Assembly (NCBI GenBank): GCA_965649765.1 | Contig: OZ287751.1 | Coordinates: forward strand, 20,026,001 to 20,090,000 | Length of the DNA: 64,000 nt | DNA from: Bispira polyomma | Lineage: Eukaryota | Direction of reading: 5' to 3' | Shown: in pieces, positions 1 to 64,000 of the stretch | How positions within the stretch are numbered: position 1 is the stretch's first letter | How the letters are laid out: each line of letters begins with the position of its first letter | Translations under genes and position numbers: made by a program | The notes under the pieces: generated by a model | The model's database searches: none | What the model saw: only the letters and a program-made list of their open reading frames with translations | Told to the model about the DNA's origin: nothing

Positions 1-2110
1 ATTATTTTTTCAAATGGTTTTCTCAGAACTGAAAAAAAAAAAAAAAAAACCTTTACCATATACGTCTTATAATAGTTAAAGTTTTTTTATAGCATTTCAG
101 TTCATTCATACAAAAAGAAAAAAGTTTTTCATAATGTTTAAGCACAATTATAAAGAAATTATAGAGTTTCTCGTATTTCAGCCAGAATTTTACCAAGCAT
201 GTTTCCACCACTCCATTTTTCAGGATTCCAGATATTGTCATCAGTAAGAGAGATCCCAGCACCCCAGTATTTATCCCTGGGATTCGCTTCGATTAAGGTC
301 TTGTTTCCTGTATTCTTGAGGTATGTTGCCAACTCAGGATTTTGAGTGAATTTACCCCGGATACCTGCTTTCATTATAGAATCACACTCCCTTTTCCATG
401 TATCAACCTTGTAATTTCTTACTTTCCTACCCAGTGCTTTCACAGTAGCAAGTTCAGTTATTCTCAAAATTTCAGAAGCTGTGACATCATCACTAAAAAG
501 CTTTGCTTTATGGTACATCAGGAACTGTTCTACAGAAGAGAAAAGCAATTCATTTTGCTTAATGGAACAACTGAAGTGATTCGACAAAATTGAATGTCTC
601 ATGAAAAAGGCGATCTTGTTTCCTTCAGAAATAGTACTCAGATTGCTTGGCCTTAATTCCTCAGGTAAGGACTCAGTCTCATCAGTTGTATAAAGTTTGC
701 CATCTAGCAAAAGTTTGTCAACAACCAATCTGGCCTTATACTTTCCTGATATCCTGTTTACAGCTTGAAGAACTGGAGTGAAAAATCGACGTCTGGTAGC
801 TATCTCAGGGGGGAAGTCTTCCACAATCTTGACACCAACATCCTGGAATTTGGACCTTTCGTAAAACATCTTTTGTCTAGCTTTGAAGCTGAGAAATTTA
901 ACAATTATTGGGCGGTCGCCATATCCATAACTTGCAACTCTGTGTGCTCTTTCGATATCTGTACTACTGATGTTAATTCCATGTTCTGCACATAATCCCA
1001 AAATAATAGCTTCGCAGTCCTCTTTTTTCACAGTGTTGCGATCTGAACGGGAATCTTTGATGTTAAGGAATTTTAAGTTATTTCTCCTTGACACAACTTC
1101 CAATGACAGCAGCTTTTCTTCCATCTTTTGGCACCTAATTTTCTGTACAGAAAGTTCACTCTGTGTGTCTATTTGTTGTTTTTCCAATGATGACACTTTT
1201 CCGTCTATGTTTATCAATTCATCCAATTTATCCGTTGTAAATTGTAGTGAAGTCTTGACATTGTCTATCTCTAGCGATATAGGATCTAAACTAGCCCGTA
1301 ATTCTTGTTTTAGAAGAGCATGTATGTTGGCCATCGTGACCTGCATGTCGAGTGAGCCCGGAGACACTACCTCAAAATCTCTTTTCAAAAGTTTAGGGGT
1401 AGATTGAGATCCATCTTGTTTACGTTGTGAGTTTTTATTTGATGATGTAGGCATTTTTGCTCTATGATGATCTTTTTGGAAACTTTTGATGAATACCACT
1501 TATGTTCTTTCTAGATTATATGTGTTTCTATAAGACTCCTGTCTAAAAGCGCTAATTTGGTCTTTCTAAATATTTATCATAAATATTCTATGGAATCACT
1601 TCTGAGTGGGTGTTTAACGAAAGGCTCAGTTTCTGTTCATGTAAATAAACACAGATAATCCTTTCAGAGTCAATAAAACTTTAAAACACTTGTTAATAAA
1701 CACAAGTTATATTTATGTAGATAGTCATAGAATAAACTTGTAAACCAAATCAATTTATAAACTCATATTCTGTTCTTGTAATAGATCTTCTATTTTGTTG
1801 TTATTCTGTATTAATTCACACTTGTAAACTATCTTCCAAATTTTCTACTTGTGGAAGGTATTTTAGCTGAAACTAATTGCTAGAAAGTAATGTCAATCTG
1901 TATCTTCTACTGTACTACCGATAGCCATGTTGTTTTCACTGCTTCATTTGTAAATAATCAGACATGGGCTTATTATTGTATCCCCAAACAAAAGTTCGGA
2001 ATGCTACAGTTAAATGGTCCTGTCACACTGCCTTCTCCTAAATTTAATTTTGGACGCGATAAGTTTAAAATAGTTTAACCTGGAGCTTTTAAATTTGGTA
2101 TGTGGCTAAA
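1..2110 (-). mobile_element. 5' part of a putative L1/Tx1-clade LINE (5'UTR ~1500-2110, ORF1, start of a T-rich spacer); any ORF2 lies left of the window
   Basis: ORF1-type protein is intronless, with an A-rich leader on the minus strand and a U-rich tract after the stop. The 5' boundary is approximate, and no TSD can be tested. Confidence 0.55.
159..1499 (-). CDS. L1/Tx1-type non-LTR retrotransposon ORF1 protein (Transposase_22-like coiled coil + RRM + CTD) fused to a C-terminal NADAR (YbiA-like) domain; likely ATG at 1454 (431 aa)
   Basis: Uninterrupted 446-codon ORF. L1 ORF1p motifs: heptad-rich aa ~55-135, LEVVSRRNNLKFLNI, DIERAHRV, RPIIVKF, IVEDFPPEIATRRR. NADAR motifs in aa ~296-446 (nt ~614-162): FF..HSILSNH, SVEQFLMYHKAKLF, KALGRKVRNY, KFTQNPEL...L..TGNKTLIEANPRDKYWG, GGNMLGKILAEIRE. 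The ATG at 1454 is in an AAAAATG context. Confidence 0.9.
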   Translation of the reverse strand: MVFIKSFQKDHHRAKMPTSSNKNSQRKQDGSQSTPKLLKRDFEVVSPGSLDMQVTMANIHALLKQELRASLDPISLEIDNVKTSLQFTTDKLDELINIDGKVSSLEKQQIDTQSELSVQKIRCQKMEEKLLSLEVVSRRNNLKFLNIKDSRSDRNTVKKEDCEAIILGLCAEHGINISSTDIERAHRVASYGYGDRPIIVKFLSFKARQKMFYERSKFQDVGVKIVEDFPPEIATRRRFFTPVLQAVNRISGKYKARLVVDKLLLDGKLYTTDETESLPEELRPSNLSTISEGNKIAFFMRHSILSNHFSCSIKQNELLFSSVEQFLMYHKAKLFSDDVTASEILRITELATVKALGRKVRNYKVDTWKRECDSIMKAGIRGKFTQNPELATYLKNTGNKTLIEANPRDKYWGAGISLTDDNIWNPEKWSGGNMLGKILAEIRETL

Positions 2111-2824
2111 TAGCCTATCGTAGTGTTACCTATGTATAATTCGTACATATGTCCTCTACAAGCTTGCAGAAATTTGACTTCTTGAAAGGTCATTTACAGG
2201 GCACCAAAGTACCCCACTAAAACCAATTTAGAAGGTCAGCACTACTAGGCCCTTCTATCATGCCTATTATTGGCCTGAGAGGTTTGGAATTTGAAAGGAA
2301 TTTATAGGAACTCCAGGCAACATTGACGTTTCAGAGTTTCAACCAGACAGATTGCTTCAGATAGTTTAACCAGCCAATTAAATATCTTCATACAAAAATT
2401 TAATCATAAGAATCTTTGTTGAATACCAGCCCTGGCCTGAAAATCTTTTTGACCAGGTAAGATTTAACCTTGGGCCCCTCTGTCAAAGTCAAACGGTGGT
2501 GTCGACACTTCTAGACCCTAAATTAACAGGTTGGGAATGCTTATTATTATTGGTCCTACATGTTTGGAACCTATAGGGAATCATGACCTTGGTATCTTTT
2601 GACTATGAACCAAGGTCAAATTGGGGTGTCAATACTTCTGGGCCTTATATGTTGCTTAGTTTTGGTCCTACAGTTATGTAAGGTGAAACTAACTTGCAGG
2701 AAATCATGACTTGTGAATCTTTTCAAATCAAATTCAAATGTGTAGTTTTACCGCAGGGTCAGAAAGGTATTACACTGACAAATATGTTTAGTCAGTTCTT
2801 TAGGATAAATTTAACTGAGTTGTT

Positions 2825-2972
2825 AAAGATCATGGTTAAAAAAAGGTCATTTAGTTTGCACACCAAATTTTACATGCTTGACCCCTGGCCTTGATTCCTT
2901 GTAAAGGAAGGTGTGGACATTCTTCTCCCATCAGCCACAACAATGGTAAACAAGTCTTTATCTCAAGGTGCC
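2825..2972 (+). pseudogene. Decayed L2/CR1-type LINE ORF2 fragment (pre-RT region)
   Basis: Translates as ...MLDPWP*FLVKEGVDILLPSATTMVNKSLSQG, resembling the S/LDPIPTWLLKEC..ELLP.IT.IVN.SL..G block of L2/CR1 ORF2. Confidence 0.65.
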
Positions 2973-5587
2973 AAAAGACAGGTCAACATTTCTTAATCTC
3001 AAGGTCCCCCCGCTACGCTAAACAAGATTGTTTTCACTCCTATCTATTGACAGACAGGTGTAACAAATGATCAGGTGGAACTCGTACATTGTTTCCAATC
3101 AAACGCACCAATGGTGCGTCACTATGTTAAATTTCCCTCTCATGTAGTTGATAACTTTCTAACGTTTGTGAAAACAGCTGATATATGTCTCATACAGATG
3201 AACCAGCAAGACAAAACTGGTTTGTGCTAAGTTAGTGTCATTTAGTAGCAGTTAGTTACCATTCGTTGGTATTAATGGGTATTCGTTACTGTTTGTGATG
3301 CCTGTTTCTCATTGGTGGGGATTAGTGTCAGTTGGTGTTCGTGAAAGTATGTGTCAGTTCCAGGGCACAGGTTGGTATCACATGGTTACGAGTACACAAC
3401 TTTGTGGGTGGGGGTTGCGGAGGTCTATTGATGGGCGAAAGCCCACGAACCAGGATTTCCTAGATGCAATGAATACTGCCAAATATTCGTCTAAATGATA
3501 CCGGGCCATAATGAAGTACAACAGGCCCTCAAGCATACCATGTAAGATAGAATTCTTATATAATTAAAATAGTTGTGTCCTCGTGAGATGGTATCATGTA
3601 GGTAATAAGATAGATTATTTAGTGACTAGCGTATATATTTCATGCTACAATTAACACTTAAACAGTAATTATCATACCCAACCCACAAAGTCTTATTAGT
3701 GGTTTAAAAAACATAACTGAAGAGTGCAGACTATTATGAGAGAAAAAAAATCTACTTTATGGTAAAATTTCAATAAATATTGTGTTCATTGTTGGCAAAT
3801 TACTTTTATCAGTACATTTTCAACAGGTGTCATGAATAGTTATTTTCCAATTTCAAGAGACATTTTTACTCGTAACTAGTGTTCATTAGGTTGGTATCAT
3901 TATTTCTAAGAAACTGTATCTTGAAAATGTAAACAATTTATACACAGTACTTTTTTTATAGTCTAGTTTTTTTTATAAGCAGGTTTTTTTGTATGTACAT
4001 CGTTCATCATATCAGGTAAAGGTAGTCAGGTTTTGAACCAGTACAAGTTTTTATGTTGTGGGTTTAAAATTGAATATAAATTTCATAATATTATAGATAT
4101 AAACACGGAGAGGTAATTTAACACCACCAAATAGGTTATAAGCCCTTGTTTAACTAAACTAGTTATAAAATATGCAACCTGTCTCCTACATATTAGAGTT
4201 TGTTTTCTCAGTCATAAGATAAAAAAAACACCCACAATGTTCGTTTACTAAAACATGATGACACTCTGTTACATGCCAATTCGTCTCTGTAAAGTGCTGT
4301 CTTTTCCTATTATAAAACCAATTTATAATACGTATTGTTAAAGGAAAGTATAAAATGTGTGTACGACTTTTGGCACATCCCAAATTGAGTTAGGGAGAGA
4401 GATGTATTGAATCAACATGAATTGGCAATTTTCACAGACCAACAGGATTTGTTTGAATTAATGCTGAATAAAACCAGTACGAAATGTAGTCAAGTAGAAC
4501 ATGTCATTATTATTCATGTTATGCAATGGCTGTTACTTGGTCTCTGAACTTAAAAAAGAATACCATTCAGAATTATCAGGCAGTATACACTTTGCAGTGT
4601 GTGGATTTAGTATTGAAGAGTTAAAGTTTACTAGTACATAAATCATAAACAGAAATGGATAATTGGAAAGTACTGTACAGTGTTTGTCAAGTTATCCGTA
4701 TTCTTTTTCATATTGTCGATGATTAAAGGGAATCTTTTAAGAATGACATGGAATAATAGTAATTTTATGTATTAATAAACAATGACAATAGGATTGCATG
4801 GAAAAATTAATGAACTGTATTTTTCTATAATACAGTTAGTAATACAGATATATTATTTATATATTAAACATGAAAGTGTCCTATGTACAGCTTTCCTGCT
4901 TGTGTATATTTGCGGGACATCTTGTTCAGAACTTACAGAGTGGATTACATGTATTGTATTGGCCTTGTCAATGAGATTATTGCTCAAGATCTACGAGATT
5001 CTCATTATTATATGTATGCAGTTATCATTGCAGTTATTTAGCATGGTAATTCACTTAGTAAATAAAACTCTGAAACCCAGTCTCTTGAATGCTGTAAAAA
5101 AATTATGGATAAGCCTATTTTGGAAATTGCCAGTCAATCGCGAAACACAAGTAAGGTTTGAATACTCTTTTATCTGTGCAATAAGGGCGCATTATGGTCA
5201 TATTAACATTTTTGACAGAAAATGGTTGGCATTCAGTGGCCTAATATTGTAACCAACATAATTTATCAATGCCATAATTCACCTGGACGATTAAAAAAGA
5301 AAAAAACCCCATTATTTATAGCAAATATTAGTCAAAATTACACCAAGTTATCGTTGAAAAATCTTTGTATGCCCATAATGCGCCCATATTTATTTATAAA
5401 TGCCATGATGTCCAAGGTAGCAGCTAAGTCCTTAAGTTGGATTTCCATAAAACATTTGTCTTGTTTATTTGATGGGTAATATTGTTATAATTTATTGTGT
5501 AACATTGGCTTATTTTGCGTTAAATAAAATATTTAGATGTACATATATCAATACAGTGATACACTGGTAAGTTGTATCTAAAAGGGC

Positions 5588-5837
5588 TACTGCTTGTGCT
5601 CATAACTCGGCCGCCTGTCATAAATCGGCCACCATACAATAAATGTGTCATAATTTCAAATTAATTAGATTTATTTGCCTAATTTTGCCTAACAATACAG
5701 TACTTCCTTGAATATTAGTATTGTAATTGTTTTACTTGAATCATGTGGTCCATTTTGTATCTAGATTGTTAATAATTACTATTTAAAATGGGACGGCCGA
5801 TTTACAACTGGCGGCCGAATTATAACCAGAGGCAGTA
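5588..5837. mobile_element. MITE, Tc1/mariner/pogo type
   Basis: Imperfect ~46-bp TIRs (tactgcttgtgctcataactcggccgcc... / ...ggcggccgaattataaccagaggcagta) with TA at both ends. Confidence 0.8.
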
Positions 5838-5856
5838 CATGTATAAATATTAGTTC

Positions 5857-6154
5857 TACAGTTGAACCCCTTTAAGATACAGTTGAACCCCTTTAAGATA
5901 CAGTTGAACCCCTTCAAGATACAGTTGAACCCCTTTAAGATACAGTTGAACCTCTTTAAGATACAGTTGAACCCCTTTAAGATACACCTTTAAGATACAG
6001 TTGAACCCCTTTAAGATACAGTTGAACCCCTTCAAGATACAGTTGAACCCCTTTAAGATACAGTTGAACCTCTTTAAGATACAGTTGAACCCCTTTAAGA
6101 TACACCTTTAAGATACAGTTGAACCCCTTTAAGATACAGTTGAACCTCTTTAAG
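5857..6154 (+). repeat. 21-bp tandem repeat (TACAGTTGAACCCCTTTAAGA) with a 118-bp higher-order unit
   Basis: 13 full-length or near-full units plus two 13-bp truncated units. The variant order A-B-A-C-A-short is repeated at 5878-5995 and 5996-6113. Confidence 0.95.
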
Positions 6155-6593
6155 TCGAACCTTAAGGGACCAGGAGAAATACCTCTGCTTAAGCAGAATT
6201 TCCACTTAACAGGGTTGATTTGAAAGAAAAGACCTTTGTGGGACTTCAAATTTGTCTCCACATAACAGGGAAAATGACTTAACAGAGTTCTACTTAACAG
6301 GGTTCGACTGTAAACCTCAAGGGACCAGGAATAATACCTCTACTTGAGCAGGATTTCTACTTAACAGGGTAGATTTAAAAAAGAAAAGGCCTTCATGGGA
6401 CTTCAAATTTGTTTCCACATAACAGGGAAAATTACTTAACTGAGTACTACTTAAAGGGGTTCGACTGTACTTAACAGTAATTCTACTCAACCAGGTAAAT
6501 TTTCATTATAAATATGGCAATGAGACCTTAAATTAACTTCTACTTAACAGGTAATTCCACTTATATAGTTCTACTTAACATGGTTTAACTGTA
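6135..6593. mobile_element. Three tandem Tigger/pogo-like MITE copies or ends
   Basis: ~157-bp direct duplication (~6155-6312, ~6313-6469), each ending GGGTTCGACTGTA; a third piece ends GGTTTAACTGTA. The same family occurs at ~45709, ~47235 and ~59455. Confidence 0.75.
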
Positions 6594-7539
6594 ATTACTT
6601 ACTGATGACCACCAACGCTATGTCATAGGACTTATAAATCCCTTCTTGAAGAATAAGCATCCCAGATGATGCATTGTGGGAAATTTGGCTCTATATAAAT
6701 GCTTTAATGAAAAAGTAGGCCGAAGAGGAGCTGTCTCCCCTATTCCTACAACTAAGAAAGAAATCCCCTTAAATTTCATGAGATTATGTCAGATTGTAAA
6801 TATCCCCAAATATGCTTTTCTGGGGCTTTTGTCATGGTGTTTTTTAAGAAATTAGTTTTAAAAGTTTAAATTGCAGTATATATATATTATTAGGCAAGCG
6901 ACATAAGTTGAATTGAGGGTAAAACAATGTCTTTTGATGGTGTGTAATTTAAACCAGGAGGCTAAATTACAGTATTGTCATAGTGTGGAAATTAGCTAGT
7001 TCACTTTCAGTAAAAACTAAAAGTCATTAGGGTTAACTTAATATAAAGTCTAAAAATAAAAGGTGTTATTTCTGTTTGTATATGTTTGTTTTATAATTAG
7101 CATTCTGCACATATAGTTGACCACCCTGTCATCTGCTACATTTCAAACTTAAAAGGCTATCAGGATCTATTTCATGTCATCTTAATGACTCAGCCAAACC
7201 AGCACCCTGTAGGGCTTCTACGTTCTAATAACCCCACATATAAAATGGACCCAGTTATTATTAAACATAAAAGGTCAGCCCTATGTAAATATAGGCTTTT
7301 GGAGTGATGACTCTTCTCTGACAACAATTGGACTTTGATCACCTACTGTAAGACAATAGCCATTGTTAAGTCCTATGTTAGTATGTGCTCTTGGGAGTGC
7401 CTACTCTTGAATAGCCTATAAACTTAATTAGCTTGGATCCAACAACAGTCAATTTTATTCTGATGTTTAACTAATTGTTAAAGCAGTAGTTGACCCCACA
7501 GAAAGCATTTAATTGGTCAGATGTATGTACTACATTATG

Positions 7540-7955
7540 TTAATTAATATCTCATTAGTTAAAACATTGAATAGTGTGGTCACTCAGTGAAGGTTACTGT
7601 GTATATAAACCCCAGTTTTTATTGTAAATAGGCGTGGTATAATGTATTAAAAACAAAAGTAGAAGGAAAAGGGCAGAGAACAACATAGAAATAGAGTGAG
7701 GAATTGAAATATAGAAGAGAACTAAAATATAGGATAGAATTAGATAATATAAGTATAGATAGAGATATAGTGAAAGTTACAACAAAGAGACATTTATTTA
7801 AAGTGAGACTTAACTACTATTGAAGTGACATCTAATAAACTATTTTGTTATTATTAATTTGTTGTATTTGAAAACTACCAAATAAAAGTGGAAATCATCA
7901 GCTTTGCATTTTACATCCTGTCTACCTGACTACACCCCAGAGTCAACATATAACA
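7540..7955 (+). mobile_element. Possible solo LTR
   Basis: TATATAA box at ~7602, purine-rich stretch, AATAAA at ~7834 and ~7881, and an end in ...CATATAACA. The 5' TG end and TSD are not resolved. Confidence 0.3.
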
Positions 7956-9600
7956 GTATGTACGAGATATTAACAATAACTCTTAGATCTTAGTGGCAAT
8001 GAATAATGCTTCCAGCAAAAAGTATGGACACCACTATTAATTACATAAAAATGATGGCAGATCAATAAAAAATCATTAATGACAGAAAGTTGTGGATACT
8101 GAATGACATAATATTATAACCATATTTAGTAAATAAAATTGTCTCAATGCAGAAATTTGTCAAGAAAAAACCCGAAATCACACCTTATTTTGGGTATGCC
8201 CATATTGCGCCCCAAAATGCCCATAATATGCAGGGTAGCAGTATAGAAAGGAGACATTTCAATTTTGGTGGTGAAGATATTATCATTAATTGGTAGACTT
8301 TGTTTATTTATTAGCCAAGCAATACTACAACTTGCATCTATGTTTGTCACTTAACTACTGACTTTCTCACAGAGGACCCTGTCTTTATCTGAAATAGGTT
8401 CTACCTCCCCTAGCAAATATGTATACTTCAAATTATGGTGAAATAAACAATTTTCTTGTCTATACAAAAAAGATAATAGTTGTGATAATGTATGTAAAAC
8501 CTACAGAGCCCTGAATGGGTCTATTACTTCGACTTGTGTACAATGAGTAAAAAATGTTTGACAAATGTTTTTTACTTTGGCACTTTTTCAAATTTTATTT
8601 TTCTGTAACTTTCTAAATTTTAGCATCTAGGTCCAGAATTGCGACGATTTGTATTGGTTAGGTGAATAATAGTTAGCAGAGCTGGAAGGCTGTACTTGAG
8701 CAATCAAGAAAAGATTGTAATTAATGCTTTGAATACTAGGCAGATAATGGTAGATAAATACAATACAATAAAATGTTAAAGATTTTCTTTGGGATGTTTC
8801 CAACTTTCACTAACAAAAAATGGTCTTATTTCTATGTACATATGAATAATGATACAATTTTGGGCATAACAGAGCTACTAAATGAATTATAAATGGTACC
8901 AGTTTGAAACAGATAATTTTGGTGCCTTTTAAATAACGGCCTTGTGCGTAACTAATTATTTTATAAATTATGAAAATATAATTAATGATCCAGAACTTAT
9001 TTAAGCTCTTATGATAAATAATCCCATTTATTTAGACAATCCCTGCAATTGATCAGTGATATTTTACAAAAAGCCATCATTATGAAGCCATCAAAATAGC
9101 AGGGGCAGGTGTCCTATTCTAAGTTCAAAAACACAGAGTTACCCTAACTGGACAGATGGGAGTCTGTGAGCAAAATGCTCTGCATAATGTGATGTTAAAG
9201 AGAAAAAGGTGTTAGTATTTATTGTCATTGTTATTTACTCAAGGTCACTAAAGATTGAAAAAAATTAGGCTTTTTTTTAAAAAAAAAGACAGAACACAGT
9301 GTTTTATAAAGGTCTTTAATATTATTACAAAATATTTTTTTTGAAAAAGTGGCAATATTTCTTTTGGGTTTTCTGTTGATCAAACTCCTTGTAATATAAG
9401 AGAATGGGAACTTAATGTTATTTTTAGCAGTTTCATTGATTTTAATTTAAACACCATATGGCTTACTTGGCATGTGTGATACGCTGTGACAACGGCGAAA
9501 AAAATGTCAAAGATTTAAATAAGAGAAAAAAATGTCATTCATGCACATTTTTTTTTCCTCCATCCCATTGTTATTATTTTTTTTCTGTTTAATATTTTTT

Positions 9601-9720
9601 TATTTTGCACCAAACTTTGTGAGTAGTGTCTTTCTCTAGAGTTTGTCAATACATTCTTAATATTTTGCACCAAACTTTATGAGTAGTGTCTTTCTCTAGA
9701 GTTTGTCAATACATTCTTAA
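9601..9720 (+). repeat. 60-bp direct tandem duplication
   Basis: 9601-9660 and 9661-9720 are identical except for one base. Confidence 0.95.
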
Positions 9721-10727
9721 TGGTGACATGTGTTAAGTCACCATTTGTTGCACAGATTTCTGTTCAGTCAGCAACAATTTATAGAACTGTTATAATATGA
9801 TGATACTGTGTGCAAGAAGTGAATTTGTAATGTTGTGTTATTAGCTTTAGGATATATAACTATATTTGAGAAGACAAAGGAAAGTATATAATAATTTGTA
9901 GATACATTTTACAATTTTATTTTGTAAAGCGTTCATTAAATTCTGCATTTGACTTGCACTTTAGTCAACATTTGTTAGGTTTTATCAAATCATTTTGTAC
10001 TTGTTAGGACTAACAATTAGGGGCAAGCAGAAATAACTACATTCTATATGATATACTTTTAACTACTGTACAGCATTAAAGAATGCACAGATATTGGCGT
10101 TTCTAGTGTTGCACAAACAGACAGGTATATTAACTAAATATTACTGGCATAATTAATAACCCATTTCAATACCAGGGTTCTTGTAAAACAGCGCCCAGTG
10201 GCCGCCGTTTCAACACCAATAACTTTCTTATTTGGAGAAAATATACACAAAATCTTGGATAGGTGCATCACTAATTGTCACAATAACTCAGTTTTAATGT
10301 GTTTTACATAATATTCCAGAATTTTGTTGCACTTAAAGTTTAAGTCTTAAACTAGAAAAAGTAAATAGAAGTTGCAATACAAAATCTTTCTCAGATCAAA
10401 TAATCATAATGTAACATTATCTTTAAATGTATTTCATAGTAAGTCTTATGTATTGCAAGAACTTGTTAGATAAATTCAATAGTGTCACCAATGCTTTTGA
10501 AGAGATTTTCCAGTTGACTTTTTCTTTATTAGTTATGTTATCAGTGGGTGTTAAAACGGCAAATCCTGAATGGGGTACTATTTTTGACACAGTCCCTAGT
10601 GTCACAATATCAGGTAACACTACCCTTCCTTGTGGTTGTGGATATGCAATGTCATAGTCTTATCTTAGTTTCACCTTTGACCTCACAGTGATAACCTTGA
10701 CCTCAATATTTATATGCTCTTACTTCT

Positions 10728-10918
10728 ATGGTCCTGGGTTGAATCATGGCTTGGGATATAAGTGGTAAAGTTGGCAGTGACTTGCCATTGGTTGCTGGTT
10801 TACAGCGTAGAATCTTGACGACTTAGTATACACTAGTTTCCTCCAGCACTGGAACTGCCCGTCGTGATATGACCTATACGATGCGTCGAAAGCGACGTTA
10901 AACCCAAATCAAATCAAT
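10728..10918 (+). mobile_element. tRNA-derived SINE, family 1 (V-domain-like core, ...GCGACGTTAAACCCAAATCAAATCAA tail)
   Basis: Box-B-like GGTTGAATC, GTTTCCTCC core and a shared 3' tail. Related copies at ~12008-12135 plus ~12700-12775 (-), ~14465-14735 (+) and ~55425-55620 (-). Confidence 0.7.
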
Positions 10919-12989
10919 ATTTATATATAGTAGGGGTAGATGCGCAATCTTATGATTTGACCTCAGTTTTACCTTTGATATATGTCTTTGACTGTAAGAA
11001 ATTTCTATTTCAGTCTAAAAGTGTTTTTTTTTTGTATGTTAAATTCATTAGGACATACAGATTTACAAATTAAGGTAAATTTCATCTCATTTTGACCTTT
11101 CAATTTTGGATTGTTAATCTATCACTTAAAAACCAAAAAGATGAGGTAAAATAGGTTTACTGTAGACAACTATAGAAATATTATCCAAAAAGTAATTACT
11201 TCTGGCAACATTACTATAAGTTGTGTATATAGGTGAAGAAATTTAAAGATAATATGGCAACTTTTACTGTGAAATTAAACTGACATTGAACTTGACATTG
11301 CACAGTATATTCTCCATCATCCAAACATGGGGTGAAAGTTTGATTTTGTTTGGATAATAGGAGTTTCTTAATTACCTTAATTTGTACTAAATGTGTACTT
11401 AGAATGAGACCTGTAATGTTACATGTATTGGCCAGCATGTTCAACCCACTATATGTTGTACATTTAAAAGAATGAGACTTAACGCATGGCATGTGTGCGA
11501 TAAATACTTTGGTATTGTTGTCGTGTTACTTGATATGTTTTACAGTATTATGATACACATATATGGTATATTATATATGCTAATTATGGAAAGATAGTAT
11601 TACGGCTTGACAAAATACTTGTAAATTAAGGTGATGTTAAGAAATGATCTATTTAAACAATATGTGAACAATAGATATTTTTGGAAATGACATTACAACG
11701 TAATTAGATAATGTGAGATTGATTTACTGAAGTTATGTGGGTGAGTCTTCTGTCAGCATTCAATAAAGCTTAAACAGTATTATGTTAGTTAAGTGCACAA
11801 GTGTCATATTTTGTTCAACCAGAAAAAAACAATTTATGATTTAAAGTTGATTATGCAATATTTGATTATATACATGTTTTGGTTTTTACAGCATGTGTTC
11901 ACAAAACATATGTTCACAAAGTTTGAATAAAAAAAAAAAAATTTTTTTTGCTCTTAATTATTATAAAATAGACGTTTACAATATGCGAGAGAATATATAT
12001 ATATTTTTAGTTTTAGCATGGGTTTAACGTCGCTTTTAACACGTCCTGTGTCATATCGTGATAGACGGTTCACTGGTGGAGGAAATCAGAACAGGGCAGT
12101 TGGTCAAGTTTTTACTGTGCAAACCACTGGCCTTTAGTTAGTAGATGTTTCCATGCAGGCAATTTTTTAAGGCAATCAGCCAACGGCAATTATTATCCGT
12201 TTCATTGATTTATAAGTATCTGTTCCCATTGGAGCAACGCCGACAGGTGGCGGGCAATTTTTTTGCTCCTGGTAGCCAAAAAATCGTGTAGCATCACATT
12301 GCCTTTATTAATCAGCAACACACATTTCCTTCTTAAATCACCCGTAAAATTGCTTGCATGTAAACTTAAAAATTGTTGATTGCCGTCGACCATCGGCTGA
12401 TTGCCGTCACCCATTGCCAGCATAGATACATAGACTAAGTCGACGCCCAAATTTCCTACTTTTAAAGGTTCACCCTATTTTTGGCCCATTAAGCAAATAA
12501 TTAACCCTTGTGGTTTCAATTACTTTTCAGACTATTTTTTATAATTAAGTTGTCAAATAAACCGATACTGGATCACGTGAATAAGTCCAACATTGGGGAA
12601 GTATCTGTTTGTGTACAGACTATAATTAAACCTCTATTTAAGACCACAAACGTGTTATGGGCCGCAAATATGAGGAAGTAAAAAAATACAAGGATTAACC
12701 ATAAATGCGAGAGCTAAGAATTGACCCACGACTGCAGAGGTGGGAGGCAAGTGTGTTACCACTACACCACTAATTCCTCTCAGAGTACCAACAGAACTTT
12801 TCAGTTAATTATTGTCAAATATTTGTGAAGGACAGCGAGAATATGATATTGGAGCTTTTTATATATAATCTGTTAAGGAATGAAACTATGGCATTCAATA
12901 TCAGAATAAAAGTTTAAGCCTGTCAATGTTACCAACTGAAAAGCTATCTTCAGCTGCTCTTTGTAACAGGTTATAAATCTTGTTTACAG

Positions 12990-13190
12990 ATCGCAGACTG
13001 CAGTAAACCAAAAAAAGAAATCAAAGAAATTGTGAGGAAGTTATATTCCTGCGCAAAATGTGCAGACATAGTACTGGAACAATTAGCAGAAAAAGTTAAG
13101 AATGGATATGATGGAAATTGGGACCGGTTAAATTTGGAGTACCTCAAGCCTGCAGAAATTGTTCTGATGCAGTTGAGAATATCTGTACAG
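12990..13190 (+). CDS. PLEKHG4: ARHGEF40/PLEKHG4B-family RhoGEF, coding exon (N-terminal conserved domain, first half)
   Basis: tttacag|ATC...CAG|gttagt, 201 nt, phase 0/0. IVRKLYSCAKCADIVLEQLAEKVKNGYDG...LEYLKPAEIVLMQL resembles the ARHGEF40 N-terminus ([47 protein letters not shown]). The symbol is family-level only. Confidence 0.82.
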
Positions 13191-13503
13191 GTTAGTGCCC
13201 CCTTTTATTTAATATAATAAATTATGTATATTCAATTTTCAATTATATCAATCTCAGTCTCCCAAATTTATATTTTCCTATTGTTTCTACATTAAAATAA
13301 CTTTTCAATTTTATGAACCTTTACTTTTTGAAAGACGGGATCACTTTCTCCAATAAAAGGTTATTCCACCCATGTACCTGGTAGGCTATTTGTTTGAATT
13401 GCAAAAAGACTTGCTATATATATTTTTAAGTTTGTCCAATTGCTCATCTGGGCCTATAATTGGTAGGTACGTATTAGTTACACACTCTCCTCCCACCTCT
13501 GCA

Positions 13504-13734
13504 GGGGGGCCGCGGTGGCCTAGTGGTTAGCAAGCATTGCACTTTACAATCACTGGTCTCTAACCTCTGGGCGGCGTGAGTTCGAATCCCATTGATGCCT
13601 ATGTGGGAAAGGTGGTAGTTCTTTACTGGGGGCCTTGATCAACTGTATGCAGTGTTTCCTCCAGCGTTTCCAAATACCCATTCCAATATAACCTAAACAG
13701 GTACTAGAGTGGACGTTAAATATCCAAATTCAAA
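13504..13734 (+). mobile_element. Full-length tRNA-derived SINE inserted into an older SINE
   Basis: Box A (GGTGGCCTAGTGG), box B (GAGTTCGAATCC) and a family-1-like tail. Flanked by a 12-bp TSD TCCCACCTCTGC at 13491-13502 and 13735-13746. Confidence 0.85.
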
Positions 13735-15416
13735 TCCCACCTCTGCTGTTGTCGTGGGTTCAAATCTCGGGCCTGGTGTGTATGTTGGCTTTTCTGTGCT
13801 GATGTTCACCACCACTTACTACTGCTCATCAGGAAAGCACACAAATGTGTTGAAAGTGACGACACATGCAAACTAATGTAATCTTAAGTCAACTTTTTGA
13901 TTTTGAGTATATTATTGCTGACATGGAAACACTTGGTTTTAAATCAATAAAACTGACAGTAGTGCCATCGGCTGTCGGCTGGTCGCCTCAAAAAATTGTG
14001 TGTATGGAAACACTCACTGTAAGAAAAAATACACAATTAAAATTATATAGCCCAAAAGAATCTGATGTGGCTCTTCTCTGCTGAGTTTGTTGTCTGGCTG
14101 TATCACTACTTGTAAACAACTTGCTAAACTAGGTTGATTTTGCATTGAAAGAGCAAAGCTTGGTAAGAATTTCACATTCTTTCCAGATAATTATTTAGTT
14201 TTAGCTTATTTTTACTCCTTCAAGAACAGTAGGACTTCTGTTATCAAAAATTCTATTATCTGAATATTCAGTTTTATCTAACTCAATTTTAATATCCCAA
14301 ATTGATATTTTTGTTTCTTGTTGTACTCTAAAATACTTACATTTTATGAACCTTCCAAGTTCTCAAGTCTTCCAAAATAGAGGTTCTACCATGTATTTAC
14401 TTAAATAGTATAAAAAAACAGCTCTCAGATAAGACTTCTGCTATATATTTCTAATTTCATCCAATGGCTTATCTGGGCTTCACTACAGCACTGGTAACAC
14501 CCTTGCATCCCACGTACTCTACAGTAGTTGGTTCAAATCTCAACCCTGGCTTGTATGTAGGAAAGTTTGTAGTAGAATTGCTGAAGGCCAGTTAGTTTTG
14601 CAGAGCAGAGAACCTTGACCAACTAGCCTGCGCTAAATACAGGCTCTGACTTCCCTCCACCACTGAACTGCCCATCTTATGATAGGACATAAGACATGTT
14701 AAAAGCGATCTGAAACCAAAACAAAATTAAACTAAATGAATGGTTCATCTGGAGAGCCTCAGCAAGGTTAACTTCTGGACTCCTCACTGTGTTGAACTGT
14801 ACCAGTGCATTTGAACAATTTTCTGCTGAAATTCAACTCTGTGATGCAGTATCATATGGTGCACTGTACAGTGTGGCTTATTATTTGGTTCATCTTCTAT
14901 ATATCCAAGTCTTGTGAATATTATTATACTAGTATACACCTACTGGTTGGTGATCAGTTATGTACTGTGATTGACAGCTGGAAGCCAAGCCCTTTGAGAT
15001 GTATTATATATGATTAGAATATTGTGTTGTTTTGGTCGATATGTTTTGCTTGTGTTTACGTAAATATACAACTCTGCTACTATTATATCTGACTGAAGAG
15101 TATACCGGTATTATTGTAGAACACATCTTCAGCAAGTAATCTTGTGTATATATAACAGTGTGTGAATGACCTTATAGCATAAATATATACATATGAACCT
15201 TTGACTAAACATACACATGGATAAATATCACCATGGAATGGATATGGATGTCTAAAGGAAATACAGTTATCATGCTGCTAATCAAGGTCAGGAAAGCCAT
15301 TAAAACATTGTTCTAGCTGATAAAATATGACAGTGAATATTTACTAAAGTAAAGGCAGCTTATCTATCTGAGTGTGTATACCCTACTTACCAGCATTCTT
15401 GATCCTACAGCACTGG

Positions 15417-15418
15417 AA

Positions 15419-15443
<25 letters not shown>
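15417..15443. repeat. (TA)n microsatellite
   Basis: Direct reading. Confidence 0.9.
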
Positions 15444-15449
<6 letters not shown>

Positions 15450-16327
15450 GAAATGAGGAAATTAGTAGCTTGCAATAGACTCAATTAATATAACAGTGTA
15501 CAGTGTAATATCATTAATGTCAGAAACTTTTTCATGAAGTGCTTGTTGAGGTAAATATGATGGTGGAAAAGAACAATATTTTTTGTGAAAAAAGAAGAAC
15601 CTATTTTGTTGTTGTTGCAAATAGGCAGTTTATCTGATAAAACTTTGCAGAAAAACAAAACGCCCACAAACCATCCTGGAGTGTTGTTATAGATTTGAAA
15701 GATGCACTGCGCTGTGCATGTGTAGTTTGAGGTAATATGATAAAAATGACTAGAAATGTGTACGTGTTATAACATACACGTGTGTGGGAGATGCCTTTTA
15801 GATACCATTTGGAACATAATGAGTCATAAAACTATAATATAGTTGTGTTGTGTTGGCACAAGGAATATATGGAATAATATAGTGTTAAACATGGTAGTAT
15901 TTAATAAGCCAAATGAGTCATACAGAAACTGTACACTATACACACCATGCAGGAACCAGGAACAACTGTATACATATTATAGTGTTCTAATTTAGCCAAT
16001 ATCAAAATATTTTCAAGTTACAGTTTGTGGATATCATGTTGGTGAATATATATCAGTAAATTCATTATATCACCCTCACAACCACAAGTTAACTATGGTA
16101 ACGTGAGAGTCAATGCTCTGTGAAAACTTTTGCATTCAGAAAGAGTGTTTGTTGGATATAGTATACACATGTAGTTCTTTGTTAAACTTGGATAAAATCA
16201 ATAATTTAGAACCCAGACCAATTGCTAGATAGAAACAATGATGGGACGTGGAATGGTAATTGTACACATACTCATTATACATAAAAACCTATATTATCCA
16301 AACATGATGTATTGTATTGGCACCTTA

Positions 16328-16898
16328 TGCCGTGGTCACACTAAGCTTATGCTTTGCTTAAGCACGAAAAATGGCCAACGTAAGGTAAAACGCAGTTAAA
16401 CGTAAGTAAACGTAAGCAAAATGTTGTGTGCGTAAGAAAAAGTAAGCATACGGAGATGAGATGGTCCCTTAATATCCCGTTCACAGCAAACGTATGACAC
16501 GTATTTAATGCGTATTTGACATAAAGGACGTTAGTAAAACAAACTATACCTACAAAAAATATTAAGCACGAGGAGAATGAGAACGAAACAGGTTTACAAT
16601 CGTTAAAAACGATGAAAACGAGACTGAAACGAGTTTAGAAGCGTGGCTAATGTATTTCCAAAAATTTGGCTAACGAGGCTAACGCATTATTAAAACGTGG
16701 CTAATGAGGTAGACATAATTGAAACCGCTATTAAAATGTATTAAATGCGTGTACAAACGTGTACAGATGCATACTGAACGTGTACAAAATGGCCCATTTT
16801 TGCTACGTTTCCTGATTTTCCCACAGTTTTTTCACTTCGTTTTCTCCCGTTTACGAGGGAAAAAAATGTAACGCAACGTACTCAGTGTGACCACGGCA
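16328..16898. mobile_element. PIF/Harbinger-type MITE
   Basis: TIR TGCCGTGGTCACACT...AGTGTGACCACGGCA with TTA TSD on both sides. A second, inverted copy is at 52473-53028. Confidence 0.88.
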
Positions 16899-17859
16899 TT
16901 ATAGATGCAAATCATCTTCTAAAGTGCAACAACAGAATCAGTTAACCAATAGAGAAGTCCAAACTCATAGACAAGGTCATAAGGAAGGATGTGGGGATGT
17001 ACAAAGAGGGAACTAAGGAGGGAGGGGATAGGCAAGTTTGTTCGGAGAGCAGGATTTTGTGTGAATAATAGAAGATTTTACGGGACCCTATACGTACAGC
17101 TCACACATTAAAAAAAGAATGTGTCAGCCAGACAAGAATTTTTAAATAACACGAGTACAGTAGTATTCCGAAAAACTAGAGAATAGACTCAGGTCCCCCC
17201 CCCCAAAAAAAAAAATTTGAGTTTTATGTTGGTGTTTAATTTCATTATAAAGTGGCTTCCATCTTGCGAATGGATTTTTGAATGTTTCATCATTGTGGTT
17301 TATTTTTTAAAAAATTTCTTCCAATTTGTAAACCTATATCTAGACTAGACTCTCATCAGAATACCAGTAACCCTGTTGAATAGTATCATGGGTTACTTAC
17401 AATATGACGAGGGGGGCCGCCATATTGACTAACATTCTTACTCTTAGAATAGGAATTTTTTTAAAATCTAAGAATTTTCTAATCTAAAAAATTTTCTAAT
17501 CTAAGAATTTTTCTAATCTAAGAATATTTTGAGAAGAAAATTGTATTTACAAGTCTACGCTTAGATGAGGCTTTTTCTTAGAATAAGAATTTTCGTACCT
17601 TAGAACTGTATATAGAAAGTAATACCCCTGTTCCACTATCCCACTGTTCCTGATCATAGCTCCTGACTGTTCCAATTATGTGTTAGGGGCCATCATCGAG
17701 TTCCAACAAGTTATTGTTTTGAAAACCTCTGCAAATGGGTGCTAATTGACTGATAAGTCACAGTCACTTGGGGTCAATTGTAACCTTCAAAGGACCTATC
17801 TTTTGCTCCAATGACTTATCTTTTGATGTAAAGACTTGCTGTACGTCTCCACAAGTACT

Positions 17860-18070
17860 CTGGCGATGTACGATCGTACCATTTGCGATAAATTTTTGTG
17901 GTTTTTGTCTCAACAAATGTAATTTGGTATGGGGTTACAAGTCTTTTAATGGATTTAATATTGTTTATAACACCACTTCTGCGCGATTTTTCTGTCTGAT
18001 GCGAAAATTTCTGCTCCAGGAGCAAAAACTTTTATTGCAAATAGTACAGTGGGTTTCTGTGTGTGGAGAC
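17860..18070 (+). repeat. Dispersed repeat (DNA-transposon-like fragment); inverted copy at ~40250-40467
   Basis: Shared sequence GATGTACGATCGTACCATTTGCGAT...ACACCACTTCTG...GAAAATTT found in opposite orientations at the two sites. Confidence 0.8.
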
Positions 18071-18245
18071 AGTTGTATGTAACAGTATGTTCAGTCCATC
18101 CAACGATTTATTTATTTGAATCGGCCACTTCAAGGACCTAAATCGCAGGAAAAACTGATGAAAATTATAAATTTTATCTCAAACAGCCCCTAGAGAGGGC
18201 GGGAGAACTTATTTTATGAGGTTACAACTTATCTTTTAGGCCCTC

Positions 18246-18570
18246 ATTATTATTATTATTTATTATCATAAATTTTTAACACGCTTTATTGATGCTAAGC
18301 ATCTTCTAAAGCACAACAGCAGAATCATTGGTCCAATCATTAAGTCCATGGACATTGCAAAGTCGTAAGGAAGGAAGTGGGAGCGTGCACGAGGGAAGCT
18401 AAGGTGTGGAAGGCAAGATTAAAAAGATAGGTTTTAAGCTTTTTCCTAAAACCGATAAGTGTGTCAACTGATCTGAGGTCGACTGGGAGACTGTTCCATA
18501 ACCATGGAGCTGCAGTGGAGAACGCTCTGAATCCCGCCTTCCTGATTGGTCTGACCAAAGTGACGGGAGA
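18246..18570 (-). pseudogene. 3' end of an L2/CR1 LINE (ORF2 C-terminus, 3'UTR, (ATA)n tail)
   Basis: GFRAFSTAAPWLWNSLPVDLRSVDTLIGFRKKLKTYLF is the canonical L2/CR1 ORF2 C-terminus. A simple-repeat tail is at ~18246-18270. Confidence 0.88.
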
Positions 18571-19329
18571 GTTTTATCTTTTCAATCTTTGCATTCTGTA
18601 AAATATGAATAAACATGATATATAAGTAACCATTTTACAACTAAATTGAATGTATTTGTTGCTACATTTTCAAACATATTTCATGAATGAAGGGCCATGT
18701 GTGATGTAGGGGTACTTTTCAAGAAAAGCCCCTCTTTACTTTACTAACTGGTATTTATTACACATACAGGAGTTCCCACTTAAAAACAATCTGTGCATGT
18801 CTATACTCTAATAAACAATCAATCCATTTTCACATACATATGCTTATTTTTAAAGCATAAAAAAAATTGGGATCATTACATGGGAATATTTGGTTTGTCC
18901 CACAATTGATCTGCAACATCATGGTCTGACCTCATTTGAACCTTGACCTTAAAAATGTAATGCCACATCTCACAGAAAGTTAATGTTTGGTCTATGCATA
19001 TCTAATATGACCCTAAGAATAGAAATAATGTCTTCACCATATACCAGGAAGTGTTTATTAATAGGAAGTTTTACTTTACTCTTGGTAAAAAACTCATTTG
19101 ATAGTTGTTTTCCTTTCACTTTACATGTTCACAGTACAATTAGTTCTCTTCTTGGGTGTGGCTTTTGGACTCTTTTTTTTTTATTCTAAGATATGGAGGA
19201 TATGTTACACATGGCCAAGGAAAGTTAAGACACATATCTTGAATAATGTGAGGTGATAAAGAAGGTAATTTAATATCAGTGTAATGGAGGGATTATTTTA
19301 TGGTGCCTATCTTTGAAATATCAACATGC

Positions 19330-19615
19330 CAGAATTTTCAAACCCACCAAGAAGATTAGGTTCATCTGGGAAAAAAATTTATGCTCCTGAAACATAAATC
19401 AAATCTCAAAAGTATTGGAGATCCAGGATTTCAGGTTATTGTTCCTAAATATTGGAAGAGCCTTCCAGATGAAGTGAGGAATCCAGATTTAAGCATGCAA
19501 GACTTTCAGACCAAACTAAAAATACTTATTTAAAATTGTATTCATATCAGAGCAGCGCATTGTTTAACCATATAGTGATTAGATCTGTGCTTTGTAAGAA
19601 CTAGTTATTATAATT
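19330..19615 (+). pseudogene. Decayed 3' end of an L2/CR1 LINE
   Basis: SIGDPGFQVIVPKYWKSLPDEVRNPDLSMQDFQTKLK..YLF matches the same C-terminal motif, with a frameshift. Confidence 0.7.
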
Positions 19616-20232
19616 ACTCAAATACATTGTTGTTGTGAAATCCTAATCAAATAGAGTTTTATGTCTTGTAAACTAACTAAATTAAACCTGCTCATTGTTG
19701 TGCATTTGTTGTTGATGTAATTGTGGCATTATATGGTCAAGTACACCTTCCCCTCAACCTAAACAATTAATGTAGGTTAGCCTTTGTTTCCATGTAACCA
19801 AACGGCCAATAGGCGATGGCCAGTGATAATGTTATCATTTCAAGGTGTTTCCATATATACCTGCCGCCGTTTTCAGGTAGCCAATACTGACCTATCATCA
19901 GATTGCCATTAGTAGCAACTGAATTGGTCAGTGTCGGCTAGCTGCTTAAAAACACCAGCTATAATGTTTGTAATGTTATCTTATATTATCAATTTTATAT
20001 ATATCTATTAAAATTATTAATAATTATATCAAATCTACAATAACTTATCCCTCTAAACACATTTGTATCGACTCACTTTTCTGCCTTAACATTTGTCTGT
20101 GATTGTCCAGGTTATTTAAAGTTTATACAGTCAAAAAGGAAATGAATGTTATTTTCAACGGATTAATCCACAGTCTATATTATGTGTACGCATGTATATG
20201 TATAAATATGTTAATATTATTATTTTTATCAG

Positions 20233-21103
20233 GGCTCCCAGCAGCAGGCCAGAGATGCCAGTGGTCAGTCCCACAGGCGAAACCAGCAGAAACCCTATCA
20301 ATCAGCCACATTGGATCACAGAACTCCCCCTACAGCTAAACCCAGTGCTGGCAGCAATCATGCTAGCACCACCCTACCCCACCACAGATCATCTAGGATA
20401 GCACAGCCAAGCACTGCCCCAGGAACAACAACCCCACCCTTGCTGCACAATGGAAACTTCCAAAGAAATTATCAACCTCAATTGGGGACACCTGCTGACC
20501 CTCCCCCTGGAGACAAGTCCAGATTGAATGCATTACAGGGTGGACAGCCAATAGAATCCCCTCCAGGGCCAGGAGATGCAGCAGATCATGTCCAGTGTCA
20601 GGATTCGTGGCCCATGTGTGTCAAAGAGAAGGTGATCGTACATATGAATGAGCCATCTAAGGAATCCCTAAGAGCCGGTGACTCTTACTTTTGTGTCAGG
20701 CAGAACGGTCAAGGTCGTGTGGATGTTGTGTTAAGACACATCAACCAGGGTAGTACTGGTGTCAAGGATTATACTCTCGAGCCAGACGGCAACACAAAAC
20801 ATGCAAAGATATTTGATACCCGTACTGGTATGGATCATAATAATAGTAATAGTACCACCACCACAGGATATGCTGTACCTCAGGATTTGCAACAGTGCAA
20901 CAGTGATGAGGAGTTAGTGACGTTGCTGTCTCAGTGTGTTGTAGCCGCAGAATGTGGATTAGAACGAATGACATGGGATCAGGTGAAGCTATCCAGGTTG
21001 AGGTCAGTGAGTGGTGGTGGAGGCAGAAACCGTGGTGGTGATGTAAGAGGTACATTAACTAATCAAATGTCAGGTCAAGGACACCAGCAAGTGAATGTTG
21101 ACG
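20233..21103 (+). CDS. PLEKHG4: ARHGEF40/PLEKHG4B-family RhoGEF, large coding exon (low-complexity insert + second half of the N-terminal domain)
   Basis: tttatcag|GGC...GACG|gtaagt, 871 nt, phase 0/1. DSWPMCVKEKVIVHMNEPSKESLRAGDSYFCV resembles ARHGEF40 [32 protein letters not shown]. Confidence 0.88.
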
Positions 21104-22595
21104 GTAAGTTCTCAAGGTTTACCTTCTCCAAATCAATACTGTGAATTTGACCTGTGATGGCCATGTTTGCAGGCTTTCTGTGTGGGGTAATGTTGGGTAG
21201 AGTAACTATACTATAGTTGGTCTTTGTTGACTTGAGGGTCTTCTTATTTTGATTTTTGCCATTTTTTTTCATTATCAAATGTGTTTTGTATCATTTACAT
21301 TACAAAATAATAATTGAACAGGTTTATATTAAAAACAACTGCTCCGATTTTCCTTAAGAACAGTATTTTTTAATGTGAAAAAGCCAATAAAGAAATGGTT
21401 AAAACCCGCTAATTTACGTAGTAGTCTGTAGTCACTGTTATGACTTCATGTCTTGAAGGATAAGTTTTAAATAAAATTTTTTGGATGTCATGAAACTTTA
21501 ACTAAGCATGATAATAGTCAAATACTGTACCTTAAGATTTCTCAGAAATTTCTTTTGCACAAATATGGATTATATTTTTATAATGACGCCAATAATACTA
21601 GTACAATGTACTTTGATTCATCATTTGGTTTACTGAAAATTTAATGTATCTCATGATGTCCTATAAAGGATCATGTCACATATTTTATTATAGTAATGGT
21701 ATATTATACTCCCAAACATGCCCACGGCTGGTTGCTACAAGATGACAGAGTATAGTTGTATTAATTGTTCCCACCTAGTCAGGCCTAATTTTGACAGGTA
21801 AATCATTACCTTAGGCATTTCTTATTTACCTTATCTTCCTTTGAGTAACCGAATACTGCTGAGATAGATGGTTCATTTGAGTCATACTTGGTAGTTGGGT
21901 ACTGGATTGTATGCTTGATTGATCTGAATACACAGCCAGCTACCTGATGTGAAACAGCTGCAGGAAAGTTTTGTTTTCAGTCTATAACTGCAGTAGCCTT
22001 TCTAAAGGCTATTTTTTTGTGTCTGGGTCAGAGTATTTACAAGACCGAGTTTTCTGTCCTCAACAAAGCTTTGATTTTTACAAAAATAGTACGCATGGCG
22101 AGGGACAGAGCGGTTATCATAAGCAAAACTTGACAAATCTTACACGGCAATTTACTATATACTATACAACGGGAAATTTACAGAAATATTTTCAAAATAC
22201 TGATATTGATGTAAATAAGTTCTTATAGGTTGGCCATAAGTTATAATATTGTGTACCACTATTGGATTAATAAAAAAACAACCACAGACTAAATGGCATG
22301 TGATGATAGTTTTTCTGTTCTAGGTGCAGTGTCAGATTTGTCGACTTTTGCTTATGGTAACCGCTCTGTCCCTCGTTGTGCATACCATTACCATCAGTTA
22401 ATCAAAGCTTAGTTGAAGACAAAAACTCGGTCAAAGTATTTACATGTGTTGGTTGGTACACAGTTTACGATCATGTGACATGGGTTTTGTGTTTATAAAT
22501 ATATTTCAAAAGAGACTGATTTTACTTTTTCGCTGTAATTCATGTGGGTCTGATATTTGTCATGGCTACACAAATTATATATAAGTATGTGATTC

Positions 22596-22860
22596 CCCTG
22601 AAGTCTAGTGGTTAGGGTGTTGGTATGATGATCAGAAGGTCCTGGGTTCTATTCCCGGTACAGACCACTAGTTTTTATCAGGTGGGATAACATACATAGG
22701 CAAGATTTGAACACAGTTTAACTGTTCCATGAGCTTCTATCACTATGTACTATCTTCAGTGGCAGATTAAACATCCTTGGGGACATTGATAAATGATCAT
22801 CTTCAAGTAACTCTGGCCGCTCATAGCCACCAGTTAAGACCGAAAGCTTTTTACCCCAGA
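22596..22860 (+). mobile_element. tRNA-derived SINE, family 2
   Basis: Head GTCTAGTGGTTAGGGTGTTGG...GAAGGTCCTGGGTTC and body ...CAGTGGCAGATTAAA.ATCCTTGG...TTGATAAATG.TCATC. Copies at ~46132-46400, ~51450-51750, ~51972-52040 and ~57290-57400 (-). Confidence 0.75.
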
Positions 22861-23827
22861 AACAATGTAACTAGAACATCTAAAGATTGAGCTCATTGTC
22901 ATCATTAATAATAGGCTAAAAACCTTAAGTCTTCGTAAAGGCTACAGTTCCAGAATAATGGGTCTGCTCAGTTAATTTAAATCCTTGGAGAGAGAGAAGC
23001 ATAAAGAAACACTAGGTCCTTATAGGTCATATCAAAACTTGGCTCATATAATTAATGTCCTTTTGTTGAAGTTATTACAGTTTACCACACATTTAATTTA
23101 TTTTGTTATAAAATTCAACTAATTTTGAGTTTCTGTAACATGTTTGGGCTGTATTTCCAAGTTCCACATACATTGTAGTACATAACTACTTTACGGTGAA
23201 TGTTTCCTATGTGTTGTACTTCTCAACCCGTTTCAATGTTATCTTCTATTTCTTTTGTTTAGGTAATCCCTACTGTTATTTTGCTTCGCTCACAAGCCAA
23301 CGGTATGTCTAAATCATCCTAAATCTTTCAGCTGATTCCTGTAAAAACTCTACTTTAAACCATGGTTCTCTTTATAAAATCTGGAACAGACTTAAAAAAA
23401 TATTTCCACACTTTCTTTATCTATGCAGATAATTTTCATGTTCCGTGGCGGTATTCAAAAAACAGCTACATCAAGGCATTGTTCTAAATCTAGCACAAAA
23501 GTATACCAGATTAATTAACAAAGTCTTGGCCTGGCCCTTTTGTGAATACTGTCTTTTTGGTCGAGCTATTCAGTAGGCAAGATTTTCTTTGGATAATAGA
23601 AGCTTAATAAAGAAGAGGCAGTTTGCCAGGTTGGGATTGTGAAAATGTGTTCATAAAATCAAATATTCAGATAACAGAGCTTTGTATAATGGAGCTTCTA
23701 CTGTACTATTTAAAACTTACCCATGATCATGATCATTCTTAAAATGTTGTTAGTCACAGCCTATCACATTGCTTCAAACATTTTGACCAGGCAATCAAAT
23801 TCCTTGATATAAAAATTTAAGAGTAAT

Positions 23828-24168
23828 GGTCCATTCATATTGCATCGAATGCGGATTTATCAAGGAATTCGGTAGTATACATGAAACCAAATTTGATACA
23901 CTTGCAGTATCCATACTCACCCGAAATATTTGTCCTAATCATGCGCACATGTAAAACTTTTTCTAATAGTTTGGATGGTCTTGTTTATTTCCACATGCTT
24001 TTACTTATCTGCCTCAACAATTCAAGTGGAAATTACAAAAAAGATTCGTGATTTTGATCGCTACTGAATTCTGAATCATTATCCTGATTCATTGCAGTGT
24101 GAATGCTCCTGTTAATTTATACCAACCAATGAATCTGTATATCCGGATTTGTTGCAATGTGAATGGGC
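23828..24168. mobile_element. Harbinger-like MITE; inverted copy at ~37991-38336
   Basis: Ends GGTCCATTCATATTGCA / TGCAATGTGAATGGGC; the internal sequence is shared with 37991-38336 in reverse orientation. Confidence 0.6.
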
Positions 24169-24755
24169 TATAAGAAGTTTTGTGAATACCAGCCCACAAG
24201 ATGCTTCCCAAATTGTGCTTATTTAAAACCTACTTATTTACCAAGGCTGATTATATCTACCCTGGTTATTTTGTAATGCCAATGTCACTGAGGTTTTGAT
24301 CCTTTTTTGAGCCATATGAAAACGGAGTTGGCATTGGAATCTTGCACCTTAAAATCCACTAATTTGGAGATAAACTGTTTGAAAATCTGATTGGATTAGA
24401 TATATGTTGACAAGGTTAAGTTTGTATGTTTAAAAGAACTAGGTTGAGTTTGTAGTCATCTGGATATTGATGACCAAAGCCTCAACCCTACTTTAGGGTA
24501 AGGCTTCTAAAATTCACCACTGTATCTGAAATTCGCCACCCAGAAATTGGTCTATTTTTGGTGAAATTGTAGGTAATATTTGCTAAAATTGAGATTTTTG
24601 AGACAGTTTGGCCTTACTTACCTTAATTCATTTTTTTCCTGCCTAGTTTTTAGTGATTTGCTTTAATTTTTAGGGGTGATAAATTTCTGATAAAGTGGAA
24701 AATTTAGATTCAGTTTCAAGTCCATTTCAGATAACACATTAATATGGTTTCAATT

Positions 24756-27700
24756 AGACCGAATAATCTGTCCCTATTTAGCGAGATTTTTTGCTGATAT
24801 TTTGACGGCTGAATCATGAAAAGGGACAGCCTCCATAAGCTAAACGTTGTAAATTTAACCTGACGTAACATGGCCGACAGTGTTATTCCAATGATTTTGG
24901 TTTAGTTTTTATTTTATATTAATTGATATGTACTATGTTGGCATGAAGTAACAGAAAATCGTCTACTTTATTGCATGATTATGCCAATGCTTATTGGCAT
25001 AATCATGCTTTCCTGGAGAAAGGAAATAGTCTAAAAGCCCTTGCTTAAGCATGGTTACAACGTGTCAACAAGGTAATCTCTGAATCTGTTAGGAGTTATG
25101 CTCTTAAATTTGGTGTATATACACTTTTTGGTCTCTAGTTGGTCCAAAATTAATTTGGTGTGATTATATGCAGTATAGTAGAATTTATTTCAGTTTTAAA
25201 TATTGGGATCCTCAGTTTTGATTAAAGGTTCCATTACAGCCCATTTCAAATGGTTTCAAAAGGAATAAAAACTATACATGACAAACATTAGGTTTGGGAA
25301 GATATATAACATATATATACATACTTTGGTTAATGGATGGTTGTGGCTGTAAGGAATATAAAATTTGCCACCATCTGAAATTCGCAACCTAGAAAATGTT
25401 GTGTTTTGGGTAGAATTGTGGTAAATATTTGCTTAAATTAATATTTTTATGAATAGTTTGCCTTCCTTACCATTGCTCGCCAGTTTTTATTTATTTGGCT
25501 TAAATTTTAGGGGTGGCCAATTTTAGATACAGGAGCAAATTTTAGATTTCTTACTGCATCAAGCTGAGAAAAAAATATATGGTGAACCCAATATATTATA
25601 TACAGATTAACTGGAATATTTTAAAGGATAAAAATTACAGAAGCTATATGTGTCACAATAGGAATAAACCATGTGGGTTGAGAAATGGATGGTTTTTGAT
25701 GGCAGGAAATATATTTTTTTTGTTTGGTAACAATTATAATTGAACTAAGTGTACCAGTGTGGCGCTAAAAAATGTGTGTGGGGATACAAAATATGGCCAG
25801 CGGGGCTTGCCAAATTTTTTTATCCCCTTGCAAAATAATGTATCCCCTGGAAACAAATAAATTTATTCTCTGACTATTTATATATACAGTAAAACCTCTA
25901 TTATCCGACCCTCTATTATCCGAATATTCGATTTTACGGCCGAAATATGATACTCCCAACATTTCAGTCAATTACTGGACCCCCTGCACTTTTAAAATAG
26001 AACACACTTGCAGCACATAGCTGATCCCATGGGGTAATGTGAAAGGCTTACTAAATAAAGCCACTGAAAACATGACCCACCACACACTAAAAAGAATAAA
26101 AGGTTCTTTTAATTGTACTTATCTAGTGTTTTTGAAGTAACCCTCTCTCCTCCCAGTCTGTTTATGATCAAAAGTGACAGCCGGTGAAAGTTAAACACAG
26201 TGTGTGCTGTTTATATGTGGAGGATCAATTACAAGACCGACAAGTTGGGATTGCAATTCACCTCAACATATCTAGCCTTGAAATCGGCTTTGTGCAAGAC
26301 TATGAAATGGAAACTCTTTCTAAATATGCTCAGGTTTATGAAGTAAGATTATCTTTAGTTTTACAATAAAAGGATTTCTTTGAGATGTAACTGTACTTCA
26401 AGGCCTTTAAAGTTGCATATTATTTGTTTAAGTGTTAATCGTGTCCATTGAATTTGTGTATAAATACAGCCACATTATGAACAATTTTTATTACACGAGA
26501 TTAAGTTTCACTCTGTGTACATTCTGTATTTAAGAATCATGTCTGTTCAAAAAGGTGTAGAACGTAAGAGAACTGCACTAAGTCTTGAGACAAAGCTAGA
26601 GATAGTGAAAAAATTAAACTAGGAAGGACAAATGTAAGTTTGGCTGAGGAGTACAGTATAGGAAAGACTACTGTCAGTGATTTAAAAAGAGACCAGGATA
26701 AATTAATACAATTTATAAATACAGGAGTTGCTGAGACTTTCTTGGCAAAAAAATGAGGCCCAGCCAGAGATCAACATGATGCACATGTCTGTACTCAGAT
26801 TGTTAAGACAACAAACTTTAAATGAAAAAAATACCACATGTAGAATCCAAAAAGAAATACGGCTCTTTTTAGTAATTTAAGACTATAATTTAAAGGGCAA
26901 ATTTTTTGTTGACAAATAAAATGTCAGTTAGAATTAGGAACACTGGTAAATGTTTACATGTGTATAAGTTTATTTTTGGGTTTATAATCTGAGTTTGTGT
27001 TCATCTTAACTTTATCCTTTTTTAAGGTAATGTTTTCTGTGTATTTCATTTAGTCCGTCTCTAAATTGTTTAATCTTCATGTACAGATATCACCAACTGA
27101 GCGATAATGTAAATAAATACATCTCCCGATAGGTGTTATTGATGATTTGACCCTCCACTTGCATCTCTTCTGTTATCCGACACTTCTATTATCAGACCAT
27201 ATTGTAACTCTCCCTTGAAGGTCGGATAATAGAGGTTTTACTGTATGTATAGTAATTATATTTATAAGTTTAAACCTGGTAAGGCATTTTAGCTGAGTGC
27301 TATTTTATTTACCTTTTGTGATTTAGATTATTAAAGGATTAAAATAAGTGTGACTAAAATAATTAATCTATATATACCTTTTGTGATTTGTAAAATGTTT
27401 GTGCATAGAACAGCGACAGTTTAGTAAAAACAAAATCTGTAATTGGATTAAACATGGGCTTTGATTAGCAAGGAATTAATTTTACTGATAGATTTGTTTG
27501 GGGTGCTTCTGTACTGATGACTAGTACTTACTTTTGTTTATAGGGATAGTAACTAGTGGTTCACTACCTCCTGACTAATTTTGGACGTTTTGCAAGCTAT
27601 AACAGCCAAAAATGAAAAAAAAATGGTTTGGTCATTTCTAGAGCTGTCAAAAAACCCGATAATTTTTTAGGTAAACAAACCAACTTTTGTGAGCTACCAA

Positions 27701-28149
27701 AATATATAAAAAATTGTTTTTATCAGGTTTTAAAGCAAACTTATGTGAAAAATAAATTATGAAAACATTTTTTAAGGCGATTCGGTTGTTTTTACGTATG
27801 TTTCAGATTTTGCTTTGAATTTTGCCTTTGGTTTACCTAACTGGGTACCCACAGTAGATGGTTCTCGAAATCGATTTCGACTGCTGGCTAGTGATTGGTT
27901 CCCTATTTCCAGACTCGTCGGCAGCTTGCTTTGTAGTGGCATTATCATGATATGGCCACCAGGCCATTCTCCTCTTGTCATATATAAGGATTGAGGGGAT
28001 GTATTTATTTTTACCAGATTTTATCTCTTTTGATGCCGATTTTGATTAACAACGTTTTCCTTATGCAAGCCGTTCTGTCCCTTTTCATGATTCAGCTGTC
28101 AAAATATCAGCAAGGAATCTCGCTAAATAGGGACAGATTATTCGGTCTA
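24756..28149. mobile_element. Putative non-autonomous DNA transposon with ~95-bp TIRs, carrying nested insertions
   Basis: TAGACCGAATAATCTGTCCCTATTTAGCGAGATT... at 24756 and its reverse complement ending ...GGGACAGATTATTCGGTCTA at 28149. Confidence 0.6.
25887..27243 (+). mobile_element. Internally deleted Tigger/pogo transposon with a remnant of the transposase N-terminal HTH (CENP-B/psq type)
   Basis: Perfect 23-bp TIR CAGTAAAACCTCTATTATCCGAC and TA TSDs. From ATG 26539: MSVQKGVERKRTALSLETKLEIVKKL/frameshift/LGRTNVSLAEEYSIGKTTVSDLKRDQDKL. Confidence 0.9.
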
Positions 28150-28957
28150 GGTTTCAATATGAAATACTTTTTAATATTTTGGATACCAATCAATATTTGC
28201 ATAAGATAAAAGTAGTTGATGCTAACCTTTACAATTTTTGTAAGCAACATCCAGATTCTATTTACCACCTTTTTACTCAGTGCACTTATGTTGACAAATT
28301 GTGGCAAAATATATTATATTGGATCTCGAATAAGTTGGAAATTTTAGTCGAATAAAATTTTAGGGTATGAAGAAATGGATGTAAATTACTGGCCACTGAA
28401 CCTTTTGCTACCAGTATCAAGGTATTACATATTTTGATCCTCAAAGACACGACTGAAGAAGTACTTTCAATTAAACATATATTTCTTTCAGAAAAATTTA
28501 AAAATATATTTTTAGAACAAAAGCTTTTGTCGAAAGTAAATCAAACTGAACAAAAATTTAACAAGAAATAGGAAGTATTGGAAAACTTCATAGTGTAAAA
28601 TGTTTTGTTGTTGTTACACCTCTGCATAAGATGACCAATGAGAAAGTAAGCATTATAAAAAGAAAATATATTAAAAATATTTTTTTTTGTGATTTGGTAA
28701 CCAGCATTGTGGTATGAGCTTTTTTTTGTACAAAATTGATTGCATTTATTAAGATGTGCCTACTGTATATTTGTACTATTTTTTATACAAAAAAAGAAAT
28801 AAAAATAAAAAATAAAATAAAAATTTAGATTGCTTACTCTAGTAATGATGGGTCAGATTGTCAACACAGTATTTAGGATGGATGTGATATACAACATTTG
28901 TATTTGAAAATGTCATACTCCATTTAGTAATGTGTGAAAGTGTATAGGTTTATAAAT

Positions 28958-29365
28958 AAGTTTATAGTCTGATATCATCTCTATTGAGGTCTCAGTCAAG
29001 TTTACAGCTTACACCCCCAGCCTAGGTTCTACCATTTGTCGAGCAATTGCTCGGTCTCAGCTCCCTCAGGAAGCATACTACCTGCGCTGCCACATACGGT
29101 GCACAAAGACTAACGCCCATTAGCAGCCCAGTATTGAGACTTCCCCTGATAGTCAGCCCAAATCGGTGCTCTTAATTTAATGCAAAAAGGCCCTCTGAGT
29201 GAATGTTGATATACAATGTACAATGTACTACCTTTATGCCTGTTTATAGTAGGGAATATTTTAGTATCTTTCTTTGGGAAAGTCTTTACACTGGGCCATA
29301 TACCCCATTGATACACCTGGGTAGAGAGTGACAACTTTGTCTAAAGTACCTTGTCCAAGGAAGTA
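28958..29365 (-). mobile_element. SINE family 3 (CORE-like centre, L2-like tail); copies at ~32895-33225 (-) and ~54618-54946 (+)
   Basis: Shared CAAGGTACTT....AAAGTTGTC.CTCTCT..ACCCAGGTGTAT and tail ...GATATCAGACTATAAAC. The 54618 copy has a tRNA-like head (GTGGCGTAGTGGTTAGAGTGTCTGAC). Confidence 0.75.
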
Positions 29366-30484
29366 TATAGCTGGAGTACCAAGTTTAAGCATTTAAAAAA
29401 AAATAGTCCTTCCACATTTTTTGCAGTGTACATTTGTCCAAGTCTATGAAATTTTTGTCTTGGCTAGTATCCTTCCTTGCGGCTCAGGTTTGTCAAAAAG
29501 TCTCGCTTGATTTGGGACAAACTCAATTTACCATAATGTGCTCATACATCGACATAATCCTGGGGATATATATTAGTACATTATGCAAAATTACATGTAT
29601 ATGTTACAGGCCAAATTAAATTCCAGGCGGATTTTTACCTACTGTTAATTGGCTGCAGTTGTCATTAATTGCTTTAGCAATTGTCTTTGTCTCAGTACTT
29701 CCCCCGATTTCTTCACTGCCCTCTTAGAATGCAAGGTAAAGTTCTCTTAGACAGACTTGGAAAATTTTGATTTAACCTAGATTTTAATTTGGCTTGTGAC
29801 ATATACTATTTTAAATTTTAGTTACAACTGAAATAAGACTTAAGCAACAAGGCGGCGGGAAAAGCTATATAATTATGTCTTTACATACACGGATAAGGAC
29901 ATACAAGCAAGTCTAGCTGCAGGGGGTAACAGCACTTGTCAGGCACTTGATGTGGACATCACATTGAGGATACTGAATGAGGACACTTTATATGTATCTA
30001 ATAAAGAATCCATTATTGAACTATTTTCTGAAAAGACTAAATTAGCAGCTGTACAACAAGAGTTGTTTAAACATATTTTATTTACAAAAAGGTAACAATA
30101 TGCAAAAATACAATTACTGTGGTATACATAGGTTTCTTGCAATGAGATATTTACAAAATGAAGATGATGAATGAAAAACAATATGAAGAGGACAATAATG
30201 GTAGAATGCTGCTGTGTGGTCAAAAACAGTCTTTTAAAAATGCTTTTGATTTGTCTAAAAAGTGTGGACTACTTCAAATATTTCAATGTTTGTATCATAT
30301 GACATGAGATAAACACACAAAAAAGGGTTAAGAATGAAACTTCCAAACTTTATTTTTTGACACATATGAATATCTTTCAGCTAATCTTTTTAGATAAACT
30401 GCATGGATACAGATTTTCCTAAGCAAAATATCACTTTTCAATGTAATTTACACAGAGAGTGTCGTACATGGTAACTTTAAATTA

Positions 30485-30827
30485 CCGTAATCATCCACGG
30501 AAGCGCCCATTCTTGCATTATCGCCTACCCCCAAAATGTGCCAAAAAGCTCCTAAACACTCAATTTTACACACAAAAACACACGTCAGAAGTGATATACA
30601 GTATATATTAAATATCTACTGAAAAGTACTTTCGTTGTGTAATAAATCCATTTTATTTTATTTTGTCCAGTGTTTATGACGTAAACAAAGACTGGCGAAT
30701 ACGTAGTTTTGGGTGTGACGCAGTTTATTCACCCTGTTTGCTGGCGCGCCCAAGTAATTGCCCACCCACAGTTTTTTTCTCCAATTTCGACGTATCGCCC
30801 AGTGGGCGCTTCTACGGATGATTTCGG
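30485..30827. mobile_element. Tc1/mariner-type MITE
   Basis: TIR CCGTAATCATCCACGGAAGCGCCCA / TGGGCGCTTCTACGGATGATTTCGG with TA TSD. Confidence 0.8.
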
Positions 30828-31223
30828 TATATTTAATCAGTAATTGTATTGGATATATAATAGCGTGAAATCTAAATTAGTCTTTTTTTAGTGGTGATAA
30901 TAAGATAATAAGTGACATATGTTTGTTATTTAGACCAATGTAGATCTGTAACTTTGTGTCTATTTATAATTTATTACACAACACAGTACATGTATGTCAT
31001 GATATGTCTAGATAACATTAAATGATGAGATACCACAAACAATTAAGAATGACTTTTACCTAGCCTTGCTTTGTGAAGTTTTAGAATAGGAATAATGTAT
31101 ATGTACACATAAAAAACATAATATGCTCTAATATTCATAGTTTTTATTCACAGCAACTACACATATTGCCAATGACTTTCTCTCTGGCTTGGCAAGGTTT
31201 TCCAATTCTTACAGGACTATGTT

Positions 31224-32134
31224 AAGGCCTTTATAGACTGTCGACTTCACGATACGATAGAGGACGACATGGCACACCATGACAGTAATTATATCACCAG
31301 GTGACCTATTTTCGTGGGTGTCCTATTTTCATGGATAAGTGTTTCTATTACTGATCAGCTAGTGATCTGTGTCAAAGTGGAGTGTGTGTGTGTAAAATGT
31401 GCTAATAAAACAGTAATGTTTGCATTTTAACAATTGAAAATTGTTCTTGTATCAGTGTATTAATGTAAAATGAAATTAAGTGAATACCTGTGACTAAAAC
31501 CAGTTTATTTTTGTGCATGTTAAATATGGTCTATTATTAATCATGTTAAATAGTTTACTTTTGATGGTGTTTTTATTTTCAAATTGTTAGCTCTTGAACT
31601 TGGTTTCAATTAAAAATATCAGCCGTGGTAAGGTACTTATTAAATTAATATTCACGGGTCTTTCTGTAAATGCCTATAAAAATAGGACCCCCCCCTGTTT
31701 GAGGCTGTTTAAAAATGTAATTTATTGGAGCTAAATTTAAAAAGTAAAAAGTACTGAGATTCTTAAATTTTTTGCTCTGATTATGTACCAATAAATTAGA
31801 CAGATCATAAAAAAATAATGGAAAGTCTTTGAGGAATTTTTGTGCAGCAAAGTTCTAGTTTGGGTCATGTTTTAGCAGCTTCTCTTATGCCCATGAAAAT
31901 AGATCACTCGAGTATATATATTAAACATGACACAACATAATCAATCTAAAATATAATTGACATTTTTTCTCGGTAGCCATTTCTGCCAAAACAATATACA
32001 AACACACAATAACATAACGTTTTTTGAGAGATTTCTCAAATTGCTGTGTCGGGTAGTGTCGGGAACAGTCTAAAAAATCTTCATAAATTTCTAATTTTTT
32101 GTCGTGTTGTGTAGTTGGCGTCTATAGATGCCTT
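31224..32134. mobile_element. Harbinger-like MITE interrupted by a nested MITE (~31292-31915)
   Basis: Outer ends AGGCCTTTATAGAC / GTCTATAGATGCCT; inner ends GGTGACCTATTTTCGTGGG / CCCATGAAAATAGATCAC. Confidence 0.6.
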
Positions 32135-33644
32135 TATACTAATCAAAAGTGTACTCATTTTTTATATTTTTGTGAATTTAGTCTACGTTTCTCGGCAATA
32201 GGCGATTTCAATTAGGCGACAGCCAACGGCAATCGACAATTTTTGTGATTTCCCTACCAAGGAGTAAAAAAAATGGCCATGCATTGCCCACCGCCTATCG
32301 GCATTGCTCACATGGAAACAAATACTTCTATTAATAACTTCTAAATTCCGATAAAAATGCCCTCGATTGATCGCTTTAGAAAATTGCTTGCATGGAAACA
32401 TCCACTAAGTGAAGCTGTCTGAAAAAGCCTTAAAAAGGCTAACATTGACCACAATTTCCCCCCTCCCCCACATATTAGTTCTTTATCATCCCATACTCAC
32501 TGTAATACTTAATAACAAGTTGTGAGTTAGCTATGTACAACCTTGTGACAATGTGAATGGTATTACAAAACATACTGCACACTGCAGAGCAAGACTGATT
32601 TGTTTTGAGAATACTGTCAACACAATTAAGATAGCGGACTACAGATTGCAGTCTACCAGAACTTGTCTATTGTAAACATACCTCACAGTACCTACCTCAT
32701 TAGCCTTGTGTAAGGCGCTCTCATTTTGGATCGCCATTGCCTGTACTACAAGCATATTGGTTTATTGGTGGGAAATCTAAAGTTGCCGATTATAAACAGT
32801 TATAACACATAAATTATGATGTTGGCTGAGATATATCATACTAGCAGAGGTCAAAAATCATGATTTTTGTCAAGAACATAGTTAGATTTAAATATATGTA
32901 AATGTGTGTAGGTTTATAGTCTGATATCGCCTCTATTAAGGTCTCATCCGACTTTACATTTTACACCTCCAGCCTGGGTTCTTTCACTTGTCAATCAATT
33001 GTTCAGTCTCAGCTCCCTCTGGAAGCATACTGGCCATGCTGCCGAAAATAGGGTACAGACTTTAAGACCCATTAGCAGCCAGGTCCTATTTATACACCTG
33101 GGTAGAGAGGGACAACTTTCTGTGAAGTACCTTGGCCAAAGATACAATCTCCAGGCCTTCAGCAAGGAACCTGGACCCTCAGATCCAAAGTCTGACAGTC
33201 TAACCGCTTGGCCACAGAGACCACATATGAAGTCACACTAAAGAAAGTGACATCAGAATAATCTTTTCTGAAGGCCCAAATTTTAAAAGTACATGTATGT
33301 ATATTTGATGTAGTTCCAAATGCAATGCCAATTTCTGACCAACATCATCTTCAAGGAAGGTTACTATCTGATTTATACATTTGCAGGAAAATATGTTGAT
33401 GAAGTACAACTAATGTAGGGTTTACACTATGAGAGCATGGAGAGGCGGTAAGAGACGTTATGAAAATCGACTTGTAGCATAAAAAACTCTACCTATAAGT
33501 TTCCCTTTACATCAGCTTCCTTTATGAACCATCTACAGTTGGCTGTGCAAGGCACAAGTTTTGGGCATTGTTAAAAATTCCACTTGACCAAGGCGGAAAA
33601 ACATGGAAGAATTATTCCGCCCGATTCAGACTATTTCCGAATCA

Positions 33645-34167
33645 CTACTGCAACTCTTCTGTCCCAGTAATCATATGTTTCCTATTATTTCCGAGTAATC
33701 CGTATCACACTATTTTAACTCTCCCATCCCAGTGATTGCCTATTATCGTTATCGTTAAATCGTTTCCTATTATTTCTGAGTAATCTGTATCACACTACTT
33801 CAACTCTCCCATCCCAGTGATTGCCTATTATCATTATCGTTAGATCATTTCCTAGTATTTCCGAGTAATCCGTATCACACTACTGAACTCTCCCATCTCA
33901 GTGATTGCCTATTATCGTTGTTGTTAGATCGTTATCTAGTATTTCTGAGAAATCCGTATCACACTACTGTAACTCTTATATCATAGTAATTGCCTATTAT
34001 TGTTATCGTTATCGTTAGATCGTTTCCTATTATTTCCGAGTAATCCATATCACACTTCTGTAACTCTCCCATCCCTGTGATTGCCTATTATCGTTATCGT
34101 TAAATCGTTTCCTATTATTTCCAATTATCCGTATCACATTATTGTAACTCTCCCATCCCAGTGATTG
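33645..34167 (+). repeat. ~85-bp tandem repeat (~6 units) inside a probable DNA-transposon remnant
   Basis: Units start at 33681, 33766, 33851, 33935, 34026 and 34111 (CCTATTATTTCCGAGTAATCCGTATCACACT...). Confidence 0.92.
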
Positions 34168-37099
34168 TTTGCATCTGTAATACTGATCTGGACAAGTTCA
34201 CTCCATATATGAGGGTGATGTATTTCCACCTAGATGGAACAGCGGATTTCCCCGGCGGAAAGACAAGTTACCAGGTGCAATACCTTCTAGTACTGCCAAC
34301 CATACTGCCCATGTGTGAACAGGGCATTAATAAAGCACTGAATATCGAAGAAGAATATTATGTTCCTAAGGAAACTATTTTTCTCTGGGCATCAAGAACA
34401 CTATGGAAGAAAACAGCCAATGTGTATATATGTTACACCCAATCCATAAAATTGCCTATTTCGTGAAATGTGCAAGCAAGTTACCTATTTTACCAATTGG
34501 GTGCCACAGCTTTCAGCCAATCAAAATCATGGACACAGCCGTGTTGTGTTACAATAAAAGATAAATATTGTTTAAATGATGCTTTGTTTTCGTTAAAACG
34601 CTATTTTATTGCAATGTTTTGTTTTAGTTAAAAGCTAATTTAGAATTAAAACAGTGTTAAAGCAGTACTGTGTCAGTGAGTATAGATATACACACAGACC
34701 AGCAGTTGAATCACACACTGCATCTGTGAGGATATAAGAGCCCCACTAGGCCCAGCTATATAACCTCTCCACAAGTGTCTAGTCCAGTGCTGGAGGGAGG
34801 TCTTAAGGGTTATTATGGTTGCGCATGTATAACATCTAGCCTTTCAGAAGCTCTCTTTTTGTATTTGTTATACAGCCATACTTCTGACATTTTAATAATT
34901 TCTCACATATTTCTCACATATAGTTCTTTTGTTGAACTGTTAGGCTGGATATATATATACATATATATATATAGTATTATTATTATTCAGTTTAAATACT
35001 GTATAACAAAAACAAAAGTGATCAACTTGGTTTGTCAGATTAATTCTTATTTAAATAAGCATCTGGATACTACTTAAAGATCAAAAATACATGTATTTAT
35101 GGTGCACACATGAATGTATATGTATTATACCTGTGTGTAAAACATTTAATATAAGTGTAATTACTTCTCATTTGTTCGAATAAATGACAGGTTGAAATAT
35201 GTTCAAATACGTTTTGCATTTAAAATTGTTCCTAGTATGAAATTACATAAAAGTTAATTTCTGCCTTTTTCCTGTGTGTGTGAGATAATGTATCAACAAA
35301 GCGATAAGTATTTTTTTAGATATTTTATCACATATAGAGCCCTGGTAAGGCTGAGTCCTACAAAGCATTAAGTCTGTGAGATACAAGTAACAATGGCTGG
35401 TTAAGTATTTAATGATCACCCCCACATTACAGATTACACTGTGTGTGTGTGTATAATGTTAGCCAGGGGAGGAAAAAACAAAAAACAGGTCCATTCATAA
35501 ATACAGCTGCACTTGGACTTAAAACAAGCAGCTGCAAGAATGTTGAATTTCTGGCAGAAAAATACAAAATATTGACCAAACATTATATAAGTTGAACTCT
35601 AGTAATACACAGTTATATTTGTTAAATTAAATGTTGATCTATATTATTTAATGTGTGTATGAAGAAGTTTAATGTATCCGTGTAACTGTGAATTAGTTTT
35701 GATGGCATTTTATTGGATTTTATGTACTATGGATTGATAGGAGATGTGCTGTGGATATTGCTTTATTGGATAAAAGGTGTACATAGTAGGAATAATATCT
35801 TTCACCTGAAAAAGGATATTTTTATCACAAGCTCCTCCCCAGCTACTGGTCAAAATATTCTAAACCTTTGTTCAGGCTCAGATATCTTATCTGCCCAGAT
35901 ATATATATCTCTGTTGTATTTTGAGAATATTGGCTCAATTTTTCATATATTAGAATACTAAGTGAAGAAACGTCAACTTTAACAATCATGTAATTTAGTG
36001 TAATTTCTCTGCTTTAAACACTTTTTTATGTGAGAATCATTTAAAAGATGAGCTTTCAGCAGACTTAAATCATAAATTTCAAACCAGTTGTATTTGGATA
36101 ACAGTAATACAGGATTTTATTGTTTGAAGGGGTTTCTTCACCTTTAGTTTCTGTACCAGAGTGTCACAACACGTTTTAAAATGGACTACTGACTCACATT
36201 TTTTTTTGCAAGTCATTCAGCTTTAGTCCTATTTTTACTAATTCTTTATCAGTTACAGGGGCAGGGATCTTCATGTATTACCTAATTTCAATTTTGTCTT
36301 TATGAAAAATGCAGAACAGAAAGATTTTTTCCTTTGTAGTGCATGTCACTCTTTTAAAGTAGTACTACATGCTCTAATATAATTAATGGGGCTTAAAAAA
36401 AGTTAGATCACATTTGTAACAGTCATTAAGGTTTAGATGCGTCTTCCTGATGTGTCACTTCTTGTTCTTGTGTTAATGTTTTGGTTAATAGAAGAATTGG
36501 GCCTAAGATAGTGTTGTTCTCTGTTTCTACCAGGTTTTTAAAAAAGAAGATAATAATAAATTTTACCAAAAAAGCTTTGCTAAATACTTTGTAGTGATAG
36601 GTTTGTAGTAGTGTTGTAGTTATAACCAAAGGGCTTTATATTTGATGCAAGTTGTGGCCAAAGTTTGAGTTTTAGTACTTAAGGAGTTAGTTTTCTGTAA
36701 GATAACATTGGGGTTGACTTCCATACAAGTACTAGGTCGAATCTCTGCATTCTTGACTAGCCATTTGTTCATGGATATTGGCTTGTAACTGTTAAACCCA
36801 GTAGCTCAGTTCTGTAGTTGGTGAATACAATTTTGTCTTAAAAACATATTTTAAGTAAATCTTTTTATACAGGCAATTTTCTGAGGCGATCAGCCGACGG
36901 CCAACGGCAATTTTATCGGTTTTATTGATTTAGAAGTATCTGTTTCCATGTGAGCAACGTCGATAGACAACAGGCAATACAAGGCAATTTTTTCGCTCCT
37001 GGTAGCGAAAACATAAAAATTGTCGGTTGCTGTCACCTATTGCTGACATAGAAACATAGACTGAGTGATGAGTGAAGAAATTGATTTAAACCTCTATTA

Positions 37100-37611
37100 C
37101 CCGGTTCCTCTCTCAGAAGCGCCCAGGGGCGAAAACGACGAAAATTCAAAGAAGTTGGGGGCGGGCGTTTACGATAATGGCCGTTTACGCGAACTCGTTT
37201 TTCGCTTCAATCCGTATAACACTATAAAATCACATAAAACTCACCTAGTTGATCTGTGAAATAGAAAAATCAACAAATCCATACAATTTTTGTGAAAAAC
37301 GGCCCCATTTTGTTGTTTTTATCTTTAACTGTGTACCAGAAATCACAGATGCTCCCAGGTGAGAAAACGTGATCATTTTTAGTGTACACAGGAAGCGCAA
37401 ATGATGGTTGCTTATATGGCCAAGTTACCTTAAACTGGTATTTTTTACAAAGTTTTGCATATAAAAACATCAATTTTTGATACTTTGTTTATGATATTGG
37501 TTGTTATGTGATACGTTTTTTGCAAAAATAATTGGCCGTTTTCTGTAATATTTGACAAGTTGGGGATAGGTGTTTACTGGAACATGGGCGAGATAGAGAG
37601 CGGAACTGGGG
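37100..37611. mobile_element. Tc1/mariner-type MITE
   Basis: Imperfect TIRs CCCGGTTCCTCTCTC...GCGCCCA / TGGGCG...GAGAGCGGAACTGGGG with TA flanks. Confidence 0.7.
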
Positions 37612-40600
37612 TATAAAAAAATTAATACAATGTATATGAAAAGCTATTTGATGTTTTTGAAGCCTTATCTGTCCTTTAACTTTAAATTGGTAAAAAGTAG
37701 AATTATAAGTAAATATTATAAGACTGTGATGGCCTGTGTATGTTTCTACTTTGCACAGTTAAACCTCTGATTTACGTTTTACATGGACAACAATCTGTAG
37801 TCGCTGTAAGCTATTTTCTTTTAAAATCTACCCTGTTAAGTGGAAATCCAGCTTAAGTGGAACTGTATCTCCTTGACTCTTTAGGTTTGAATTAAAAGGG
37901 ATTTATCTGTACAATTCAGTCAAATACTTTATTTGCCCCCTGTCAATTAAAATTAATTTTAAGACATAAGGATATGTGCCCCTCTTTTATGGCTCATTCA
38001 CACTACAATGAATGCAGATATACAGATTCGTTGGTTCTTATAAATTAAGGTGGGTGTTCACACTGCACTAAATCGAGATATTGACCCAGAAATTCTGTTG
38101 GGTTCAAAAGTTTGCACAAATCTTTACTTTTTCAAATTTTCACACAAATATTTAAGAGAGATAAATAAAAGCATGTGAAAAAAATGATACCCTCTAAAAC
38201 ATAGGAAAAAAGTGACACAGGTGCGCATGATTCCAACGAAGATTTTGTCTGTGTATATGTCTCTTGCAAGTGTATAAAATTTGGTTCTGTGTATATTGCC
38301 GAATATGTTGATCAATCTGTGCAGTGTGCATGAGCTATGTAAACTTTTGGTATAGTCTTATGTCTGGTTTAATCTAGAAAGAGAGAGACAACATTCACAT
38401 CATCTATCATGATCTTTCATGACAGCATTGACTGCTGTTTATTTGCTTGTAGTTTTTAAATAACAAGTGGTATATTATATATGGTTAAAATAAAACATCA
38501 GGGACTCCATAGAATTGGGTCACAAAACAAACCCCTCATAAAACCTTTACCTGAGTTCTCTATAGGGTTGTTCTCTCTAAGCCTAGGCTTCCTTTCAGCC
38601 GATATTGATAAATAATCTGGGGATTTACTTTTGTAAAACCCAGCAACTGTAAAACAAACCATGCTTGAAATTTGACGAAAAAACACACCACTACTTGACC
38701 GACAACATCCGACGAAATTGAAATATTGAATAGTGCATATTGGCTGAAAGAAAGCGTAGGTTTAAATTCTATTTATAGCTCAAATCAGACTTATATCTGT
38801 TGTATCAATATATCTTGATAGAGTGAAGTTAAATCAAATCTGACTGCATATTTGAATTTAGCACTACATAACTACACTCTACTTCCTAACTAAAAATTAA
38901 AGGGGGTGGATAGGGGGAAGATGGTGGGGGGGGGGTCAGAGTTACTCTGGATAGCCTTGTCGAAAGGCAAAGATAGAAATACATGTATACTAATTGTCTG
39001 CCGGCATTTGGCCAATTTTCAAATCTGCTGTCATTTTCTTGCAAAATATGATTGCTTCATTATAAGGATATTTGGCTGACATTCATTTTTCGTTTTTTTT
39101 TTAAAAAATCTGCGATTATAACATGATCATAAAAGTACAAACAATCAGCCATCCATACTTTCCAACACATTGCAATCTGAACAGATCACAATTTCTGACA
39201 AAAACACATTCACAGACAAATCTGGATGTAATACAAATGCAAATTTTTAAAAGCTTGTCTAGCTGATCATTATACAGTAGAACCTCCTTTATCCAAATTT
39301 CTGTTATTTAAATATTCAATTTTATGCACCCAATTTTACTCTCCAGATTTACATTGTCCTATTGTTTCATATGAAAAACCTCTTCTATTTTACAAACCTT
39401 CTATTATCCAAACAAAATCTTGCTCTTCCAACATGTTCCGATATTAGAGGTTTAAATTGTATTTATCATAGTTTTTATTTTGTAAATTTGTCCAAATGTC
39501 TCACAAAGATACATGTATGTACATACATGTATTCAGTTTTACCATGAAATGCAGTTGCCTGAATATCAAGAGTTTGTTGCTGCTACAATAAATAGACAAA
39601 CGGCGGACAATTTGATGATCGACTTCATTTCGTCAATCATCAATGATTTTTGGCTCTGGTTGTGTTTTTTTTTGCTCCTTAAAATTTTTTATAATTAAAA
39701 TAAACACTAAAAAAAGTCTCATATAATACTACTAAAAATAATAATAATAATACAGACAAAGCTCCATTGTCCAAACTTCTATTATTCAAACATTCAAATT
39801 TATGAACATTCTATTATCCAAACAGATTATCGCTCCCCTAAGATATATTCAGACCTACTCAGTTCTTCTGAGGAGAGTATACAGTAGAAAGTTCTATTGA
39901 TCCAAACTTCTATTTTCTGAATATTCAATTATATGAACACATGATGTCTACTCTCCCAAATTTACTCTTGCCTATATTGTTTTGTACAGAAATGCCTCTT
40001 CTATTGGATGCACCTTCTATTATATGAACAAAATCTCGCTCTCCCAACATGTTTGGATAATAGAAGGTTCTGTACATCTGACTTAACAAATTCTTCTTGT
40101 ACATGTAAGGCCACTAAATTTCTACTAAACTGAATCTGCACTTACAGTCGGAAGCTGTTTTTAGTGTACGTCTCCAAAAAGTACCATTTTTGCCAAACCA
40201 TGTACAAGTTGCGATGGCGTTTTGTTTTTTCCTTGTAAGTTATATTGAATTATCCCCACACACACAAAGCCACTGAATTACTTGCGATTGCAAAAAATGT
40301 TTTTGCTCCTGAAGCGGAAATTTTTGCATTGGACACAAAAATCGCACAGAAGTGGTGTCATAAACAATATTAAATCAATTAAAAGTCATGTAATCCCTGT
40401 ACCAAATCACACTGTAGAGACACAAACCATAAATATGCATCGCAAATGGTACGATCGTACATCACCTTGACTGTATCATCACCTACTTAACAGGTAATCC
40501 CACTTATCTGAGTTCTACCTTAAGGGGTTTGAGTGTACATCTAGTAGATATTAGTCTGTTAAAATTGGTTGGGTTTATTAACGCCAGAGAGCCTTGAAAC

Positions 40601-41747
40601 AAGACTAGGTCTAAACTGAAGTTAAAATCTGGACAGTGTTTTTTATATCCATGAATAAGAAGAAGGTTTCTATAGGATCATTGGGACCTTATAGCTTGTT
40701 GATTCAGGTTGTGTTAGTATTGCCTCTTCTTACTTCAGATTGTGTATTTACATATCAGTGGTGCATCACCCCTAGTCTGCCTTCTGTGGTTTCATCCCAC
40801 AGTCAGCCTGTGGTTTCATCAGGTATAGGCACTGGGTGTTATTATAGAGTGTGAAATCTGGACTTCATTGAGTGTGTGATCATGCATGCTTTTTCACTGG
40901 CATGCACTGATACAAAAGTAGGGGAATATATTATAGGTGGGCTTACTAGGAAAAGATGGAAAGAAAAAAGGGCATGTGTTGTCATGCAGTGGAAAGTTTG
41001 TGCATTGCTGTTATGGGAACAAGAATTAAGGACCAATAGGAAAAGTGTTTCTTGTTGAGATGTTAGTTGACATAAACAGTTGAAATGGTGGAAGTAGCAA
41101 GAAATAATAGTGAATAATAAAGGATATTTAGACTTTGTCCGTTTAAATGATGCAGTGTGTTAGAATGTTATGGCAGTGACGCAATCTAAATGCAAAAACT
41201 CTGCTATCTTGGGTGTAAATTATTACAAAACAATTACCTACTTCATTTATAAATCATTTAGATAAGGAGTAATCAATGTGTCTTTTTTCAGATAGACTCT
41301 TTCAATATGGATTTTGTGTTATTGATTTCATATGGAGTGATAATTGAGGGAGATCAATAACAATTGATTCTATTCTAGATATGAAGCTATTGTTTTTAGT
41401 GACAAAGTGAAGTGTTGTTGTAATCATTGATTACGTGACAATCTGGATTATCTCACTGGATGTATATATGTTACAATATAAATGTGGAGATATACCCTAC
41501 ATATGTGTGGTAAATAGTGTGCGATTCTATAAATTGTATTTAGTCATGGATATGGAAAGGAAAATGTACAGTAAACCATACAAAATGTAGAATAGGATGA
41601 TATGTAAACACAGGACTTTATACTATCTAAAATGGATATAATCGTACAGGTAATTACTGGCATACAGAAATACTGTAACTGACTCCTAATAAAAGGTATG
41701 AAACAGAAGCGGACGCAGGGATTGTATTTGTGTCCTAAACATAAACC

Positions 41748-41955
41748 ATGTCTTCCTGTCCACCCAATAAGCCTGAGGCTAAATTGGCCAATCAAATCTA
41801 TGTGATTGTAGAGGCCAAGGTGGTACATAGGAAGTGTCCGGATGGCAGTCTTGTTAAGGCAGAACTTCCTGTGTGTGGGGAGAAGGTCGACGTTCCCAAT
41901 TGCATCAAGGACATCCATGCCCATGTGGTACAGTCTGGTGCCGCGGTAATGCCAG
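41748..41955 (+). CDS. PLEKHG4: ARHGEF40/PLEKHG4-family RhoGEF exon preceding the CRAL-TRIO domain (own ATG at 41748, or internal acceptor with exon start at 41812)
   Basis: ...IKDIHAHVVQSGAAVMP G|gtatgt (phase 1) joins the next exon to give SGAAVMPGCRDRRGG, the family SG.A.LPG.RD..G motif. The 5' boundary is uncertain. Confidence 0.82.
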
Positions 41956-42000
41956 GTATGTGTTCTGTAGAATTCAGGAGGTTTTGTCACATTGTCGTTA

Positions 42001-42847
42001 CGGTAACCAGAGGTTTCTCGCTCCACGGCGATTTCGCTCCAAGGAGGATTTGCTCCAAGTATAGAGAGGTTTCCCCCCTTTTTATAGTGTTATTTTGACA
42101 ACATATATATAAAAAAGCGATATAAAAATAATGCCGATTATTTATAAATAATTAATGGTCATAAAAATTCGGGAAAATTATGGGAGCTAACTTATTTTAT
42201 CGTGATTTTTGCACTCTTTGTTGCATCAAAATCCGTTGAGAAGTAGCTGAGATATTTGAGTTTAAATATAGCTACCCATTTTTATATGTGCGTTTTTATA
42301 TTTGTTCCTTTTCACTATCTTACGTGTCACGGAAATGACTGTATACTTTCGTCAGTTGTTGTTAGTGATATATGGATATTTGATGGTGAACACTTTAAGG
42401 AAACATGATAAATAATAGACTAAATTCAAGGTAAACAATTGATATACACTGCTGTACGTTTTTCTTTAATTATAAAAATAAGTGACAATATTTTAACACA
42501 GAAGGCATATATTCATAACATGGAGTGAATCCTCCATACTTTTGGAGTGAATCTGCCGTGGAGCGAAACCTCCTGTATTCATTGTTACGACCATTTGAGG
42601 GTCCGCTGTAAAACTTTTAGAGGATTCGCCCTAAACCTGTCTGAGGGTTTGTCCTAAAAAATTAAAATAAAATTGAAATTTAGGTGAAGTATTCATATAG
42701 ATACAGCCGCTTTCATCAGTTTCGTGAAGATAACGCTTTAATATTTTGAGTCGTTTTTTTGGAGCGAATCCTCCGTGAAGCAATAAGACAAAAAATATAT
42801 ATATTATGTGTAGCGAATCCTCTGTGTAGTGAATCCTCTTGTTACTA
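42001..42847. mobile_element. DNA-transposon/MITE cluster with subterminal GAG(C/T)GAA(A/T)CCTCC repeats
   Basis: Ends CGGTAACCAGAGG / CCTCTTGTTACTA; repeated GAATCCTC and GAGGATT motifs on both strands. Confidence 0.6.
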
Positions 42848-45800
42848 TTCTGTAAACCAGTTTTGTTGTTGTCATGAATAAAGCAATAGAACTAGAGCTG
42901 CAATGAGTAGTAAGAATATCTTTTAAAAGGTATAGAAAATGACTCAATTGAGAAAAATTTTATGAGAATACATGTATATGTAAAACTGTTGATATCAAAC
43001 CAGGAAGGAGTACTCTTTTCATTATTTTGTACTCCAAATAGTTCATTACTCTATTTTTTTATGAGTACTCAAGTACTCTTTTGCAGCCCTACATAAAAGT
43101 GAATTAGAGGACATAAACTCGCTCTATGCATTGCGTAAATGACCTTGTGTTGCGTCAAAATCACACGCACTGGATAACATTGTGTGGAAAAGGTATAGGT
43201 AGGCTTTTTTTACGCATACGCAGTGTGTACACAATATAGATTTTTTTTGTGTAACGTCCTAACACAAAAATCTTTGTATAGTTTTATCATATTTTAACAT
43301 TTTATATGCATCTGGTGAGTTTGTAAATGTTTTGTTTATCCTGAACTGTTGAAAGCACACATATATCACATTTGATCACAATTGATATTCCAAATGAGGC
43401 CTTTTTACATGAAATTTTACACTGTCAACTAGAAATTTTAGACAAATAGAGAATTTATTCTTGTTCGTTCAGATTTGTACTTACAGAACTCAATTATTCC
43501 CATAAAAATAGAATAAAAGACAACAGTTAATAGACCAATATACTTTCTATCTGGAAAAAAAAAACGAACAATTGTGTAATTATGGAACATGTGTTTATTG
43601 ATGATTCATTGTACATATAACAATGTTTGTACAATACATGCACATTATACCACATATAGTGCTCTGTTTTTTTCTCAAATGTTTTGCCAGGGAGGCATTA
43701 TTTCAAATGTTAATAGATCTGGTCACTTTGTGTCAGCTATCCCACTGATTTGTAATTAAACCCATGAGCACTAATTGTTCTTCCTCACACTGTGACCACA
43801 TGATTCTATACAAATAAATTACTGTTTTCATGTCCCAGTATGGTTAGACAAAGCTGACAAGTGTCATCAGGGACATACTAAAAACAAAACCCTAGCCTTG
43901 TGGCTTTGAACACTATTCTGTTTCTTAGAAATTTAATGCCCTCTGAAATGATAAGAGGCTTGTAAAAGAGTAGAGTAAACCCATAATGCTCTTGATAATC
44001 TCAGTTTGAGGTCTCATCATGTTTGTGTACTTTAGGTAGTGTTGGGTTAGACAGTACTAGACACATCAGTTCCAAAACATATTGAATTCAAGGTCCAAAG
44101 ACTGCTTTATAACACTGCATGTATATATAATTATTCTCAGACAACCAAACAAAGAAAAAATGGTTACAGTAGGTGCTAGATGATCATTTTTGATACCCTA
44201 GATTTTGAGAAATACAAATGAAAAGGGCAAATATGTGAAGAATGTGAAATTTGAGTTTTTGTAATTACTTTCATGTACAATGTATTTCAATAGCAGATAT
44301 TGTAAAAGTGGAAATTGTCAGATGAAATTAATTTTAGCTATTGGCCTTGGATAGCAAAAATTAATTCCAGTGAATTTATTAAAAATACTAAAATTATAGT
44401 GAAAGTTTTCACAAATTTTGTATTTTGTTATAAAAACTTTTGAAAAACTATCCTTATCAAATTAAGAATGTAAAGTATTTCCAGTGTTCATGTCTTGTGA
44501 GCTTTTGTTTACAAAGTACTTTCATCACTTCAGTGATAACATCTCTTTGACATGCAAAAACTTATTGTCATAGATCTATCTGGATTGTAGAGATACACAC
44601 AAGCCTTGTCTAAGGCTTCACTAACCACACTAGTAACCTTGAAGAAAGACGGGTCACACTATTGCGAATTATAAAAGAGATTCTTGTGCGAGCGCTGTTA
44701 GGAGCCATTCCCATGTATTCGCCTCTTGGTTGAATGTAGAAGGGTTTGAATTTGCTGAGGACGCAAACGAGATCGCAGGGGCAGAATTTAGCGCCTTTGT
44801 GGTACTATATGCATCGCACATCGAAATATAGGATTTGTCTAAAGTTTTGCATGGTCTGCTATAAGTTGCTCATAGGAGGAGTGGTCATTCTAAAAATGCA
44901 AGGGTCGAGTTGACCATACATAGCCATTGCATAGATCGCACAGTGATTAAATTAGGATTGCCCTATTCGAGTACAACGTTCGTCCTGTGCACGCCTAATT
45001 AGATCCCCCATGTAAGCTATAAAGATAGGAATTAATACCTTCGCAAGAGAACAAGTTCTAGTTGTGTTAGGGGTGAGATGAGAAAGCAACTTGAACGCGG
45101 GTGAACGCTAAAAATCAAGAGCATCGCATAGATCGCCCCGAAATTGCTAGTTAATGTCTCCAAAGTGGGAGGCGTCCTTTAAATTTAGTAGGATGTAAGA
45201 TTTACGTTGCTATTATGGTATAATGCCTAGGCCGCACATTCAAAGTTTGTTGACCTGGATAAGCAGCATTTTCCACTTAACAGAGTACATTTTAAAGGAA
45301 AAGGCCTGTTCATGAGGGACTACAAATTTTTTCTCCACTGAAAAACAAAAATCAACTGAATAGAGTTTTACTTGAAGAGGTTTAACTACATGTATATCCA
45401 TAACTAAAGGTATAACAGTATATTAAACTAGGAATATGTCTCCCGACCAAAAATGCCCCCACCTCCCCTGGTGATACTTAAAACTAATGACACAATCCTC
45501 AGTAAAATTAGTTCTTTTTATGAATTATTCTATTATTTATAGTGCATCAGTGTTAACTTGTGGACAAATGAGGGTTAATAAGTATGTATGATAACTTCAG
45601 ACTAATTGAGTATGAGTAGAAGAGAGTTCATAAAATTGAATATTTGTGTAATAGAAGTACGGATAATAAACCTGTCACTGTACATGGTATGTGATCCAAT
45701 ATATTGCAATACAGTCAAACCCCTGATAAGTGGAAGTCACCTTTAAGTCAAAGTTGTTTTAAGATAACATAGCTATATTTTCTAATTAAAATTGATCCTG

Positions 45801-46493
45801 TTAAGTAGAATTTCTTTGTATCAGTAGAATACATTTTTATGGTATCTTCAGACTCAACCTAATAGGGTTACACTTTATGTATATTGTCGATACAATTAGA
45901 ATATCTCAAAAGATTTTCTGACACATACAAAAGCCCTATGTGTATGAGACGTTAAAAACTGTAGCTTTATGGGACAATATCAAAAACAAGAAATGTCAAT
46001 TCGGAAATTAGACCATTTTAAATATAATTTTTGGTGATTGGAAATCAAGATTCCCTTCTTCACTACTCAATATTATTTATATATCAGCAAAGCAGTATAT
46101 ACTTCACCACTCGAGAAAAAATTAAAATTTTAGGTTAGGGTGTTGGTCTGATGATGAGAAGGTCCCGGGTTCAATTACAAGTACCGACTGCTAGTTTCAT
46201 TTGGTGGGATAACCTCCTTTGTCAAGATTGGAATACAAGTTTGCCTATAGTGGCTCGGATGACCACTTAAAATGGCGGTAGTCCTCTGTCACTGAGTGCT
46301 ATCTCAAGTGGCAGATTCAAGATTTAAAGATCACGTTGATAAATGGTCATCCCTCAAGCCTCGGTGCCCATAGTGGCTGCCCATGAGGAAGTGCATTTGA
46401 AATGACCCTATGTTGTGTAAGTACTATACATGTATAACAAATGTCCCAGTTCATTTCATGTCAGCTTTGTGTTTTGATTCTCTCTTCTAACAG

Positions 46494-46617
46494 GTTGTAG
46501 AGACCGGAGGGGTGGCTCTGTCATTGTTATGTTCTGCAGACACCATGCCTGGGAAGAGGAAGGCTTTAACGCCACACAACTGGCTAAACTGCTGCTCTAC
46601 TATTATACAATTATCAG
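46494..46617 (+). CDS. PLEKHG4: RhoGEF exon, CRAL-TRIO/SEC14 domain start
   Basis: ttctaacag|GT...ATCAG|gtaagc, 124 nt, phase 1/2. (G)CRDRRGGSVIVMFCRHHAWEEEGFNATQLAKLLLYYYTII carries the GRDRRGG motif of Trio/DBS/PLEKHG4 SEC14 domains. Confidence 0.92.
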
Positions 46618-46652
46618 GTAAGCATGCAGCCCCAATAAAGTATCAGTGTTTA

Positions 46653-46984
46653 GTGGTTGTTTCCATGTAGACAATTTTCTGAAGGTGATGAGCCGATGGC
46701 AATTGTTTAGTTTCATTGATTTATACATGTATATGTTTCTATGTAAGCAATGCTGATAGGCGGCGTGTAATGTAAGGCACTCCTGGTAGCTAAAAAAAAA
46801 TCGCCTAGCATTGCATGTCACCGTGTAAACAGGTGATCTGTTACAGCTGATTAATATTAATCAGCAACACACACATTTCCTTCTAAATTCACCTGTAAAA
46901 TTAAAAAATTGCCGATTGCTGTCCAACATCGGCTAATTGCTGTCGCCTATTGCTGTCGCCTATTGCCTATATGGAAACGCAGAC
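46653..46984. mobile_element. PIF/Harbinger-type MITE (family with GTTTCCATG termini)
   Basis: TTA TSD. Other copies at ~12140-12450, ~13918-14017, 32181-32405, ~36870-37063, 48706-49167 (TAA TSD) and 50846-51290. Confidence 0.8.
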
Positions 46985-49656
46985 TTAGTTTTTCAGTTGT
47001 TTAAGATTTTTACTGCAAACCTGTCAGAGTGTCATTCTGGGGAAGAACAGCAAACTTTCCTTGACTGTTAAATTTGCATTTGATGACATGTAGAATTATG
47101 TACTTGTAAGTATGACATATATGGACGCAGTTCTTCTTTACACGAAGTGTACACAAAAACAATGTAAAAGCCTTTTAATCAGAGTACATGCAAGTATGTT
47201 AGTAGTTTCAATTCAGAGTACACGTCAACTGTTGTACAGTCAAACCTTTAAGTAGAACTCTTACAAGTGGAATTACCTGTTAAGTAAAAGTTATTTTAAG
47301 ATCTCATTGCTATATTTCTAATTAAAATGTTCTGTTAAGTAGAACACATTTTTATGGTCTCTTTTATATTTGAATTAACAGGGTTACACTGTAATAACAA
47401 TTTAGCTCTAACTGAAAGTTAGTTTTAAACTTCCTCTTAAAATATATGTGTATGCTGTAGTTAGTAAAGTTAGTTTAATGTTTTAAAGTGATTTAATCTC
47501 AGTATATCGTCAAAAAAATCTATCAGTATTTCCGAAAAATATATTCTACAAAACAAAGAAAAAAAGCTACTAATAGACCTTGAATGACAAATCATTCTCC
47601 GATTTTTTATAATTCAGTACAAAAGCAATAATTTTCAGAAAACTGCCGGAGCTAGTGAAAATTCATTTTTCCAGGCATAAAATGTTTGAGGACGAGTATC
47701 ATATGAATGAAATCTGTACAGCAAAACCAACTTTTGTAGTTATTGAGTAAAAAACCCATTAACCAATGAACTTCCAAACTGGTGGAGCGTAATGAGAATA
47801 GGTAAATGCAAACAGATGCTAATACATTTAATGTGTATGAGGTTGCATAAGCTTGACCATTTAATTTTCTGTCATTTGATCATGGTTTGGGGACTCCCAA
47901 GCAATAAGTGAAATGGGCCAATGAAAGCTGCAACAGGCATATTGATTTGAACAAAGAGAACTTGTCTCTCCCCCCCCCCCCCCCCCCCCCCCCCCCCTTC
48001 CTGTATTCTCCAAAGAAACTCGGCTGAATTCAGACTCCACTGAAATGAAAGGTTATGCGTTATATAGTCACTGTACATGGATATAAACTTTACTTGTAAC
48101 CATTGTTTTTAGCACTTAATTCAAATATTGTGTCCGATTTGACCTACATTTTAAAACTAGCCAGACTTAGAGGAGACATCATTAGATTTGAGCTCGAGTC
48201 TGAGTTTAGCTTGAGTTGTTTCCAACAACCAACTGGACCCCCACATTGTCCCAGTGGAATGTGTAGCAGTTCTTATTGCTACTCACTGCTTTCATGTGTT
48301 ATACAGTTTGGTCAGCTCTCTGATAGGGTAGTTTAATTTGTCCATGCTGTTTTTGTGTGGAATGATTGAAGAAGATAGATTGTAAACAAATGGAACTGAA
48401 AATGAATGGCTCTTTACTGGGATATGTGTATGTGTGTAGTCAGTAACTTCTGAAGTATTTGAAAGTAGGACAATAAAAGTAGTTCTGTTATATGAGCTTC
48501 TGTAACTTAATTACATGTCTTTTATTTCATCAAATCGTCACTGTAGTGGTTGTTTCCCCAAAATAAAAAGTTTTAAATTATTGTTTCTTTGACTTTTAGT
48601 TTTGTTTTCTGGAAGCACCTTTATAATATGAATGAGTTTTCACTTTCCCACAATTGTTTAGATGAAGACAGAATTAAAGATTCTTGTGTAGTAACGTTAA
48701 TCTAAGTCCACGTTTCCATGTCGGTAATCAGCAATTTTTATGTTTCCATGCAAGCAATTTTAGAAGGAAATGTTTTCATATGTATAAGTAGTAAATATAT
48801 ACTTTTACAATAATTCATTAGAATTAAAAATAATTAGAGCTATAGAAAGGCACAAAACATTAGCTTTATGGAGATACCAAAAAAACAAATTGGGTTGCAT
48901 ATTTACATAGATACAGCAATTTAATGAAGTAAACTATTAAAAGAATTGCATTTTGTAGTAACCTGATATCAAAAAAAGGCAATATTTACATGGCGATGGG
49001 CTATGCTAGACGATTTTTTCAGTGCCAGGAGCGAAAAAAAATTGCCTTGTATTACCCACCGCCTATCGGCATTGCTCTCATGGAAACAGATAGTTATAAA
49101 TTAATAAAACCAATAAAATTGCTGTCCGCTGATTGCCCAAGAAAATTGCCTGCATGGAAACATCCACTAAAGCTTATGGTAGTTTCTTGAGATTTGAGTG
49201 TAATTTTGTAGGTAGTAGATATATAATACAGTACAGCATTGATAGTATTATTTGTAGTTTTAGTTGGTTGTATGTAACACACTATAACCTCGATTATCCA
49301 GATATGTTAAGAAAGTGATAATTGTTTGGATAATAGAGTGTTCATTGAATCAATAGAAGATGTACATTTTAGTGTCAAATAGTAGCAAAATTTAAAATAT
49401 TTGAGGGAGTGAAATCAAGTTCAGATAATAGAAGTTCTGCTGTATATGTGGATATATATTACTGCAGCACAAAATCCCTTTGGCTTTCCATCTTGGATCT
49501 GAATGCAACACACAAGGGGCCGTATACCACCCCTAGGGCCGTATTCAGAAAAGGTCTTAGTATTAACTTAGTTTTAAGCTTAAGACTTTTGATTTTGACT
49601 GAAATGCTTGAGATTTTGGTCTTAGACAGAACTGATAGTAAGACGATGTCTGTGCA

Positions 49657-49848
49657 TGGATCACTTCGTAGATGGTCGCGCACCCCCCCGTCAATTTGAT
49701 GTATTGTGGGTAATCTCTGGGGTAAACAAAGTTTTGAATTTTCCGTTATTCTTCTGAAACATCCATTCAAATCTTTTTTATGTTTATCGCAAAGATTACC
49801 CACAATACATCAAATTGACGGGTGCGTGACCATCTACGAAGTGATCTA
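49657..49848. mobile_element. Fold-back MITE with ~55-bp TIRs, nested in another MITE (~49537-49975)
   Basis: GATCACTTCGTAGATGGTC...TCAATTTGATGTATTGTGGGTAATCT and its near-perfect reverse complement. Confidence 0.85.
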
Positions 49849-50287
49849 TAGTGTTATCTTTGCACTTAACACTAGAAAACTAAAAGTAGGCAGTCTTAAA
49901 TATTTTAGACATAAATGCTAGGTTTAAAAATAAGTTAATAAGTTAAGAGCTTAAGACCAAGATTTTTTCTGAGTCCCTTGACGCAGGCCGGATCTGGATC
50001 ACGGATCTGTAAAAGTTTGACACAAATAAAACCATGTGAGCATTCATATCAGGATCCGGACCAAATTTACACTGATTTTATTTCTAATTTATCGTATTGT
50101 AGGGTATCCGGATCCCTATTAAATACCTGCAACGTAGCTTGAAATTTCACATAATTCGGCCGGATTTTCTGTCCAATGTGAATAGGAAACAGATAATACC
50201 TGTTTTTGGATAATTTTACGGATCCAGATGCGGCCTGGTGTGTTTTTACCTTAAATCTATTTTTTGTGTGTGTATGTGTAATTCCAG

Positions 50288-50492
50288 TGAAGAAAGAAGA
50301 AGTCTTGGTCTGACCATCATAGTTGATGCCCAGGGTACCAGTCTAAGCACGCTGAATGTCCTCCTACAGACCCTGTACAACCTGGAAACCAGTCAGCCTC
50401 AGAGCATCCACATAGTACACGTGCTAGCTGACAGGGTGGCCCAGTCCTTACTCTTCAAGTCATCAGTCTTTAGACCGCAGATGAATATTAAG
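50288..50492 (+). CDS. PLEKHG4: RhoGEF exon, CRAL-TRIO/SEC14 domain core
   Basis: ttccag|T GAA...AAG|gtgagg, 205 nt, phase 2/0. EERRSLGLTIIVDAQ...IHIVHVL carries the GLT.IVD motif. Confidence 0.92.
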
Positions 50493-50845
50493 GTGAGGGG
50501 TTTGTTCGTAAAAAATTATAAATTAGCAAGAATGTCCGGCCACTTAAAATGGCTGTCCTCTCTCACTGGTCACTCTGTCATTGCTATATTAAAGTGCGGG
50601 TTCATTAGAAAAAGCGATGAATTGGCAAGAGTGTCAGGTTTGTTTTATCATCCCTACTGCAAACATGTACCTTGCAGGGATGTAATGATGGACTTCCATG
50701 TCTTCCTTTGTTTGTCTTACTCCCTCTGGGAACAGAATACTGCTCGGATTGCAATTATGAATTTATTAACATATAGTCACATCTGATTGCTAGTTAATCA
50801 AACTATACAAAGTATGTACCAGCCAACTTATTTGCCTTTCAGTAA

Positions 50846-51290
50846 GTGAGCGTTTCCATGCAGGCAACTTTCTGAGGCGATCAGGCGACGGCCGACGGCG
50901 ATTCTATCAGTTTCATTGATTGAAAACCAAGTGTTTCCATGTGAACAACGCCGACAGGCGACAGGCAATGCCAGGCGATTTTTTCGCTACTAGGAGCGAA
51001 AAAAATCACCTGGCATTGCCGTCGCCTTGTAAACATTGCCGATGTTTTTGTAATAACTCCAAAAATTACTGAAGGTATAAATTTCATAAAAATATGGTGA
51101 GGAAGCTTATTTTATCGGGTATATTGTGCTTTTTGTTGCATCAAAATCGGTTTAGAAATGGTTAAGATATTCAGGTTTAAATACAGGTATCTATTTTTTC
51201 CAAATAATTGTATAGAAACATAAAAATTGAAAATTGCCTGTTAAACGTCGGCTGGTCGCCTCACAAAGTTGCCTGCATGGAAGCGCTCAC
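50846..51290. mobile_element. PIF/Harbinger-type MITE, best-preserved copy
   Basis: ~45-bp TIR GTGAGCGTTTCCATGCAGGCAACTTT.TGAGGCGA with TAA TSD on both sides. Confidence 0.88.
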
Positions 51291-52472
51291 TAATTCAGCA
51301 GTTCACTAACCTTTAAGATTGAGAATATCAAATCTTAAAAATAGGTTCAAAGTCAAAGATCAAACTGAGGTGTAAGTATCATCTTACACATAACCTATTA
51401 AGGTTATTGTTGTTATATTTTGTTAAAAATAGAGAAGTCATGCATTAGGTCTCTTGTGGTCTAGTGGTCAGGTAGTTGGTCTAGTGATTCAGAAAGTATC
51501 TGCTCCGACTCCCAGTTAGGAGAGTTGGTCTGATGATGAAAAGGTCACTGGTGTGAGTCCTGCTAATTGCAGATAGTTTCATTTCGTGGTATAACATCCT
51601 TGGACAAAATGTGAATGTGCCTTTACCTTGTGGCTTGATGACCACTTAAAATGGTGATCCTCTATCACTAGGTACTAGCCCCAGTAGCAAGCCAAAGATC
51701 CTTGGTAACATTGATAAATGGTCATTCTCAGGCCTCTTTCTCCATTTAGGGGAATTATAGTTAACTGATGTGAGTTCACCATTGGCGGTCGAGAAAAGGG
51801 TTAATTAGTGCTCTGACTACTAGTTTATACAGAAAAAGTACTGCGTATAAATTTCAGTATGAATGAATGTAAGAACTGTTGTTTTCCCAAGACAAATGTC
51901 ATTCTGGCATCATTTCTTGGTCAGTTTGCTGAGTTGCTTAATCTGCTATTTTATTCTTTCGTTGCTTGTTTCCGTGGTCTAGTGGTTAGAGAGTTGATCT
52001 TGTGATCAGAAGGTTCCCGGTTTGACTCTTGCTGGTGTAGTTGGTTTTGAAAATATAAAAAAATATAGAATTGCCGAGGTAGATTTACAAACTGACAGTT
52101 GCCGTTGAGCAAGTTGTTTGTTTAGCTCCTGGCTAATTGTACATTTGTACTTTGACAACATGCCTTAAACTCTTAGAAAGAAGTTTTGCTTGTATTTTTT
52201 TAGATTAAAAAGTTTCAGTATTAACAATGGAAACCACTCTACATGTTTTATATCACACACAATCATTCCATTGTCTGAGAGAATACACAGACATCAGGCA
52301 CTATAAATCGTTATCAAAATTTATGACATGTATTTTTTATGCTGACTGCTAACAATACAGTTATAAGTGGTTCAGCTGTGTTTGTATGTGGTTATTGGAA
52401 TGGTTATATTACAAGATCACAGACAAAGGCATACAACATGTACATTTCAAGGTATTAGCATTTGGTATCTAA

Positions 52473-53028
52473 TGCCGTGGTCACACTGAGCATGTTCGCG
52501 TTACTTTAAAATTCTGAAAACGCAAGAAAACAAAAATAAACGAAGTAAAAATTTGGGGAAAATCAATATATGGGCTGTTTTGTACACATTCTGTACATGT
52601 TTGTTCACATTTGTAATTGCATTTTACATGTTTTAAATAGTCGTTTTAATTATGTTTGTATCATTAGCCATGTTTTAAAATACCTTAGCCACCGTTTTCT
52701 AAACCGGTTTCATTCTCGTTCTCCTTTCTCGTTATTATTTTGATGTATAGTTCGTTTTACTCCCGTCCCTTATGTCATATACGCATTGAATACGTGTCAT
52801 ACGTTTTCCGCGAACACATTAACCCTTTCAGGAAAACACCCAACAATGTAAGAAATTTTGAGCAGCATGAAATTTTTTAACTTTTGACAAAAAGCAGGAC
52901 ATTAAGGGACCGTCTCACTCACGCATGCTTACGTTTACACTACGTTTTGCTGACGTTTCATTACGTTTTACCTTACATTAACGATTTTTTGTGCCTAATC
53001 GAAACGTAAGCTCAGTGTGACCACGGCA
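52473..53028. mobile_element. PIF/Harbinger-type MITE (inverted relative to 16328-16898)
   Basis: TIR TGCCGTGGTCACACTGAGC with TAA TSD. Confidence 0.88.
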
Positions 53029-56000
53029 TAAGGAACTTGGGAAAGACACCCTAATAAGTGAACAAAACATTTATTAGGTGCTAAAATCATGGGGAATTAT
53101 GAAGGACTGATAAAACACTTCCTGTACTGCCTTGTAAAGAAGAGATTTGTATATCAAGGACAAATCAAGTAAAGTGTATCTGCCACTGTGGCCTATTGGG
53201 GTAGCCAACTGACTTAAAAATAGGGAGGACCTGGGCTAAATCCAAGCGCGATGTTCTCAGATACAAGAAAATAGATAGCGGCTCAGATAAGCACTTAGAA
53301 TGCCAGACCTCTGTCATTGGGTCATTTGCAATAGGACAAGGCTAAACAAAGCTACCATCCCACACAGGCAACAAATATGTATGACAGCATTGTGATAATT
53401 TGTTGCCTATTGTCTACATTAATCCTGTGCAGTCACCCCGGTAAAAAACCCAACGAATTAACGTTTACAGTTGTAAAATGTATCAATGAGTGATTGAGTA
53501 TAGTGACTGTTGAAGAGAAACCTTGATAGAATGCACATGGTCAGCCATGGTGTGGTAGCCTTGAGGATGGCTCGGGTTTGTCAAAAAGTCAAAATTTGAT
53601 TTTGAACTATTCAGTACATGTATATATTTAATTTAGCATTTCAGTTATGTAATCATAGATTACTTGCCTTACATTATATACCCTGAAGATTTTCCTATTG
53701 AAAAAACATACTCTAATACTCTATTGTCAAAGAATGTAACTTTTTTGTGTCTTTAAAAGAATCTATTGCAGGATTGGTCAAGCCTAAAATTGTATAAACG
53801 TTAACTACTTTTTAGGATGTAAGTTAAGTAGGTTAGGGTCCTTGTTGGTAGTGTTCACTCTTTAAAAAAGAGGATCTCACTAACTGTACTCTATTTTTTC
53901 AAAGAATAAACAGCAACATGGATGCTAACCTATGCAGAAGTACTTTTGACTAGGAGATATCCCGACTTCTGACAATATATTAGTGATGGCAAACCAATTA
54001 ATGCCTGTTTACCTGTATCAGCGCCATCCAGTTTTAAAAAGTGGATATCTTTTTGGTGGAATTTCTATATCAAACAGATGTTCTGTAATTTAAACATAAC
54101 AATGTAATAATTGATTTAACCTGATAATCGCTTGATAATTGTGCTTGCTTCATTGTTAAAACAATATTTGCATTCATTTACAAGGTGTGTGTTAATTGTA
54201 AATGGGTGTTAATTGGTTTGCCACCACTGTGCCAAATTTGATTTAGACATAGTTTGAATTAGTTCCAATAAGATTATCCAACAAATGTAAGCCTGAAGCA
54301 AGTCTAATGATGTGGCAGTTGATGTGGAGCACAACTTGCTAGTCTGAGGTTTATCCTTGATGAATGTTGGTCTTTTCTTGTTAGCCTTGTACATGTATAT
54401 ATGACTCAGATCTGTCAGATACCCTCATCAGAGTTGTAACAAATTTGAAATATATAACACAGTAAATTTATTATTGTGTGAAAAATTTAGGAACAAATTC
54501 ACCTGTACAGTCCAAGCATCTGTTAGAAACTGAGTATCCAAATAAAGGAAAAGGGTGTGTGGTTTTGAATATGACAATGCAAATTCACGAAATAAATAGG
54601 TTAGTTTATCGGAATGATCTCTGTGGCGTAGTGGTTAGAGTGTCTGACTTTGGATCAGGGGGTCCAGGTACTATACCCTCGTTGCTGGCCTGGTGATTGT
54701 ACGCGTGGACAAGGTACTTTGCATAAAGTTGTCCCTCTCTTTACCCAGGTGTATAAATGTTTACGTGGCCGCTCATGGGTGTTAGTCTGTACCATATGTG
54801 GTACGTTGGCTAGTCTGCTTCTTGAGGGAGGTCAGACTGAACAGTTGGTTGACAAGTGGATGAAACCAGGCTTGGGGTTTAAATTGTAAAGTGGGATGAG
54901 ACCAAAATAGTTGTGATATCAGACTATAAAACTACACACATTTACATCAGTACTGATGAATACTTAGGAGTCACATCATAAATATGAAACATAACAACCA
55001 CCATGAGAAAGGCTAACTATTTTATAGTGAAGTAACAAAAGTTTTGATTTACTCTGTTGAAGGCCACCAGTTTAAGGTCCATATCTGAAATTCAGCTGTT
55101 ACCATTTATTAGTACATGTACTGAGTAGGTACTTGCAGTATGTATTACCTTACATCAAACATTCCTGTTGATCTTTGTGGTAATGAAAAGTAGTTAACTA
55201 AAGGAGAACACATGTATTAAAAGAAGTAACAAAGAGTATATGCAGAGACCAGTTTAGACCAGTTTCTTCCAGGATGTGGACCACCTCTGTGCCAGACACA
55301 CACAGCCTTGTACATAGTAGAAAGTCTCCTTGAACTGACAAACTAACTTCTACTCATACTTGGTAGCAGCCTGGGTGTCCAATGCTAACCTCGCGTAGGG
55401 CTCATGTTTGGAAAAAAGTGTCATTTAATTTGATTTGGGTTTAACTTGGTTTTCAACACATTGTATGGGTCATATCATGACAAGCAGTTTTAGTGCTGAA
55501 GGAAACCTGTGTGTACTAGTTTGTTAAAATTCTACACTGAAAACCAGCAACTATCAACAAGTAACTGCCAACTTTCCTAATTAAAGGGCCGCCTGGAAGA
55601 GATTCAAACTTGGACCCTTAGGGAAGAAAATCTCATTCGATTAAGAACTCATTTAAATTATGTAAAGACCTTTTGCATAAAGCCAAAAATGTAATCAAAA
55701 AACAAATTCCACAATTAATTTAATTTATTATAATGTTCACAGGCATTCAATGTTCACAGGCATAATACTGGTCAGGTCATAATTCCTTCTATGGTGGCTT
55801 AAGCCCAGGTGGCTTTTTAATACCAAAAGGAAAGTTTTTGTTATTAATAGAATACAATATTAATTGAACTAGAGAAAGTCATAACTTATTTGAAAAATAT
55901 CCACATTTTATGTTGGCCGGTATTATTACCTAATCAGTATTGAGAATGCGGCTTTATACAAGAAACAGCTTCTCTCCTGGTCATCAGAAGATGATGTTAC

Positions 56001-58204
56001 TTATATGAGCACATTGTGCATCAATTAAATGTCTTTCATATTTTGAATTAGTAGCAAAACAAATGAGACTTCCTGACAAACATGAGCCTAAAGCAAGGCT
56101 ATGTTGATTAATGGTTAAGTTGACACAGCCTATGTAGACAAGAATAGCCTTTTAAAAAGGCAGGTCGGACGGTGGTGTTATGAAGTACATGAGAAAGATT
56201 CTAATATGAGCTTTAATATGCTTTTTCTTCATAAAGACTTATTAAGTATTATCCAAGTTATATGTACAAACTTTTTTGCTTAGTAGTACCTATTTTGCTA
56301 GTGATTAGACTTACTTTCCATTAAGTCAGCTATGACACGTTACCGGACACAAGAATGCCAGATGTTAATAAGGTTTGTTAGCTTTTTTAACATAAAACAT
56401 TGTATTTCTACATTAAATAATTAATTTCTTTTCCTTATTTTTTCGTATGAACTAAACGTCTATAAGTCCACCTATATAAGAGCAATATATTAACCATTAG
56501 TATGAGACAAATACAGTATTTAACATTAACCATGATAAAACAAGGTATAGGTTTTCATGAATATGAGCAATAAATCTATAACCCCCTCCTGTATTGTTTA
56601 TCTTAAACCTGGCGTACAACATGGCGGCCCCAAGCTAACGATCCCTTTAAAAGGTCTATGAACTTAAAAAAAAATGCTGCAATTCAAGACATTTTTCTGA
56701 AGTTTCTTTCTTACAAGAAAACCTTTCAACTATATTACAACTATAAGAGCTGGAGATATGTGTGTAGTTAAATATATGGAAAGGGAATACGCATCGGGTC
56801 TCGGATGCGCAAGTATTTACTTAGGCATCGAGTCCCTGATGTACAAGTAATTAATTAAGCATCAGGTTACGATTTATATTTTTTATTAAAGCAAATGTGT
56901 GAGAGTTTATTATACAAGAGAGAGTTTATTATACAGGCCTGCTTAATTATTTAATTGATTTGATTTTTACTATGTAGTAGAAGTCTATGTTAGCGATTAC
57001 TGTCAAGTCGAATGTCAGAAACAGTTAAATATCCTTATATATGGAAGTTGGTGCTTTGAGGTGCTCCCAATGATGATAGATTGCCTAATTAGCATAAATG
57101 CACATGCTTCACTTCCGAGATATACACTAGTCACGGGCTTAATTAAATTTATCTTTTATAAGTGTATAAGGCAATGCATTAACAGAACTTCACGGAACTG
57201 TCAGAAAATGGACATACCTATATAAAATTTAATCTGGTATTCAGAGCGTTAATTAACCCTTTCCTGAAATTCACCTAACTTAAAAGAAAGAGGCTTAAGG
57301 ATGACCATTTATCAACATCTCCAAGGATCTTTAGCCACTGGGTATAGGACCCAGTAACAGAGGACTGCCATTTTAAGTGGTCATCCGAGCCACTAGGCTG
57401 AAAAAGCTGGCAGTCATAATAACACTAGTGCTGACACCTTTTCAACAGAGTGAGAATGTGTAAAATGCAGTCATACAGTGTTTCACCAACAGTAAAGACT
57501 TGTAAGCAAGTCTAAATTCATAGAGGAATATAGAGTAACGATCATAATGCCCTGAACGAAGGACCTTGCACAAGGTCTAAATCTATAGCAGCCTTTGTCA
57601 AGGACTAGCTAGTCTTAAATCCCTATTTTTATAAGAGTATCTCCTCTCCTGGATTAAATATATCTGCAGTGTTTATGTATGCTAAGTAATATACATTGGC
57701 ACATGGGACTCTACATTTTTTCTGTTTGAAAGATTGGGCTGCCATGATTATGACTTTTGGCCCTGTGGACTGTTAAGTATATCCCAGGGCTCATATGCTT
57801 ACATCCCACGCTCATTATGTTTACATACACAAAGAAAGTACATCACAAATTGCCAAGGTCAGACAGGCACAGATTTCTTTATGTTCTAAGCCTTTCTGAG
57901 GCTCTAGTTTTGTCCAAAAACTTGGTGCAAAATGTGCTGGTAGATGTTGTTTCTTAGATAATACAAACAATATTTATGGTATATATGTTGCTAAACTACA
58001 GTAAAACCAAACATTTTATTCAGATAACAAAAGTTTTGTTTTGGGGTACACTAATAGGCCAATGTATGATTGGAACAGTCACATTGTGTTCATAAAATAA
58101 AACTGACCGCGCCAAAAATCTAGGAGTCACTTTTGACTTCAAAAACAAGTTTAAAACTTCTGTCGTTCCTACTGCTGCAACATTTGTGACTTTTGTACGG
58201 TTTG

Positions 58205-58345
58205 TTGAAGCCTAACTCTGGAAAATATTGTTGTAGTTGCAAATGCCCTGGTAGCAAGTCAACTTGATTACTGCAATTCTCTACTGTATGGCATCAGCCA
58301 GGGGCGAAGCAACAGGCTGCAGAAAATTTAAAACAATTGTATGCC
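58205..58345 (+). pseudogene. L2 LINE ORF2 fragment
   Basis: VANALVASQLDYCNSLLYGISQGRSNRLQKI*NN matches the L2 LV.SRLDYCNSLL.G....L.RLQ.VQN motif. Confidence 0.8.
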
Positions 58346-58553
58346 ATGCTGGTCCGTGTTCACACACCATATATATCACTTGAAAGTAATCTACAGTAAT
58401 CTAGAGTAGTCTATCAGCCCAAACCTAAAAATTTATATATTCAACACCTCTGTATAGTGAACATTTTGACCCAGTCCCCAGAGTGTTTACTATACTTAGG
58501 TTTTTGCACTACACACATAACTGTAAGGTCTATATCTGTGTGTTTATTTTCAG

Positions 58554-58670
58554 ATTGACTTGGTGACCAGTGTGGAGACCCTGTATAAATTTGTGGAGAA
58601 ATGCATGCTCCCTGTAGAAATAGGTGGCCAACTGATTTACCAGCACAAAGACTGGGTCAACTTCAGAATG
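58554..58670 (+). CDS. PLEKHG4: RhoGEF exon, end of the CRAL-TRIO domain
   Basis: ttttcag|ATT...ATG|gtgagt, 117 nt, phase 0/0. IDLVTSVETLYKFVEKCMLPVEIGGQLIYQHKDWVNFRM fits the L..L.K.V....L..E.GG.L.Y.H..W..FR motif. Confidence 0.93.
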
Positions 58671-59456
58671 GTGAGTAAAACAGTCAAAGAGTACGATCAG
58701 TCAAAAAATGAGAGAATTTCTATTTTAGAAATGTTTTTAGAAATGTTTATAGCAATGTTTGTAGCAATTGCTATCATGCATGTGGTCAGCTCAGTCAGTT
58801 TGTGTATGCATTGACAATATGTTTTGGAGGATAGTTTGAAAAATTTGGGTTTATTTATACATATACTGTACCGGACCCGGTTTGCAGGCCATATTAATGT
58901 TGCTCATTTAAAGGTTCAAAGCTATTTTTTCGGCAAGGTTCTTCCATTCTGCACATTACATAAGGGCATTATGGGAGTAAAAACAACCACAGTTTTTTCT
59001 CGAGTAAAAGTTCATAATATTTCTCACACCAAAAATTTTAACAGTACCCATGACCTGCAAGTGCTGAGACCTGTGGGCAGGGGTGTGTCAGTAAAAATAC
59101 CAAACTAATCGAGGCGCATCACACTGGGTCACTAGCTAACTCTTATTTTTATGTACAAATCATAGACATCTTTGACAGATGTAATACATTTTGTTTAGTG
59201 TAAATAATACTGTTTAACTTAAAAGTGTTTTGTTAACACATATGTAATAAGTACAGTAAAACCTATTTTTTTTAACCTGTTGGAAAAAAGATTGAAAAGA
59301 GCAAGATTTTGTTTTGATAATATAAAATTCCATAATGCTTCAAGAAAAGTAAATTTGTGCATAGAATTGAATATTCGGATAATAGAAGTTTGGATAATGG
59401 TGGTTGGACAGTCTTACGTGTGTGATGAAAGCCTGTGTAGTCAGTTGTATCTACTA

Positions 59457-59629
59457 CAGTCAAACCCCTTTAAGTAAAACTCTGATAAGTGGAATTATCT
59501 GTTAAGTAGAAGTTATTTTAATGTCCCATTGCTATATTTAAAATTAAAATTTACCCCGTTAAGTCGAATTTCTGATAAGTAGAACAAATTTTTAGGGTCC
59601 CTTCAGATTCGACTTAACAGGGTTTCACT
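59457..59629. mobile_element. Tigger/pogo-like MITE (family whose TIR seeds the 21-bp repeat at 5857)
   Basis: TA|CAGTCAAACCCCTTTAAG...CTTAACAGGGTTTCACTA|TA. Confidence 0.75.
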
Positions 59630-60395
59630 ATATGTGATATAAAGAAGTAAAGACTTTGTCTGTAAATATGTCATTGCACAGTTATATTTCACTGTTGTTG
59701 CCTCATTGTGAATAAAATAGGTCTAAACCAAAAAAAAAAAGAAGGCATTAAGTCTCCCCAGTTCAAAAACAAAAGCTGCCAGCATAAATGTCACGATTAG
59801 ACAGTAACAAGACAGAAAAAGTCAGTTTTCTGAAACATTGGCAATTATTTTAAATAATACAATTACTTTATATTAATGTGTCAAAAATTTTATTTAATTC
59901 ATACATTGTGTAAACATGTTGCTGTAATGTAAATGTACCTGAGGGTAAGGTATCATGGTATACTTAATACATATTAAAAGAAATGATGGGTTAAAAATTT
60001 GTATTTCATTTGCAGCCCAAAATTGCAGCAGAATATTAAATACAACATTACCCTCAGATGTTAAACCAGAGTTTCCTCATTAAGAGAAACAGCTAGAATG
60101 AATGAATAAAGGGCATATACAAGTATTTGTGTACAATCCATAATCAATGCGACACACTCAACAAGTATTATATGGGTGCATAATAGATATTAAATCCACA
60201 AATTTAATTAATAACAAGAGGCGCCGGGCCTTTTAATAGTCCTTATAGAGCCTGCATAATTGACACACATAAATTTATTGCTTTTGTCAGGGTAAAGAGA
60301 TAATGATGGGGGTGGAGCCAAGGGGGTGGGGGATGCATGAATCCAGGCATTATTTGTCCAGTAAATGGTACTTACGAGAAGCACAAGGGAGACCT

Positions 60396-60641
60396 GAGCT
60401 GGTATTCGTCAACGTATACTCAGCTTAAACTCATACTCAACTCAATTTTGGATTTGCGATAACTCTGAATACAGCAAACATATCTAAAATCTGACTTCAT
60501 ATTTGAATTCAGCATTGAAAGCTCTATTAAAATAAATGGTCATAAGTATCGGTTATTTCCATGTACATGGATTTCCATATGGCCTGTATTTGAGTTGAGT
60601 ATGAGTTTAAGCTGAGTATACGTTCGAAAATACAGGCCCTG
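60396..60641. mobile_element. MITE with ~50-bp TIRs
   Basis: AACGTATACTCAGCTTAAACTCATACTCAACTCAA and its exact reverse complement TTGAGTTGAGTATGAGTTTAAGCTGAGTATACGTT. Confidence 0.85.
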
Positions 60642-63281
60642 TAGTCTAAATTCTAACTGCAATGCAGTTTGTTGTTGTTGGGCTGACACACAAGTCCCTG
60701 GGGGTAGAAAACCATGCAAGTATTCTTATATTACCCAAGCTGGGCTATCTCAGCAAACAACCCCCCCCCCCCCTCAATCACCCCATTGTTTTGTGGATGA
60801 TGCCCTGTGCATTGAGTTAATAATAATGATTTAAATGTTATCATTGGGAGGATGTCTCTCCCCCCCCCCCCCCACTCTCTGCTGTTGACCTTGGCATTTT
60901 AGTTTAATAAATGGTTTGTAGTTGAGGGGGGGGGGGGGGGGGGTTGCTGAGAACTAACTAATGAGTGAAAAGATTTACAGATCAGGAACTAGACAATCTG
61001 TTCAGGTCCCTCAAGTCTTTGGTAAATGTAAATTAACCAACTGTTGGATTTTATTTTTCTCAGGGCCAACAAACAACTAACTGCTGAACCACTTGTGTGT
61101 CTATTTTTAGATAAAACATGTGTTCTGTTACTATTTTTAAAAGGTGCATGTTATTGCTAGATATAGATCTCAGATTTCAGTGGAAAACATAATAAAGATA
61201 GTAAAATGTCAGTGGGGGGAAACAACTGCTTTTCAAAAAGGCGACCATAAATAGGATAACATAATAGAGCTGTTGTGAAGAATTAGTGGAGCAATCCGTC
61301 AGTGCATTGGTGACATTTTAATTCTACCAAATAGTTGGCCATGCATAAAAACAAAAAAAAAGTTGTTTTAAAGATTTTTTTTTCTAACAGAGTATTATTC
61401 ACTGCTGAAAGAAAAGGTTCCCAGCAAGTTTTGTGTACTTTTTTGGGAGCATTTATAGATGTATTTTCGGCAACATGAAAGCTTTGTAGTTTTTTTTATG
61501 GATATATATGCATGTACTCTATATAATAATGGCTGTATACAGAAGACTGGTGTGACAGTCTCTTTAAAGCGAATTGCTTCACATTGCTTTTTACATGCAC
61601 GACATTTTGGAGCGTCCAGTTCTTTGAAATTATCTCAAAATAGGTTTTTTCTTTGCCCATTTCAGTTTTAACACTGGGGCCCCTGTATTTTACAAGCCAA
61701 GTCTCAGGCTTAAATCTAGGTATACATCCGGGTATACTTTCGTGCGCTAGATTTAAGCCTAATACTTGGGGCTAAGTCCGTTAGTGAATACGGGCCCTGG
61801 GGAACATGAAACAGTATTTTAATACACACGTAAAATCATTTGGGTGGTAAATTTAGATACATATTAGGAGAACATTGTACAAAAGAAAGAAATCATGTTT
61901 AAAGAACTGAAAAAGAGAAGATACATAGATGTAAATGAATTGATAGAAAAATTGTTTTTAATATTGTACTTCTGGTGCTTAATTAAAACTTGTGAATTAA
62001 GGAATAACACATGGTTTGCCTTTGGTTACTACACCTTCAATCATAGTAAAAAAAAGAATTACCATATATATGTTTGGTATGTGTAAGTTTGATTCTAACA
62101 TGACAAATTAAATAATTACTGTGAATTCTACTGTATTTAGTGGAATATTATATGTTACTGGAGGAACTATTTTCCTCTGGGCATCAATCCTATATGGACA
62201 AAAATGGCCCATATGTAAATGGTGAATTTTTACTGAAGCTTTCGGCCAATCAGAATTGCTGACACAGCTAGGTCATGTCAGAATAATGTAATATATTACC
62301 TATATAATAATGAAGGCCAAGTTCTAAGGTATTTTTATATGGTAAGGATGCTGTCATCTGCAAATAATATTATTCAAATGTCAACTGAACATGCATTCCT
62401 TCCATGATAAGCAAACATTCTTGGTTCTCTGCTAGTTTTTGCCATTGTGCACTTGACATGCAACCAGTATTAAACATTGTATGTTATAAAAATACTGTTT
62501 AGTTTATCAAATGGTTTTTGTAACCCTGTAATATTATTCTGTAAACAATGGGAAAGTGAACTTTATTTGTAAATTGAAACAATGTGCTTTTTATTAGGGA
62601 TTTTACTCAGGGAAATATTTGTAAGTAAAAAAAAAGTTGCGGCTAGTTTGAGAGCTATTTTTTTATAAATGAGAAGCCAAACTAAAAAGGTGACTGGGAC
62701 TTGTGTTTTGAAAAAATATTGTGGTTACAATTCAAATTTTTATTGGCAATTCGATGATCTTTACACTTAGGAAATATAAACTGTTTCCTGAATTGCATTA
62801 AAAATATTTTGTATAATATACTGATTTAGAAGTTCTAATATAAAGATAATAACTGCAGTATTATTTAATCCAATGGACAATAATTGACGTGCATTTGCAT
62901 TTCACAATAAATGTACTGTAACATTTTCTAGCTAATATATGTTACCCTTTTGTTAAAAGTCCTTGATATTTACTGATATATAATGTGTATTCATCATTTC
63001 AATGGAAGCTGACATTAAGTAAGCTTGGATCACAAAACAATAAATGCTAAAATGCGGAACACCCCGAAATTAATCCAAAATGGTCTATACATAGTCATCC
63101 AAATAGGATATTTGTAAAAACTTAAGAAGTCAAAGTTGGGAATATGTTTGTATGGATATACTGTGTGTATTAGAATTAAAATTTTCAGTGTAATTCATTT
63201 GTCGTAAAATTACCATGCTTCTATTAATGTTGCCCATATTCAGTTGTAATGTCAAGCATCTTGTGCCAATTATATTTTCAG

Positions 63282-63532
63282 ATTCTGGATCCATTTCTGG
63301 AAGATTGCCGATGCGTTGCCCGTTTGCTTTTACGTGTGATGCATGACATGACCTTGACCTCAACTATGCCCGACACCTCTAAGGAGGCGGGTGAATTGCT
63401 GGAACAGCATGAAAACTGTGTGAGTAAGGCCCTGGAAGAGCCCATGCTGAAGTCCTTACAGAATACTGGAGAAGACACCCTGACCATGATCAAGGAGGAA
63501 GTGTTCATGCATGGATCTCAGCCAGATTACAA
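63282..63532 (+). CDS. PLEKHG4: RhoGEF exon, first spectrin-like helical segment
   Basis: attttcag|ATT, phase 0, continuing the previous exon: ILDPFLEDCRCVARLL...EAGELLEQHENCVSKALEEPMLKSLQNTGEDTL...PDY. The donor AA|gtacga is inferred. Confidence 0.85.
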
Positions 63533-64000
63533 GTACGAAATACTCAAATATACTTTGATACCTTAATTATCCACTGTAACGTAATAATAGCATTTTCGTG
63601 GTTGATACGAGCCAGGAAGTGTCACTATTTTACTAGAAGCATTTATGACTTTCGCTTCACCCCCCCCCCCCCCCCATCTCGTTTAAACCTGTGTGTGTGA
63701 TACTGGTAAGAGCTAAGTTTAAATTATGAGTTTATTATTATAAAGAAGAAAAAAAAGACTGTGAATCCTAATTACCTGAGTATCCATTATAGAAATGTTT
63801 AGATTGATAATCTACCGATCATTACCTTTTATAGTAAAAATTAAGGTACAGGTGAACCTCTGTTATCTGAACATCTTGGAACAGCCCCAAAAAATTCAGA
63901 TAATAGAAGGTTAATAAAATAGAAGAGATATATAGTATACCGGGTAAAAGAATATGAAAATGTAAAATTTGGGAAAGTAGAAATGTGTTCACAAAATTTA

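Follow-up and report, generated by a model that had tools for sequence, protein, structure and literature searches.

The window, a stretch of 64,000 nucleotides (G000:C4:20026001–20090000) in the 1.035-Gb genome that was searched, contains at its left end part of a LINE copy that starts at window position 1837 and runs some 6,180 bases past the window's left edge. The features of this copy are:

1–158, minus strand: start of the AT-rich inter-ORF spacer, which continues left of the window
159–1454, minus strand: ORF1 of an L1/Tx1-type LINE, 431 aa plus stop, within the frame 159–1499
162–626, minus strand: NADAR domain of the YbiA (Glu) type, with the Pfam match spanning 162–596
639–1079, minus strand: RRM and CTD as in LINE-1 ORF1p (P0001 aa 126–272), from profile and Foldseek matches
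1089–1334, minus strand: predicted coiled coil of ORF1p (P0001 aa 41–122), a single long model helix with a match to the human ORF1p profile
1455–1837, minus strand: 5' UTR, with the copy starting at 1837
1838–1850, no strand: left target-site duplication, 9 bp when exact and 13 bp when a single mismatch is allowed
L031 6811–3049 (G000:C4:20023811–20020049), minus strand: ORF2 (endonuclease, RT), outside the window to its left

Four sibling copies share ~38 further upstream bases, indicating that this copy is slightly 5'-truncated. The partner of this target-site duplication comes after the poly(A) tail, some 6,170–6,180 bases beyond the window's left edge (L031 2820–2832), and the presence of both tail and duplication is as for an L1/Tx1-type LINE. 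The name Tx1, as against L1 proper, is our assumption and follows PMC12477816. ORF2 of this copy is broken by 6 stops and frameshifts, with AP endonuclease and RT matched in its pieces, and none of the family's 9 fetched copies has an intact ORF2; the intact ORF2 of a relative contains APE, RT and a C-terminal zinc-binding region, in which zf-RVT scored below its cut-off. The spacer between the ORFs is ~1.0 kb in the family; in this copy an insertion of 1.35 kb, bounded by 34-bp terminal inverted repeats, lengthens it to 2.35 kb. This non-coding inverted-repeat element lies at L031 7261–8640 (G000:C4), about 360–1,740 bases left of the window, and L048 contains a relative of ~85% identity. Unusually long inter-ORF spacers, of 0.7–2.0 kb with 25–30% GC, were also seen in L038, L044, L045, L046, L050, L122, L163, L166 and L171, and the sense strand of these nine spacers held no stop-free stretch >148 aa. 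At L120 2972–8956, an insertion 3' of ORF1 with long overlapping frames (1006, 800 and 647 aa) is likely another retroelement.

ORF1 lies in a minus-strand stop-to-stop frame at window 159–1499 that encodes 446 aa, or 431 aa counted from the ATG at 1454. Residue numbers such as E324 and D409 refer to the 446-aa frame, and P0001 denotes the 431-aa protein from the ATG. Four other close copies of this LINE have open ORF1 frames of 438–450 aa. The earlier note had placed a NADAR domain at 162–614, corresponding to aa 296–446 of the 446-aa frame. PF08719 (Pfam NADAR) matches aa 302–446 with an E-value of 3.6e-40 and 138 bits (cut-off 35), TIGR02464 matches the ORF1 protein with 121 bits (cut-off 73.7), and the NADAR part matches Phytophthora NADAR 8BAU (E 1.4e-14) and E. 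coli YbiA 2B3W (E 2.4e-6). A profile built from 63 ORF1 relatives detects human LINE-1 ORF1p (2YKP, E 1.3e-14; 2LDY, E 3.9e-10). The AlphaFold model of ORF1p, an alignment-based fold with a pLDDT of 91, consists of a long helix (pLDDT mostly >90), an RRM, a CTD and the NADAR domain, and its structural comparison with Foldseek returned 8BAU (E 4e-11, TM 0.76 on target) and human ORF1p 2YKQ (E 2.2e-6). These results confirm that 162–614 encodes a C-terminal NADAR domain on the L1-type ORF1p of a poly(A)-tailed L1/Tx1-type LINE. An Atlas look-up returned only NADAR clusters, at 0.83, which we take as no more than a lead, and scans of prokaryote genomes gave nothing. P0001 additionally matched the candidate anti-phage model PADLOC PDC-M42C with 136 bits and, weakly, NCBIfam NF053876 (47 bits, cut-off 240).

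The residues of the pocket were mapped by alignment to 8BAU onto the numbering of PMC11543638, with the chain number read as the paper's number + 2:

528–530, minus strand: E324, equivalent to Phytophthora E43, C7 E88 and AdfN E36, a distal-ribose contact
507–509, minus strand: K331, equivalent to Phytophthora K50, C7 K95 and AdfN K43, a pyrophosphate contact
288–290, minus strand: E404, equivalent to Phytophthora E125 and C7 D171, the last-strand catalytic acid that marks the YbiA type
264–275, minus strand: D409 and W412, equivalent to D130 and W133 in both Phytophthora NADAR and YbiA

The same alignment maps W368 to Phytophthora W89. E324 (codon 530–528) and D409 (codon 275–273) sit where they had been placed before, and this copy keeps E324, K331, E404, D409 and W412, with Cys at the equivalent of R93. 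NADAR types are told apart by their last-strand residue, which is Glu, Asp or His (PMC11125620); the Glu at this position (E404) assigns the domain to the YbiA type and sets it apart from DarG1, which has Asp, and from the phage enzyme, which has His. Last-strand Glu was found in 22 of 23 family representatives, and the exceptional copy has a sibling with Glu. The earlier note had proposed D409 as a control residue; D409 corresponds to D130, a water-mediated pyrophosphate contact, and the last-strand catalytic acid is E404. D409 is nonetheless a reasonable residue to mutate, as its equivalent Asp is among the SNA-3 residues that were mutated on the basis of YbiA (PMC9303266). The lysine is essential in C7 NADAR (K95; PMC11543638) and in phage AdfN (K43; PMC11257639). 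This domain is likely to hydrolyse N2-guanine ADP-ribose in vitro, as every tested NADAR with these residues does so on ssDNA and RNA.

The NADAR domain is retained in essentially every element of this genome that keeps ORF1, which makes the association nearly universal here. A NADAR query against the genome yielded 1,980 candidates, and all of the 150 that were scored matched. Among the 150 matches listed for a query with the middle part of ORF1, a NADAR domain lies downstream in 148: 101 adjoin a listed NADAR match, and the other 49, which were fetched, comprise 37 with a full domain, 10 with a partial domain and 2 with none. One of these two is internally deleted, and the other ends where the domain begins. 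An independent sample of 40 of the 150 endonuclease matches, hand-picked for long frames and spread, contained 27 loci with an upstream NADAR, 13 without any ORF1 trace and none with ORF1 alone; 12 of the 13 belong to families that carry NADAR and are truncated. Of the best 150 representatives from outside this genome, 87 are ORF1-fused. A search with P0160 for a host-type NADAR in the genome was dominated by element copies, with a best identity of 44%. Gastropod (Haliotis and Patella) host proteins with 2–7 tandem NADAR domains (P0062, P0065 and P0075) were also encountered and are named "uncharacterized".

The domain is under selection and the active site is intact in 18 of 23 families. Comparison of 16 families whose ORF1 is intact shows saturation at synonymous sites (pS 0.84), and identity is 0.47 in NADAR, 0.39 in the RRM and 0.27 in the coiled coil; the NADAR shows no excess divergence and forms, with the CTD, the most conserved part of ORF1. 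Of the 156 NADAR columns, 23 are kept in 22 or more of the 23 families, including E324, E404 and D409, compared with 9 of 155 RRM-CTD columns. At R79 and R93, two pyrophosphate contacts, most families vary or have lost the residue, a point against an eraser role. An outside set of 88 ORF1-fused domains, drawn from the 87 fused among the best 150 representatives, retains E43 in 87, E125 in 87 and K50 in 80. Non-ORF1 domains from that same search keep these three residues less often, which shows that the profile does not force residue conservation in the ORF1-fused set. The ORF1-NADAR fusion is real, selected and widespread.

ORF1 and NADAR behave as one unit. The NADAR and RRM-CTD trees of 14 families agree in supported clades that the RT tree splits, and forcing two ORF1 clades together on the RT data was rejected (p-AU 9e-4 and 6e-11), where the groups had been defined on the ORF1 trees with the RT tree already known and some ORF1–ORF2 pairings are represented by one or two copies only. 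Shared ORF1 and NADAR clades against a split RT tree show that ORF1 and NADAR move jointly between RT lineages. At L067–L069, L122, L128, L060 and L064, ORF1-NADAR cassettes of one clade precede RTs of three lineages, which indicates that families have exchanged ORF1. A fast tree of 184 domains sets the ORF1-fused NADARs largely apart, with 5 label changes compared with about 52–55 for shuffled labels, and the gastropod host multi-NADAR proteins fall among the non-ORF1 group. This tree, in which support at depth is low, suggests an old capture of NADAR by ORF1.

Five of the 23 families, which form a single clade (support 100/98), have L, I or Q in place of K331 and F or Y in place of W412. The domain is 57% identical between these families, and E324, E404 and D409 are still fixed. 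One of the five is the youngest of three families examined: 5 of its 13 copies have 0–2 private changes in 5.4 kb, and both ORFs are intact in 4 of the 13. This young LINE family (L214–L226; for example G000:C3:30974500–30981200) has a 403-aa ORF1 frame and a 1273-aa ORF2 frame, and its copies are up to 99.9% identical. Such near-identical, intact copies indicate that the family transposes without the lysine. In this clade the domain appears to have become either non-catalytic or compensated; either a basic neighbour (K325 or R330) may compensate for the lysine, or catalysis may be unneeded. Young intact families with and without the lysine in one genome constitute a natural experiment, in which L214–L226 is a natural control for activity.

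The fusion itself is already known. A C. gigas Tx1 LINE ORF1 and an Ectocarpus lineage IV Gypsy Pol carry a YbiA-family NADAR (PMC12477816, 2025), and the C. gigas element has the same ORF1 fusion in an L1/Tx1-type LINE with the same NADAR type. The one paragraph that PMC12477816 gives to the subject proposes RNA processing and contains no test of residues, selection or counter-defence; new relative to it are the near-universal retention, the cassette exchange between RT lineages and the clade that lacks the lysine. Among the open-access papers listed on NADAR with ORF1, Tx1 or retrotransposon ADP-ribosylation, only that paper was relevant and the counter-defence idea was not found. DarTG1, in which DarT1 is paired with the NADAR protein DarG1 (PMC11543638), shares the fold and the E43/E88 and K50/K95 residues, and the same chemistry is predicted, whereas DarG1 has a last-strand Asp and a linked ADP-ribosyltransferase (ART) and the domain described here has Glu, no ART in the element and an ORF1p fusion. 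A DarG1 (BC4488-type) antitoxin is ruled out by the last-strand Glu and by the lack of an adjoining DarT in nine spacers. Phage AdfN (gp30.3) and the NADARs of Bas32 and Bas60 are likewise orphan NADARs on genetic parasites, but AdfN differs in its last-strand His, its stand-alone form and its known host writer, DarT1 (PMC11257639); the Glu at this position excludes the gp30.3/AdfN type. The closest solved structures, Phytophthora NADAR (8BAU) and E. coli YbiA (2B3W), have a Glu-type site. Together with S. coelicolor SCO5665 and Amphimedon NADAR, they are active on guanine-ADPr, and those tested also on cytidine-ADPr (PMC12945103); all four are free-standing host enzymes, in contrast to the fused ORF1-NADAR. 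Human LINE-1 ORF1p (2YKO/2YKP) shares the coiled coil, RRM and CTD and is without the NADAR, and vertebrates are described as being without NADARs (PMC11125620, PMC11543638).

Our main reading, to which we assign a probability of roughly 0.45, is that the NADAR of ORF1p would be an eraser that removes ADP-ribose linked to bases (guanine, possibly cytidine) from the RNA or cDNA of its own element. L1 ORF1p trimers coat element RNA in cis, which would place the hydrolase on the RNA and at the site of target-primed reverse transcription. By coating the element RNA, ORF1p would bring a base-ADPr hydrolase along in many copies, and the NADAR could keep template and cDNA clear of marks that would block reverse transcription. 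Candidate writers of such marks are a CARP-1-like enzyme of the host, a PARP and a toxin of microbial origin. All four NADAR types, with a sponge enzyme among those tested, remove guanine-ADPr from DNA and RNA (PMC11125620, PMC12945103, PMC11833690), and phage NADARs counter DarT1 (PMC11257639), which is a proven precedent for counter-defence. YbiA and T4 NADAR hydrolyse guanine-ADPr in vitro without rescuing DarT1 toxicity (PMC11125620), and a failed DarT1 rescue would thus not be decisive against counter-defence.

The earlier note had interpreted the domain as an element-encoded counter-defence against host guanine ADP-ribosylation. Its background claims on pierisin and CARP-1, DarT1, NADAR reversal and phage carriage hold in the sources (PMC11543638, PMC11125620, PMC11257639, PMC11833690, PMC12945103), and the interpretation is partly supported as a reasonable, testable extension of a known fusion. 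The selected domain, the intact site in 18 of 23 families, the phage precedent and the CARP-1 homologues speak for it, but the last-strand residue is Glu rather than the DarT1-linked Asp and a clade that includes the youngest family examined lacks the lysine. In its most specific form, a CARP-1-like base ART would be a marine-invertebrate germline defence against LINEs that is answered by a cassette-swapped ORF1p NADAR eraser, which we consider doubtful. Such a system would be the animal counterpart of DarT1 versus phage AdfN, and the clade without the lysine would carry a binding decoy or a compensated site.

A search of the genome for a host base-modifying ART with PF22596, PF24494, PF02917, PF01375 and PF14487 gave no match above cut-off, with the controls also silent, which makes the negative uninformative; the best match of the DarT profile PF14487 had an E-value of 0.9, its controls being silent as well. 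CARP-1 (BAF03560.1) and ScARP share only 12% identity, and homologues of CARP-1, among them VDI51142.1 and XP_052704041.1, are on record from Mytilus, Magallana, Acropora, Holothuria and Oopsacas (mussel, oyster, coral, sea cucumber and sponge) (PMC12945103). CARP-1 is described as having no receptor-binding domain and as toxic only if delivered into cells (PMC11209040), which fits an intracellular role for CARP-1, the target not being named. Substitution spectra were compiled for three families with 13, 12 and 9 copies and 153, 179 and 448 private changes. None of the three had a strand-asymmetric excess of guanine transversions (all G tests p >0.14), in a comparison of low power that is weak because most changes arise post-insertion; the spectrum of the family lacking the lysine had A>T and A>G strand asymmetries with p-values of 0.011 and 0.048, among 18 tests. 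Phosphate-end ADPr, which animal PARP14 and TRPT1 make, is not removed by NADARs (PMC11833690), so that the marks known to be put on RNA ends by animal PARPs would not be the target.

Macrodomains were searched for with PF01661, which gave 41 matches in the genome. Each of the 41 is partial and sits in an open frame <150 aa, as would be expected of host exons, and none is an intronless macrodomain carried by a LINE. A macrodomain combined with a non-LTR retrotransposon was absent from the open-access literature searched. A cluster of exon-sized macrodomain matches at about 1.7–4.5 Mb of G000:C9 (L135, L138, L140–L142, L147 and L152–L160) is probably an expanded host macro-PARP-like gene family.

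The main alternative, though not the reading that we favour, is that the NADAR serves the element's own RNA handling, by binding, chaperoning, end processing or contact with a host RNA factor, catalytically or not and in the absence of any host attack. Near-total retention would be expected for a core part of ORF1p rather than for an arms-race accessory, the conservation of NADAR together with CTD and its lack of excess divergence point the same way, and the clade without the lysine, with the youngest family examined, retains the domain. Nematode SNA-3 NADARs act in trans-splicing, one of them without catalytic residues (PMC9303266), and RNA processing has been suggested for these fusions (PMC12477816). 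This explanation accounts less readily for E324, E404 and D409, which face the ADP-ribose pocket and are fixed even in the clade without the lysine, and no NADAR RNA-processing reaction is shown in the literature consulted. Human LINE-1 ORF1p, as represented by its structures, functions with the coiled coil, RRM and CTD alone.

It is improbable that the domain is an eraser directed against foreign writers, such as ScARP- or Scabin-like toxins of microbial symbionts or pathogens, protecting the element or the host cell where no host anti-transposon system exists. That role was proposed for the NADARs of sponge, coral and sea cucumber (PMC12945103), and host multi-NADAR proteins are carried by the gastropods Haliotis and Patella, but it is not obvious that germline-active elements encounter secreted microbial toxins with the frequency needed to fix the domain in all 23 families examined. 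Least probable of all is that the domain is a neutral passenger or that it works on small metabolites as an N-glycosidase of the YbiA/RibX type: the protein passes the cut-off of TIGR02464, a model of riboflavin-intermediate N-glycosidases, and has the YbiA-type Glu, but animals are not known to make riboflavin, and a passenger is ruled out by purifying selection and by retention across families whose synonymous sites are saturated. YbiA itself also removes guanine-ADPr (PMC11125620), and for that reason the "YbiA-type activity only" that the earlier note had set against counter-defence is not a clean alternative.

If the eraser reading is true, it would point to an endogenous ADP-ribosylation of bases in the retroelement nucleic acids of animals, of which the literature consulted holds no physiological case, and it would offer a possible purpose for the orphan clam enzyme CARP-1 and its relatives. 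If the domain instead serves RNA handling, a new NADAR function would be defined.

Elsewhere in the window, two open frames on the plus strand at 20215–21144 and 50214–50786 are possible host exons; a Pfam search of both gave no match. The frame at 50214–50786 may resemble the SEC14-like region of Rho GEFs. At about 5860–6340 lies a short tandem repeat whose unit is ~21 bp long.

What the first reader, a model, noticed from the sequence alone, without database searches (positions are those of the whole stretch)
159..1499. LINE ORF1p fused to an intact NADAR (ADP-ribose/N-glycosidase) domain
Seen in sequence: one open frame joins an L1-type ORF1p (coiled coil, SRRNNL, ERAHR, RPIIVKF, EDFP motifs; aa ~55-275) via a short linker to a full NADAR/YbiA domain (aa ~296-446). 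The family motif residues are retained (E324, K331, E404, D409, W412, N433, R443). Established: L1 ORF1p is the trimeric RNA-binding chaperone of the retrotransposition RNP. Accessory ORF1 domains I know of are PHD, CCHC knuckles and SGNH esterase. NADAR proteins include YbiA (N-glycosidase for riboflavin intermediates) and the antitoxin of DarT1, which removes ADP-ribose from guanine in ssDNA. Inference: this retroelement would load many copies of a nucleic-acid de-ADP-ribosylase onto its own RNP. I do not know of this architecture having been characterised, but cannot verify novelty without a search.
Basis: partly seen in the sequence, partly recalled or inferred. Interest (0 to 1): 0.92.

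Follow-up and report, generated by a model that had tools for sequence, protein, structure and literature searches.

The report
LINE ORF1 protein carrying NADAR enzyme
This is the first gene of a jumping element (an L1/Tx1-type LINE) whose RNA-coating protein carries an intact, strongly conserved NADAR domain, an enzyme type that strips ADP-ribose off DNA and RNA bases. The design is real and very abundant here, was mentioned once before for oyster LINEs, and has never been tested.

Summary
Observation confirmed. Window 159-1499 (-) is one open frame. The likely ATG is at 1454, giving 431 aa.

- **ORF1p half:** the N-terminal half matches human LINE-1 ORF1p by profile (E 1.5e-13) and by fold. 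It has a long helix, an RRM and a CTD, and a trimer is predicted.
- **NADAR half:** the C-terminal half is a YbiA-family NADAR domain (Pfam E 3.6e-40; PDB 8bau E 2e-35). All catalytic residues are kept.
- **It is a LINE copy:** there is a target-site duplication, a 1-kb spacer, a decayed APE-RT ORF2 just outside the window, and a poly(A) tail.
- **The fusion is not local:** the genome holds about 2,100 candidate NADAR loci in several subfamilies only 45-50% identical. More than 150 clusters of full-length fusion proteins exist in public data, with relatives in annelids.
- **Selection:** NADAR is the best conserved part of the protein. Between subfamilies dS is saturated, so it is under long-term purifying selection.

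Novelty is limited. A 2025 paper (PMC12477816) notes in one sentence NADAR domains in ORF1 of Crassostrea gigas Tx1 LINEs. Other windows of this genome were flagged by this scan for the same thing.

Function is untested. The most likely role is removal of ADP-ribose from G/C bases on the element's own RNA or cDNA. I found no RNA data and no host ADP-ribosyltransferase.

The parts
1..1838 (-). The part of one LINE insertion that lies inside the window. The 5' end is at 1838. The element runs off the window's left edge and ends at a poly(A) tail about 6.2 kb further on (locus L031 position 3821). It is about 6.7 kb without a nested 1.35-kb insertion.
   Evidence: Homology to sister copies starts at window 1838 and ends at the poly(A) tail. 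The flanks match as a target-site duplication: AGAAAATT exactly, or 12 of 13 bases when extended. A unique-depth unitig crosses the 1838 junction with 0 differences.
1839..1851 (-). 5' copy of the target-site duplication. The 3' copy lies outside the window, next to the poly(A) tail.
   Evidence: the 5' flank ends ...aagtagaaaatt and the 3' end reads (A)n GAAGAAAATT.
1455..1838 (-). 5' UTR, truncated by about 192 bp relative to the longest sister copies.
   Evidence: five copies share a further 192 bp upstream. A loose end at 1838 in the unitigs reads that same extension.
159..1454 (-). ORF1, 431 aa from the ATG, with the stop at 159-161: the ORF1p-NADAR fusion protein.
1335..1454 (-). Disordered, basic N-terminal tail (aa 1-40).
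   Evidence: pLDDT 41-47; poorly conserved.
1089..1334 (-). Coiled coil (aa 41-122), predicted to form a parallel trimer.
   Evidence: A single helix spans aa 41-122. The trimer model scores ipSAE 0.75 against a best control of 0.17, the runs agree in at least 92% of contacts, the partner's pLDDT is at least 83, and the contacts are heptad-spaced over aa 44-122.
819..1088 (-). RRM domain (aa 123-212), with the SRRNNLKF, ERAHR and RPIIVKF motifs.
   Evidence: Profile match to L1 ORF1p and to 2w7a; Foldseek matches to 2ykq and to RRMs.
660..818 (-). C-terminal domain of ORF1p (aa 213-265), with the EDFP motif.
636..659 (-). Short linker (aa 266-273).
162..635 (-). NADAR domain of the YbiA family (aa 274-431). 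The catalytic residues are E309, K316 and E389, with D394 and W397 (add 15 for numbering from the GTG).
   Evidence: Pfam; 8bau E 2e-35 and YbiA 2b3w E 2.8e-26; TM 0.76 and 0.75. Residues were mapped to 8bau E43, K50, E125, D130 and W133 using the alignment and PMC11543638.
1..158 (-). Start of the roughly 1-kb AT-rich, non-coding spacer between ORF1 and ORF2. The rest of the spacer, and ORF2, lie outside the window.

Best explanation
The frame is ORF1 of an L1-superfamily (L1/Tx1-type) LINE retrotransposon in what appears to be an annelid genome.

Shown here. Its product is a trimer-type ORF1p (coiled coil, RRM, CTD) with a complete YbiA-family NADAR domain fused to its C-terminus. The fusion is old, is shared by many LINE subfamilies and species, and is kept by purifying selection with every catalytic residue intact.

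Inferred. ORF1p coats the element's own RNA in cis, so each trimer would bring three NADAR active sites onto the RNP. [quoted passage not shown] The most likely job is therefore to erase base ADP-ribosylation from the LINE RNA or its nascent cDNA. That would make it a counter-defence or repair activity, analogous to the orphan NADARs that phages use against DarT1.

This particular copy is a dead insertion. ORF1 is still open, ORF2 carries in-frame stops, and a nested insertion sits in the spacer.
For: Architecture. Pfam NADAR matches at E 3.6e-40. The family profile hits L1 ORF1p at 1.5e-13 and NADAR 8bau at 2e-35. The AF2 model has pLDDT 88, and Foldseek matches 8bau, YbiA and the human ORF1p trimer. 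The trimer model scores ipSAE 0.75 against a best control of 0.17.

LINE context. APE plus RT, with zf-RVT in one locus, follows ORF1 in four subfamilies and in two other assemblies. ORF2 is closest to human L1 ORF2p, with RT at 8e-39 and EN at about 1e-28, against 2e-21 or weaker for R2. The copy has a poly(A) tail and a TSD.

Selection.
- Subfamilies share only 45-49% amino-acid identity, yet all keep both domains.
- NADAR is the most conserved segment: mean identity 0.43, against 0.41 for RRM and CTD and 0.25 for the coiled coil.
- E309, W353 and E389 are 26/26; K316, D394 and W397 are 25/26.
- Between subfamilies dS is saturated, while NADAR dN is 0.35-0.43, below the 0.45-0.55 of the ORF1p core.

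Scale. PF08719 has 2,147 candidates in this genome, and 150 of the 150 scored are above the cut-off. In public proteins, nearly all of the best 150 cluster representatives (all E<=1e-99) are ORF1p-sized proteins matched over most of the profile.

Biochemistry from the literature. NADAR and YbiA members hydrolyse G-ADPr and C-ADPr on ssDNA and ssRNA (PMC12945103; PMC11543638; PMC11125620). Phages carry orphan NADARs against DarT1 (PMC11825919).
Against: - No enzymatic, expression or retrotransposition data exist. No RNA run was available.
- No nucleic-acid ADP-ribosyltransferase was found in this genome with PF03496 or PF01375. These searches are weak for intron-split genes, and the controls did not ring either.
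- E. coli YbiA also acts on small riboflavin intermediates, so the substrate cannot be read from the fold.
- Pfam's own L1 ORF1 model does not reach threshold on the N-terminal half.
- Within subfamilies dN/dS is about 0.5-0.9, as expected for copies decaying after insertion. That figure gives no support for selection on individual copies.
Confidence: 0.45

Rival explanations
1. The NADAR domain is catalytic but works on an RNA end or an NAD-derived group rather than on ADP-ribosylated bases. Candidates are an ADP-ribose or NAD-type adduct or cap, or a by-product of RNA repair or ligation. In this reading it is part of the processing of the LINE transcript.
For: The superfamily was named for predicted links to NAD/ADP-ribose metabolism and RNA processing (PMC11543638). 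Invertebrate nidoviruses insert NADAR next to macrodomains, 2'-5' RNA ligase, Tpt1-like phosphotransferase and methyltransferases (PMC11848433). The authors of PMC12477816 suggest RNA processing for the TE-borne NADARs.
Against: No such activity has been shown for any NADAR in the papers read. The only nucleic-acid activities shown are removal of G- and C-base ADPr.
Confidence: 0.25
2. The domain acts mainly as a binder of ADP-ribose or nucleic acid. It could steer the RNP to ADP-ribose-marked sites such as PARP-marked DNA nicks, or add RNA affinity. Hydrolysis would be secondary or absent.
For: The ADPr-binding residues (equivalents of K50, R79, Y84, W89, D130 and W133 of 8bau) are largely kept. 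Conservation alone cannot separate binding from catalysis.
Against: Both glutamates that flank the distal ribose (E309, E389) are invariant in 26 of 26 sequences across deep divergence. That is what catalysis requires, and a reader domain has less need of it.
Confidence: 0.12
3. The domain is a YbiA-type small-molecule N-glycosidase (riboflavin-intermediate or similar damage control). The element captured it from a host or bacterial gene, and it gives the element no nucleic-acid-related benefit.
For: TIGR02464, 'riboflavin biosynthesis intermediates N-glycosidase', matches at E 3.9e-35. The domain belongs to the YbiA family by its Glu.
Against: A metabolite enzyme gives no obvious advantage to a retrotransposon. 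Yet the domain has been retained across many LINE lineages and species, and is conserved more strongly than the RNA-binding core.
Confidence: 0.05
4. The fusion is a chance juxtaposition, a mis-assembly, or a host gene that merely resembles a LINE protein.
For: Pfam does not call the N-terminal half.
Against: There are hundreds of full-length copies in several diverged subfamilies. The same fusion occurs upstream of APE-RT in other assemblies. A 1,196-nt unitig from independent runs spans the junction. This copy has a TSD and a poly(A) tail.
Confidence: 0.01

Closest known systems
Tx1 (L1-Tx1) LINE families of Crassostrea gigas in Repbase, whose ORF1 proteins carry YbiA-family NADAR domains (noted in PMC12477816, Genome Biol 2025)
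   Same: A LINE ORF1 protein with a YbiA-family NADAR domain, in an L1-superfamily element of a lophotrochozoan host. In both cases the function is unknown.
   Different: The host differs: it is apparently an annelid here, not an oyster. Tx1-clade membership of the RT is therefore not tested. The earlier record is one sentence, with no anatomy, copy numbers or selection analysis.
Human and mouse LINE-1 ORF1p (PDB 2ykp, 2yko, 2ldy, 2w7a)
   Same: The order is coiled coil, then RRM, then CTD. The profile match is E 1.5e-13 and the fold match TM 0.60-0.69. A parallel trimer is predicted. An APE-RT ORF2 follows, and the element has a poly(A) tail and a TSD.
   Different: Mammalian ORF1p ends after the CTD and has no enzyme domain. 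Sequence identity is only about 17-18%, and Pfam Transposase_22 does not reach threshold. The ORF1-ORF2 spacer here is 0.6-1.0 kb, which to my knowledge is far longer than in mammalian L1.
Phytophthora nicotianae NADAR (PDB 8bau) and E. coli YbiA (2b3w), YbiA family of the NADAR superfamily
   Same: The fold matches (TM 0.76 and 0.75). The equivalents of E43, K50 and E125 are kept, as are D130 and W133. There is a Glu, not an Asp, in the last strand. 8bau removes guanine-linked ADP-ribose.
   Different: Those are free-standing proteins, whereas this domain is the C-terminal module of a retrotransposon RNA chaperone. Identity is 24-29%. Activity here is untested.
DarT1-associated NADAR antitoxins (BC4488 family) and orphan phage NADARs that neutralise DarT1 (PMC11543638, PMC11825919)
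   Same: As proposed here, a mobile genetic element carries a NADAR to undo base ADP-ribosylation of its nucleic acid.
   Different: The catalytic residue differs (Asp in DarG1, His in phage gp30.3, Glu here). No DarT-like gene is adjacent. The host is eukaryotic. This is an analogy of role, not family membership.
Esterase (SGNH)-containing ORF1p of CR1/L2-type LINEs, and the NADAR domain at the N-terminus of Pol in an Ectocarpus Gypsy lineage (PMC12477816)
   Same: These are other cases where a retrotransposon structural or polyprotein gene has captured an accessory enzyme domain.
   Different: The enzyme differs (esterase), or the element class and position differ (LTR element, Pol N-terminus). 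The esterase comparison rests on my own knowledge and was not checked here.

Membership tests
L1-type (coiled coil-RRM-CTD) ORF1p | N-terminal coiled coil that trimerises | tested here: met
   A single helix spans aa 41-122. The homotrimer model scores ipSAE 0.75 against a best control of 0.17, with at least 92% contact agreement between runs, partner pLDDT at least 83, and heptad-spaced in-register contacts. This is a prediction only, and the pass may reflect memory of the solved human trimer.
L1-type (coiled coil-RRM-CTD) ORF1p | RRM followed by CTD, homologous to L1 ORF1p | tested here: met
   The profile of 26 members hits 2ykp/2yko at E 1.5e-13, 2ldy at 4.9e-9 and 2w7a at 2e-5. Foldseek gives 2ykq at E 1.3e-6, TM 0.65.
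L1-type (coiled coil-RRM-CTD) ORF1p | Match to Pfam Transposase_22 (PF02994) above threshold | tested here: not met
   There is no hit for this protein, or among the 25 families listed for the 26 relatives. The family is too diverged for that model. Homology is shown by profile and fold instead.
L1-type (coiled coil-RRM-CTD) ORF1p | Binds its own RNA in cis and acts as a nucleic-acid chaperone | not testable with these tools
   Needs biochemistry.
NADAR superfamily, YbiA family | Pfam PF08719 above the gathering score, and the YbiA fold | tested here: met
   138 bits against a cut-off of 35; TM 0.76 to 8bau and 0.75 to 2b3w.
NADAR superfamily, YbiA family | Catalytic Glu and Lys of the first core helix (8bau E43, K50), and a Glu in the last strand (E125) that defines the YbiA family | tested here: met
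   These are E309, K316 and E389 (ATG numbering), aligned and mapped with PMC11543638. They are 26/26, 25/26 and 26/26 conserved.
NADAR superfamily, YbiA family | Hydrolysis of base-linked ADP-ribose (or another N-glycosidic substrate) | not testable with these tools
   Needs an enzyme assay.
DarT1-associated NADAR antitoxin (BC4488 family) | Catalytic Asp two residues before the conserved Glu, and a neighbouring DarT1 gene | tested here: not met
   The position two residues before E389 is Leu (sequence ...TLIEAN...). The neighbours are LINE parts, not an ADP-ribosyltransferase.
L1-superfamily LINE (L1/Tx1) | ORF2 with an N-terminal APE endonuclease, RT closest to L1, and a C-terminal zinc-binding motif | tested here: met
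   Exo_endo_phos and RVT_1 are found in four loci, and zf-RVT in the one RT fragment long enough to show it. All three domains occur in the intact 1,236-aa ORF2 of another assembly. The best PDB matches are human L1 ORF2p, with RT at 8e-39 and EN at about 1e-28.
L1-superfamily LINE (L1/Tx1) | Poly(A) tail, target-site duplication, 5' truncation | tested here: met
   poly(A), TSD of 8-13 bp; this copy lacks the first ~192 bp.
Tx1 clade specifically | RT groups with Tx1 reference elements in a phylogeny | not tested
   No reference Tx1 or L1-clade sequences (Repbase, Dfam) are reachable with these tools.
Tx1 clade specifically | Insertion into a specific repeated target, as in many Tx1 elements | tested here: not met
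   The flanks of the sister copies share no sequence beyond the element ends. Not all Tx1 elements are site-specific, so this does not exclude the clade.

The most novel reading that the evidence does not exclude
These LINEs carry NADAR as a counter-defence. Lophotrochozoan hosts, or their microbes, would ADP-ribosylate G/C bases of retroelement RNA or cDNA, for example with CARP-1/pierisin-type enzymes. The ORF1p-tethered NADAR would erase the mark in cis. That would be a eukaryotic, transposon-borne counterpart of the phage anti-DarT1 NADARs. It would also mean that many 'animal NADAR' proteins in databases are in fact LINE ORF1 products.
Probability: 0.25. Interest if true: 0.85.

Novelty: new member of a known kind. 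Interest (0 to 1): 0.6.

Why it matters
To my knowledge, accessory enzyme domains on LINE ORF1 proteins are rare; the SGNH esterase is the example I can name. The roles of eukaryotic, including animal, NADARs are called unclear by the group that defined their activity (PMC11125620).

Here a catalytically intact NADAR has been kept for a long time on the RNA-coating protein of a very successful LINE lineage, with about 2,100 candidate loci in one genome. [quoted passage not shown] It also supplies a simple test system: one domain, known substrates and known catalytic mutants.

There is a practical warning too. NADAR counts and phylogenies for animals may be inflated by transposon copies.

Tried and rejected
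- **Pfam on the N-terminal half.** It gave only chance hits (DUF2316, ACT, coiled-coil families). Homology to L1 ORF1p had to come from a family profile and from the fold.
- **Host ADP-ribosyltransferases.** Searching the genome with PF03496 and PF01375 found nothing, and the control genomes did not ring either. This is inconclusive, and I treat it as no evidence either way. I had no usable reference sequence or profile for CARP-1/pierisin.
- **Expression.** No run on record as RNA holds the stretch. The three runs laid are contigs whose element-to-flank depth ratio of about 7 fits genomic DNA.
- **Names and taxa of relatives.** Almost all database relatives are unnamed ENA or Logan proteins. 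Only the Atlas gave a taxon, Annelida, and that rests on very few members.
- **Donor of the NADAR domain.** A 54-row tree of the domain separates most LINE NADARs from free-standing ones. Support is weak, the outgroups carry no taxon labels, and several branches are long. One acquisition is compatible with the tree but not shown.
- **A third ORF or conserved element in the spacer.** None was found, with no tblastx or blastn similarity between subfamilies.
- **Survey of ORF2 intactness in the youngest subfamilies.** I cannot say whether any copy in this genome has both ORFs open.
- **Within-subfamily dN/dS (0.5-0.9).** I rejected this as a test of selection, because it mostly measures decay after insertion.
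Full report
**1.

On the minus strand, window 159-1499 is one open frame of 446 codons counted from a GTG. The first ATG is at 1454, giving 431 aa.

Pfam finds a complete NADAR domain (PF08719, E 3.6e-40, 138 bits against a cut-off of 35). NCBIfam finds TIGR02464 at E 3.9e-35.

Pfam does not call the N-terminal half at all, even at E<10, and not in any of 26 relatives.

**2. The N-terminal half is an L1-type ORF1p**

I aligned this protein with three other subfamilies from the same genome and 22 database relatives (alignment A1). I searched the resulting profile against PDB sequences.
- Profile positions 75-227 match human LINE-1 ORF1p (2ykp/2yko, E 1.5e-13), the RRM-CTD entry 2ldy (4.9e-9) and the L1 RRM 2w7a (2e-5).
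- Positions 259-422 match the Phytophthora nicotianae NADAR 8bau (2e-35) and E. coli YbiA 2b3w (2.8e-26).

An AlphaFold2 model built from A1 is confident (mean pLDDT 88). It shows these segments:

| Residues (ATG numbering) | Feature |
|---|---|
| 1-40 | disordered tail |
| 41-122 | one long helix |
| ~126-212 | RRM-like alpha/beta unit |
| ~216-262 | small CTD |
| 274-431 | NADAR fold |

Foldseek against the PDB returns only two kinds of strong match. One is 8bau and YbiA (TM by target 0.76 and 0.75). The other is the chains of the human ORF1p trimer (TM 0.60-0.69).

A three-copy model of aa 41-270 gave ipSAE 0.75 against a best control of 0.17. The runs agreed in at least 92% of contacts, and the partner's pLDDT was at least 83. 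Contacts were in register and heptad-spaced from residue 44 to 122. This supports a parallel trimer. It is a prediction, and it may lean on the solved human trimer.

**3. The NADAR domain looks catalytically competent**

PMC11543638 describes the ADP-ribose complex of 8bau and mutagenesis of E. coli C7 NADAR.
- E43 and E125 hold the distal ribose.
- K50 is essential.
- K75, R79, Y84, W89, R93, D130 and W133 line the site.
- A Glu at the E125 position defines the YbiA family. DarT1-linked antitoxins use an Asp two residues earlier, and phage NADARs use a His.

I used the HMMER alignment, and found a two-residue offset between chain and paper numbering by counting. The equivalents here are as follows.

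| Residue in 8bau | Residue here | Conservation in the 26-sequence alignment |
|---|---|---|
| E43 | E309 | 26/26 |
| K50 | K316 | 25/26 |
| W89 | W353 | 26/26 |
| E125 | E389 | 26/26 |
| D130 | D394 | 25/26 |
| W133 | W397 | 25/26 |

The K75, R79 and Y84 positions are also K, R and Y in this copy. The residue two before E389 is Leu. This is therefore a YbiA-family NADAR, not the DarT1-antitoxin type.

**4. It is a LINE, and this copy is a dead insertion**

The window ends 158 bp after the ORF1 stop, so I fetched the adjoining 10 kb (L031). I compared this copy with sister copies elsewhere in the genome.
- The insertion starts at window 1838.
- It carries a 384-bp 5' UTR that lacks about 192 bp present in five longer copies.
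- The intact ORF1 follows, then a roughly 1.0-kb AT-rich spacer.
- The spacer is interrupted by a nested 1,348-bp insertion of another repeat.
- ORF2 has APE and RT domains and is broken by in-frame stops.
- A 3' UTR with a poly(A) tail ends at L031:3821.
- The flanks repeat AGAAAATT exactly, or 12 of 13 bases when extended, which is a target-site duplication.

Without the nested insertion the copy is about 6.7 kb.

ORF2 pieces from a sister subfamily match human L1 ORF2p best. The RT matches at 8e-39, against 2e-21 or weaker for R2 proteins, and the endonuclease at about 1e-28. The element therefore belongs to the L1 superfamily. I could not test whether it falls in the Tx1 clade, because no reference elements are reachable. 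The sister copies do not share a specific target sequence.

**5. The fusion is neither local nor an assembly error**

- The same genome gives at least 97 scored matches out of 2,504 first-look candidates. Most are full length, many are open, and they range from 100% down to 39% identity.
- PF08719 alone has 2,147 candidates, and all 150 scored are above the cut-off.
- At least four subfamilies, 45-49% identical to each other, all have ORF1p-NADAR followed by APE-RT.
- Contigs of three independent sequencing runs of the same organism include a 1,196-nt piece across the whole ORF1. They also include a unique-depth piece across the 1838 junction with no differences. Element depth is about seven times flank depth, so these are DNA, not RNA.
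- Two relatives in other assemblies show the same gene order, one with an intact 1,236-aa APE-RT-zf-RVT ORF2.
- An exhaustive HMMER search of 1.84 billion cluster representatives lists its best 150 hits at E<=1e-99. Nearly all are proteins of about 330-480 aa matched in one stretch over most of the profile. There are 6,033 hits at E<=1e-30.
- The Atlas places the nearest clusters in Eukaryota, with Annelida commonest, though on very few labelled members. Earlier follow-ups of this scan call this genome an annelid.

**6. Selection**

Copies within a subfamily differ by 1-6% and have dN/dS of about 0.5-0.9. That is expected for copies decaying after insertion, and it says little.

Between subfamilies, synonymous sites are saturated. 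Non-synonymous divergence is 0.35-0.43 in NADAR and 0.45-0.55 in the ORF1p core. Across the 26-sequence alignment, NADAR is the best conserved segment: 0.43 mean identity, against 0.41 for RRM and CTD and 0.25 for the coiled coil.

The active lineages have therefore kept the enzyme domain at least as tightly as the RNA-binding core.

**7. What it probably does**

Shown: the architecture, its abundance, its conservation and its intact active site.

Established in the literature:
- NADAR-family and YbiA-family members remove ADP-ribose from guanine and cytosine in ssDNA and ssRNA (PMC12945103; PMC11125620).
- A eukaryotic NADAR (8bau) removes guanine-linked ADP-ribose (PMC11543638).
- T4-like phages use orphan NADARs against the DarT1 defence (PMC11825919).
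- Guanine-N2 DNA ADP-ribosylating proteins (CARP-1) exist in clams, with homologues mainly in bivalves but also in other animals (PMC11209040; PMC12945103).

Inferred: ORF1p coats its own RNA, so each trimer would hold three NADAR sites on the RNP, where they could clear base ADP-ribosylation from the RNA template or the nascent cDNA.

I put about 0.45 on this reading. The rivals are an RNA-end or NAD-adduct processing role (0.25), a mainly binding or targeting role (0.12), a metabolite enzyme with no nucleic-acid role (0.05) and an artefact (0.01).

Against the main reading, I found no transferase in this genome with two toxin-type ART profiles. That search was weak, and its controls were silent. 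There are also no expression data.

**8. Novelty**

In the paper library, the only paper that holds both 'NADAR domain' and 'transposable' is PMC12477816. It reports NADAR at the N-terminus of Pol in one Ectocarpus Gypsy lineage. It adds that ORF1 proteins of several Crassostrea gigas Tx1 LINE families in Repbase also appear to contain YbiA-family NADAR domains, with an unclear role.

The kind is therefore on record but uncharacterised. New here are a second host phylum, the full anatomy, the scale, the selection evidence and the active-site mapping.

First readers of this scan flagged the same fusion in at least eight other windows of this genome. I treat those notes as the same family, not as independent support.

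**9. Limits**

I could not check whether the youngest subfamilies, which are 99% identical with dS of 0.004-0.011, include copies with both ORFs open.
- The organism's name is withheld. 'Annelid' rests on the Atlas taxa and on other agents' notes.

Noticed in passing
window 1-158 and locus L031 (spacer); L034:3528-4169; L035:3621-4624: The spacer between ORF1 and ORF2 is unusually long (0.6-1.0 kb) and AT-rich (26-28% GC). It has no conserved ORF, and there is no nucleotide or tblastx similarity between subfamilies. How ORF2 is translated across it is unclear; an internal entry site or a separate promoter are possibilities.
   Followed up: partly
L031:8276-9623 (just left of the window): A 1,348-bp nested insertion of another repeat sits in this copy's spacer. 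The same repeat (88% identical) lies at L034:7784-8997 in the opposite orientation.
   Followed up: partly
window 1838; L002:3174: This copy and the C5 copy (L002) are 5'-truncated within 4 bp of each other, about 192 bp inside the full-length 5' end shared by five other copies. This could be coincidence, a second transcription start, or a preferred stop of reverse transcription.
   Followed up: no
window 5857-6154 and 6158-6469: A 21-bp minisatellite (about 14 units, also scored as 42-, 76-, 97- and 118-bp periods) is followed by two copies of a 157-bp unit. The 94-aa 'ORF' at 5977-6261 with repeated KGVQLYL is just this array.
   Followed up: no
window 33677-34167: A tandem array of an 85-bp unit (5.7 copies, 84% matches).
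   Followed up: no
window 28152-28449 (+): A short fragment of the C-terminal part of a related LINE ORF2 (48-50% identity to the L035 RT piece). It is probably a heavily 5'-truncated insertion.
   Followed up: no
proteins P0210 (4,240 aa), P0211, P0247, P0225, P0266: Some public proteins carry four to seven NADAR stretches in one chain. They could be fused gene models over tandem LINE copies, or real multi-NADAR proteins, for example of large RNA viruses.
   Followed up: no
protein P0051: A 357-aa protein combines NADAR with a NUDIX domain (PF00293), another ADP-ribose-related fusion.
   Followed up: no
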